Part shown: piece by piece, positions 1 to 64,000 of the stretch
How the letters are laid out: the number at the start of each line of letters is the position of its first letter
Position numbering within the stretch: the first letter of the stretch is position 1
Source: Botryllus schlosseri
Taxonomy: Eukaryota
NCBI GenBank assembly: GCA_051294905.1
Contig: CM119372.1
Span: 39,124,001-39,188,000, forward strand
Length of the DNA stretch: 64,000 bases
Reading direction: 5' to 3'
The notes under the pieces: generated by a model
Databases searched by the model: none
The model's input: only the letters and a program-made list of their open reading frames with translations
Told to the model about the DNA's origin: nothing
Translations under genes and position numbers: made by a program

Positions 1-98
1 TTAAATCAACCACGATATCTATGAATTCCGTAGTCATTTCCAAATAAAAGTTTTCAAAATAATTTCGACAACGAATCCGTCGGCTCGATGGTCTAGGG

Positions 99-1336
99 CA
101 GGGGTTCTCAACCCGCGGCCCGCAGACGATTCTTTTGCGGCCCGCGACATCTTTCAATATGAACGCAATTACTACTGGTACAGTATCGTTATGGAAGACC
201 GATGTGTCACATTTGTCGAAGAACAGTTGTTGTAACAAAGCCTAGAAGCTTCAAATGATAGCACGATAGTTTCGTCTGGAGTTATACATATCGCCTGATC
301 TTAGAGAAAACGTTGCTAGCTTGGTTTCAAGCCCAGCAATCCATATTTCGAGGCATTTTTAAAATTGTCGACGACGTGACAGACGCATTGTTCAAAATTG
401 ATTGGAATATCGATAAGCCGAGGAGTCTGCCAGAGAATGTGTGACTTCAATAAAAATTTAACGTAGGCCTACTGTGCGAATATTTGCTGTTTCCGGAACT
501 TAGCAGCAAGTTCAACATCACCTGCGAAACTTCGGGGCTACAGTTGTCTGATTCAACACTCAACGAGTCAACAGTCACCAGAAGAGTAACAGCCCTCTCA
601 GTCGATCTTTTATCGCATGTTTTGAAACACGTTGTCCCGCATAGACTACTTTAGCCTAGCATTGGACGAATCCATCGACTGCACACAGTGCACACTGCAC
701 ACACATTGCATAGCTATAATTATCCAGGTGCTGTTTATCGGAGTGGACATATTTCCAGAGGAAATGCTGACGGGGCAAACGTGGGAAGGGGACCAGTGAA
801 AAACAACAATCTGACAAAGCTGACTTCTGTAACTATTGGTGTAAGGCTCCAGTCATGGAAGGAAAGGGGAAGAGTTGATTGGTTTACTCAGAAATGTCCC
901 CGAACGTCTGACTTATTATAGCACTGAGAGCTCAAAGTGATAATGACCTCTCAACGAAAATGTCACCGTAATTTTATACTTGCTCTCTCACGCATTGAAA
1001 CAGCGAGTTCGGTTCTCTGGTGGAAGGGTTTGAAGGGTACACATACCAACATGGTAACGAATAGAATGTCCGTACCATGAAAGGATTTAGCGTACTTGCG
1101 CCACTTGAAGATAGATATCCTTACAAAAAACAGCAACTGCAAACTTACGAACGCTCTCCATTATTGCTTTAAAATGCATAAAAACGTACTAAATTCTCGT
1201 ATAAGACTGGTAAATAGGCTACAGTAGCCTAAATTTAACAGCGGCTCACAAATACATGGTGATAAAGTTCTGCGGCCCGCGGCGTCTTTTAGTGGGAAAA
1301 TGCGGCCCGTTATACGAGGGAAGTTGAGAACCCCTG
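99..1336 (+). mobile_element. Non-autonomous hAT (Buster/Charlie/SPIN-type) DNA transposon with decayed transposase
   Basis: TIRs CAGGGGTTCTCAAC...GTTGAGAACCCCTG with subterminal GCGGCCCGC motifs; internal remnant reads YFSLALDESIDC (~646-681), the first catalytic Asp motif of Buster-type transposases; flanks gtcTAggg/gcgTAatg form a degenerate 8-bp TSD. Confidence 0.85.
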
Positions 1337-1500
1337 GCGTAATGGTATAATCCAAGGCTGCAACACCAATGGGTTGCGGGTTCGGTCCGACCACGGTCGA
1401 CTCCAGCATTCCTACTTAAGTGTTGGAGATTTATCCAGACTCCTCCTCGCCATCTCATCCGTGCTAGCGGTGTTTTATAAAAAGCCTAGAAGTGGGCCGT
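1337..1500 (+). mobile_element. tRNA-derived SINE (head split by the hAT at 99-1336; 5' piece ~81-98)
   Basis: Aligns by eye to the fuller copy at 55019-55290 (GTATAATCC..GCTGCAACACCAATGGGTTGCGGGTTCG...AAAAAGCCTAGAAGT). Confidence 0.75.
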
Positions 1501-1844
1501 GGGTCTAAAACTAAATAAAAGTCAGAGTCCACTGTTTCAGATTAGGACACGTCATGGACTGCTAGATTACGATATGACAAGTAAATGCTAGACTGCGAAA
1601 CATCAGTTTCAAACGTTATGATGAGCCATTTTGATAAAATATTTCATATGGGTGACAATGCGGTGTTAACGGAACCACGCAACCCGCTGCCTAAATTATA
1701 TTCACCGATACTTTCGTTAAATCATATCGGTCAACCTATATCCACTGTGCGCGAAGCTCAACGAAAATTCTGGGCTTTACTCAAGTTTTTTGAAAATTAG
1801 GATACTCCGTGAAAACAGCCCCGAAATCTTTCTTATTGGAGGAT

Positions 1845-2013
1845 TATTCTACTTCTACTTGACAAACTGAAAATAGCGAAAAGTAAGTAAGTAGATCACA
1901 AAATATTACGAAGTAGAAGTAGAAGTAGCGAAAATCAGATCTACCACTAGTAGAGGAAAACTACTTGAGTAGATCTGAGAAAAAGTAGAAGTACTTCGTT
2001 ACTGACCACCTCT
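1845..2013. repeat. MITE fragment with AGTAGA-type subterminal repeats
   Basis: Repeated agtagaagtag motifs ending in GACCACCTCTG (hAT-like end); left end not found. Confidence 0.4.
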
Positions 2014-2035
2014 GATTTCTACTGACATATAAGTA

Positions 2036-2398
2036 TAGGGTTGCCATGTGTCAGGAATTCCCAGGGCATATCCGGAATTTCACTGTGTACTGCGTCCGCA
2101 AGGAAAAGCTGAAATTTCCCTAATAGCAGGAATTTTGAAGGCTTCAAAGGGGCTCAGAATTTATTCGTATATCAACATAAGCAATATCTTGTTTCGAAGA
2201 AGATTTATGCCACCTGAATTTTTTCTTCGTGGTACCCGCGACTTATGGTGTGACATATCTTGATTTTATTATGGGTACCCCTGTCCAAGCCAGAACAACA
2301 ATAAAAAATACATTAAAATAACCACCATTCACTGTTATAAGACTAATTGTAATCGCGTGTATTCCTATTTTCGGTAAGGCCGTTTGGATGCTTTAGTC
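2036..2398 (+). mobile_element. Left part of TAGGGTTGCCA-type MITE (same family as 29046-32614)
   Basis: Starts TAGGGTTGCCAT..GGAATT; collinear with 29046-29430. Confidence 0.7.
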
Positions 2399-3176
2399 CA
2401 GTGGTTCCCAATCTTTTTCGTCTGGTGGAACCCTTGTCCGATATTTGAGTCAAAATCCTCCCTAACAAAAAGTTGCCCGGTAACTAAAAATGGTGCTTTT
2501 TAACGCAGAACCATTTGTTGACTGAGCAATATATGCACAGACATATTCAGATATGCCTAAATAATGTCTAATGCGAACCGCATTACACTTTAGTAAAGTA
2601 CCGCGGGCTACTTTCATGTCAATAATTTAATACTAGGTGTATTGTTGTTTAGAAATTACCTAAATAAAAAAAATAGGTCATTAATTTCCGTTGTGGTAGC
2701 ATTGCACTAAATTTGACCTGTTTTTTTTTACCGTTCAGGTAGCTTCTGACTACAAATAAATCACCAAATTTGCTTTTGCGATGCCCGGGAGTTGAATCGA
2801 TGATTTCGTATGTTTTTCACGTTAGCTCGGATGATGGCTTAAAAAGATGACCATTTTCCGAAGCGACCTTGTTGTGCTGATTTCGTCATGACTTTTCCCT
2901 GCTTAGGATAAATTTGGTAGAGAGGCTGTCGCTGGCTAAACGAAATCGTCTCGCGAGCCTAACGTTTTCAGGGGATGGACTTTTTACGGAAAGTAAAGAT
3001 TTAAAAAAGTATTTAAACACTTATCTAGCCAAGAATTCACCAAAAGAAACATACAATTGCAAAGAACTGGTTTCATACTTTACAGTTCTGCCATAAAAGT
3101 CTAAACATCTAGCGAACCTAGAGCATCTTGCATTACAACCCTAAAGCCAGATTCCCGGCCCGGTTGGGTACCATTG
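2399..3176. mobile_element. hAT MITE (CAGTGGTTCCCAA ends)
   Basis: TIR CAGTGGTTCCCAA / TTGGGTACCATTG; exact 8-bp TSD CTTTAGTC at 2391-2398 and 3177-3184. Confidence 0.85.
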
Positions 3177-3184
3177 CTTTAGTC

Positions 3185-5940
3185 CAGAGGTCTCAAACAC
3201 GCTGCCCGCGGGCCGCATGCGGCCCGCCAGAGCATTTTGTGCGGTCCGCGACGACATTTTTTATTTTTAATAATTTGGCAATATAGAAGTGTCACATGTT
3301 TTTTTCAGGTTATAAAGCAGGGGTCGCCAACTTAAAATGGGTCGCGGGCCACTTTTCAAAATTCCCAGAGGCCGCGGGCCGCATGACTTCAATATCGAGA
3401 TTAACATAGCCAACGCAGGTTATCAATCACGTGTGATAACTCTACGTAAGTACAATGCTGTGCTCTCTTGCATGGGCGATGAGCATAGTCACCACTAAAT
3501 GAATAATATTTGATTGAACAAACACAAATACAAAATAATCTTGCTCATCAATTTCCTTATATTTAGAACTATGAGCTGCGCACGATACCTGACAACACTC
3601 TGTAGCAACCAAAACAGGGGTTGCCAACCTTTTTGCTATTCACGGTTGCATTTCGATTACTCATGTAGCCCGCGGCCGCATTCCGGTGCATGGTGGTAAT
3701 AAAGAAGCTGGGGCCAAATATCTACGTTAAACTCACCATGTCCATTGCTGGTACACTCCGGACAAATCTAATCATATCGGCATGCTATGGGCACCGAGAT
3801 CGGGAATATAGTCATGTTGTGAAGATGAGCAACAGGGATTCGCATACCGTAGTCGCGCGAAGCGTGAAAATTTTTTCATGTTCATGAGGGGATTTCGTCA
3901 TTGTATTATTAGTATTGTTTCACACATAACTATCAAAATTCATCTTTTCTCGGCCCATGTGATCAGATTCACCGGTACAGTTTAGGCAGGGGGTGTCTTC
4001 AAAAACGTAGAGAAGTTATTAATGTTGTGGAGCATCTTTGGGTGGGCCAATTCTCATTAGTCTCCTATGTTGCATGCAGTTATTTCTTGAATTCCTATTA
4101 TAATTGTCGTTATAGTGGGAATATATTGGATTCGCCAAAACGCAGGCCTACCAGAAAAAAAAATAATTCGGGATGAGGAGAACACAATAAAAAATTGGTA
4201 TTTCTTTATTGGGCACATAATTTTTCTCTGCTGTTCGCATCTGTACTGTGGGACTCAGATAACAATGGTCACTGCTATATTAACATCAAAAATCAACTCG
4301 CATTGACGCGCGCGCAGCGCGAAGAAAATTTCAAGAATAATTCAAACATCTCATTAATTAGGGAGTCAATTCGTAAATTCAATTTGCATAATGTTGACAG
4401 CCGCCAACACATCATAATTGAATTGAGTGTCGACGCCCGCATAATTTTTCTTCTACTGCCATAGATTGGCCGCCCCAGGATTAAAGAATCGATATTGGGG
4501 TGGTTAGTTATAGACAAGGTAGCCTATTTGCTGGAAAACTATCTACTCGTAAAGCAATGGTCTCTTGTAGAGCCCGAAGTCGTTTATCAAGCCTCCCGGT
4601 CTTGGCAGTGGTTGGCCATTGCACGCCAAGGCAATATGCGCATTCATATCAGCAAATTATTCCTCCATAGAATGCTATTACCATGCCGAACCGAAGGATT
4701 AGTGATATTGGGCATAGTAGAATGGCTTACTTTGAACAACAACAACAATATGTTTAAACTGAAATCAATTTCGGCATTTCGAAATGGTTCGCTGAGCGTT
4801 CTTCCAAAATGTCTCCAAATCGGGCCGCGGGCCGCAAAACATGACCTCGCGGGCCGCGTGTTAGTGACCCCTGTTATAAAGTGTAAATTCCCTCTAAAAT
4901 TGCTCTGAAAGCCTGAAACTATTCATCAAACTTCACTATCACATCAATTGCAAACGCTACCATGCAGTGGAAGATTCACTATTTCGCCACATTTTCACTC
5001 CATGATGATAAAACCTGACCCTAAGACGATTCGTGACTGAAATTTGTGAGTTGGATTTGGACGCGACCTTTCTTAAAATTACTTGAACTCGGGCTGACTC
5101 GATGGAAAAATGAAAATGGCTCGAGTGGACTCGGAGTGACTCGGAATGCCGTGAATTTGTTAGAACCACGGACGCAACAAACTAGTCGCGTGTCATGGGA
5201 ATAAATAAATCAGAAGGTCGCAGTTTGGTATTTCGCTAACTAAGCAAGTAGTTATGACAACCAGTGGCCATCTATTAGTTACATCTTAGGTCGCTTAGTC
5301 GCTGAACCATGTTATTAAGGCCACTTCAAGGTACCGAGTAGCCTACCGTAGTGGTACGCTCCAACGATGGCTCGTTCGGCGTTCCGACATTTCTATTACT
5401 AGGACGCATTCATTAATATATTGATGATATATTTATATATTTTTCCGCTCCTATTTTCGAAGATATTTGACCATGAGATTAATAGCCTACTTATCAAGAG
5501 TATACCCGCATCTTGGATTGGAATTACACTGCCCAACCCAAAAATGTTGTGATATCAGATCAGTCTCTATTATCACTCTGTTAAAATCGAAATATAAAAA
5601 GGCGATAACTTTAATGATGACATCATACATTTGTCTGCTCATATTGTGACTATATTTTATAATTAATATATATCAAGTACAACAAGAATTCCATTCAAAT
5701 AGTTATAAATGTGATGATATTTTTCCTGCCAGGCCTAAATTGATACAAGAGTAAATCACATTTTGACGATGTGTGTTTATTGTCAGCCTGCTGGATCTCC
5801 TCACTTTCAATAGGACAATTCCATCCCGTCAAATAAGGCCTACTTGGAAAGACATATAATACCCCTATATATGCTGCGGCCCGCGGCGTCGTCAAAACTG
5901 GAAAACTGGCCCGCGAGGACATTTGAGTTTGAGACCTCTG
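3185..5940. mobile_element. hAT MITE (CAGAGGTCTCAAAC ends) containing nested insertions
   Basis: TIR CAGAGGTCTCAAAC / GTTTGAGACCTCTG; TSD CTTTAGTC at 3177-3184 and 5941-5948; related to 49596-50381. Confidence 0.85.
3318..4873. mobile_element. hAT MITE nested in 3185-5940
   Basis: Ends CAGGGGTCGCCAAC / GTTAGTGACCCCTG; exact TSD TTATAAAG; contains from ~3615 a fragment matching the reverse complement of 31180-31280. Confidence 0.85.
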
Positions 5941-6451
5941 CTTTAGTCAAAGATCTCAAGCTGCGGGTCGTTTGCCCGTTCCTGAGGATCGCGAATATGT
6001 TGGACGAAATCAGCTTCCAACATTTGCAGAACATTTTCAAATTGCAGCTGGGTTTGCGCCTATTAAATGTTGGAAACCATCGGATGTGCAACCAGCTCGT
6101 GGAGAACGGCATTGCGTATCATAAATCATTTTATCCGTGTGATTTGAACATGTCTTAGCGACGTATAACTACGTTCGGTGTATTTTCGAAGTCATCAACT
6201 CCATCAGCGTAACTGCTAAATCTGATCACATGGGCAGACAGACAGAGAGAATTATAGTGATAAATGGAAGAGCCAATTTTATTCTTTCCTAAAATTTAAG
6301 AAGCAAATGCACATAGAGAGCATAGATGCATGTATAGTGAGCCCCGCGGAAGTTGCATCGATCACCGTATATGGTGGGCCTCAGAACAGTGTGTTTTGGG
6401 TGGGAGTGAGCTGAAAACTGTTGTTTCGGTAAAGGCTACAGCACACAACAT

Positions 6452-6515
6452 AGAGAAAGAGAGAGAGGGAGGGATGGAGAAAAAGAGAGATAGAGAGGGG
6501 AGAGAGAGAAAGAAG
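6452..6515. repeat. Imperfect GA-rich microsatellite
   Basis: agagaaagagagagagggagggatggagaaaaagagagatagagagggg. Confidence 0.7.
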
Positions 6516-7702
6516 AAGTTTGTTGCTGACCAAATGAGAATACCGACCCTAGTAATCATCAAATTATCGAGATAGCCTATTTAACTAACTCAACATGCCT
6601 AATTTACGAATTGCTGAATTTAACGGTAACCATCGGAAGAGCTAATGTCGAGGAACTCGTCTAGGACTCACAGGTCACTTCACTGCTCCCTAGAATTATA
6701 AAAATTACTATCTTAATTTACTCTAAATCCACCGTGAAGGTGAAAAGGTAAATCTAATTATTTTCGTAATATTATTTTACGATGGATATATAATACACAA
6801 AACGTTGCTTAAGCAATTTATTCATGGAAATCATAAATATATGCAACATCATACAGTTACAGAGATTTACTTTGGTTGTATCATTGTGAATATCATCAAA
6901 TCCGTTTCTCATATCGAACAGTCGAAGCACTGGGTTGAAAAAGGTTAGTATACCTTAAGGATAATATAGACACGATTGAGGAGGAATCTATGTAGTCTTG
7001 AATAAAAATATATATAGTCACAATAAAAACAAACTGCTCTTAACGTCATCATCATTGGCTTGTGTTCTTGCGATATCATGACAGCCCCCGCCTCGCCGTT
7101 CACTTTGGTCAAATTATCTACATTGGTGCTAAGGATGAATACCCGTGGAATGTCATGATCCGCAAGCTCGTTAAGCCGATAGGTCAGTAACGAGTGGTGT
7201 TACGATCACGCTTGTAACTATAATGTCAATTTGGCGATGGTATGGTATTCGCAGGCCTCACAAAGCTATAGGATTTATGACATTAGTGAGGCCTAAGAAA
7301 ATAGTGATATCAGCGAAGATCAGTGCCCTTCAATCTGTGTGACGGTTCACACTTGTGCGAATGACAAGCTTAGCGCGAATGGTGCGAATGAAAATCCGGA
7401 TGAGTGCGAATGGAAATTGTGCATATTTCTCACTTTTTCTGACGTGGAATAATTCAAATAAACTTAATAAGATATTAAGTACAATGAGTCCATAGCTTTT
7501 ATAGTTTGGAAGCAATTGTAAAAATTTGTTGGTAGCTGTGCTTTTCTAGTTCACAAGCGAGGAACGCTCCCGATGCGTTTATATTGCAAAGTTTGAGACA
7601 ATTTTCCGCGCCAGAGGATTATACGTCACTGCCTAGAAAAAACAAAGTAGTGAAATCGGTATCAGTTGCTCGAAAGCATCCGCCGTGTACGGACCTTGTT
7701 GG

Positions 7703-8224
7703 TAGGGCTGGGCACAATGATTCGAGTACTCGAATCTGAATCGAGTATTAATTTTAATGATTCGAGTCGAGTACTAAAACACGATTTTTTCGAGTACTGA
7801 AATTATACGCTCCTCGCCACTGAAAGGTAATTTGTCAAAGAGAATTGTATTTTCAATACTAATTTTCGCTATTGATGCCTTGAAACTTTGATTGGCCGTA
7901 TCGTAGCATACGAAACATATAGTACAAAGCTACGAACGTTACTGGAAATAGCACATTTCCGAAGTCATGATCTTCCCACAGCATTGTCACCAATTGCAAT
8001 GAAATCGCTGCCGTCGAAAAAATACCAAGGTATGTTTAATGTAATGGATAACAGGCATTATATTTTTTGTGGTCGCATAAAAGATATGTAGAATATTTGA
8101 ACTTTGACATATTACATTCTGTTATGACGTTACAATGAGTGATACTCGATTACTCGACTCGACTCGAAGCATTTTACGTGATTCAGAATCGAATCACTCA
8201 GGTACTCGATTTTGCCCAGCCCTA
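7703..8224. mobile_element. MITE (TAGGGCTGGGCA ends, TCGAGTA repeats)
   Basis: TIR TAGGGCTGGGCA / TGCCCAGCCCTA; exact TSD CTTGTTGG; second copy at 57758-58278. Confidence 0.9.
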
Positions 8225-8400
8225 CTTGTTGGTAATAGCGACCGATGCCAGTTTCACATTTGACATATTTGAATGCAAAGTATTGGAATCTTGGTACATA
8301 TTCATGTTGGTTGGCACCATAATTTTGCGTTTATCACGGCGGCACCATCGACCTTCTTCAATATTAACAATTACGGCTTTTAACAGTATATTCATATTTA

Positions 8401-8449
8401 TTGACTCGAAGAACTTTTCGCGTGCCTCTTATCAAGAGCAACCGGCACG
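8401..8449 (-). ncRNA. Minimal type I hammerhead ribozyme variant (mirror copy in left pLTR)
   Basis: Reverse complement of 10521-10569. Confidence 0.6.
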
Positions 8450-8687
8450 ATAAAGGATACAGAACAGAGATGGATTCAAAACCAAATGGCGAATTGTGAC
8501 GCAATAATGCAAATTTATAAATAACATGAATGGAAATTCAGCCATAGCAACAATGCAGCGTATATAGCAACAAGCAACTTGAAAAGTAGAGCGCGTGAGG
8601 TATAAAATACAAATACAATGAGACAATGCAGCAACACAGAGGAAAAAATTTGAACAAAAACACGGACGAACAGCTAAGCAACGACAA

Positions 8688-9832
8688 CTAGTGTGAAATT
8701 TTAAGATTATACAAAAATTCTTTCTGGCGACAAAGGACCGGGTTGTTTAGTTTGATGAAAGTGGATTCCAAAGCAGTTAAATGAAACATTGATCTACCCT
8801 TGGATAAAACTGAAAACATGTCGTCTGAATAGTTCAAGGCGCAGGACGGGTTGTCGATCAAATGCTGGCCAATTGAAGAACTGCCTGTCAACACTTGGCT
8901 GTACGATTGGGATTTTGATGCGTGTTTGCATTGCTGAGTGACACTTTCAGAATCAGGGGACTGCGATGCCGATCTTATCCTCTTAGGAACGTGCTGTTTG
9001 ATACGTTCTAGCAAGCGTTGGGATGTGCGTCCCACGTACCGACTGTCACAGTGGCATTTATATTCATATATTACCATACTTTGATGAAAAGCAGGCAGCA
9101 CATCCTTTCGCGTGTTTGGCAAAATTTGTTTTGTTGTATACACAATCCTCGCATTAACAGTGTAGTAACAAGATTCGACGCATGATCTGATTGATTTGGT
9201 GAATCTATTAGAAGCAGAGCCAAGCCAAGGAAGGTGTATGTACACTGGGCATTTGTTAGGGCCGAAAACTGTAGGTTGTCTGAATTTGCGCATTTTCTCC
9301 GCAATAGCAGAGTCAATGATGCAATCGGAATATCCATTTTTGGACAGAATGGATCTAATCCAATCTAATTCTGTGGGCAATTTGTCTTTAGAGCAAATCA
9401 TGAGTGCTCGATGCACAAGGGTGGAGATCAAATTTAATTTACGCTTTTTCGGGCAAAAGGAGTTCCACCTAACATAATGACCGGTGAATGTTGGCTTCCG
9501 ATAGACTGATGTGGTGAATTGGTGACCCGTTTTTTCCACCAATACATCAAGAAATGGTAGGGAACTATTTTGTTCTTTATCTACTGTGAATTTAAGGGAT
9601 TGGTGCATTGAATTTAACGTATCAAAAAAGGCATCACACTGTCGCTCACTTTGAAAAACTACAAACGTATCATCAACGTATCGATAATACATAAGAGGTT
9701 TATCAGGGCCCGAGAATAACTTATTCTCATGGAACCCAACAAAAATATTCGCGAGGGTGGGTCCCAGTGGTGAACCCATAGCAATGCCGTCAATTTGCTT
9801 ATACATCATATCGTTGAAACTGAATTCAACCG
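8688..9832 (-). CDS. Penelope-like reverse transcriptase (C-terminal part) + GIY-YIG endonuclease, 5'-truncated but open
   Basis: YKQIDGIAMGSPLGPTLAN, YYRYVDDTF, LPFLDVLV, VYRKPT, and VIYEYKCHCDSRYVGRTSQRLLERIKQH; the first ~38 aa of ORF 8688..9947 come from the inverted arm and are not genuine. Confidence 0.9.
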
Positions 9833-10282
9833 ACAACAAAACAAATTTTGCCAAACACGCGAAAGGATGTGCTGCCTGCTTTTCATCAAAGTATGGTAAT
9901 ATATGAATATAAATGCCACTGTGACAGTCGGTACGTGGGACGCACATCCCAACGCTTGCTAGAACGTATCAAACAGCACGTTCCTAAGAGGATAAGATCG
10001 GCATCGCAGTCCCCTGATTCTGAAAGTGTCACTCAGCAATGCAAACACGCATCAAAATCCCAATCGTACAGCCAAGTGTTGACAAGCAGTTCTTCAATTG
10101 GCCAGCATTTGATCGACAACCCGTCCTGCGCCTTGAACTATTCAGACGACATGTTTTCAGTTTTATCCAAGGGTAGATCAATGTTTCATTTAACTGCTTT
10201 GGAATCCACTTTCATCAAACTAAACAACCCGGTCCTTTGTCGCCAGAAAGAATTTTTGTATAATCTTAAAATTTCACACTAG
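9833..10282 (+). pseudogene. Inverted duplicate of the Penelope GIY-YIG coding end
   Basis: Same peptide as the C-terminus of the minus-strand ORF except one G>S change. Confidence 0.85.
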
Positions 10283-10520
10283 TTGTCGTTGCTTAGCTGT
10301 TCGTCCGTGTTTTTGTTCAAATTTTTTCCTCTGTGTTGCTGCATTGTCTCATTGTATTTGTATTTTATACCTCACGCGCTCTACTTTTCAAGTTGCTTGT
10401 TGCTATATACGCTGCATTGTTGCTATGGCTGAATTTCCATTCATGTTATTTATAAATTTGCATTATTGCGTCACAATTCGCCATTTGGTTTTGAATCCAT
10501 CTCTGTTCTGTATCCTTTAT

Positions 10521-10569
10521 CGTGCCGGTTGCTCTTGATAAGAGGCACGCGAAAAGTTCTTCGAGTCAA
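10521..10569 (+). ncRNA. Minimal type I hammerhead ribozyme variant (U3-A8 core) in Penelope pLTR
   Basis: ttgctc-TTGATAA-G-aggcacg-C-GAAA-agttct-TC-gagtcaa: stem I ttgctc/gag(t)caa, core UUGAUAA...GAAA, short stem III AAG/CUU, predicted cleavage after C10562. Confidence 0.6.
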
Positions 10570-13500
10570 TAAATATGAATATACTGTTAAAAGCCGTGTT
10601 CAAGTTCTGTACCACCAACCAGTTATTCAAGTATTAACAATTAGCACATTAGATATGTAACAAGTGCTGTTTACTCGTGCGTCAATAACTAAGTATTAGA
10701 GGCCGTTGAAACTAAAATTAGAGTAAGAACATTGGTGTCTTAGGTTCGATGAATCTTCATCTTGCATTACATCGAATTATTAAGTCACTGGGCAATCAAA
10801 TTCACCACGATGACGTATGTCTTACAATATTCCTTCTGCAGCCTAATTCGACTTTTGAAACTTATTCCTCTTTGGCATTATTCCAGTCAGTTGGCAAATG
10901 TTGTACGATTGCCCTAAGAGCTATCCCGCAGTTGGGAACCCTGGCCGATATAACTGTATGTTAATAATGAATCTTATGCAATTATGACCTATTCAAGAGG
11001 GTGTAAGTGTTGGCTTTGACAACCACAAAGATAATGCACGTTGTTCGTGAATGATATGTTGATTTGTGAATTGCATGAATAAGAAGTGAATGAAGCCTAA
11101 GCATATTCATAAATAACCGTCATCAATTATTCGTATTGTGTAGGATTGCATTGCACTTCATTTTTGTTTTTAACGCCCACCATACCATCCAATCGGCTAA
11201 CATACCTTAGTATGGTGAAGCATCTTTATCGAATGTTGCCAGAAAATGAACCAAAGGTGCTAGTCGCTACATTGATGCTACGATTCAAGTGTAGTATCAC
11301 TCTTCTGTGCGTTCTAAATGCGAACGCATTGACATCGCGATCACGTAACATGTTGATTCAGTGGAAAAGTGAAATTGTCGCGAGTGAATATTGTTCTGGG
11401 GTTCGCCTGTCAACCTTCGAAGGAAATCACTGCACGATGCCCCCGGGAAAAGCAACCACTTTGAGAACAACGGAAGTGCGATATCCGTGATTTTTGTACT
11501 GCAGTGATTTTAGTATTTGATTATTTAATAATACGATAAGCTGAATGTAAAATTATGAAGCTCTGTACCTCCAAGAAGCTCTTCGAATACAAAAGTGATA
11601 AGTTAGTTTCTTCATTTTCTTTTTGTGTAATAAATTCTGGCTGACTAGTGCGAATGAGACTAAAAAAAATACGAATGGAGCTGTAAAAGGTTGAACAGCA
11701 ATGTTCCTGCCTTTTTTTGCATACTACTTGGATATGGTTCCTTCGTCTTTTGATCCCGGAAACCTAATATGCTTTATTGTGAAACAGACTATTTGGGTCA
11801 CAAACGTGCAAAATTTCGTTGATGAATTCGAGTCCGATAGTTTTGATCGTCATTTTGTGTACAACTTTCTGGTTTTACCTGCTATGACGGTAAGATAAAT
11901 ATAGGCACATGAAGTCACGGAAGACAATGAGCTTCGGATTGAAAAGAAACAGGCACTGATTCCTACTATCGCTGACTATCGCATTTTTAACTTTGCAACT
12001 ACCTCCCAAAGGTGTTTCACATATTTTCGCACACTGTTGGTTCCAGAACCCGCACTTCCACACCATCTCGGATTTGGTATCACGCGGCCTGTTGAATATT
12101 ATAGAGTCGCTCAACCCGCCAGTGTACAATCTAAGTTCAGTAGGTTCGCGATCTTCAGCGAATTATCTTCGCCGCATATTCTGCATCTGCGTCTGAAGTA
12201 AAAGCGTTATGAAATAGCGAAGAAAAAATGTGATGAGTCAATTCATCCTCCGTAGGAAAATCTGTGATATATATCATCTCCCTTGACGAGTGACTTTTAT
12301 GCGAAAGTAGTAACGATAGTTACTAAAATGTAGCATGGAGAAGAACCAATTGTCAAGCTCATGTCAATTTTTTTAAACGGGGTAGACGATGCACTGGCAA
12401 CGTATTCGGTTATATGATGATATACAATAAAAAGAAAGCAATAGATAAGAATGGTCTTGAAGTATTCCCTGGCATATTGCATTATTACGATATTTTCTGT
12501 AGGGAATCAAAGAGGTTATAGAATCATGGGAAATGGATTATGTCGGCTATATCCGTGCTCTTCAATCGGGTGTACGCCCGAAAGTTACCATAACTTAAAA
12601 AAGGGTGCACCAATTTAACGGGTGTTACTGGAAAATAATACCCAGACAGGCTGATTACTAGCTTACGCAATAAATAGGCAGGTTTATGCTTCAGAGCAGG
12701 TTGGCTGGATGTACAGTACAGTACAATTTGGCACAACGTTCATGTCACGAGTATGAGCAGCCAGAAGATTGCATTCGATTGGTTTATTTTGCTACTGGTT
12801 GCTTTCGGAGTAGAACATTATGGAGCTAAATTGTGTTTAGCTTGCGGCTTCTTTCTTTAGTTTAACATATAATAAATGCAACAACATAAATAATATTGGA
12901 CATACGTAAGTCCTTCAACCAATGCTGGGCTACAAAGTTTCAATAAGAGACATGTACGCTGAATTAAGAGTAAGAACAGTAGATACCATTTTAGCAAGAG
13001 CGATGAAAATGAATTTAGCAAGATGTTATGGCACGTCGATATGTAAGATCGTGGTCTGGTATCTAGAGTGCTGATAAGAATTTGGCATTAGCATTCATCA
13101 TATCTGGGGTGAACAATTTGGGAGTGAATGTTAAAAGGATGTATCATTCTGACAAAAGATGAAAGATGAAGAGCACTAGGTTCCATATATAATCGAAAAT
13201 GGTATAACGAGTAACACAAAAATATTCAATCAGGTATATGTAATTATTTTTAATTCGGCTTTTCTGACACGTAGCATGGTATGACTTGCAACGATGTGAG
13301 GGATTAACTTTCAATAAGCGTTTCCGCAACGTAAGTACGTATAATCGTATTATAATATTAGGATTTACAAGCACCGGCATTTTACATAGGATTATTAGCA
13401 AAACCTTGCGTGAATATCAAATTTATATGGCATGGAACACATAGGATAGTATTACGAGATTTAATGATAGGGCGTAACCTATACTTGAGACTTGGATTTT

Positions 13501-16500
13501 ATTTGATTTTAATATAGCTTGAACGAGAAAGATTTTTGACTTTATCAACTTTAATAATACCCACACAAATTTTACAAAGATAAAAAGGGTAATGTATTCA
13601 AGGAATTAATTTGGCTCAACCTTTTTTAGTACCATCCACAGTTATTTGTGACCAAAAATGTCATCGGCACCTATCAATCGAAAATCATCATGCAACACGA
13701 AAATGTTGGGACGCGACCCTTGTTATTGAAATTTCAAACAAGTAGGCTATCATCCAGCATCGTCGCGGTTGCCGCTGATTATTTCTGGCAATTTCAAAAG
13801 AGTTAGGCACCACCTTTCTCCTCAAAGCTCACCGCATTACAGGCCATCAAGTGTCTTCTTATGAAACAAGTGCTTGTTCCGTTACAATAACTACTATAGC
13901 ACGCAGAAGGATGTCCTTGTAGTGAAGTGTAGTCAGACTGTAGCTTATGACGTACTATGAGCGTTGTTGTAACGAGATGCTTCTATCCGGAACAATAAGC
14001 AGCGACCTTATGTAGATTTTAGATGTTAAGTTATTGCATTGTGAATAAAACTGCGATAATGTTCGAATCTGAGCAACTAACTGCTCTGCTTAGTTTCAAC
14101 ATGCGCCAAAAAAAGTTGCTCATGTAAATATTCTCAGATTGCACAGAGAACGTCGAACAATGTTAACAGTAACAATAAGAAAGGTAAGACAGGTCGGGCA
14201 ATTTGTTGGAAAAACTTTTTCAGGCCAGCCATTCTGCGTACTAAATGGCTACAGTAATTTCCTGCACATAAATGCAACGTCTGGCATAAGGGTATCCTAG
14301 AAAGTATAAGCAACCAACTCTAAATTATAGAAAATAGGATATTTGGCCATTCACTTTTCTTAAAAATCCTCATGATGAGGACATACGGTAGGCGTATGTG
14401 AGGCAGAAATCGCAGTTTATTGTATGACCCAAAGGTTTCGGATGCTCCTGTTGACCGAAGCCCTTCAAACCAACAACATAACTTTAATTAATCTGCCGCG
14501 AACTCGCTACCGTACAAAATCACAGCTGCCAACTCTATAAAGTGCGCACAGTAAATAAACTAAATGCAATTGAATTTCGATAACCAGTGTTGGTCGCTCT
14601 AGCTCAATCGAATCTGAATGTTCATAGCAGATTATTGATCAAAGAATGCAAATTCCTTTTTATGCGAATGGTATTTACTGATACCAAACTGTCTTGTGAC
14701 ACCATGAGAATCGATTTTTACTAAATTATGATTATTGTCTCAAGATAAAAATTACCTCTCATATTGCTGACTCAGATGTGCATATTCAGTGTATGTCTGG
14801 CCATACAACCGCCATCGCATAACACTTTTGATTTCGCGATCATAATACTGTGTCAATTATAAGTTCTCTCCTGGAAAACTACAGCATTATGCATACTCGC
14901 ACGCTTGGCGCGGCTGAATATCTTATAGATCGTTATCGGTATTAACGCGTGACGGACAATATAAGGTAACAGTACATAACTATTTCGATTGGGCACAGAC
15001 AGAAATCACTATATACTTTGCTATAGTCTTGACTGGGCGGACAGATGTTGGCGAATTCATAATTTCATAATTGCTAATGCTGCACACATAGTCGCCAGCT
15101 TCCAACATAGGCCATGAGTAGATTCTGGTGAAGGTGCCGGTCAGCATTTACCAATGTCAAGCACGCTAAATTGAGAGGTTGGGTCGCGCAACATTTTCAA
15201 ATCGGAATTTGGTTAGGAACCCATGATATGTTGCATCTGGATTTTAAAAGTCATCCGGCATTACTTTTTATTCTGGAACTTGGGAGCATCCGCAGTTTCA
15301 TGTGACCAATGTCACGACGGAATATAGTGAGCTCAAATATCTGTGATGTTGGGATACAAGCGGAAATGATAAGGCAGCTCAGACTTCATAAAGTAGGTAT
15401 CGACAGCGACTAATGTTCAAGTGAAATCAATTTCGTAATCTTCCTCGAAATATAACTAAAGAGTAGATGATTTGCAATCTAGAAACCGTCATTAAATCGA
15501 AAATAACATTTACAAAGATCTATTTAATATATCGTATATGAGCTCAGAAAAGGTATAATAGGCCTACAATTTATTTGATTCATGGCTTATGCTGGCATTT
15601 GCAGTATAATTGCGCGCTAAATAAAATATCTTAATGCACTTTATCCGTTTGTTGGGTACTGCGGAAATCATTTCAATGCTTTTAATATATCAATTCGTAA
15701 CTACTATTTTGTTCAATATGCATTACAAACGGGGGTTAGAGATCATAAAATTTCAGTGCACCCCGCACTCACAAACAAAAACGATCTACATGTCGTTATA
15801 TAGTTTTACTTCTCAAGCATCTCTGTAGAAGGAAGCGAGAATTTCATAGCGAAGTTTCCAGCTACAATTTAAGAACAGATGTTTTCAGCAAATAAGACAA
15901 GGTACGCGACAAATAGGCGTTTCATCACTTATCTTGATTACACTAGACCAGCAGAGATGACAAACTCGATTGGGAATCAAACTTTGGGATAGCAGCGGGT
16001 CTAACCATTCGACTAATACCAAAATGTTATCTAATGGTCCATACCTTGTTTTTCTTTCAATGGAATTCTTCAGTTTCAAGCCTATAGATAATGTCGGATA
16101 TACTACGGGATTTTTACCAAGCCACAAGGTTCCGAGTCTCAAGTTCATTACACTTTAATAGTTTCGACCCGATTCAACTCGAGTCATTTTCAACTCACCA
16201 CCGAGTCAATTCCGCGTTCAAGGCAGCCGGGAAAGGGAAGAGTACGAATTAGATACTGTTGGTAATCGCGTCGGAGTCCAAGTCCAAGTCTCAACTGTTA
16301 CAATAGAGTTGAAAATACGTTCAACTCCATTCTATCAACTTTTGATGTGATATCGACGACCTCGCATTCATAATATAGTCATTTCCTCACTTGTAACATG
16401 TGTTTTCGAATTTTTCCGGTTTATCATAAATATTGAATTCGCCGATAAATTTGGTTGAACAACTTACATTGAATATCTGTTCGCAGTTTCTTGTGAAGAA

Positions 16501-16552
16501 TTGTCAAAAAAAAAGACTTCATGATTTGGAACTATATTGCATCCTGCGGAAC

Positions 16553-17623
16553 ATGAACACAACCATCGATGAAACCAGCTCCAGCTCGGACATGACACTT
16601 ACAACCACGGCTGCGCTGAGTAATAAAAGCTTAGGCGAACAAGAATATCGCATTATATTGATAGTATTCGCAATTATTTGGAGTTTCGGATTTGCGTCAA
16701 ATCTATTTACGATTGTAGCGCTGGGTATCATAAAAAGAACGCCTCTTAATATAATCATCATCAGCCTATGCTGTTCTGATGTTGTGTCAGCCGTTGCCTC
16801 ACCTTTCGTAGTTCGGCAAATTCTGTTCACGGCTGCTCGAATTGATTACCCGTGGAATATTGTGATCTGTAAAACTATGATCCCGATTCTTTCCGCTGTT
16901 GGTGCCATTACAATCCAGCTCGTTTTGGCATTGTCAATTTGGCGATTGTATGCCATTCTACATCCTCAAAAGGCTCTCAACTTCATGTCCTTGAGACGTG
17001 CTGATCAGATCATAGTATTATCGTGGGCTTTTTCGTTGGTACTGTTTGTTCCTCTACTTGCGTATCACTTGAATATAGTCCAATCGTCCATTTTTCCTGA
17101 AGTTGCTATTTGCTATTCGACGAAGCAGAATAGATGGATCACACACCTTATCAGTGTTATAGATGTTGTGGTAATGAATTTGGCCCCTATAGGATTGATC
17201 ATCACGATTAATGTTGTTATTGGGTTGGCTATGCTTCGGTTGAAAATCAAAAGACAAGAACTTACACGGAATCACGATCGTCGAGACAAGGAGAAACAGG
17301 CGTTGTACCAACTCTGTCTGATTACGGCATCCTTTGTAATCGGATATGTACCCAAATTTATCTATTGCATTTGGAGCTTGGTTGGTTTTAAAAGTCACCG
17401 TACCCACGTAATCCGATATCTGTTATCACATGGATTGCTGAATATAACAGAGTCCATCAACCCGATCATATACACTCACAGCTCTGAGGAATTACGATCT
17501 TCGATGATGCATATACTCCACAGAGTATTCTGCGTCTGGAGACAATACTGCAAGACTGAAGTCCCGAATCTGAAGCAAGTCGGGAATGACATTGAAAAAC
17601 AATATGATGCCACTAGCGTATGA
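16553..17623 (+). CDS. Intronless rhodopsin-like (class A) GPCR, peptide-receptor-like orphan, ~356 aa
   Basis: Seven hydrophobic segments; N-terminal N-glycosylation sequons (NTT, NKS); TM1 GFASN, TM2 SLCCSD, WNIVICK before TM3, SIWRLYAI, TM4 W, TM5 P, TM6 FVIGYVP, TM7 NPIIY; ATG at 16553; AATAAA at 17635-17640. Confidence 0.9.
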   Translation: MNTTIDETSSSSDMTLTTTAALSNKSLGEQEYRIILIVFAIIWSFGFASNLFTIVALGIIKRTPLNIIIISLCCSDVVSAVASPFVVRQILFTAARIDYPWNIVICKTMIPILSAVGAITIQLVLALSIWRLYAILHPQKALNFMSLRRADQIIVLSWAFSLVLFVPLLAYHLNIVQSSIFPEVAICYSTKQNRWITHLISVIDVVVMNLAPIGLIITINVVIGLAMLRLKIKRQELTRNHDRRDKEKQALYQLCLITASFVIGYVPKFIYCIWSLVGFKSHRTHVIRYLLSHGLLNITESINPIIYTHSSEELRSSMMHILHRVFCVWRQYCKTEVPNLKQVGNDIEKQYDATSV

Positions 17624-18649
17624 ATCAGCGGTGCAATAAAGCATATATAGTCTGTATAATCCTAATTTTTCTATCCTTGTTCAATATATTGAGGTTTTGT
17701 GCAAACAATGCATTTCATTTAAGCCTATTCAGAGAGGGTCGAAGAGAGTTGTAGGACGTAGGCATATACTAGAGCAAGTCCAAAATGACTGATGCGGATT
17801 AGCATACTACCACTATGGAATTTTTTTGATCACTTCTTTCACATCTCATTTCAGCCTTGTCCGTGTGTATTATAAAAAAATACCGTTTTGTTCGGGTTAG
17901 CGGGCTTTTAGTATTTGGATCGTTTACCAGGGGGCGTTGTGCGAAACACTGCTGGGAAAACATTGCGAACCTTTTCTTTATAATATCATTATAGACTATA
18001 CATGATTTCATAAAATAGGTATCTCTTGTTTAAAACAATCTGAGATTTCTGTTCTGAGGTTGAATATCTGAGTATCACGTGTCAGACATATCCTCGAATC
18101 TACTTATAAGTAGACATATAAATTACGAAAACCAGTACTGGGCGATTGTTTTGATCGAAACAGACACTCCTAGTTCGCAAGTTGTTTCAGATGTCTAAAA
18201 GTATATTACAATGCACATGGAGTTTTAAGATAGGGATGCATCTATTCTTGAAATATTATAATTTATTATAAATATAATTCACACTGAATGACTAAAAATA
18301 TAAAATATGTAATATAGTCGTAATCCAAGACAAAGATATAAAAATATCCGAATTTGGTCCTCGCAGCATGTATTTCGATAATAATTTGCTACTTGCTTTC
18401 ACGTTATTTCTGCTGAGATTGAAGCTGTCTTTAGCGTTTATTAAGGATTATTAGGAATAAACTGCAGCATTTAATTAGACTCCCATAATATTTATCACTG
18501 AGCAGCATTCTTAACAACTTACTTAGAAATAAGGTCTCATATCTCCTTGGCAGTTTGATATTTCGTGACGCAAAGTTTAAAAGTTTTAACGAGGTTCAAC
18601 GGTAGCTTGCAGGCATATGCATCGGAATCGGAATTAGTGCATCTTCCTT

Positions 18650-18816
18650 ATACAATTGAATAGTGCATTCATATTGAAATAAACCCGAATATTTTCGGCT
18701 GACACTCGTCAGGGGTAATCGTGAGCAATTAGTAGAGAATTGGAAAGAACATTGTATATCAACAATCGTATCACAAAATATATTGAAGTTCTGTACCTCC
18801 AAGAAACTCTTCATGT
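18650..18816. mobile_element. Miniature Penelope insertion (antisense pLTR piece + sense tail), second family
   Basis: Left part is the reverse complement of ~58690-58827; right part is the sense tail GAAGTTCTGTACCTCCAAGAA; TSD ATCTTCCTT at 18641-18649 and 18817-18825. Confidence 0.75.
18682..18726 (-). ncRNA. Minimal type I hammerhead ribozyme, canonical core
   Basis: Minus strand accc-CTGACGA-G-tgtcagc-C-GAAA-atat-TC-gggt; stem I accc/gggt; palindromic stem III AATATT. Confidence 0.75.
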
Positions 18817-19444
18817 ATCTTCCTTCCAAAACGGGGCTGTATTACTCATAACCAGAATAACTGGTAATGAATGATTCGAATAAATTCATTTGTCGATTCT
18901 TGGGGTATGGTACGCATCATTTGGCAACAGATCCCATCGTGTTCAGGTGAAAAACCGTTCTTTCAACGTATTACGACTAGAGTCCCTCCCAAGTGTTTGA
19001 GGCATATCCCGTGTAGGCCAGGGGTATCAAACTCAACTGACGTCGCGGGTTGGATTAAACACGTCAGATCACTCGCGAGTCGCACCAAAATGCCTCAATC
19101 CCAAAATATCTCAAAATCCATGCTCTTGTTTTGCGTTCGAATAGATCAGTAACCAGCAGTGTTGGGATGACCCGAGTCATGACTTAACTCGTGTCCGACT
19201 CGAGTCACCTTTTTCGTATGACTTGACTTGACTCGAGTCACCTTTTTCGTATGACTTGACTTGACTCGAGTCACTTTGTCAAAATGACTTGACTTGACTT
19301 GACTCGGCGTATCATAAATGTGGATTGACTCGTGACTCGGAGCAAAATTCACGAGTCAATTTCAAGTCATCAAATAATCAGTGTCGATAAAAATCACTGT
19401 ATCTTGCACATATATATGTTCGGATTGTTCGCGAAACGCTAGAG

Positions 19445-20730
19445 AAGGGGTGGGCAATTATTTTTCTCCGCGGGCCAAGTGAGAAATGGAAAATACGTCT
19501 GCGGGCCGAGTTAACAATTTCAGTTATATTCTCGCGCTATTTTAATTTTATTTCCAAATTACATTGTAAATAAATGCTGCACAGTGAATGTGTTGATGTT
19601 AGGTAATGAGAAAGTGGCGGTTAATTAAAAAATTATCTATTTGGCGTCATGATTCAAAACAATGTTAAACATGATACATTTCCCTCTCTTTAAACCCCTA
19701 CCCACGTTCTTCTACTAATACACTAAAACAGTGTTTCTCTGCGATTTTTATGCACCCCCCCCCCCTTTATGATGGTACAAAATTCCATGCCCACCCCATA
19801 TCATGATATCACAACATATCAAAAAAGAGCAACCATAATGCCATCAATCCCAACGGATAGTTTGATGGCATGGAAGGTTATGGTTGTTAATGAGAAAATT
19901 CCGTAATATAAAAGTCGGACAATACATAGAGCAATACCTATACTATAAGCTGGGTGAAATCGCGCAGAACGCGAAAAATTTTTTCATTTATCTCCGGCTT
20001 CGCGCCCTCCTTCAGATACTTCCACGCCCCACAGTTCGAGAACCACTACACTGAAATGAATATGGGATAGTAGAAAGCTTGTCTTGGTCGCTGCATTTCG
20101 AGCAGTGTACAGCTCAAATAGCCTTGATGTTGAGCGAAGTTGAGCCCTCCCTTGACCGTGTGTTTCGTGTTTTTGTCATAATTAAAATCCTTTGACTCGG
20201 CGACATGCTCGGAAAAAACTAAAAACACTCTAGTATACAAATATTTAGTGCTCTAAACTTTTTTTGAATTTCTACTTTCGGCTTTCTGTTTTGGATATGC
20301 CCGTTCATCCTATACGGGTGATAGATATGATGAGTCATATAGCAGACGCGAGCACTGATTGACTTGTTTTACGAAATACGGATTTGGAAACGCCTCACGT
20401 AACAATTTGAAACACGTACCGTATAATGCGTAATGTGACAATGGCAACAAATGTTTGACCTAAACTATATGAAAAGAGTGATTTCTTGTGAATTTCATTG
20501 TTACTCATACTTTGCCACATTGTAGGCAACGTAATCGTGGCATATTAATGAACAGGATTCAAAGTATAAACGAATTTCCTGCTTAGTTGATACAGCCTAT
20601 GGTTTTAGCTCGCGCATCAACATTCAAAAAGCAGGTTTAATGTTATAAATTCCCAGCAACCTTTCGCGGGCCGCACAGAATGGCTTTGCGGGCCGCATTT
20701 GGCCCGCGGGTCGCACTTTGCCCAGGTCTG
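19445..20730. mobile_element. hAT MITE (contains a further MITE at 19729-20048)
   Basis: Exact TSD CGCTAGAG; inner element has TSD CACTAAAA/CACTGAAA. Confidence 0.85.
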
Positions 20731-21029
20731 CGCTAGAGTAACCCGTGAGAGCATTCAATGATCGTGCCTTTTACAGAGATTCCATTGTTCTCTCACAAAT
20801 AAATTGACCGCAAACGCTTACAGCTTACGCACTGGCGTAGCAGCATTCGTGTGTTGAGCGCCGTCGAGATAGGACGTCTCATCGTGATCTCGTAAAGTGA
20901 CACGCCTAATTAACGACTAGCCGCGTAGTCGACAGTTGCGTAGCAGTAGGCTTATATCAGCTGAAGCGTTCTGTAGCTCTGTATACAATAGTTGTATCGC
21001 ATATTGGTGTGATATAAAACAGTCAAGTT

Positions 21030-22485
21030 ATGTCAGGTAGTGGCGGGGCGCAGAAGCGCTCCGCAGATTCAGAACTTCCTGGGCCTTCCTCGAAGGAGGT
21101 AGCGAAGGGGAATTCTACAAGATTTGGTATTGATGAGTCAGTGATTATAAAGGGTGTAAAAAAGCGCATTCGGCAATACAATCCGTTGACTATAAATAAA
21201 TCGTTATACGCAGTCCTAGGCGGTAATTACAAGGATGTGAAAGTCCTTCCCTCTGGAGATATATGTGTAAAATGTGCGAATAGTGACCAAGTTTCAAAGT
21301 TACTGTCATGCACCGATCTCGGATCGAGCACAAATCCGATAGAGGTGCAAACGGAATTATACAATATCAGACCAGTAGAAGTGAAGGGAGTTATTACAAA
21401 CGTGCCACTAGAAATGTAGGATGAGGAGATATTGCATTCGTTGGCAAGCCAACATGTTACGTTCGCGCGTAGATTCTCCTATCGCGCTGATGGAGAAACT
21501 ATACCCGGTAAATCAGTGCTTTTGTGCTTCGCGTCGACAATCTTGCCAGCCGTGGTTAAGATAGGATTCTTACGATTTAGGCCTCGCGTATACAATCAAC
21601 CGCCCACGAGGTGCTATAATTGCAATCGCTTCGGTCATAAATCGAAGCATTGTCGAAGCGCGCAGCGTTGCTCTAAATGCGGAAACCGCCACACCCATGA
21701 CAAGTGTGACAGTAGTGTTCTCCACTGCGTTAATTGCGGCAATTCTCACTCTGCTCGATACACTGGTTGCCCAAGGTATCAACAGGAAATTAGGATTCAG
21801 AAAATAATGGCGAACACCAAGGTAGACTATTGGACTGCGCGGAATACGTTACAAAACGAAGCTAGTGATCCGGTAGTGCCACCTCTCAGTGAATTCCCAC
21901 CATTGCCGAAACCGAACGCTACCTCGTATAGAATTGCGGACATTTCTCCAGAAGTGTCGAATAAAAACGCCCTACCAGGCCTACCAGATGAAAACCAGTA
22001 TCGCCAAAGAGTATCTCAGCAACAAAGCTCAATAGTGCAGAAGACAGGGGATCATATCACTTTCCTAATTTCCGGTTTCTTCAATTTCATTGCCGAAGTC
22101 ATGAAAAACACGCTAACAAGCTTTGTAGAAAAAAAACGAATCGACATTGAAGCAATCATAGAAAAATCAAGCGGGGGAAAATCTTGGTATCTCGGTGACA
22201 AATAATCACGCGTTCAATCCGAGTAACGGCAATCAAGTTAACCAACTCAATGCCATGATGACGACTCCTCAAGTCGATATTGGAGGTGCGATCGATCTGA
22301 CCTTTAGTGGAGGAAATAAGATGGATAATTTAGAGTGTATGGAATCGCATAACAGTCAACAAACGACCGAGCCAACAATCGAGAATACCACGAATGTGAC
22401 TGACGGTGGGGGTCCACTCCTCGCGAAAGACGTACAAGATGTCATAAAAAAGTCGGGTATGGACAAAGGACGTTCTTCACGATAA
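21030..22485 (+). pseudogene. LINE ORF1 (gag-like, three CCHC zinc knuckles), disrupted
   Basis: CYNCNRFGHKSKHC, CSKCGNRHTHDKC, CVNCGNSHSARYTGC; in-frame stop at 21417-21419 and a probable frameshift near 22170. Confidence 0.85.
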
Positions 22486-25400
22486 GGCAATGGAATTGCC
22501 GCGGCATATATAGAAAGATCAATGAGCTGAAACATTTTTTAGAAGAATTAGCGGAAGAGCCGCAGATAATAGCATTACAAGAGTCACACTTGGTGTCCCG
22601 TTACAAGCCGAAAATCCGGGGATATAAGCTCATTCGAAAAGACCGAGACATATATGGGGGTGGGGTCTGCTTATTTATCAAGGAAAGGGTACAATACGAG
22701 GAAATTGAACTGACCGGATTGGACCCGATAGAAGCACAGCTTATCAAGGTTGAAGGGATCAACGTCATGAACATTTACGCTCCACCAAATCGATCACTTC
22801 TTAAGGTCACTCTAGAAGCATGCATGAACTCTCTGTCTTCGAAATCAATTATTGTAGGCGATTTTAATGCGCATCATCCATTATGAGGTAGCAGCAGCAC
22901 AAACAGATATGGGCGGAACCTTTACGAAGTGATCGACAGCAATGATTTTGTGATTACCAACGTCACGGCAGGCACTCGCATCAACATCGCGTCGGATTTT
23001 GGTGCCACATCTCTGTTAGACTTATGCATTGTATCAAATGATATCGCACTCAAAATAGAAACCACGGTCACAGACCACTTACCAGGAAGCGATCACTTTA
23101 TCATATTCAACACGATCAATATCCCAATCGCTATACCAGAAAATCACTTTCGCTCATGGTCATTCCACAAAGCGGATTGGGACAGGTATAGGCGAATTGC
23201 TGAACACAAATTAATGTCAGGACTTCAAAAGGGCGATAATACCATTGAACATGCGGTCCAAGCAATCATACAAGCGGCACGAACATGCATTCCTGTATCA
23301 AAACCCCACAGTAAGAGCTGTGTTCCTTGGTGGAACGAATCCTGCTCCAGAGCAGTTCGTCGCAAACGAGCGGCGTTTCTGAAAATGAAACCATCATTTC
23401 ATATGGATTCAGTGATCGCGTTCAAGAAGCAGCGTGCAGAAACAAGAAAAACAATTTTAGCTGCCAAAAAATCACACTGGGAAAATTTCTGTTTATCGCT
23501 GAATAGCAATTCGAAATTAACAAAGGTCTGGCGAACAGTACGATCAATGATGGGGACCCGTACGTGGAACGTCATAAATAGCCTCAAGTCCCAAGGCATT
23601 AATTTAACAGACAACGCCGATAAAGCAAACGCGCTTGCTGGACAATTTGCGTCGGTCAGTAGCGACCAAAATCTAGATTTGCAGTTCAGGGTCAGACGAC
23701 AAGAGTTCAAAAACGAATACATTGTGCCAATTATGCAAGCAGAAAATACAACAGACGACGGTATTAATAAGCCTTTCACCATGAATGAGCTGGAAAGAGC
23801 ATTAAATCGAGGAAAAAGTACAGCTCCAGGACCGATGAAATTTGCTATCAGATGATAAGAAATCTTAATCAACGCAGTCGAAATTATCTGTTGTCAATCT
23901 TCAATAGATATTGGAAAGATGGGTATGGCGGATAGGTGTACCGCACATACCCTCTCGACGTCGGATGAACAATTAACAATCATTGCTGATCATTGTGCGC
24001 GACGGTGTCTGCATTCCGACTATTTAAAGAAGACCTTCGTTAGATGCACGCCGGCTTTTTATCTGACGATCGACCGACGCTGCACGACTAACGCTGTTTA
24101 TTTTATCCAATCAATGTTTTATCCTTAGTCTGTTCGAGTTTATGTTGTACAATAAAGTGCTGGCCAACGTATTCGCCGACTCTCTGTTGCGGACCCTAGA
24201 GGGAACGCGGCGTATAGTCCATACTCAGGTAGCGTGCTCCACCGCGCCATAATGGGCTTTGCCCGGATCACTGGCGGCACGCGATAATCATCCCATTGCC
24301 AAAAGAGGGCAAAGCCAGGTCCGACCCAGCGTCATATCGACCCATATCGTTAACGAACACCACGTGCAAAGTAATGGAGAGAATGATAGCGAATCGCATG
24401 AATTGGTTTCTGGAGATCAAAGACCTGATTAGTCCTGTGCAAAGTGGTTTCCGGGCTCGAAGATCGACAACAGACTGCATCATGACTCTTCATGATGAAA
24501 TATACAAAGGAATCTGGAACAAACGCTCAACAATAGCAGTATTTCTTGACTTCCAGAAAGCGTATGACTTGGTATGGCGAGAAGGTGTGATCTATAAGCT
24601 TCAGAAGCTTGGAATATCCGGCAACATCCTGAAATGGATATATTCATTTATCAGCAATCGCACTTTCCAAGTACGCGTAGGACAAAGTCTATCCGATACA
24701 TACACTCTAGAAAATGGCACTCCCCAGGGTAGTGTGCTAAGTCCGACTTTATTTAGCGCCATGATTAATGATCTCCCCACAGCAGTGAACAGCACAATGA
24801 ATCTGTTTGCCGACGACGCATGTTTGTGGGAAACAGGACTGAACATTACCGCATCGGCGAAAAATATCCAAAAATCTTTGGATGAAGTGCTTAAGTGGAC
24901 AACGAAATGGGGACTTCGTGTCAATGTGCAAAAATCAGCTGTAGTCATATTCTCCAGGCGTAGGAAACTACCACAAGTAAACCTTCAGATAGGAGGTACA
25001 CCACTTTCAATCAATAAACAACATAAATATATTGGAATCATCTTTGATTCGCGCCTATCCTACCGACTTCACAAGGATGCGGTCGTGGAGAAATGTATTC
25101 AAAGGATGAACATTCTGAGGGTATTAAGCGGGACATCACGGGGTGCGAGCAAACCTTGCCTTCTAGCTGTATATATAGAGCAATCATTAGATCCATCATT
25201 GAGTATGGCTGTGAAGCTTATTTATTTTCGCCACTCTATATCATACAAGCAATACAGAAAATTCAGAACGCAGCTCTGAGAATCTGCTGTGGGGCTTTGA
25301 TGAGCGCGCCAGTCTACGCCTTGCAGCATTCCTGCGGTGAACCACCAATTCACATAAGACAGCTTTAAGCGTGTTATAAGTATCGCAGTATTATTATGGC

Positions 25401-26292
25401 AACTCCAAACCACCCCTGCATATCACTAACTCGAGAATCTTGGCACGAATTCTATTCCGAATCGCATCAGTTTATTACGTTTCATATGAAAACCAGATCC
25501 GCGTCTATCCAAAATATTGTTTTACAGTCTAGGACACCGAGTACAGTGCCGCCTTGGGTGAATGGACAGCTTGCCGTCGATATGAAATTGACGCGTATCA
25601 CCTGCGGGGCACACCATCCTGAATACATACGTCAGGAATGTGAACATTACATTGCGACGCGCTATCGTACCTATACGAAAGTATACACCGACGGCTCGGA
25701 AACAAATACGCGCGGTGGTGCAGCATTTTGGGTCGAAGAACTTCAATATTCTCATTGGGCCACGCGTAACGTCAAACAATCGATATTTTCCTCGGAATTA
25801 TATGCAATTATGTTAAGTTTAAATTGGGCGAGCAACGCATGTATGCCGTCAAAACAGTTAGCGATATTCTACGACAGTCAAAGCGCATTGATGTCCATCA
25901 AAAATAATGGCAATTCGAATAGTTTAACTGAAACTATTATCTGACTCTGCAGAGACCTGGCAACAAAGGGAGTACAAGTGACGTTCATTTGGATTTCCGC
26001 TCACACAGGAATACGTGGCAATGAAAGGGCAGACGAACTCGCAAAACTCGCCTCTAGCACACCTGGATCCAACGACGAAAACGAAATCATTATGTCACTT
26101 GCCGAAATGAAGTCACACACCAATGGAATATGTATTGAGAAGTGGATGTCGGAATTGAACGACATCGAGCAAGACTCTTCGTACCTACGTTTACACGCAC
26201 CATTCTCGTGCATTCCCCGTCCACGAAATTTGTCGCGGAGGGAATCATCCATTATATTGCGACTACAAACTGGACACTGCAAATTGAACTAG
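22470..26292 (+). pseudogene. LINE ORF2 (APE endonuclease-RT-RNase H), I-group non-LTR retrotransposon, disrupted and 3'-truncated
   Basis: QWNCRG, IALQESH, IVGDFNAHH, GSDHF; YRPISL, QSGFR, FLDFQKAYD, GTPQGSVLSP, LFADD; VYTDGS, SELYAI, DSQSAL, WISAHTGIRGNERADELAK, RLQTGH; several stops and frameshifts; element probably starts ~20844 (CATTC). Confidence 0.92.
23924..24251 (+). mobile_element. Solo-LTR-like insertion (328 bp) in LINE ORF2
   Basis: 5-bp TSD ATGGG; 7-bp inverted ends TATGGCG/CGCCATA; TATTTAAA then AATAAA inside; removal restores YWKDG-LCPDHWRHAIIIP. Confidence 0.75.
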
Positions 26293-26794
26293 TCGAGTCG
26301 AGAATTTTTGGTGACTCGACTTGACTAGAGTAATTTTTTCAAATGCTTAAAATGACTCGACTCGAGTCAATTTTTGTATTGACTCGACTTGTACTCGAGT
26401 CATTGTACATGACTCGAAATAAGGTATATGACTCGAGAGTAGGACGGTCAAGACAAACATTGTAACTTCAAAGTATAGTAAAGTTACCAAAATATTGGTA
26501 TTTCGTTTATCAGTCCTGATACTTGAAAAATAGCGCCAGAAACTGATAAGACTGAGGAAATGACTGTGTTCTGGATGCGAGCCATTCGAAATCACTCTAG
26601 CAGAATTGAAAAAAGTGGATTGAACTGAAAACCGAACAGTGAACATAATGACTTGGACTCGGATTCGAGTCAAGATACTATGACTAGGACTCGAGCCTCT
26701 ACTAGCAGACTTGGACTCGGACTTGACTCGAGTCAAAACTATAAAAGTGAGATTGACTTGTGACTCGGAACCTTGTGACTTGGTTACAACCCTG
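26291..26794. mobile_element. GACTCGA-repeat MITE, left end missing
   Basis: Dense gactcgac/gacttg motifs; right end GTTACAACCCTG; abuts the truncated LINE 3' end. Confidence 0.65.
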
Positions 26795-26812
26795 GTTAAT
26801 TAAGACTCGAAA

Positions 26813-27541
26813 ATGAAACGTGTCAAAGCCAGTGGAGCTTTTTTTAGGAAGAATAAGAAAGCAAGACAAGCAGAAATAAAAAAGCACGAGGGAGCTATAC
26901 TAAAATTTGTAACCTCTTCTGGCTCAGATGTTTTCTTAACATTACAAGAGAACGATTCAAATGAAAATCAAGACAATAACGCTGAGCTCCAGAAAGATAC
27001 TGAAAAGATGAGCTTATTTGTAGAAACGCAAGAGACAGTCTACCAAGAGTAATAGGCCTACCAATGATATCAATTATGCATTGCCTGTTACACATAGACG
27101 AAGGTGAAAACAACGAAGAAGCAATTGCAGTAGTCAACGATCTGCCCAAAAATCCACGCATATTTGAGCATGAGAATTCCCAAATTCACAAAGTATGCAT
27201 GGAAAAATGGAAAGAGCTTTCGATGAGATTACAATCGCAACAAACAATTGACAAGAACATGCAGAAACATATGCAATGCAAAGCTACTTGATTCCACATC
27301 ATATTTCTGCTCATGTCTGAAACCTTATCTGACCATTGATCTGACCATTGGTGTTTCAATTGCGAGCTATGAGAGGAGCTTCTCAAAGCTCGAACTGATC
27401 AAGTCTTATTTACGTTCTACCATGAATGATGATCGGCTATCAGCTCTCCTGTCTATAGAAAGAGACTACGTTCAAAAACTTGAATTTGAGGATATTATCG
27501 CTGATTTCGCTTCGGCGAAAGCCCGAAAAGTTAAGTTTTGA
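26813..27541 (+). pseudogene. Internally deleted hAT transposase (ZMYM1-like type)
   Basis: N-terminal SGAFFRKNKKARQ, HENSQIH..CMEKW segment, and hAT dimerisation motif ERSFSKLELIKSYLRSTMNDDRLSALLSIE...FASAKARK. Confidence 0.85.
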
Positions 27542-27782
27542 GGCGGCTATTGATTTTCTATTTGCACAGTACATTCGTTCGCTATTTCTTGTCATTATTA
27601 TTTTTGGCCTTATGAACGTTGAGACGGCGAGGCTGACACGCGACATATTATTTGTAATTATTTTTATTGACATGATTGCTTGAACATGAATCTAAGTCGA
27701 AATTTGCTGCGGTCTACTTAGGGGGCGGCATTTTAAGCGAGGGCCAGGGGCGGCAGCACATGCTGCTACGCCAGTGCTGCTG

Positions 27783-28185
27783 AGCCAGCTAAAAACAGCA
27801 TATTTGGTCATGGTCATTGGTCAATGGTCATCCTATAGTTGGCCAGGCCCTCCGAGCGCTCAAATTTAACAATACTGATCTCAATCGAAAGCTATTGTTG
27901 CCTTGATTCCGGAAATAGAATTTAAATGCTGGTCTGAAAATCGGCATTGTTCCGAATAGTCGCTCTATATACTTTCCATTATCATGGTCAATTGGTCATT
28001 GTGTTGCGGCGCTCCAATTGTTAGGAACAATCGGCCTTGACTGCTATTTCGGAGTGATTCCATTGTCATGTTAACATATTAATTCATGTTTTCGGAATCA
28101 GCTTTCGATTGAGACCAGTTTGATTAAATTTTATCTCGCGGGACGCCAGCTAAAGGACTGCCAATTACGCTGCTTTTAGCCGGCC
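27783..28185. repeat. Palindromic MITE-like segment
   Basis: CCAGCTAAAAACAGC / GCTGCTTTTAGCCGG and TCTCAATCGAAAGCT / AGCTTTCGATTGAGA inverted pairs. Confidence 0.5.
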
Positions 28186-30071
28186 GTGTACACTGTGCAG
28201 CCTCATTTTGCCGCCCCTTGGAGCCTGCCGCCCCTGGCGCAGAGCCAGAACCGCCAAGTGGCTGCTACGCCACTGAGCTTACGTTGTCGTAAACTAGTAT
28301 AGTAAAGTAATTTGATAGCAAAATGTCTATTTCTGTTCTCACTTTGACAAGACCTGTTGTTTTATTGAAATTGAATTCTAATATAGTCCTCAACCATTGG
28401 CGCAGGCTCGAATGGTATCATATTGATTTGAAAATTGGTAATGTCTTGAATCTTATCAATTCCTTTCTTCTATTCTCTATTTTGGCTGGTAACCAGGGCA
28501 TGGTATGGTATGGTATGGTATGGAAGTATGGTATGGATCGATATTTTGGTATGGAATATGGAAGAATGCAAGTATGGTATGGAATGGAAGATTTTATTCT
28601 ATGGTATGGAACGACATTTCCATGCTTCCATACTTTGGTATTTTATACATTTTATCGTGATCTGTGTAAGCTTCATGAATCGTACGTTGATCGCTGCTCA
28701 CGATCGCTTTTGTTATGTGTGAACGTGAACTATTGAACGCTGTGTAGGTACAAATACGCGCTTGTGCAACGGTTTTAGGAGGACTTGGAATGGGTTGCCC
28801 GACATATGAGCATGCGACACAATGAAAAACGACGGTTAAGCATGCGACGCTATAGCATGAGGACACATTAGCATGGTAACACATGAGCATAGGGACACAT
28901 GAGCATGGGGGCACATGCGCATGGGGACATATAAGCAGGGTGAAACATGAGCAAGGGGACACATGGGCATGGAAACAGATTAGCATGCGACACTTGAGCA
29001 TGGTTACACATTAGCATTGAGACTAATCAACATGGTTACATATGGTAGGGTTGCCATACGTCCGGAATTTCCCGGACATGTCCGGAATTTCACTGAAAAA
29101 TCTGCGTCCGGGAGGAATTTCTAAAATATGCCTAAATGTCCGGAATTTTGAAGGCTTGAAGCAGGCTCAAAAGTTTTTCGTAAATCAACATAAACAATAT
29201 TATTTTCAAGCAGATATATGCTATTCAAAATTGTTCTTCGCGCCGCGCGCGAGTTCATGCAACGTATAATGATATTAGCATAGGCACCAGGCACCACCCT
29301 AGCCAAAAATGTAATCAAAATAAATATAAATAACCATCACTTACGGAAATAAGTCTGATTGTAATCGCAATTTTAAGCTAACAGTATATTCCTAGAGTTG
29401 GTTAAGACCGATTGGATGCTTCAGTCACAGACAGTGGTTCCAAATCTTGAGGTCGTTTGCCTTTTTTCTGGGGATTGCGATGATGTTGGACGTAAATAGC
29501 TTCCTAGGCCGTGAGTGACGTAATTAGCTTCTTAGGCCGTGAGTAAGTTTGGGCAAGCTGAATTTTTTTAGTAATCATGCAGCTGATCAAGTTTTGAGCT
29601 TTGCGATGGAACATTTTCAAGTCGGAAATGAGGTCGCGACCATAAAAGGTTGGAAATCACCAGATGTGCAACCTGTTGGTGCATTTTATAGAAGCCTAAT
29701 ATATATGGAAGAATCAATATTATTGACAGAATTCATACATAAAATTTAAGAGCCAAATGCATATAGCAAGTGCCCAACAAGTTACATCGACTACCCTATG
29801 GTGGGCCGAAGAGCAGTGCTTTTTTGGCCGGAAGGGAGGAGAAAAAAATGTAGTTTCGGACCTCATTAAAACACATAAACAGATAAACGCACCGACCTAA
29901 CAGTATAGCAGGACTGTCAAACACAATCCTGACAGGCCAGACACGGCCCTTCAGATGATTTCATCCGGCCCGTGGAGAAATCTATTGCAGACCCTAGCAA
30001 GTAGCAATCACCAGAACTCACATTACAGATAGCCCAATTCATGACCTATGTTCCACTCCATTCCTGTATAG

Positions 30072-31445
30072 CAGTGGTTCCCAACCTGTGGTACGCGTAC
30101 CACTAGTGGTACGCGAAGGTCTTCCAGGTGGTACGCGAGTAGATTCTATTTTTTTCGACCGAAGGGAGTTATTTTCAGGTGGGGTTGATTTTAATAAGAT
30201 TGTTCTCCAATAAACTTATGGCTTAGCATGGCATCATTGTACTCGACGCTAGCTTCTCGCGCTATTCCCAATCTCCTAATTTTCCCTTCTACGTCGGAGT
30301 GCGAGCAAGGATTTTCATCCCCGATGACTGTCAATTCGAAGAAACAAAACCACTTGTTGCGCCCAAGCTGCATGACTTTCGATGCGCTGTGAGCAAACGT
30401 ATGCCACGCATCGACCAGCTAGTGGAAAATGAACAAGTGCAGCCATCGCATTAAATAAATTGACTTTTGTTGTTATTTCATTATGTTGTTCGTTTTGTGA
30501 CTGGTGGTGAAAAAACAATTCCATGCATCCCATCAACTCTGGCTGATAATACCTAGTGCAGGGGTGGCCAACCTGCGGCCGTAGAGGGAAATTTGTGCCG
30601 CCGTCGAAATGCAATTTGAATTTACGAATTAACTCCCGATTTCTTGAAAGCTTTTAATTAATCTTGGTAATGTGACTTCATTTTTCGATTTTAATACAGT
30701 ATAGTGCCCTTTGCAATCAGAGCCCCACAATATAGATACAAACAGCAGCAGAGGAAAATGATGTGCCTCGTATAGAAATACCAACTCGGAATCGTGAACG
30801 CTCCTCACTATACCGACAATCCTGACGGGAGGTCAAGAAATAACAGCATGCAATAAAAGAATGACTACGCCCGAAGATGCATCATAATTTATAACTGGCC
30901 CTAAATTTTCGAAAACGCCCCCTGCATCAACTTTATACCGGTGAATCTGATCACGTTGGCTGAGAAAGGATCAATGCTTGATAGTAATATGTAAAACTAC
31001 TAATATCAATGACGAAATTCATTCGTGAATCTGGAAAAAATTTCGCGCCTGGCGCGGCTCTAAGCAGTCTCTCGCCATTATCAGTGACCACTCGCAATTT
31101 CGGTGCGTATAGTAAGCCTATATCATTAAATTCCGCAGTTCACCAGAAATGGTCATATACACCTTGACCTGACTATTTGGCGTCCAGCTCGTCCATTACG
31201 ACTATGCCCTGGAATGCTGCCGTGGGCTACATGAGTGGCCGAAATGCGGCTGTGAATGGCAAAAAAGTTGGCCACCCCTGGTGTAATAGAATTTGTTATT
31301 ACACCACGCATAGGTCAAATACGTGATTATTACGTCATAAATGGCGGAAATTCGCCTTCGGTGCGCGTACCTTATGTAGGTGGTACGCGAGCACTGAAAA
31401 AAACCTCTAAATGGTACGTGGGTGGAAAAAGGTTGGGAACCACTG
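30072..31445. mobile_element. hAT MITE (contains another hAT MITE at 30559-31280)
   Basis: TIR CAGTGGTTCCCAACC / GGTTGGGAACCACTG; exact TSD CTGTATAG; inner ends CAGGGGTGGCCAAC / GTTGGCCACCCCTG. Confidence 0.88.
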
Positions 31446-31460
31446 CTGTATAGTGTATAC

Positions 31461-32478
31461 CAGTGGTTCTCACCCTTTTTGTCTTCTCGAACCCATTTTG
31501 GACTGTCATGGACCCCCGCAAACTCCCTGAAGTTTTAGCCGGGGTTGACACTAGAATTCCAACCCAAGTGTTGAAGGTTTATCTCGGCTGCTCCTCGCCA
31601 TCTCATCCCCGTAAGCCGTGTCTTATAAAAAGCCTAGAAGTGGGTCGTGCTACAAGTTGGCAGATACGGAATCTAATGCAGGAAAAACGGCCTGGTGAAA
31701 ATGACCAATTGACCATTGTAGTCGACAAACGCCATGAATACCCCACACAAACAAAACAAACAATACACAGTAACGAAGTGACCACTGATCATTCATGAGA
31801 ATAGCATAAAAGCCTATTATTTAAGTAGTAATTGGGAAGACTTTTATTTATTCAAAGCGAATTCTGAAGCTAAATGTTTTGAAATACTTGGTGGTGTCTT
31901 AAAAATCTGCGCCTTCGATTTGATTTAAACGAGTGTTGAAAATCTGTCTCCACAAACAGAGGTGGTGGCAAATGTAATAGTAACGCGTAGCGCTTGCGAC
32001 GACAGATTTGGGTACGATCGCAAAAGACATGGCATCAAAATTGACAAACTAATTTATTTCATTGAACATATAACGTCAGGCCTGGACATTTCTATCAAGC
32101 AGCTCATCTTGAAACTTTCATGGAAAACAGTTATAGATATCACAGTAGAAAATGGATTTTTATAAACGTTACGAAGTCACCGTGATTGTTGAATCCAACT
32201 TTTTAATTTTACACAATCCCTAACAAATCACCTCTATACAGCAAAATATTTGTATCAGTAGGATATTGACAATTTAGCAACTAAAATGAGTCAGCACAGT
32301 AGGATATGTCATCTCAGACGGCCATTCTGTTCATGTGAGTTCTACTAGTAATGAAGCGAAACTGCCTCGTGATTTTCCTAATTAAAAAATAAAAATGAGG
32401 TTATCAACTATTTTGTAAATTGAGAGGCTTCGCGGACCCCCTGAAAATGCTTCGCGGACCCCCGGTTGAGAACCACTT
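31461..32478. mobile_element. hAT MITE containing a SINE copy (~31540-31790)
   Basis: Ends CAGTGGTTCTCA / TGAGAACCACTT; exact TSD GTGTATAC. Confidence 0.85.
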
Positions 32479-32614
32479 GTGTATACAGTCGATGGGCAAT
32501 GCTTTGCTAGTGTGACGTCATATTGACGGACAATGTGTCAACCCTCATTTTAAAATCCGCTAGTGGGCGCTAAAGAGTGTCCGGAATTTGATTCACAAAA
32601 ATATGGTAACCCTA

Positions 32615-33010
32615 ACATATGGGCATGGTAGCACGTGAGCATGGGGGCACATAACCATTGGGACACTTCAGCATGTTGACACTTGTACATGGTGATATAT
32701 GAGCATGGTTACATATCAGCATGATGACAAATGAGCATGAGGACACTTGCGCATGCGACATTTGAGCATGCGACACTTGCGCATGCGACATTTGAGCATG
32801 CGACACTTGAGCATGCGACACTTGCGCATGCGACATTTGAGCATGCGACACTTGAGCATGCGACACCTGAGCATGCGACATTTGAGCATGTGACACTTGC
32901 GCATGCGGCATTTGAGCATACGACACCTGAGCATACGACACTTGAGCATGCGACACTTGAGCATGCGACACTTGAGCATGCGACACTTGAGCATGCGACA
33001 CTTGAGCATT
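32615..33010 (+). repeat. 15-bp tandem array (CATGCGACACTTGAG), inner left foldback arm
   Basis: Directly visible; source of the spurious periodic ORFs. Confidence 0.95.
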
Positions 33011-33079
33011 TTTCATATATTAGTGTGCAGTTAACTAGCGTCAGAATCATGGATTTATACCAGTCCGTACATAATATAT

Positions 33080-33740
33080 CTCCCCTCCTCCGACCCTAAT
33101 ATCCCCGCTCCCAACTTTAATACCCATCACCCCAACCCTGATCTTGGGATACCTTAACGCTAACGCAAACCCTAACCCTAGTCATGGGATACCTTAACCC
33201 TAACCCTAACCAACCCTAAGATCCCCCCTCGCAACCCTAATACCCATCACCCCCACCCTAATCTTGGGTTACCTTAACCCCAACCCTAACCCTAACCAAC
33301 CCTAATCTCCATCACCCCCAACCCTGGTATTGGGATACCTTATCCCTAACGCAAACCCTAACCCTAATATTGGGATACCTTACCCTTAACCCTATAACCC
33401 TAACCCTAATATCCCCCTCCCAACCCTAATACCGATAATTCCCGACCCTAATCGTGGGATACCTTAACCCTAACCCTGACCAACCCTAATCTCCATCACC
33501 CCCAACCCTGGTATTGGGATACCTTATCCCTAACGCAAACCCTAACCCTAATATTGGGATACCTTACCCTTAACCCTATAACCCTAACCCTAATATCCCC
33601 CTCCCAACCCTAATACCGATAATTCCCGACCCTAATCGTGGGATACCTTAACCCTAACCCTGACCAACCCTAATCTTGGGATACCTTAACCGCAGCATGG
33701 ACCCTAACCCACTTCGAACCCTAATGTTCCCCCTACCCAC
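33080..33740 (+). repeat. Degenerate telomere-like (CCCTAA)n higher-order repeat
   Basis: Many accctaaccctaa runs punctuated by GGGATACCTTA; near-exact 184-bp tandem duplication 33297-33480 / 33481-33664. Confidence 0.9.
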
Positions 33741-33954
33741 CCACGGCACGTAAAACTTCCCTATCAAAATAGACCCGCAAAATAAAATAATAAGTCCCGT
33801 GTCGAAATGCGAATTTGGAATCGCTTTCGTCTCACAAAAGGATATATTCTTTTAGTTCGTCTGATACGTGTAAACGCGATTCCAATATATGTGGAGCAAT
33901 GACAACCTTTATCGATTTACCGCGATTTTTGAAGCTTTTCACACAAATCTATAT

Positions 33955-34587
33955 GGTCACATGCTCAAGTGTCGCATGCTCAAATGTCGCATTCTCAAGT
34001 TTAACATGCTCAAGTGTCGCATGCTCAAATGTCGCATGCTCAAGTGTCGCATGCTCAAATGTCACATGCTCAAGTGTCGCATGCTCAAATGTCGCATGCT
34101 CAAGTGACACATTCTCAAGTGACGCATGCTCAAGTGTCGCATGCGCAAGTGTCTGCATATCCACGTGTCGCATGCTCAAGTGTCTGCATGTAGACGGGTC
34201 GCATGCTCAAGTGTCGCATGCGTACGTGACCCCATGCTCATGTGCACATTTGCTCTTGTGTCCCCATGCCCATGTGTCCATATGCGCATGTGTGCCCATG
34301 CTCTTGTGTACCCATGCTCATGTGTCGTCAAGGCTCATGTATCGCATGCTCATGTGTCACCATGCTCAAGTGGCACTTACTAAATTGTCACCATGTTGAT
34401 GTGTCCCTATGCTCACGTGTATCCATGCTCGTGTGTCCCTATACTCATGTGTCCCCATGCTAATATGTCCTCATGTTAATATGTCTCTGTGCTCATGTGT
34501 CTACATGCCCACGAGTCGCCATGACCAAAAGTCGCTATGCTCAAGTGTCGCTTGCTATTGTGTCGCATGCTAATATGTCCACGGACC
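33955..34587 (-). repeat. 15-bp tandem array in inverted orientation, right foldback arm
   Basis: CATGCTCAAGTGTCG units, reverse complement of the left arm. Confidence 0.95.
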
Positions 34588-35112
34588 CTTGGAATGACAT
34601 GATTTTGTGATATAATAATGACAACAGTGATCTGATATTCTATTGAGTCTAGACACGACTTCTCCGAGCATAGTCTATCATGTGACGCAATAATTGGTAA
34701 TGTAGGCAACTACAACTATACCTCATTCCTTGAGTGACGACAGCTCACAAGCAATCATGATGCAACGTACTAATTGCTCAATGCGATTGATAATTACATT
34801 TCTTCTGAAACATTGTCCGCTCCACACATTTATACTATTTGCATACCGAGATATCTTATTGGTCATTTTTAAAACGCTCTCGCATTAGGATTATAAATTA
34901 GGGAGTGAAGTAGACATAGTTTGAAATTCTCGCCATGCTAACCCAAACCAAATGCTGTACTAATAATCACGCAGATCGCTGCGGTATTGATCGCCTGTAG
35001 CTGGGATATTTTATGGGTGCGCCTATATTAGAAATTATTTCGCGAGTATTTACTTCAAACTTGCATGTGCATCATGCCAATGTACCGGAAATGCGATGAT
35101 ATTCTTATGGAG

Positions 35113-35714
35113 CAGGGGCGGGCAACTTGGCCAGTCGGTGGGCCGGATATAGGAAAATTAAGTACTTGGCAAGCCGGATTGCTGAATGGATACATTATTC
35201 GCGCATATATGCAAGGAATAAATCGAATTTAATGAATGTATTTTATCGACAGCAATGTCATTTCAAAGCCATTTCTCGCCGATAATGACAATACAATGTG
35301 GATTTGAGAACAGCATTGTCATACAGGTGCCGCCATGTCTGCTTCTCTCTGATCAACTAACTCACGGTGCAATCCTTAATTAAGATTTCAAAGCGTTTCA
35401 TTAGTCCGGTAACAAAAATTTACCAAGATATCAATTCATCAAGGTTGAGTACATCATAAATGCCGTTAATGCAAGTCTTCTCGCTTCGACGAACTTACGC
35501 GTAAGCTCCACTCTCACACGCTACGCAGTGCGCACACCTATATAATTACATACGCAGTCAACAAAAAATTATGCGTTTAAGCAAGTGGTGGGGTATCTCG
35601 GCTGACTGGGGCCGCGGGCCACATTATCATGTAAGACGGGAAACTGTCCGCGAGCCGGACAAAATCTCGTCGCGGGCCGCATCCGGCCCGCGGGCAGTAT
35701 GTTACCCGTCCCTT
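35113..35714. mobile_element. hAT MITE, decayed
   Basis: Ends CAGGGGCGGGCAAC / GTTACCCGTCCCTT with GCGGGCCG subterminal motifs; TSD degenerate. Confidence 0.6.
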
Positions 35715-38700
35715 TTATGAACGGTCCTAGATAACAATCTGCTGACTATCTCATTTTGCTCACGGAAGCTGTAGAGTAGACTTACACGGCACCTCACCAC
35801 CGTGGGCTAAACCTCACCAAAACAGACTCTGTAAAACTATCACCGGGAATTTGACTCGCATCATAGCTAGTTTAAGCTATTATGACATCCGAAATATCAA
35901 TAATATAGGTGCTAGAAAAGGTACTATACTTATGGTATTGAAGTATTTGAAAGTATGGAATAAGTATCAAGTATGGTATGGAACAATGTAGGTATGGTAT
36001 GGAAAATTGCAAGTATGGTATGGAGAAAGTAAGGCAAGTATAGAGTTTGGAAAATTCTCGTTCCATACCATACCATGCCCTGCTGGTAACTATTAACTGA
36101 GGCTATGCAATTACTTACGTAGTGTAGCAGTTATACGTATATGTGAGCGATACAGCGCCTTCTTGCGTGTATATTTAACTCTATATTCGTTCATCGGTTC
36201 AAAATCAATGGCCTCTCAATCTGTGTCTCAAACAGCTAGCAAAATGCAATGACGTAATCATGCCTCGTACTTCGAAAATGCAACTTGACTTGAATTGTGA
36301 CTTGACTCGTGACTTGACTTGACTTGACTCGAGTCACTTCCAAAAATCGAGTGACTTGACTTGACTCGAGTCACCTTCGGAAATCGATTGACTTGACTTG
36401 ACTCTAGTCAAAATGCGCAATGACTCGAAATGACTCGTGACTCGAAGGTAGTGACTTGATCCCAACATTGGTAATCAGCCTATACACATAATGGTATATC
36501 ACATTATATTACGTATCATATTGGTTCTATTCTAGCTGCACCTTTATTCGCAAACAGTGAAATCAGCAATAATACGATGATTGGTCGGCTGAATACGGTA
36601 ATAAAGCGATTATACAGCGGCTCTAACGATGATATAAAGTGGCATACTTCTATGCTCCCTTCGTTTTACTGATATATTGGCATCAACCCCGCGTATGCAT
36701 TTTGAAGAATGCAAAAGATCTTGGTGAAAACGCGGAGGTTGGAATTTTCTTGATATTAATATATATCGATTCGGGTTTGTCCGAGGCTGGAGACTCCTAT
36801 TATATTTTCCATGTAACATGCATAGTAAAGATTCGCACTGGCGTTTTCGCTTTGTGAATAGCAAGTTTTGGGTCACTGAAATGCATCCCACTTTGTTGTC
36901 TTCTCGAAATTCGGTGTCATTGTCAGCTACCTGATCCTAACGGTGACTAGAAACCGAAACACCACAGTCGGGTGGTTTTAATGTAGCTTATAAACGGACA
37001 AGACATGTGCCGCCTTGAAGGACTATTTAATGGCAGTATTTCTTACTGAACATCTCAACATTTGTTAGAAATGTGCTGGATAATATACGTATTTTTCAAT
37101 CTACTCAGAATTGCTTCGCGGGCCTGATGAAATCATCTGCTGGCCCGGTTGCGGCCCGTGGGCCGTATATGTTTGACACCCCTGTCGTGGGCAGTGTTTT
37201 AAAAAAAAACTGGAAGTGGGCCGTCGTCGGATACAGAGCTACAATAAATGCAATATCCCCCTGGTGTATGTATACCACCATTGTATTCGAAAATTGCCAT
37301 GAATTTAACAAATAACAACAACAACAACAACATATTGAAGCCACCAGTTGTTTTATCGTGATTTCCGTGTTCGACCAGATTAATTCCTGAGATGGAGTCA
37401 CATAACTGCCTTCGATTACGTTTCGTTTGTTATACTCAACTTTTCAATACTAATTGCATCATATTAACTACCTGCCCATATAGCCACATCCTTCGAGGCG
37501 ATCATTGTTAGATGTAATGAGCCTTGGAAATATTCCCAATCGGAATTCCTCGATATTCGATGGCCCTTAGGCGCTTCCAATTCACCACATTATTTACTTG
37601 GAAGCCTTGCTTACTACGAAGATTGCGCGTTTGAGCCGTAGAGCATGTGCGTATTCGGCATTTTATCAAGCGATGGTTTGTTTATTGATGGTGTACTAAT
37701 CGGCTTGAGTACAAGGGCGTGGGTGAATTCTTCCGCCGATAGTGGCTCCGATTCCTCCGCATTTCTGAATGAAATAATATACTCACCTGTTTTAATATTC
37801 CCTATAGTTACCGATCCTGAGATGTCCACAATTTGCATGTGAATTGAAATGATGCAGTGATCGGTTCTAACCACATTTCTGGTGAAATGGTGGAATATCT
37901 ACTAACAAGAGGGTTTGATGTAGTCGCCAAATCCAACAGTGAAAACCGGACAGAGTTAACGGACGGGGTTAGGAAACGATAAACCCATTCTGGCGGAGAT
38001 TGCGAGATTCAGCACTTACACGCCAGGACTATACAGTACGGATACTTAGCGAAAAGATTGTGTATTCCCACCGTAAGGGTAAACTAAAGTATAACCTGGC
38101 GTAACCACGTTTTCGTGATGTCGATCGAATATTTTACCGGATGTGATATCGACTGAGCATCATTTCGTTTTCCCGGTTTAATTATTGCATGGTTTGCACA
38201 GATTAACAATATCAATGGACGCTGTTGTCTCTGTATAATCGATCTTTAGCTTGGTTATTTTTTTTACTTTGCGGAACGGGCGGTTTGATTTGGTGTAAGG
38301 CATTGTTTCAAGTCTTGAGTCATGAAGTTCCTTTTTACTGCATTTGCGCCCATTGTAATTTTTAAACGTTTATTGGATTAATATGTGGTGCCTGATGTAT
38401 ATATATCGAGGCGTAATGGCGATGTACGTTCTATTCTCGTGTAACACCTTGTGGGTTTGAATCTAACTCTTTTCGTAGATTTCTGCAGTAACTAGTTTTT
38501 ATAATGGTGGCTAATGGGATATTCTATTGAATAGTTGCGCATAGTAAATTAGAAACGATATAGTAGTTCCCAAGCTAGAGCTACTCTCTACTAATCGTAA
38601 AGTTTTCGACGAAATACTATCGGTGTTTCATTGTCATATTGCATCACCTAACACAGACATCAAGATGAAAAATGTTTCAAGCGAGCTGGTAATGCCTCGC

Positions 38701-41510
38701 CTGCAATTTTGAATTTACCTCTTTTCCAATTGTAATATGTAAGCGAAACATTGAAATGTCATAAAACAACCAATTTCTATGTCAAAAGCTCCAACTTCCC
38801 AAACATCACGGCCATATTGTTTGGATTGGAAGTTCAATAAATATTGTTCAATAAACACTCCGGTGCGTCTAGGATTACATCGACTTTGACTTCAATATAA
38901 TTCGCGAATGAGGATTAAGATATCACGATGTCACATCCGTGGTACGGAAAAGTCAATAATCAAATCAATCAGGTATAGAGACAGTCTGCGATACAACCTG
39001 GAGTATACCAATAGAACATTTGTCCAGTCGCAAGCTTCAATCGAACGATATTTCGTGATTTTAAAGGCGGATGTCGGATGACTAGGGATGAGTAATAAAT
39101 TAATGCAGTAAACGAAGGTACAAGATCAAAGTAGTAAGCGTTAGTTGTTCATTTAAAAGTCCACTCAAATACATGTCGAAATAGGGATTACTAAGACATG
39201 TTAGTACTATTCCATGTGTAAGTAAAACAGGGGGTGTTGCAAGTAATCAAATCAGTGGTTTTAAATATAACCGATGAGTCTTGTTAATTTCGTTATCGGG
39301 ACATATCTTTGTGACTGACTCTCATGACTAAAAGAACCTCAAATATCTGAAATTTTGAAATTCAGTCAGCTACGTGATACAGCGGCTTTTTTGATCTGTT
39401 GCCCTGACAATTTCACGCATCGAAATTTTGCAATGAAACATATCACAAATCTACATTCCACTTTATAAAATTCCAAATGTCAAAAGCATTTAATTGTCCA
39501 TAAAAAAATTTGAAGTATAATGGGAAGTACTGTGTAAAAACAAAAGAGATCACGAAATCATAAACATATATGTCGGCGCATATTCACCAAAAATGCATTT
39601 GGCGAATGAATGTATCAGAGAGAATATAAAAAAAAACAATCGCCAATACGGACGGACAATATTCACTATCGAAAGATAGTGGCTCCAAACCTGTAGTTTG
39701 CCTTTATTCTGGGGTTTGCGAAGATGTTGAACGTAATCAGCTTCCGAAATAGGCCGTGAGTAGGTCTGGGCAAATGTGCCGACCATTAATTAGTAATCAG
39801 CTTACGAAATTTGGAGCTGGGCAAGTGCAAATTGGAAATGGAGTCGCGACCATAAAGGTTAGAAACCCCCGAATTTGCGGTGTTTATATACCTCAGTGGT
39901 GGTAAATAATCTGTGATAAATAATCTTGTCGGTGTGGACATGAACATGACTTAACGATATAAAATTGCACTCCTTGCATTTTCGAAATCATCATCCACCA
40001 CCAGTTTCACCGCTAACTCTTATCATGTGGGCGGAGAGAGGATCATAACAGTGACGTGCGGTCCAATGAGGCAGGTGAGGCAATGCCTCACCTGTCGTCT
40101 GGATGAGTAAGTGAAAATTGTGAAACCCCTCCATGAGTCGATGATTATATTGATGTTACACATCCACGTTCATAAATAACTAAATTTGAACATCTTTTTC
40201 ATCCAACATCATCAATTTACATAATTATCATCAAAAATACACCGCGAAAAGAGAGGTGAGGCACAGGTGAGGCACGGGCGGGTCGTGCCTCATCTGCAAC
40301 AATGCAATTGATGATATATAGCACGGAATTCTTAATAACTGGTATCAATGAAACGCTATGGTCACACTGATTCCGGAAATCTAAATATTAACAGTGTCAG
40401 GGCACCAGAACCCCCAAAAATCGCCAAGGAAGGTGACCTTCGCCTTTATTACAGAAAATGCCATCGTAAAGAAACAATGGCTAGGTGAGGCACAAACGAA
40501 TCTGCTTCATGCACTATTCGCTAACAATCGGACAATCGAAACATTTTGAAACGCGCTATCGATTTCGGAATCCAACAGTCTTGTAGAAATTATATAAGAA
40601 GCGACGGCCAATGCGTAATGCGAAGCTAATACATCCCCTTACTTATGTAGCTGTTATGTATTTGCATCCATAGCTACGTTAAATTGTGGTATGTGATAGC
40701 TACTTGCATAGGTTTCATTGTCGTTGTTCGTGTCCTTTAAGGCTGCTGCACACTGGCTCTCGCGACACGACAAAACGAGAGAATCGCGCCGGTCTGTGAC
40801 AAAACCATGCACACCGCGTCGCCAGACTACGCAACAAAGCATCGGCGAGTGGGCTGCGCAACTCGCCGACAAAGTTGAAAATTTTCAACTTTGTCGTGAG
40901 TTGCGCTGCTCCGTGCTCATTCGTGGTAGCGTCGGAACGTGAGATCTCTAGTCGAGGTCGCCATTGCGTAGTATTTTCAGGTGTATTAGTTGAAGAATTT
41001 TCCTCATACTGCGGTGAAGGCTATGTAATAGTGCTATTATTATGTCAATGGTAACAGTAGCGGCATAGTCGTGTACCGGCTGTATATAGCTCAAAAGCTC
41101 TGTGTTGTTGCTGTTGTATTATTATTACCGGTAGTGTAGGTCTGAAGCGCTGTACCATTATATTAATATTTGACGTTTGATATCACGGATCGGTGCAGAA
41201 TGCACAGAGATTAGGGTCTTTAAAACTCCTATAATTTCATGCTAATCAAATGTAGCTCAATTCATCACGAGCCAATATCACCCGTCTGCTTAACAATCTA
41301 TATTGGTGTAAATTGAAGAATTCGCAGATAGTAGTTCAAACCTAACGAATTAAGCTTCATAATGGATCTCAGGCGAAAAAGAGTTTTGAATACCACTCTG
41401 AAGGCCTGTGTTGCGTATAGTCTCTTCGAAGAGTTTTTCCGAGTGTCGACAGGTCTCTGAAGTTGCCATATCCCTCTATCATTTTGTAAGTAAATCCATT
41501 TAAAATGCAG

Positions 41511-42732
41511 GTCGTATTGGACACATGAGCTCTGGACGGAACGGGACATGAAGTCTGAGTTTCTCCTGGCCGAGAATTTACTCTCTAGTGATGGTGACCC
41601 AGAAATGTGTCATAGATACTTCCGAATGTCTAAGGAGCAATTTCATGGATTATTGGACATGGTCGAGGAGGCAATTACTCACCAGGATACTAATTTTCGA
41701 AAAGCAGTTTCTCCACAAAGAAGACTGATTTTGACGTTGAGGTTAGCTAGAACATTAGATGCATTACAGAGATGTGTAATCTAAGATTGCATTTACAGAT
41801 TCTTAATAACCGGCGCTAGTCAGCAGGATTTGTCATTCTCATTTCGTCTTGGCCACACCACTGTCGGCACAATAATTGATGAATGTTGTCGAGCGATTTG
41901 GAAAAACCTGTTACCAGAGGTGCTTGTTCCACCATCAACCCAGAAGTGGCTTGATATAGCCAATGAGTTTTCCAACACCTGGCAATGTCCAAATTGCATT
42001 GGAGCTATGGATGGCAAGCATATCAGGCTTAGGGCTCCTATCGGCTCTGGTAGCGAGTACTATAATTACAAAGGGTATTTTTCTCTCGTCCTTCTCGCTG
42101 TATGCGATGCCAAATATCGTTTTGTTCTGGTGAGCATTGGGGACTCTGGACGTCACAGTGATGGTGGAGTCTTCAGTAATTCCACTATGGGTCGAAAATT
42201 CATGAGTGGTTCTCTGGCTATTCCAGAACCAACCTATCTTCCATCGACAAATAGGGTGATGCCATATTTTTTTGCATGCGATGATGCATTTCCTTTGAAA
42301 ATTGGAATGCTCAAACCATACCCAGGTCAATTTCTCGAAAGAAGTATGAGAATCTTCAATTATAGACTAAGCAGAGCAAGGAGGGTTGTTGAAAATGCCT
42401 TTGGACTACTGGCTGTTCGGTTTCAAATTTTCTACCGCCCCATCAACTGTGACATTGAGAAGGCTAAAGTAATTGTGCAAGCTGCTGTAGTCCTGCACAA
42501 TTATATCCAAGGATATTGTGAAACCAATATTAACCCGGCTGGTATACACGGTGATACTGTTGACCCCGACGGAAGTGTAGTTGATGGAAGCTGGCGTTCT
42601 GTGTTACCAAGGGCCGTCAACTTGAGACCTTTGGATTCCTTTGGCTCAAATAATTACACAAGGGAAGCTAATTATTATAGGAATTCGTTGATGCAGTATT
42701 TTGTTACAGTTGGCGCTGTCCCATGGCAGTGA
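41511..42732 (+). CDS. Harbinger DDE transposase (HARBI1-like nuclease); intron 41742-41798; possible upstream exon from ATG 41362
   Basis: RYFRMSKEQF, TNFRKAVSP..RLILTLR|FLITG across a GT-AG intron, CIGAMDGKH, YYNYKGYFS, GRHSDGGVF, CDDAFP, FNYRLSRARRVVENAFG, VVLHNY. Confidence 0.92.
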
Positions 42733-42926
42733 AAGTGAGGATTTAATTTGAGCATGGATTGTTCGAACATTGAGTGTGAATGTCGAGAAAACTATGAGAA
42801 TTTGAGAACAATTGCATTGTTTCCAGAATTTGTTTGCATAGTGATTATTTGATTGTGTTTTGTGCATGTTTTCTTTTTCAGTCCAGTTGTATTTCCAAAC
42901 ATATCGTAAATTCTGTACATTATTGA

Positions 42927-44019
42927 ATGATGGAATATGAATTCAATCGTCGCTTGATTGATCTGGTGTCACAGGACACGTCAATCTGGGATACCAGTCT
43001 CAAGCAGCACAAAGATAAAAGTGTTACTGAATGTGCCTGGAGAGATATCTCTTCTCATCTGCTTGTGTCCCGTAAGTTTGATTCTGGACTGTCTTCATCA
43101 GGCCATTGCATTATCCCCATTTGTAATTTACCATTTAAGCTGATAGGTGCCAGCGTCGCTGGACCAGCTTGCGGACTCAATACTCGAGGAAACACAAAAA
43201 GCGCAGTGAGGTGCCGAGTGGAAGTGCAGCATCAGTGCCAGAGCATTGGGTATATTATACTCAAATGTCATTTCTGGATCAAGTTGTGAGACACAAGAGG
43301 TAATGCAGCATAATATTTTTGCACTGAAAAAAGTGAGATTGGTAAATTTGTGTAATATTTGTTTTCTAGCACCGTCGACAACTTCGTTTTTGCGGAGGAT
43401 AATGCTGACGTCAGCGTGTACCTTTCCAGTGATGGTGATGTTCGGTGTAAATATTTAACCACATCTTGCGTTTTTCAATTCATATTCTTTCAGATGGAGA
43501 TGTAGATGTAGTGCAGCCAGATATTAGTGCTGAGAGTTCTTTGCGCAAAGACAATAATTCCAGAAAGCGAGCATATCGTGGCACTGAGAAGACCAGAGTT
43601 CAAGTGATGTTTCAGTTTCAATTATAGTATAGGCCTTCTAGGATTAATGTACATCAATGTGAGGTTTCTATTCGGCTGAGAGCGAAGCAGACTAGGGCCT
43701 AGGGGATCTATGCAACTTTATAGAGGATTTTTAGACAATTACCATGGCTCAGGGGTTGTTATGAATAGTTTGCTGACTTTTTTTTTTATCAGTGTTAGGA
43801 TATAAAGATGTAATTTTTCTGGCTTCGGCACATAACCAGTAACTTTTATATATTCAGGAGGAAATGGTGAAGCTTCTACAGAAGTCAACGGAAGAGGTTG
43901 GCAAGTTGCAGGATCAGTACAGCAGCTTCGGAGATTTCATCTCCGACCAGCTGCGGTCAATGCCGATTGATGAAGCAAAATCAAAAATGAAATTGATTTC
44001 TGAAATCATTTTCCAGTAG
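42927..44019 (+). CDS. Harbinger DNA-binding protein (MADF/Myb-like N-terminus, BESS-like C-terminus), ~5 exons
   Basis: Exons ~42927-43071, 43140-43299, 43370-~43434, 43494-~43603, 43858-44019 with GT-AG introns in compatible phases; LIDLV...IWD...AWRDIS, RRWTSLRTQYSR, PSGSAA..HWVYYTQMSFL, SSFGDFISDQLRSMP. Confidence 0.8.
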
Positions 44020-45654
44020 GAGACAAATAAATGTTGTTGATATTTCGTTGTACGATCCAAATCATTTATAGGCCTACAAATTTTACGGGGTCTTTTGCGA
44101 CTTACAGAGTGTATAGTGGTTATATTTACAGAGACTGCCACATATCTCTAAAAGGTACAGAGAAGCTAGTTGACGTTTTTCCAATGATAAACGAAGAGAA
44201 ATATCTCGTTTCCAGGTGCCGTAGGTGGTTAGTTGATGTAGTACATACATATTACATAGCATTATTATTTGTGAATAATCCATCCTGCTTCGACCGCTGG
44301 CTGCCACTAGAGAGCTCCCGCAACACAGGTGTGCATCTCTACGCCACTGCCACGATCGAGTTCGTGACATGATCGGGGAATCACCTGTTTTAGTCGTGTC
44401 GCGAAGCCAGTGTGCAGCAGCCTTTATGCTGTGTTCAACTGCAATCCCTTTAACCCCTCATTGTGGTATGTGATAGGCATATAGGCTACCTACAAAGCCT
44501 GCGTTGTTGTTTGTGGTCAGTTGTGCCACTCCTAAACACTGGATCTAGTGTATTTTGACTTGACCTAGTGCATTTTCTTTCGAAATTCGGCAAATCTAGT
44601 GTTTTTTCACTGAAAAAATGTAACTGAGGATGCTTTGTTGATGTTCTTCGAATAATTTATGCCGGAAGGCCTACTTGAAGAGATAGGAATTATTATTTGT
44701 CTAAACTTGCCCATTTAGCACAATAGGACCAGTCCTACATGTATCATAGAATGTGGAATTGCAACGGCTATCAGTGTGCAAAGAAAATGCTCTCTGTAGT
44801 CTATACCCGCTGTTGTTGTCATTCACATTTCAGGTATCTTTATCAGGTGCCTTACGTGCTTGAGGGCGTGTTGTGTGTGTACGTGGGGGGGGGGGGCGTC
44901 ACCAGCCATGAACCTCACCGCACGCCACTGGATCATCATTATACAGCAATGTGTACTGAAAGAACCAATTTTATTGACATAATTCATTCAAATCATTTAA
45001 CGTCAAGATGCATATACTAAGCCCCCAGAAGTTTCATCGATTACCGTATACGTTGGGCCCAAAATCAGTGTTTATTAATATAATAATGTACACGATACCC
45101 CGATAAAGAGTGACGACTCAGGACACATTATGTCACAATGCTGAAGTAGGCCTACATGCTGACGTTTTAAACGTAACCAAATGTATAAACTGGATCAATC
45201 AAATGATATAATATTCCCATAAAGTCAATATCTTTCGTCGCTTTGCTGATGTCCAAACGGTCTATGCCGGACCGGACAATATATCCAGCGCCTGACTATT
45301 GCTACATTGATATATAGCTGAGTATAAAATGGGTTTCTACACTTGTGTCCGATATTACCATAATATTTAGTTATACAGTACAAAAGAAGTCACATTTGTG
45401 AGATTGGCAAGGTGCATGCTCGTTTAGGGTTGATTTTTCATGCTGCCCGAGCCAAGCATATAGTGGCCAAAAGTTGAAATGCAGTGAATATGAGCGAAAT
45501 ATATGTATATAATGACGTGCAAAATTGTGATTTATAAATAAGGTTCCCAATGCAGAATCTACTAAGGTTCGTCTATGAACGTGAACCTCTGAATTTCTGA
45601 GGTTCACGCACAGAACGTGAACGTGATCCCCACGTTCACGTCATCCGAGGCTGA

Positions 45655-45900
45655 GGGTTCGAGTCCGACCGTGGTCCCCTTCAGAATTCCTACCTAAGTG
45701 TTGGAGGTCTGTTTATGGCTCCTCCTAGCCATCTGATCCATGCAAGCGTTGTTTTAAAAAGCCCAGAAGTGGGCCGCGCTATAAGTCGGTACGTACGAAA
45801 TGATAATGAAGAATGTCGGCCTGGTATAAATGACCAATTTAGTCTAAACTCGATGAATATGAAACACAACAACAACAACAACAACAGATGCGAACAGCAG
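45655..45900 (+). mobile_element. tRNA-derived SINE copy with (CAA)n tail
   Basis: B box GGGTTCGAGTCC, shared SINE body, aacaacaacaac tail. Confidence 0.75.
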
Positions 45901-46419
45901 AGGATAATGATGCGAATTATATAATAAATATACACTTGTTATCATGTGCTCCTCACCAACTTGAGTTGTTTGTGGTAGGCTATGCTTGAGCGATTCCAAT
46001 ATCTTTCCGTTATAACGACAATCCTGATGGGCGGTCAAGAAATAACAGCATGCAAAATAGTGACACAGTTTAGGCAGCAGTCATTTTCCTTAGAATGCTA
46101 CCGTATTCGAACTTCGCCTGGAAGGATTTAAATCTATGCACCATAACACAGGTACAATATCAATGCGTCTTAACCCAATGCGACACCGCGTGTGTTAAGA
46201 TGCATATTTTGAAAATCCCTCAGCTGCAGTTCGAATACAGTGGCTTTCTAAATAAAACGGCTTCAATGATTTAACTTCAACTTCAAGTTTTTTTTAATTA
46301 AAGGGCATTCCACGTATCATGAATGAACATGAATGCTGAATAGCTTGAGATTGTTGCTACTTACGTCGCTACGGTTGTCCAAGAACACCTTTCTACCGAA
46401 GCAATTACATGTTTAAAAT

Positions 46420-46583
46420 TAATTGTAATTGTAATTGTAATTGGATATTTGTAGCATTGAGTAATTGTAATTGTAATTGTAATTGGATATTTTTAGCATT
46501 GAGTAATTGTAATTGTATTGTAATTGAAACATGCAAGTTGGTAATTGTACTTGAACTCAATTATTGTAATTGATCCAACTCTG
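46420..46583. repeat. (AATTGT)n-armed MITE fragment
   Basis: Tandem gtaatt units with an internal duplication, ending GATCCAACTCTG. Confidence 0.6.
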
Positions 46584-46590
46584 GTTAGTA

Positions 46591-46820
46591 CCATTGGATG
46601 TAATGCGTCTTCAAAAACGATGCAAAACAAATTTGACTTAATTCCAACCCGTAGAAGCGGGGTTATTTGAGCTTTTCGTTGATAAATCTCGGATTACTCT
46701 TGATTGGTGTATAATCCAAGAATTATCAACGAAAAACTCGAATAACTACGCTTCTACTAATCGGAATTCAGTCAAATTTGTTTTGCATAGAGTTTGAAAA
46801 CAACTCAACAATTTCAATGG
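46591..46820. repeat. Imperfect ~230-bp palindrome
   Basis: ATGCAAAACAAATTTGACT..GTAGAAGCG..TTTTCGTTGATAA mirrored by TTATCAACGAAAA..CGCTTCTAC..AGTCAAATTTGTTTTGCAT. Confidence 0.8.
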
Positions 46821-47025
46821 GTTAACAGAAAAATTTGATTTTTCTTTTCAATTTTCCCAATAAATTAAATTTTTTAATTGGATCTGCGGAGTTTTATACT
46901 CGTTGGAATTGAACTAAATTTGATGTGAAACGTTTTTAAGGGTAACCTGACAATTTAATCAGTGGATGGCTGGAATCCGGAAAAAAAGTTGATTTTGAAC
47001 AGCCTTAATGCACATGGGTCTATTC

Positions 47026-48240
47026 CAGGAGTTCTGAGGCCTTTCTTGGCCGTGGCCCATTTTCCGGTTATTAAATGTGCTGTGACACACCTGATATCTT
47101 GGAGTCATAATCCTGTTTGATGCGTGGTCGTGGACAGCGCCGATATGCCTATTTCTCTAAAATATGCGCATTTTTCTCTAATTGATGATATATAAATCTC
47201 GATCTCCCGGGATATGAAATCGCGCCAAGCGCGAAAAAAATTTAAAGTTGAATAGATATCCCCCAATAAACGACCAACGAAATAATCTCGGGCCCCTTCG
47301 AGCTTCCCCTATTGGGGGTGTGGGTGCGGCAGTTACGGCCCTGGTAGATCATTTGCTAAAACTCCTAAGTAGATTATTTTCGTGAGCTGCTCCATTCACG
47401 TTGCGGAACACAATGATGAGATCCCCGCACTGTGTGATCGGGACTTTAGTGATACTATTGTGGGGAATATTATAATCATTCTGGGCCAGCATCGAACAAT
47501 TCATTGGTGAATGGGGTACTACAGAGAAGTAGAGAAAGATTTTTCAATATGCATGATGTAGGATACTTTGTATGTCTTGTACCAAAACAACTGAAGTTGC
47601 GATGTCAGAATATTGAATTCAATGATACAATCAATTCCTATGACTCTTTCATTATGTACAATGATTTCCAGGCCGGATATTTTAAACCGACTTCAAAGAT
47701 TAATGCGCTCCGTTAAATCCTCAGTCCATTAAGATTCGTTGCGGTGGTGCAGTATACCTCCGCCAAAAGTTGCTAATAATTTGCAATTATGGCTATTTTA
47801 GCTTGCAATAATACGGCCTGCCGAAGTACAGTAAATCTGTACATCAATCGCACTTCATTGCGAGTTCATTGCATACCCTTTTCAACGGCATACGACATAT
47901 GACCCTGCCGGAATACTTGCTACTTCAGTATTATCTTCCAGTTATCATAAGCTTGAAATTATTTTAGTTGCTGTTAGCCGCAGGTTGTCATAGCCAGTAG
48001 AAAAAACCACCGTTTCTCCCTAACGTTTTCGATTTGTACATACTGATTTCATACGTGCCACTACGTCTAATCAGAGTCGGATGAAAAGCTTTATGTGGCC
48101 TACGTATAATTAGATAATACGAATATATTTTAGCGAATAACATAAGAAATATAACTGAACTTACATTAATTCTGAAATTTTCTAAATAGCTTCGTGGCCC
48201 ACCTCAAAATGCTCTGTGGCCCACCCTTTGAGAACCCCTG
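47026..48240. mobile_element. hAT MITE
   Basis: Ends CAGGAGTTCT / AGAACCCCTG; exact TSD GTCTATTC. Confidence 0.8.
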
Positions 48241-49595
48241 GTCTATTCTTAACGGTCTTTGTCTGGATATTAAAGAAAGCAACTAAGCTACGAAATCCGG
48301 TCTAAATGTGGGCATATTCATTGTCGATTTCGGCCTTTCTGTCTCGGTACATACTCGCTCACAGAAAACTCCTTTTTAATGCCAATCGAATTCTTCGACT
48401 GTCCTTATTTTTGAGTCCATGTCGATGGCAACCCTGAGGTATTGCAAATACCAATTTACCGGATTTCGTTTGTAGTTAGACAGTATCAATACATAACTGT
48501 TATAACGAACCTAAGCAAATTTGAAACTTTTTTCAACTTCTAACTAGCAATAGTTGAATAGTCCTGGTACACACAGTGTTATACAGTAGTGGTTTGTAAA
48601 GTTTTTAGGCCGCGACTCAAATTGGAGTTTAGTGACACCTCGCGGCCCATGCCTCACATGTCGAAGAGAATGCAGTTTTCATATTGGTATGCTACGTTTT
48701 TACGGGCATGCATGACGTAGCCTGCGTAGACAATAGCTGCATGCAAATCAACTCTATGAAACATTTCAGTCGCACGCGATTTCAAATTGCGATGCATTAT
48801 GTTACTCTATTGTCGCAATTGTACTACACATGTCCGTAACAGCACTTCGTCAGCCCCCCCCCCCGAAACATTGGTCTTGGGTCCCTTATAGGATGAAAAA
48901 CCAAACTTCTATGGGGCTTTGCCCCCCACATACCCCACAGGTTATACGTGTTTTGCGTGACTTCTAATCGACATTTATTGTACTGTCTAATAAGACACAT
49001 TACTTCGCCTGAACGCGCCAAGTGCGAAAATTTTCAACAATTCATGATTGAATCGGACAGTATGATCGGGAATTGTATATATGTTGCCATCATTTTTTAT
49101 CCTCTTTGTACTCCTAATCAGATATCCCGGTAGAGCTGAATGAGGTGAAGTGGAAACTGTAGGGCCCATAAATAATGATTAACCATATTGGTGTGGTATA
49201 ATAACCTCCTTACATGATGCTGGTACGTGACCTCCTGTCTGCTATGTCAAAGATATTGAAATCGCCAAAACGCACTAAGCTAAAAGGCACAGACGAAATC
49301 AACTTGGTATTTTTCACTGGCAATTAAATTTTCCTTGCGGGTAGTCATTTGTCTTGAGGGGTTCAGATTGCCAGGACAAGAACATTTGGCTCCAGTCATT
49401 TAGGCACTTATGATCAAGGTCTATGTATAAATATCGAAGTTTTCGGTCAGCATAAGGACAGTCCAGCTCGACCCATGTTTTCTCGCCGCCGATCGTTCTG
49501 ACATACTTCTTGAGGTCGCATGGCATGAAATTCTATGTGTCTTGGTGCGTCGTGGCATGGTAATGGCCGACGCCGAAAAGCCCATTTCTATAAAT

Positions 49596-50381
49596 CAGAG
49601 GTCTCAAACTCAAATGTGCTCGCGGGCCAATTTCCTACTTTTCGATGGCGCCGCGGGCCGCAGCAGCAATAATAGGGGAATGTATTTTCGAGTAGGCCTT
49701 ATTTGACGGGACCTTGCAGGCTGACATTTCACACGCAATATGAAAATGTGATTTACTATTGTGAATCCAAGAAAAAAAATCATATTTTAAAATATTTGAA
49801 AAAAATTATTGCTGTACTTGGCATAGTTGTTGTATATTTAGTTAGTTGTAGACACCATGCTAGAGTAGAAATGCATCAGGACATCGTAAAAGTTGTCGCG
49901 CTATAATTTTGCAGCTAGCGGACTTTTGACGTGTCACAGTTATATGTGAAATATTTTAGAATTTTACAAAGATTTATCTGATATCAGAGCATTGGAGCAG
50001 TACAGTCTAATCCGTGTTTCGGGCATACTCCCGATAACAAGGCTATTGATTATGTCATTAGCTGAGTCAAATTAAGTCAGCGTTAGATTTATTGCCGAAT
50101 ATTAGAACAGATCTACATCAACTTGAATATAATGATTACTGTCCCATAGCAATAGCAATGTCCAATCGCCGAAGCATTCATTGATCTTCCACTGCGCGGT
50201 GACTTTTGAAAGTGATGTAATAGTGAAGTTCGATGTGTAGTTTCAGGCGTCTGGAGTAGTTTTGGGGCGAATTTCCAGTTTTCAAATTAAAAAAATATAT
50301 TTGGCAGTTAAATATTTTCGAATACTTCGAAATCCAAAATACCGTCGCGGGCCGCGCTAAATGGTCTCGCTGTGACCTCTG
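49596..50381. mobile_element. hAT MITE (CAGAGGTCTC family)
   Basis: Ends CAGAGGTC / GACCTCTG; exact TSD CTATAAAT. Confidence 0.85.
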
Positions 50382-52161
50382 CTATAAATCATGGAATTTT
50401 TTCTTTTTTTGGAGAGGGCGGATGAGGGGGGGTAGTACCCAATAATGTAGACGTCTGAAAACACTAAATCGCGCATAGCGATAAAACATTTTAGCAAAAG
50501 TTGCATAAATTGCAAAATAATTATAATTTATGCTAATTTACGAAATGATTTTGGGCCGCCTTTGAGCTCCGGGTTGGGGGTGCGGCAGTTACGGCCCTGG
50601 ACTACATTCGTACCACTCAGATTGCAAGGACGGAACTGTGCCGATACCGACCATTTTGACAACTGGACATATCGATGGCCCAGATTTTGGGTAACCAGCT
50701 ACGGTAATTCTTCGCCAAGGCTTTATCGCCGCCGTTCTGTTTGGCACCGCACTTTACCGAACCGCATGCTGGCCGGAATTTCATGTCTTCATGTGTACCG
50801 GTGCGAAAGGGTTTTGCCTCTAAATACATGTGTATCACAGCCCCGCACCCACTCGTGGCCTACTCCTACACTAAATCAGAAATCTCATCATGAATTCAAA
50901 CCAATACGTGTAATACAAAGGTCGATACAATTTCCTGATAAAGTGATGCTGTAGTAAAGACTTTTCTGATTTTCTCTCTCATTGTCAACAGCCCCACTAC
51001 AGTGACCTATAGGATATTTGAAAACTACTCACAGAAATTATTCAGCTGTCACTGCTTCATAGAATATTACATTGATACCAAGATATCAATACTTTAAGAA
51101 CTCCTGTCATATGACTGATAACATGTTGTTTACTGTGATAGCGTACATGCAAATAGCATGTTTATTGTTTATATCTACCGTGAAATTACCGTATTCATTG
51201 CAGTAAAAGCAAAACGCATGTCATCAACTGCACTTTAATTTATACACAGTGGAAATCTATAATTTATTTAATACAGTAATCCTCTGTGATATTTACCATT
51301 TAGATGCAGCAATGCGTAATTTGTAGAACACCACAAAAATGTCAACGTCGTTATTCTCGATAACTTTGCGATCTGACAGATCATCGCGGCGTGATTGCGT
51401 CTACTAACTTGCGGCTTGGCCACATTGCATTTTCTAAAGCTTGACCAACTCAACGCTAGCATTCCTGTAAAACGCTTACGAAGACTGCCTTCGTATTTAC
51501 CACGTATGATGAAGAATAGTGTAGTTTCTGAGCGGCATCTACAATTTGTACGATGATTGTGCAATGAAACAGCCGAAGGAGATAGTTGATACATCGAATA
51601 TACGTGTCGATCTTCAATAAGTGCCAACGAAATGACAATTACGTCAGCAGGGTATCTAAATCCAGCCTCACGGCGGCTCGCCTTTAGTCGATCTAGTCAA
51701 TTGCTATAAATCAGGAAACTTCGTAGACTTGGGTATTTAAGACTGTATACTTACTGGAGCATAGCAACTTGATAAAGATACTGTGTCTGAATAAAACTGA
51801 TTACTTGGCCGATATAATGATTAAATGAATGACAGATGTTGTCAAGTTCTATTTTTCAAATTGAGAAATAAACGTTTATTTGAATTGTCGCTCGTGAGCT
51901 TTGTGTATGGTAGAATCATAAATAATTGACAGTAAAAGTGTTAGAAAGTTGCCACGTTTATCAGATCAATACCTCCTTGGAATAATATTCAGTCGATGGC
52001 AACCTGCAGGAAGCTGTCATCCCTGTGCTAAATAACTGATCCACTATCAGGACCGAGTGATGTTAACCAAACTTGTTATGTTAGCAACAACAATGACTTT
52101 CCCACGTCCTTATCATGACAATACCTCGATAACAAAGTACATGAAGGCATGGGGCGTAATC

Positions 52162-52497
52162 TAGGGTTACCATTTGTCCTCCTTTAGGAGGATTTGCCCT
52201 CCATTTTCAGGTTTTTGAAACTGTCCTCCGCGGACGCCTAAATGTTCTCCTTTTTGGCGATTCGTCCTCCTTTACAGCTTTTAGAGCAAAGAAAATGGAT
52301 AGATTCGAGTAAAAGGGACATAACTGACGCTAAATGGGAAATTCAGGGTTCGAACGAAAGCGACGTCCTTTTTTTAGTCAGCCAACCATAATGTCGGGAG
52401 AAATTTACCATTTTTTTTGAATTTTACTGCAGTATTGAAGTCTGAAAAATTTGGAAAAAGTGTCCTCCTTCCCCGATTGCAAAATATAGTTCTTCTA
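52162..52497. mobile_element. TAGGGTTACCA-type MITE, decayed
   Basis: Left end TAGGGTTACCAT with repeated TGTCCTCC motifs; right end degenerate. Confidence 0.5.
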
Positions 52498-53078
52498 TGA
52501 TCCATCCCACTTGTAGCGTTATTGGAAACAGCTATTCTGAGCGTGTGTCATGTCCCGTTCACGGACTGCATGGATGTGAACCATGCCAAGTTTATCAAAA
52601 TCTATTTAACGACAGCAAATCTTGATGTAATATTGCACTGAATCACCATGGCATAACGATAAAACTGAAATTAATCCTACAAATGTAAAAGCATTTTCCA
52701 GATCTACTGCAAAACAATATTAAAAATATTTCTAAAAATCATCAGTATAACAAGGTCAAACAGTGAATCACACGCCATCGACTGGTCAACACTCTCTCAA
52801 CACATTTTATGTCTAGTCAATGCAATGGCTTTTCCATTAATCCATATTATCAAGGGTGAGGGTATGACTGTCGAAAATAACGGGGAGATTGCGCTTGATT
52901 TCGAGGCGATAGGGTCCATGGATTCATTCGTATATTTATACGGAATAATTGAAAGCAATCGATCTTGTTATATCGTTGACACGCCCTCATCACACCCATC
53001 TCGGCACACCTCAATCTCACGATCAATCCCAGCATAGGAGATTGTACAGTATACACGTTCTATCGCAGTGATATCTAG

Positions 53079-53502
53079 CAGAGATGAGCGGATTCGGAAT
53101 TTCTATGTCCTAATCTAAACCAAATCCGAACCTTCAAATCCATATCCAAATCCTAATCCATAACTTTTTCATATTCAAGTCCATGTCCAATCCTAATCCG
53201 ATTCTAACTGGAAATTCAGAAAAAATGCTAATTTATGCAAGGGAGGAATTGGAAAGTTTCCTTTCACAACCAACGATTCCCTAGATTCAAGATAACTTAA
53301 TAATCATTAAGTTAACGACTGATCTGAATAAAGTTTGTCGCCATTCACCACACGACATATCGATCTCCCAGAAAACAGGTAAATTCAATCCAAATCCTAA
53401 TCCGTTCAGAGAAAAAACTCTAATCCTAATCCAATCCAAATCCGACAAAACTTCACAAATCCTGTTTTTTCAAATCCTAATCCTCATCCATGCTCAGCAC
53501 TG
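53079..53502. mobile_element. (AATCC)-armed MITE
   Basis: Ends CAGAGATGAGC / GCTCAGCACTG; TSD ATATCTAG/ATATGTAG; repeated aatcc/aaatcc motifs. Confidence 0.75.
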
Positions 53503-55018
53503 ATATGTAGTTTTAGATATCCATCGCAAGCAGCTCTTCAAGCGGGGTCACGTGCGATCCTGCTCTCGTCTTTGTAACAAGCGTACAGGACAGCGGCACA
53601 TAGTATTGTCTCGAAGAAATCCAAAATACACAAAAGCATGTGAAGCGCTAGCAATGTCTGTAGTTCGAACAGTAAGAGACGACCTTGCATGATCTGTAAA
53701 GTGGTTACAGTGTTAGTTTATATTCTAACTATGGGTCCATGAACCCTTTGGGGGCCTGTGGACTAGTTTTAAGGGGCTCATAAAAGAGCAATGTTGAAAC
53801 TAGAACTATAAACTTTAAAACAAAATAAATTACATAATAGGTTGCGGGTTTCTAGTCCGATCGAGGTCTATCCAGAATCCTTGCCACGTATTGAAGGTTT
53901 ATCTTGGTTGCTCCTCGCCATCTGATCCGGGTAAGCGGCGTCCTAAATTAGTTGTCATTTTCTGCCTAAATGCGTTCTGTTGGCTGTTGTACCGTACGGA
54001 TGGCTTAACAATCACTCACAATAGTATTAAGTTGTGTATAAGCTTTTGTTACTCTGCATTAAACCAAGTCACGTCATAACCGCGCTGTCATGTTTATAAA
54101 AGTTACAAAAATTAGAAAGACATTGATATTTCTATATCGATGTACGCTTAAACCAGTGACGAAGCTACAGGCTAAGACAGGTGGTAATTATATCAGTGTG
54201 TAGCCTACCTATCCGATTATTGTATCAACGTCAAAAAGATATATACATTTTGTTCGAAATATGTCGAATGAGGTGTAAAGTATGTCAAGTCAAAGATTGC
54301 AGATGTATATGTATGGCAAATCGTGTGTGGGGTTCCCGGTGCTAGGGTGGTGGATTAAATAAATATCATATCGGGGGTATTTTGTTCTTCAGGCGTCTGA
54401 TATGGAAGTAAGCTGTATACGGCATTATTGCTTTAAGGAACATTAAGCTCAGGCCAATTACCACGAACAATGGAAAATATCATGGATAGGCCTATACAAA
54501 TCGGTAGGTCGAACCCATTACCAAGTTATAATTTTATTCAAGAAACAACTTTTCGTTCTTGTACAAATAGTTACTCACCAATTGCATCTCGTTGTAAAGA
54601 CTATGCGTAGAAATAAAGATTCGAATTTCGAGAATCGCGGCTAGCACCGACATCACCCCGACTACGATTGCGCAAAGTATTACAGATATCATCTAAACAT
54701 CAAATATAATATGTTAATATGTATTCCGAGAACAGATATGGAGTAATTGCTAGTTCCGAGTCAATACCACCAATTGACTCCCTCGGGGATATATAGCTAT
54801 TAATGCTGTGGTTCAAACACAATATCCACGTTTTCAGATTGTCCAACATTATTGTATTGTCATATACTGTAGTTAGGAAATGCCGGAAAAGATAAACGTC
54901 ACGTTGATATATCTATGTTTTATAGTGGCGTTGTATTAAATTTTCTTCTCACTAAGAGCCATAATCATGTACATATTTGAAGATGTTCGATATTAATTCC
55001 GTGAAGTAAAGTCACCAC

Positions 55019-55290
55019 GGTGGCGAGATAGCGTAGTGGTATAATCCACAGCTGCAACACCAATGGGTTGCGGGTTCGAGTCCGACCGAGGTCGATTCCA
55101 GAATTCGTTCTTAAGTGTTGGAAGTTTATCTAGGCGCCACCTCACCATGTCATCCGCGTAAGCGGTGTCCTAAAAAGCCTAGAAGTTGGTCGTGCTGAAA
55201 TCCGGCAGCAACGGAATAAAAAATAAGGAATATCGGCCTGGTGTAAATGACCATCCGGTCGACAAACACCATAGTGAACATAGTGACATA
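55019..55290 (+). mobile_element. tRNA-derived SINE, most complete copy
   Basis: A-box-like TAGCGTAGTGG, B box GGTTCGAGTCC, ~200-bp body shared with 1337, 31540, 45655, 53839 and 37190. Confidence 0.8.
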
Positions 55291-57458
55291 GTGAACTATA
55301 GTATATAAAATGAACTCGGTGAATTTAACGTAACGCACAAAACCTGATTGCATCGCGTAGGCTATGTATGTCTAAATATGATAGATAGATATGGTAACCT
55401 ATAAATTATAAGACCTGTCTTACATGTGAATTAGAAAAATTGAATGTACACCCAATACGAATACGAATTCGCCAATGCTTCATGTGAATGCCTTCAAAGT
55501 ATGAATGAAATACCGATAATTATACATACCTTACAAAACCCATTGAAACTCCCCGCGATGCATAATAGGAACGTTCCGAATACAATGAACTGCAGTATAA
55601 AAATATCAGTTAAATCCTGTGTGACAACGTCCCATAAATAAGGTACAGAGGAGTAAATATAATAAACTCTCTCAGTTTGAATATATTAGGATTAGACTTT
55701 AATCATTACAAAGCATATGCAGACCCTATATACGACCTACACACATTAATTCGCTATCAGTAAACGAGCATTTGCGTTCTTGATTCACACAGCCATTTGT
55801 TTTTGACGTACTCAATATAACCTCGAATTTGCTGGTTTAATTTTATCCCTACCATAAATATAAACAATATACACAAAAATGTGTTTGGCAACGTCGGCCA
55901 GACGTAAGTTATGTCGGCGCCAAGGGTTCAATTGGATTTATCTGCCACGCATATAATCCCGGAAAGGATTGAACAAAACATTCGGTCATCTACCCGAGAA
56001 CATAGCCAGTGCTATCATCATGGGAACCTAGCCAGGATTGACTGCTAAAGTTTCTAAACCAAGATCAGTGATCAAGGTAGGTGATGGTAATAATGCTGTT
56101 TTAAACTTACCACGATTCCCACGTAAAGACCGGGGTCTAATAGTGCAAAGAATCCCCTATTCAGCAACGGACTGAAAGCTATCCCACCAAGAACAGCGCA
56201 CAGTAATCCGACAGCAATGTGGTATTTCTGAAGTAAAACAGGGAACATTCTGAGATATTCTCACGTACGAACGATACTTTAGTACGCGGCAGAATAATTC
56301 TCAGTTATAATATTTCTTTATATTATTAGGTTTATTATTCCTGAAGGCAGGTCAGACAATATAGTTATATGTGGAATATTAGGACACATCATACACGCAA
56401 TTTCTGACGCAATGGTAACGGTGATAATACTTCGACTTCGGATAGAAGAAATAGTATAATAGTGACTTAATATGTGGTGTACCCACGCATGACAACGCTA
56501 AATCAGATTAAACGTCATCACTGATATCTTCATTGTCGTTATTCCATGTAATAAGTTTGTAATACTTCTGAATCATAAGACTTTCGGATTGCTACATAAA
56601 TTGGCGCCTAAAAACTAATTACTATATCAATTGTCAATATTAAGGCGTTACAGAATGCATTTATAATAGTCATCTAAAACTCGGTTAATATATACCCGTA
56701 ATAACAATAAGACATAACTTTACGAAAATTAAGCTTACAGAAGTCGATTACAACATGCTGAAGTCTCACGCTGGCGTTGAAAAGTCAATTAGGTCGTTAA
56801 ATCAACTTAATAAAGGGGGGCAAACATCGGATAAAGCGCATATATTTTCTTAACGTTACAGCATTGGAAGCTATAGTAGTCGATCCATTGTCTGATAAAT
56901 ACACTAATGAGTCTTCACGCCCAGATCAAGTATACTTAGGAGAGATCGGCGGGTACATTTGCGTCGGGAATGCACGGTGAAGTTGTTACAATATTTTCCG
57001 TGGCTATATTGTGATCATAAGACATTGGAAATCGTGGATAAGACAGTGAACAATAATTACTTACCGCGAAAAAGTGCTTGCTTTTTGTCTTCATTTCGTT
57101 TGCAGATTCCCCTTCTACACGATTTTGCTTTTTATAGCTAAAAGCTAGGTTATTGAATATGTTGATAATAATAATTTAAGTTATTCCGATTATTAGTTGA
57201 AACTATTTACAACTCCAATAATTTTCTGTGTTATTCGAATACGAATGAGCGGAACAATTTCCACCATTCTAATGAACATGTATACAGAGTGTCTCTACTA
57301 ATGGTTCCGAACCTTTTTGGATGTCGTGCTGCATTTCAAACTTCAGAGTACGTATGGAGCCGGATGAAAACACTCGAGTAGGCTACTTATAACGAAAATT
57401 TGAAGGTAACCAGCTTATCTCTGGATCTCACCATCCAGCTAATTCAAAAGCATGTACA

Positions 57459-57745
57459 TCAGGGGTGTCAAACTCAACTGACGTCGCGGGCCGGATTCAA
57501 CACTTCAGATCGCTCGCGGGCCGCACCAAAATTCCTCAATTCGAAAATACCTCAATATCCGTGCTCTTATTTTTCATGTGAATACTTCATTAACCAGCGT
57601 ATATACACAATAGACAGTAGGCTATATCACATCATATTACGGATCATAGTGGTTATATTCTAGCTGCACCTTTTATTCGCAAACAGTGGAATTGGCAATA
57701 ATAACATGATGATTGGGCGCCTGAATACAGTTAAAAGCCGAGAGA
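57459..57745 (+). mobile_element. Left part of hAT MITE (family of 19019-37184)
   Basis: CAGGGGTGTCAAACTCAACTGACGTCGCGGG... Confidence 0.75.
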
Positions 57746-57757
57746 ACAGTGGTGTAG

Positions 57758-58278
57758 TAGGGCTGGGCACAATGATTCGAGCACTTGAATCTGAATCGAG
57801 TATTAATTTTTATGATTCGAGTCGAGTAGTAAAAGACGATTTTTTCGAGTACCGAAATTATACGCTTCTCGTCACTAAAAGTTAATATATCAACGAGAAT
57901 TGTAGTTTCGATACTAATTTTCACTGTTGAAGCCTTGCAACCTTGATTGGCGGTATACCGTTACATCGTAGCAATACCAAACATCTAGTACAAAGGCACG
58001 AAGGTTACTGGACGTAGCACATTTCCGAAGTCATGGTTATCCCACAACATTGTCACCAGGTGGAATGAATGGTCGAAAAAATACCAAAGTATCTTTTATG
58101 AGATGGATAACAGGCATTATAATCTTTGTGGTGGCATTTACGGTACGTATTTGAACTTTGACATGTTACAATCTGTTATGACGTCATAATGGCTGATACT
58201 CGATTACTCGACTCGACTCGAAGCATATTACGTGATTCGAAATCGAATCACTCAGGTACTCGATTTTGCCCAGCCCTA
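57758..58278. mobile_element. MITE (family of 7703-8224) inserted at the 5' end of a Penelope remnant
   Basis: TIR TAGGGCTGGGCA; exact TSD TGGTGTAG. Confidence 0.9.
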
Positions 58279-58860
58279 TGGTGTAGTGTACGAATATAAG
58301 TGCCACTGTGATTGTGGCTACGTGGGAAGAACGTCAAAGCGTCTGCAGGAACGCATAAACCAGCATGTCCTCAAATTTATCAGAACACGTGCATCACGCT
58401 CGGTGAAAAGCTCGCCCTTAACTCATCCACTAAGCTCGATGGTGACCAATCGAAGGCCATTAATTCTGCAATCTGCAAACATCTGTTGGATAATCCGATT
58501 TGTGCGAATAATTATAGAGACGACAAATTTCGTGTTATTGGGAGGGGTCGTTCAAATTTCCGCTTGTGTGCCTTGGTGTCGACTTTTATCAAAATACACC
58601 TACCGAAACTCTGTCAACAGAAGGAGTTCGTGTGCCACCTGGGAATAGTGCACTGAACGCTCTCTCATTCGAAGTTTCATGCTGGTGACGTCATATTTTG
58701 TGACACGATTGCTGATATACAATGTTCTTTCTTATTCTCTACTAGTTGCTGACGATTACCCCTTACGAGTGTCAGCCCGAAAATATTCGGGTTCATTTCA
58801 ATATGAATATACTATTCAGTTGTATACTGAAGTTCTGTACCTCCAAGAATCACTTCATAT
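58279..58860 (+). pseudogene. Penelope-like GIY-YIG 3' remnant with pLTR, decayed hammerhead (58748-58793) and tail
   Basis: GVVYEYKCHCDCGYVGRTSKRLQERINQH, then after a frameshift SAICKHLLDNPICA...PKLCQQKEFV; hammerhead core mutated to CTTACGA; tail GAAGTTCTGTACCTCCAAG. Confidence 0.85.
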
Positions 58861-61800
58861 AACTATTCACAGAAACAAACAAAAACTGTCGACTGTTATA
58901 GTTTTGAGGCATATTTAGAGGTCAATCAGAGCCGCGGTTGGGAATCACAGGTCTATACTGTATAGTACTATACGTAGCATACGCATATACTTTGAGTTTT
59001 TAGATCCCGTTACTCAATATAATGTAAATTTATTGTGACGTCGCTGCTAACAAGCAATAATTTGTAGTATAGATATGCAATGAACAATCGATTGGCGAAT
59101 GGTTGTCTGTATCAATTCTATCAATACTATTCTCAAGACGCGAGTAGCATAATTCAAAAAGGCCCTCGGTTCAACTGCGCAATATGTGACGACTCAACTT
59201 TATGATAAACTGCAGCGCGTACTTGATATGATAAAAATTTTCGTCGTACAGTGATTTATTAGTATATCTCATATGGAAAGAATAGTGGTTGATCGTTTGC
59301 CATAAATATCTCGACATCACTGATGTTTTATCGACGCATATAGGTCAAATCATATCCGCATTGATCAGGCTATCTCACATATCGACAATCAGCACTATCG
59401 CCAGTGAGGAAACATCTATTTTTACGCATGGATATTGGATATGAATTAGAACATTGCGTCGTCACGTTGTAGCTTATTCGAATATGGTCAGTAGAAACAA
59501 AGCCTATATAGTACGCCTGTCGTCTCGAGAATGCTCAAAGTGTTTAGATGTAGAGAATCAATGCCTATTTCTATCTTGATCTTCTGAATACGAGGAATAT
59601 TTACAACGTAACGCGCGTATGCCATACTGCCTCACCCACGTCTAAGAATCACACCCGCCCTTTACACTTAGGTCGTGTTTATTCTGCAAGGTTGAGCTAT
59701 TTGAGGCGTCCACTTGGAGTTGGGCCTTACCGATCAAAACCACAATAGGAATATAATACAATGACTTACAATATCGCGTCACCCTGATCCCTTCATATAC
59801 CTTCAAATTCATCCATCATTGAAAGAGATCTGTTCTATTTTGGTTGTTTTCATGGCAGATCTGTTGTGTGAAATCGTATTGTGTACAGATTTGACTTGAT
59901 GTTGACGAACGAGTCCTCACCGAATACCAATGAGATTAGAAATCGCCATTTACTTTACGATTCGGAGTGGCAGTGCGAACCCTAAGGTTTGCTATTACTA
60001 TTGGTTCAATTTTAAGTAAATCTGTACGTTACCATTTGATGTGCGAAGTGTTCGCATTTCAACATCGCATAGTTACCAACATCTGAATATCATGTCCCCG
60101 ATAAAAATCTTTCGGTCCCTGGATATATTTAAAAAAAATAGTACACCCCCGTGAACAGAAACCGAATCCCCACTACCCCAAGCAGATGTCATCATAGCAT
60201 TGGGTGTGCCGAACTTGAATACACATACGCCTAATTGTACACATAGATGAGCCGCAGCATGGCTTTACACTGTACGCCGCGGTATCGTGACCGTGACCTT
60301 ACTCCGTTTTTTTTGCTGTTTACTACACCCCTGCATAATACTATTCAGTAAACTTATATTTAACATATTGGAGAAGATGGGGCACAACAGGTCATAATCA
60401 CATTTTTAGTTATAAAAATATTACTAATCCAGAAATATCAATTAACTTAAGCAAAACGATGGACGGACATCCAACGCACATTTCCAAAGAAAAATGATAT
60501 GAAAATACGAAGAAATAATCAAAGCACAGCCAATTGACAAACGTACCTTTCTTGTTCCATAGGTGGGGTACAACGGGGCAAGAGGTGGAGCAAAACGGGA
60601 CAGTATTAAAATTTAACATTGCAGCAGTTCGCAAGAAAATGAGAACTGCTGAAAAATGATGGATCAGAAGGTGCCTTGGACCAGTTTTAGTATACTCCCC
60701 AAAGTTTGGAATCGCATTCAAACTTGCACGAAGATCGCTGCCAGCTCATGAAACCACATTGATTATAAGGGGGAGGGGGGTGAAATAAACCCAATGCCTC
60801 CATTTATTGTGTGACGATTCAAGATATGTTTTTAATGGGGTAGTGGTGATCGTTATGCTTCTGTGCACTCTATGTTGATTTGTTTATATTTTGTAAAATT
60901 TGCCTCTTGTTATCAATGGAACATTGTGCCCCAACCTCCAAATATGCCCAACCCACTTGTTCATTGCAACAAACGCAATACTGCGCCTAAAATAGCATCC
61001 CAGTCAACAAAAGTGTGTATATTTAATGCCGGACCAGGCGAAGATAGTGAAGGAGAGAAGGGATCGCAGCCGTTTTCTCATTATAGTGAGGCGGCACCTT
61101 GGATGTACAAAAACTGATCGCTCTCAAATTCAAAACATCGATTGTTGTTCTTTCCATCGACGGCCGGACGGATTGGTGTCAACGCTATTAACCGCCGTGA
61201 CGTTCCTTCAGTCTAGCTTTGCCAATGAGCTTTGCCAATATTTGTGAGCAATTGAGCGTGGAGTGATTGTGATGACATAAGTCATCGGATGTTGTTTACG
61301 GCTGCACACTTGAGTTTTAATTATATTCCGCCGAACCGGCGAATTGTATTTCCGAGATTACAGCGATGGCAGGGAATATGAATGGAGTTCTTCGTTGAGA
61401 TAAGTTGTGTCGTCTCCAAGTAGAGACTTATGAAGAATGTGATTGGAGTAGGCTGACTCTGGATCTCCTCTCTTAACTGATACGATACATGAACTCCAAA
61501 TGGACGAATATCTTATTAAAATACCGTTGAAAAATTGCTGGTAATATCCTGGTAAAACCAATTACTCCAGTAAATAAAACAATATATGAACAGATCAACA
61601 ACAACAAAACAATACTGGCTACTCTCACCACGTCGCTCACGTAAATGAACACACGTGCGCTCCAAAGCAGTATAAGTGGCGAGTGAGCCATAAAGAAAAT
61701 AATATCCACCGTGACAAGTTGAGTAAGAGATAGTTCTGGCAATTGATGAAATTTTATACATGCTCGGTTAGATGGGTATTCCTAGTCAAATGGTGTTTCG

Positions 61801-62035
61801 TGTAGCAGTTTAGTCAGATTAACTGCTCGTTTGTGGTAGGCTGGTAAATTGGAGTTAATATAAATGCTTACTTTACTTTTCCGTGGCCTGAAGTGTCAGA
61901 TTGGCGGCGGTGAACAGTGTGATACTTGACAAATTATTTGAGCTCTGAACGTAATGCGTACAACCTGTCCGTTGATGTTTGTAATGCTAAACCGCGGAAG
62001 TGTGTCGTTACCCCGTACCGAATATTGGTGTGTTG

Positions 62036-62973
62036 CAGTGTTGGGATGACTCGAGTCATGACTTGACTCGAGTCAGACTCGAGTCACCTTTTTCGTATGA
62101 CTTGACTTGACTCGAGTGACTTTGCAAAAATGACTTGACTTGACTTGACTTGACTCGGTGCATCAGAAATGTGGATTAACTCGTGACTCGGAGCAGAATT
62201 CACGAGTCAATTTCAAGTCATCAAGTAATCGGTGTCGTAAAAAATCACTGTATCTTGCATATTTTCGGATTGTTCGCGAAACTCTGTTGCAACCCGTGAG
62301 AGCGACCACTCATGCATCCATTGTTCTCGCACAAATAAATTTACCACAAAAGAAGTGATCGGAGCTTACAGCTTACGTTGTCGTATATTTGTAGTAAAGT
62401 AATTTAAAAGCAAAAGATCTGTTTTTTCTGTTTTATTCAAATATAATTAGAATCTATAGTTTATACACTCGTCAACCATTGACGCGGGCTCGAATTGTAT
62501 CGCAAGAAGTAGGTGGATCATGTATTGCATCTTGTCAATTCGTTCCTCTATTCTCTTTTTTGGCCGGTAACTTCGTAGCTATAAACTGAGGCTATTCAAT
62601 TACTTACGTAGTTTAACAGTTCAACGAATATATGAGTGATACAACTCTTTCCTGCGTGTATACGTACTCTATATTCGTTCGTCGGTTCAAAATGCAGAGA
62701 CCACTCATGCAACCTGTATTTTAAACAGCTAGCAAAATGAAATGACGTAATCATGTCTCATACTTCAAAAAGGCAACTTGACTTGAATTGTGATTTCACT
62801 AGTGACTTGACTTGACTTGACTCGACTTGACTCGAGTCACCTCCAAAAATCGAGTGACTTGACTTGACTCGAGTCACTTTGGAAAATCGATTGACTTGAC
62901 TTGACTCGAGTCAAAATGTGCAATGACTCGAAATGACTCGTGACTCGAAGGTAGTGACTTGATCCCAACACTG
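62036..62973. mobile_element. Intact 938-bp GACTT/GACTCGAGTC-repeat MITE
   Basis: TIR CAGTGTTGGGAT / ATCCCAACACTG; exact TSD GTGTGTTG. Confidence 0.92.
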
Positions 62974-64000
62974 GTGTGTTGTGGTTATGGCTTTCACATC
63001 ATCTGTTGGTAAAATCATTAATGTATGCATTGGTAACGGAACATGGGATATTCCTAAACTATCTATTGTCTGTGTCTACAATGTCCGTGAATGAATTTAC
63101 AATCATGGATGTTCGTTATCCAGCGGTTCGCATTTCAGCTGTTCAGTCAAATACTATATCCTGTAACAATTTCTAATTATTATTTGTGATACTCATTTCA
63201 GTTGATATACGAGTTATTTTGTTGATATATTTAGCCTTTATTTTACGATAGAGACTGAAGCCATGAAGTGATTGCGGTGCGCCCTAATATCCGTATAAAT
63301 CTGAGGGGGAATTGAAAAGAATGCAGCGATGGAGAAGGCAGCAGTTTATAAAATATCGGCCTCCGATCATTCGTTCAACCTGCAGTGACAATGTCCATGA
63401 TCAGCCCACTATCACTATGAAATAACACTGCACGAATACGAGGACAGTAGAATTACCCAGATATCAGAGACCACATCATGCCAGAACTTGACAGAAATAT
63501 TAGGCAGGCTCTGAATAAAGTCAGCGTGGGTATGTAGGCTGCTGATGGGAGCTCTGCATTGCCTTGCTCCTATTCTTCCCGCCAAGGTACGGACTTGCTT
63601 GATATGCCAGATTTCGTCCCTATTCCAATTCAAGAGAGAAGAAATGCTCATCTCAAGAACTGGAATAGTTGTATCAAACTTGTCTCGGAAAGAAGATATC
63701 AATGTTCCATGCATTTTATATGACTGTCTGTCTGGTATTTGTATGTATGATCGTGGTGGATTTTATTGTAACTAATACGACAATAAAAACATATCGTCAA
63801 ATTGTGATATTTTGCAACGCAAGTGTCAATGTCTGCCAGAAAGCAACTATGATTCTGGTAGCGATAGGGGCACTAGCGGTTGTAAGATGCAGTAGCCAGA
63901 GGGTTAATGCTCGACGATGAAAGAGTTAATGAGTCTGCAGCTGAAGTGCGAAAAGTGTGTCTTTCGAAGCATCATTTTGGCATCGAAAGCGTATGATAGG

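Follow-up and report, generated by a model that had tools for sequence, protein, structure and literature searches.

We consider it likely that positions 10521-10566 on the plus strand of the window (the whole 64,000-nt stretch of Botryllus schlosseri DNA that was analysed) hold a hammerhead motif of type I, with its opening at helix I, of approximately 46 nt. The motif belongs to a young Penelope-like element (PLE) family, has a U3-A8 pair in its core and a pseudoknot in stem II, and is predicted to be cut between C10562 and G10563. Comparison of related copies supports a hammerhead-derived motif in which U3-A8 stands for C3-G8 and the predicted cut falls after C10562. All hammerhead core positions were present between 10535 and 10562, except that U3/A8 replaced C3-G8. 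The motif is located 12 nt upstream of an ATG, as measured from the proposed cut site.

We observed that the window reads ttgctc TTGATAA G aggcacg C GAAA agttct TC gagtcaa at 10529-10569, exactly as quoted in the initial annotation. The same annotation set the start of the feature at 10521. The motif that it quoted begins at 10529 on the plus strand, and the additional cgtgccgg had been left unexplained. A mirror copy had been reported at 8401-8449; this copy is exact and lies inside a 765-nt inverted repeat of 100% complementarity. The parts of the motif are as follows.

10521-10526, plus strand: pseudoknot 5' strand CGUGCC, forming six Watson-Crick pairs with 10544-10549
10527-10530, plus strand: linker GGUU of 4 nt from the pseudoknot strand to helix I, its length kept in 34 of 35 aligned copies
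10531-10534, plus strand: helix I 5' strand GCUC, positions 2.4-2.1, pairing with 10563-10566
10535-10541, plus strand: core U3 U4 G5 A6 U7 A8 A9, aligning with CUGACGA/CUGAUGA of the sister lineages
10542-10550, plus strand: G10.1, an unpaired A, pseudoknot 3' strand GGCACG (10544-10549) and C11.1; G10.1-C11.1 is G-C in 33 of 35 copies
10551-10554, plus strand: G12 A13 A14 A15.1, as read from the sequence
10554-10561, plus strand: helix III region AAGUUCUU, a quasi-palindrome with A-U, A-U and G-C around UU
10562, plus strand: C17, with cleavage between C10562 and G10563 predicted by hammerhead numbering
10563-10566, plus strand: helix I 3' strand GAGU, positions 1.1-1.4, assigned by covariation
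10575-10577, plus strand: ATG of the PLE reading frame (MNILLKAVFKF...), which opens at least 508 aa in six tandem-array loci
8404-8449, minus strand: identical motif in the inverted arm of the 765-nt repeat, with C17 at 8408

The stretch G aggcacg C had been interpreted as the hairpin of helix II. This did not hold, as the 7 nt enclosed by G10.1 and C11.1 include six (10544-10549) that are complementary to the hexamer 10521-10526; 4 nt separate this hexamer from helix I, which follows it. What remains of stem II is the G10.1-C11.1 pair only, together with a 6-bp pseudoknot formed from its 7-nt loop. Since the loop of the one-pair stem forms these six pairs, the pseudoknot takes the place of helix II. 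The linker between the pseudoknot strand and helix I has 4 nt, so that there is no room for the 3' strand of a helix IV. Two other layouts were rejected. An ordinary helix II made of 10521-10526 and 10544-10549 is not preceded by CUGAnGA in family A, the family to which the window copies belong, and a non-circular permutation (cf. PMC10085705) was set aside as the layout is explained by the literature on pseudoknot hammerheads.

The proposed structure was scored in an alignment of 35 distinct real copies that represent lineages A, D, F, G, H and B. It comprised helix I, the 3-8 pair, G10.1-C11.1, the pseudoknot and helix III, which gave 15 pairs and 525 cells. We observed that 94.9% of the cells were paired, compared with 17.0-40.4% when the partners were slid by 1-3 columns. 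The covariation score was 0.421, while the maximum after sliding was 0.101 and none of 500 shuffles reached 0.421. Seven of the 15 pairs changed on both sides. For the pseudoknot, 95.7% of cells were paired and three of the six pairs had changes on both sides. Pair 1 was G-C in 17 copies, C-G in 13 and A-U in 1; pair 2 was C-G in 17 and G-C in 17; pair 5 was A-U in 17, C-G in 15 and G-C in 1. At the same position and spacing in each case, the versions of the pseudoknot were CGUGCC/GGCACG (lineages A and D), GCUGAC/GUCAGC (B and G) and ACUGGC/GCCAGU (H). Among 100 matches listed, we identified two additional compensated versions, ACUGAC/GUCAGU (at least 13 matches) and GCUGGC/GCCAGC (one match). 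Helix I (4 bp, 92.9% of cells paired) covaried as well. Its pair 2.2-1.2 was C-G in 15 copies and U-A in 15, with U-A in the family A copy of the window and C-G in family B; the tandem-array copies of family A have GGGU for GAGU in the 3' strand and so a U.G wobble at this pair.

Positions 3 and 8 had been said to have changed together with the pair preserved. We confirmed this: the pair is U-A here and C-G in the sister lineages, and in the 35 copies it was C-G 16 times, U-A 16 times, U-G once and unpaired twice. This covariation reflects a single evolutionary switch. As the copies fall into few clades, the independent events behind the covariation are few, namely about five pseudoknot versions and one 3-8 switch. 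The invariance of the core in the 35-copy alignment (A1) is uninformative because the copies were picked by a core-demanding pattern, and that of G12-A15.1 was forced by the same selection. Such patterns were also the means by which F, G, H and J were identified, hence core invariance among these lineages is ascertainment; F, G and H were represented by one retrieved copy each, with more among the matches listed. For core conservation, the informative lineages are A, B and D alone, as these were found by homology.

A canonical core had also been announced for a related family, at the equivalent position, and we located this family at 18693-18712 on the minus strand (CTGACGAG..CGAAA). This family, B, is present in the window twice.

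18683-18726, minus strand: family B copy with canonical core CUGACGA; pseudoknot 5' strand GCUCAC with one mismatch
58748-58792, plus strand: second family B copy, decayed, with G5 changed to U (T in the DNA, at 58762-58768) and an extra C before C11.1

Families A and B are homologous from approximately 75 nt upstream through the first codons, and UUGAUAAG in A occupies the exact place of CUGACGAG in B. Written in parts, family A is CGUGCC GGUU GCUC UUGAUAA G A GGCACG C GAAA AGUUCU UC GAGU and family B is GCUGAC GAUU ACCC CUGACGA G U GUCAGC C GAAA AUAU UC GGGU. Among relatives that were retrieved by flank homology and not by the motif, UUGAUAAG is still present in 10 of 13 D-type copies and 9 of 15 older single ones. 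Since it is kept in these older relatives of A, the U3/A8 core is old in the superfamily. The U3/A8 families have proliferated recently. Helix III of the sister lineages forms the perfect palindromes AAUAUU and AAGCUU.

In family B generally, and in the window at 58748-58755, the GCUGAC of the pseudoknot 5' strand continues with GA and so mimics a second CUGACGA box. This leads pattern searches to a false core that lies 13 nt upstream of the real one, and the mimicry also makes a competing local hairpin possible, CUGAC-GAGU-GUCAG. The upstream CUGACGA was rejected as the core of family B, as no helix I fits it there.

Next to these homologous copies, we counted matches to the architecture. YTGANRAG-N7-CGAAA occurred three times in the window, where 0.04 matches were expected, and none of 100 shuffles reached three; two of the matches belong to the young PLE and one is the family B copy at 18693-18712 on the minus strand. 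The longer pattern YTGANRAG-N7-CGAAA-N2-8-TCGNG gave 7,124 matches in the genome and 2 in the control, and the U3/A8 form of the architecture 877 and 1, respectively. In sister family F, 555 copies had the pseudoknot strand GUGCC at the predicted distance, compared with 0 in the control; the pseudoknot of this family has five pairs, GUGCC/GGCAC. Four identical copies with a CUGAUGAG core were observed among the matches listed (C1:39623149, C2:11662062, C2:18116705 and C3:3818731 of genome G000). Their upstream hexamer AGUUAU is unpaired with the loop GUUAGU, and they may represent a lineage or a duplicated segment without the pseudoknot.

These counts bear on the reading that the motif is a chance likeness in an AT-rich untranslated region, where U3/A8 merely builds a local hairpin CUCUU-GAU-AAGAG (U3-A9, U4-A8). 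Such a hairpin is indeed present in families A and F (-3.0 kcal/mol), and the CUGAC-GAGU-GUCAG hairpin of family B overlaps the core too. However, the registers of the local hairpins differ between A and B, and the hairpin is weak in H, broken in D copies and outside the minimum-energy fold, whereas the pseudoknot, helix I and the core are kept across lineages. With 7,124 matches against 2 in the control, and three in the window against 0.04 expected, we regard chance likeness as highly improbable.

The host of the motif was called a young Penelope element, and both parts of this name were borne out. With a 221-nt query we obtained at least 41 matches of 98-100% identity in the 495-Mb genome (best 40 of 444 candidates scored). 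The assignment to Penelope is based on an RVT_1 match (E 1.3e-8), a GIY-YIG-like C-terminal part recognized by eye and tandem units of 2,825 bp. The window contains two copies of family A.

9833-10635, plus strand: 5'-truncated PLE copy (end of the reading frame, untranslated region, motif, first codons) with a 'tail'; homology to the tandem reference stops 73 nt past the cut site (L003)
8373-9832, minus strand: longer inverted 5'-truncated PLE copy without the tail, which stops 35 nt past the cut site (L010)

The arms of the inverted repeat, 8373-9137 and 9833-10597, are 695 nt apart, and a minus-strand frame (8688-9968) is open through the central 695 nt. The two copies are the usual inverted pair of 5'-truncated PLE insertions, dead on arrival; any function would belong to the full-length tandem copies of family A. 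These form head-to-tail arrays of the 2,825-bp unit on three small contigs, C77, C37 and C23 (L011-L019, L029-L030), which are the only places where we saw the reading frame of family A intact. In the arrays, a frame of at least 508 aa starts at the ATG 12 nt past the cut site and is not interrupted before the locus ends; 468 aa with the RVT_1 match come from the upstream part of the following tandem unit. The frame of family A is open across tandem units.

We identified 31 instances of the motif in 30 family A loci. Six of them, in tandem arrays, run on into the reading frame. The remaining 25 are dispersed, and all of them pass the cut site; 9 end 34-38 nt beyond it and the other 16 end 65-73 nt beyond it. 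These two end classes, approximately 30 nt apart, correspond to the 'tail' described for Penelope-like elements (PMC8557442, PMC11167929). Because 25 of 25 dispersed instances contain the cut site and a further 34-73 nt, the RNA that was reverse transcribed was uncut at its 3' motif, as has likewise been reported for the Anolis PLE (PMC11167929). The reading frame with reverse transcriptase in tandem units, the inverted 5'-truncated pair and the 30-nt 'tail' place the motif in the pLTR of a PLE.

Two further arrangements of PLE ends were observed. At L065:130-240 two tail ends of different lineages are nested within 110 nt, an A-like tail having a B-like '..AAAUUAUUCGGGUG..AUGAACGUACU' just upstream, which fits insertion of PLEs into or beside earlier copies. 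In subfamily E (L094-L111, e.g. L098:1455-1688), 16 of 17 copies share a 2-nt deletion of G5A6. Here a 238-nt PLE tail fragment is embedded in a repeat longer than 3.1 kb, for which 4 of 4 locus pairs showed 94-96% identity along the full length. The fragment hitch-hikes in this other repeat. Since it lies inside a larger repeat it was not spread by the PLE, and we rejected subfamily E as proof that the core is dispensable.

RNA reads were collected on L011:1200-2200. There were 13 reads from X24 and 89 from X22 (single cell), in addition to contigs from X1 and X2. No pile-up of ends was observed among them, at a depth of at most about 9 at the cut site. The template-switch oligo was found directly before L011 positions 1510 and 1528 (window 10389 and 10407), in three X22 reads each, which suggests candidate transcript 5' ends in the pLTR, approximately 155-175 nt upstream of the hammerhead cut site. 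An AATAAA is present at 10568-10573, between the cut site and the ATG, and single-cell coverage of the sense strand falls to zero within about 40 nt past it. One of the genomic end classes lies 34-38 nt past the cut site, and a link to 3'-end formation at AATAAA is possible.

Conservation within family B was assessed in 41 aligned copies out of 1,628 candidates. Differences from the majority amounted to 18 of 574 (3.1%) in the core and, with the pseudoknot 3' strand columns assigned off by one gap column, 10 of 779 (1.3%) in the pseudoknot and helix I. The flanks showed 82 of 2315 (3.5%) upstream and 63 of 1763 (3.6%) downstream. The core is therefore no better kept than the flanks within this family. 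As inserted copies decay neutrally, this comparison does not decide about the active lineage.

Searches with Rfam models gave no matches at the gathering score in the whole window. No Rfam hammerhead was found with E up to 10 on 10400-10700 (301 nt) or around the family B copy, and the top score of RF00163 in the genome was 22.8 bits, at a cut-off of 34 (best 73 of 70,463 candidates scored). Because only nested pairs count in an Rfam search, a pseudoknot adds nothing to the score. We attribute the missing match to the limits of the models and do not read it as absence of a hammerhead.

We also calculated folding energies. The pseudoknot alone had -9.1 kcal/mol, while the minimum-energy fold had -12.5 kcal/mol. 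A CGAA/UUCG hairpin pairs C11.1-A14 with U16.1-G1.1 and would bury G12-A14 and C17; together with the pseudoknot it reached -11.2 kcal/mol. Helix I alone had -0.8 kcal/mol, a joint helix III only -1.4 to -2.8 kcal/mol and the self-duplex of AAGUUCUU -1.4 kcal/mol. According to these models, helix III (a quasi-palindrome of 2-3 bp) would be too short for a stable stem in a monomer, and the nearest-neighbour energies favour a fold predicted to be inactive. The minimum of the dimer cofold did not include the joint helix III; the energy model covers neither pseudoknots nor tertiary contacts. A ctctt/aagag hairpin had been named as a competitor that could sequester the core. It had -3.0 kcal/mol, was absent from the minimum-energy fold and its register was not conserved across lineages. 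In the model, CGAA/UUCG is the stronger competitor of the two.

If the motif is active, the RNA of the element would be cut between C10562 and G10563, 12 nt before the AUG. Such a cut might process tandem transcripts or take off the capped leader, or it might have no useful effect. Cleavage would probably be weak or slow and would take place in a dimer, where two copies build a joint helix III. This helix would consist of AAGUUCUU paired with itself, giving six pairs around two U.U. A joint helix III from two copies has been proposed for other PLE hammerheads, for which the published model combines a short, palindromic helix III with action as a dimer (PMC4209133, PMC6765202).

It could also be that the conserved pseudoknot fold is real but does not cleave here, and that a hammerhead-derived RNA or cDNA structure was kept for another step, such as recognition by the reverse transcriptase/endonuclease, translational control from its place 12 nt ahead of the AUG or formation of the 3' end. 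The predicted monomer fold, which sequesters G12-A14 and C17, the AATAAA between the cut site and the ATG and the passage of all 25 dispersed family A instances beyond the cut site by 34-73 nt are all in line with this. So are several published observations: core mutants of the Anolis PLE (PAc) hammerhead inserted normally in vitro, and RNA-seq reads ending at its cut site were reported as absent (PMC11167929); minimal PLE hammerheads cleave poorly in vitro (PMC4209133); and PLE clades that have no hammerhead proliferate well (PMC8557442). Nevertheless, the catalytic core has been kept in both deep lineages while three helices and the 3-8 pair compensate. Selection for catalysis predicts this pattern, whereas a knot that binds protein does not need it. 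Moreover, hammerheads with U3-A8 and those with a one-pair stem II and pseudoknot are active elsewhere (PMC3088659, PMC11300833). We therefore consider a non-cleaving structure unlikely, and a hammerhead that is cut after C10562 remains our preferred explanation.

The initial annotation suggested that the motif is a new kind of variant, and here we disagree with it. Natural U3-A8 covariation was described by Perreault et al. in 2011, and such cores were proven active in vitro (PMC3088659). In PLE hammerheads U3-A8 was described by Cervera and De la Pena in 2014, in Schistosoma mansoni, with approximately 1,300 descriptor matches (PMC4209133). Perreault et al. also described a natural hammerhead with a one-pair stem II and a 6-bp pseudoknot, in which a shorter pseudoknot decreased the rate 20- to >100-fold (PMC3088659). 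The class of pseudoknot hammerheads was found by Weinberg et al. in 2015 and its crystal structure (PDB 8YDC) was presented by Zhan et al. in 2024, with a one-pair stem II shown to be active (PMC11300833). Each of the odd features, that is U3-A8, the pseudoknot stem II and the dimer-type helix III, is thus already in print.

The combination of these features might be another matter. Tentatively, and from sequence comparison, the PLE lineages analysed here may represent a form possibly undescribed for retrotransposons, though we would not lean on this: a pseudoknot hammerhead of approximately 46 nt without a hairpin helix II or a helix IV, with a minimal dimer-type helix III, in about 7,000 copies that are missed by Rfam and by published PLE descriptors, and in both C3-G8 and U3-A8 clades. 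In the literature searched, outside the supplements of PMC4209133 and Lunse et al. 2017, we did not find the pseudoknot form inside a PLE or without helix IV. An occurrence count of the word 'pseudoknot' in PMC4209133 gave none, and the supplementary figures of that paper may include insect PLE hammerheads with a one-pair stem II and pseudoknot.

To date, bioinformatic searches and an engineered crystal construct are the sources from which the pseudoknot form is known. If our reading is true, this form would be linked to a defined biological carrier with a young, intact family, and if the motif cleaves, it would be among the smallest natural pseudoknot hammerheads. Three published hammerhead oddities, the U3-A8 core, the pseudoknot for helix II and the dimer-type helix III, occur together here, naturally and in abundance, in one retrotransposon group, with canonical and variant cores side by side in one genome. 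The young family, with its open reading frame, could serve as a test bed for the role of hammerheads in Penelope-like elements. Annotation with Rfam models misses thousands of such motifs. The known picture of hammerhead chemistry is unchanged.

PLE-associated hammerhead variants with a short stem III are reportedly able to cleave as dimers (Lunse, Weinberg and Breaker, 2017, cited in PMC10085705 and PMC6765202). Those variants resemble the present motif in their association with PLEs, their diminished stem III and the dimer model.

PLE hammerheads in general are located in the pLTR (PMC4209133). The minimal hammerheads of metazoan PLEs described in that paper are similar to the motif in this location, in being of type I, in the 4-bp helix I and in G10.1-C11.1. 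A tiny helix III suggestive of dimers, palindromic there and a quasi-palindrome here, is a further likeness. They also share U3-A8, as in Schistosoma mansoni Cercyon, and the occurrence in thousands of copies that form consensus families with compensatory changes. The PLE consensus there of a 4-5 bp helix I and G10.1-C11.1 agrees with the 4 bp and the 33 of 35 copies observed here, while the consensus palindrome at 15.2-16.2 / loop 3 is represented here by AAGUUCUU, a palindrome broken by the central UU (PMC4209133). The same hammerheads differ from ours in having a hairpin helix II of 6-8 bp, where we found one pair and a 6-bp pseudoknot, and an unpaired nucleotide between A9 and G10.1, which is absent here (PMC4209133).

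In the pseudoknot hammerhead 8YDC, as in our motif, the loop closed by G10.1-C11.1 makes six pseudoknot pairs that substitute for helix II, a short linker connects the partner strand with helix I and the core is standard (PMC11300833). In contrast, 8YDC has its partner strand inside a hairpin loop, that of the 5-bp helix IV, whose linker forms a minor-groove triplex, and its helix III is of full length (PMC11300833); here helix IV is absent and helix III is minimal. The pseudoknot hammerhead of Perreault et al. is of type II and comes from a metagenome (PMC3088659), whereas ours is of type I and resides in a retrotransposon.

The motif also resembles that of the Poseidon PLE of Anolis, PAc, in which the hammerhead likewise overlaps the junction of the pLTR and the reading frame, and genomic copies and reverse transcription starts lie downstream of the cut in two end classes approximately 30 nt apart (PMC11167929). 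In PAc the start codon precedes the cut site by 26 nt and the core has C3-G8 (PMC11167929), while in the motif described here the cut would fall 12 nt before the ATG, the core has U3-A8 and the copies end 34-38 and 65-73 nt past the cut site.
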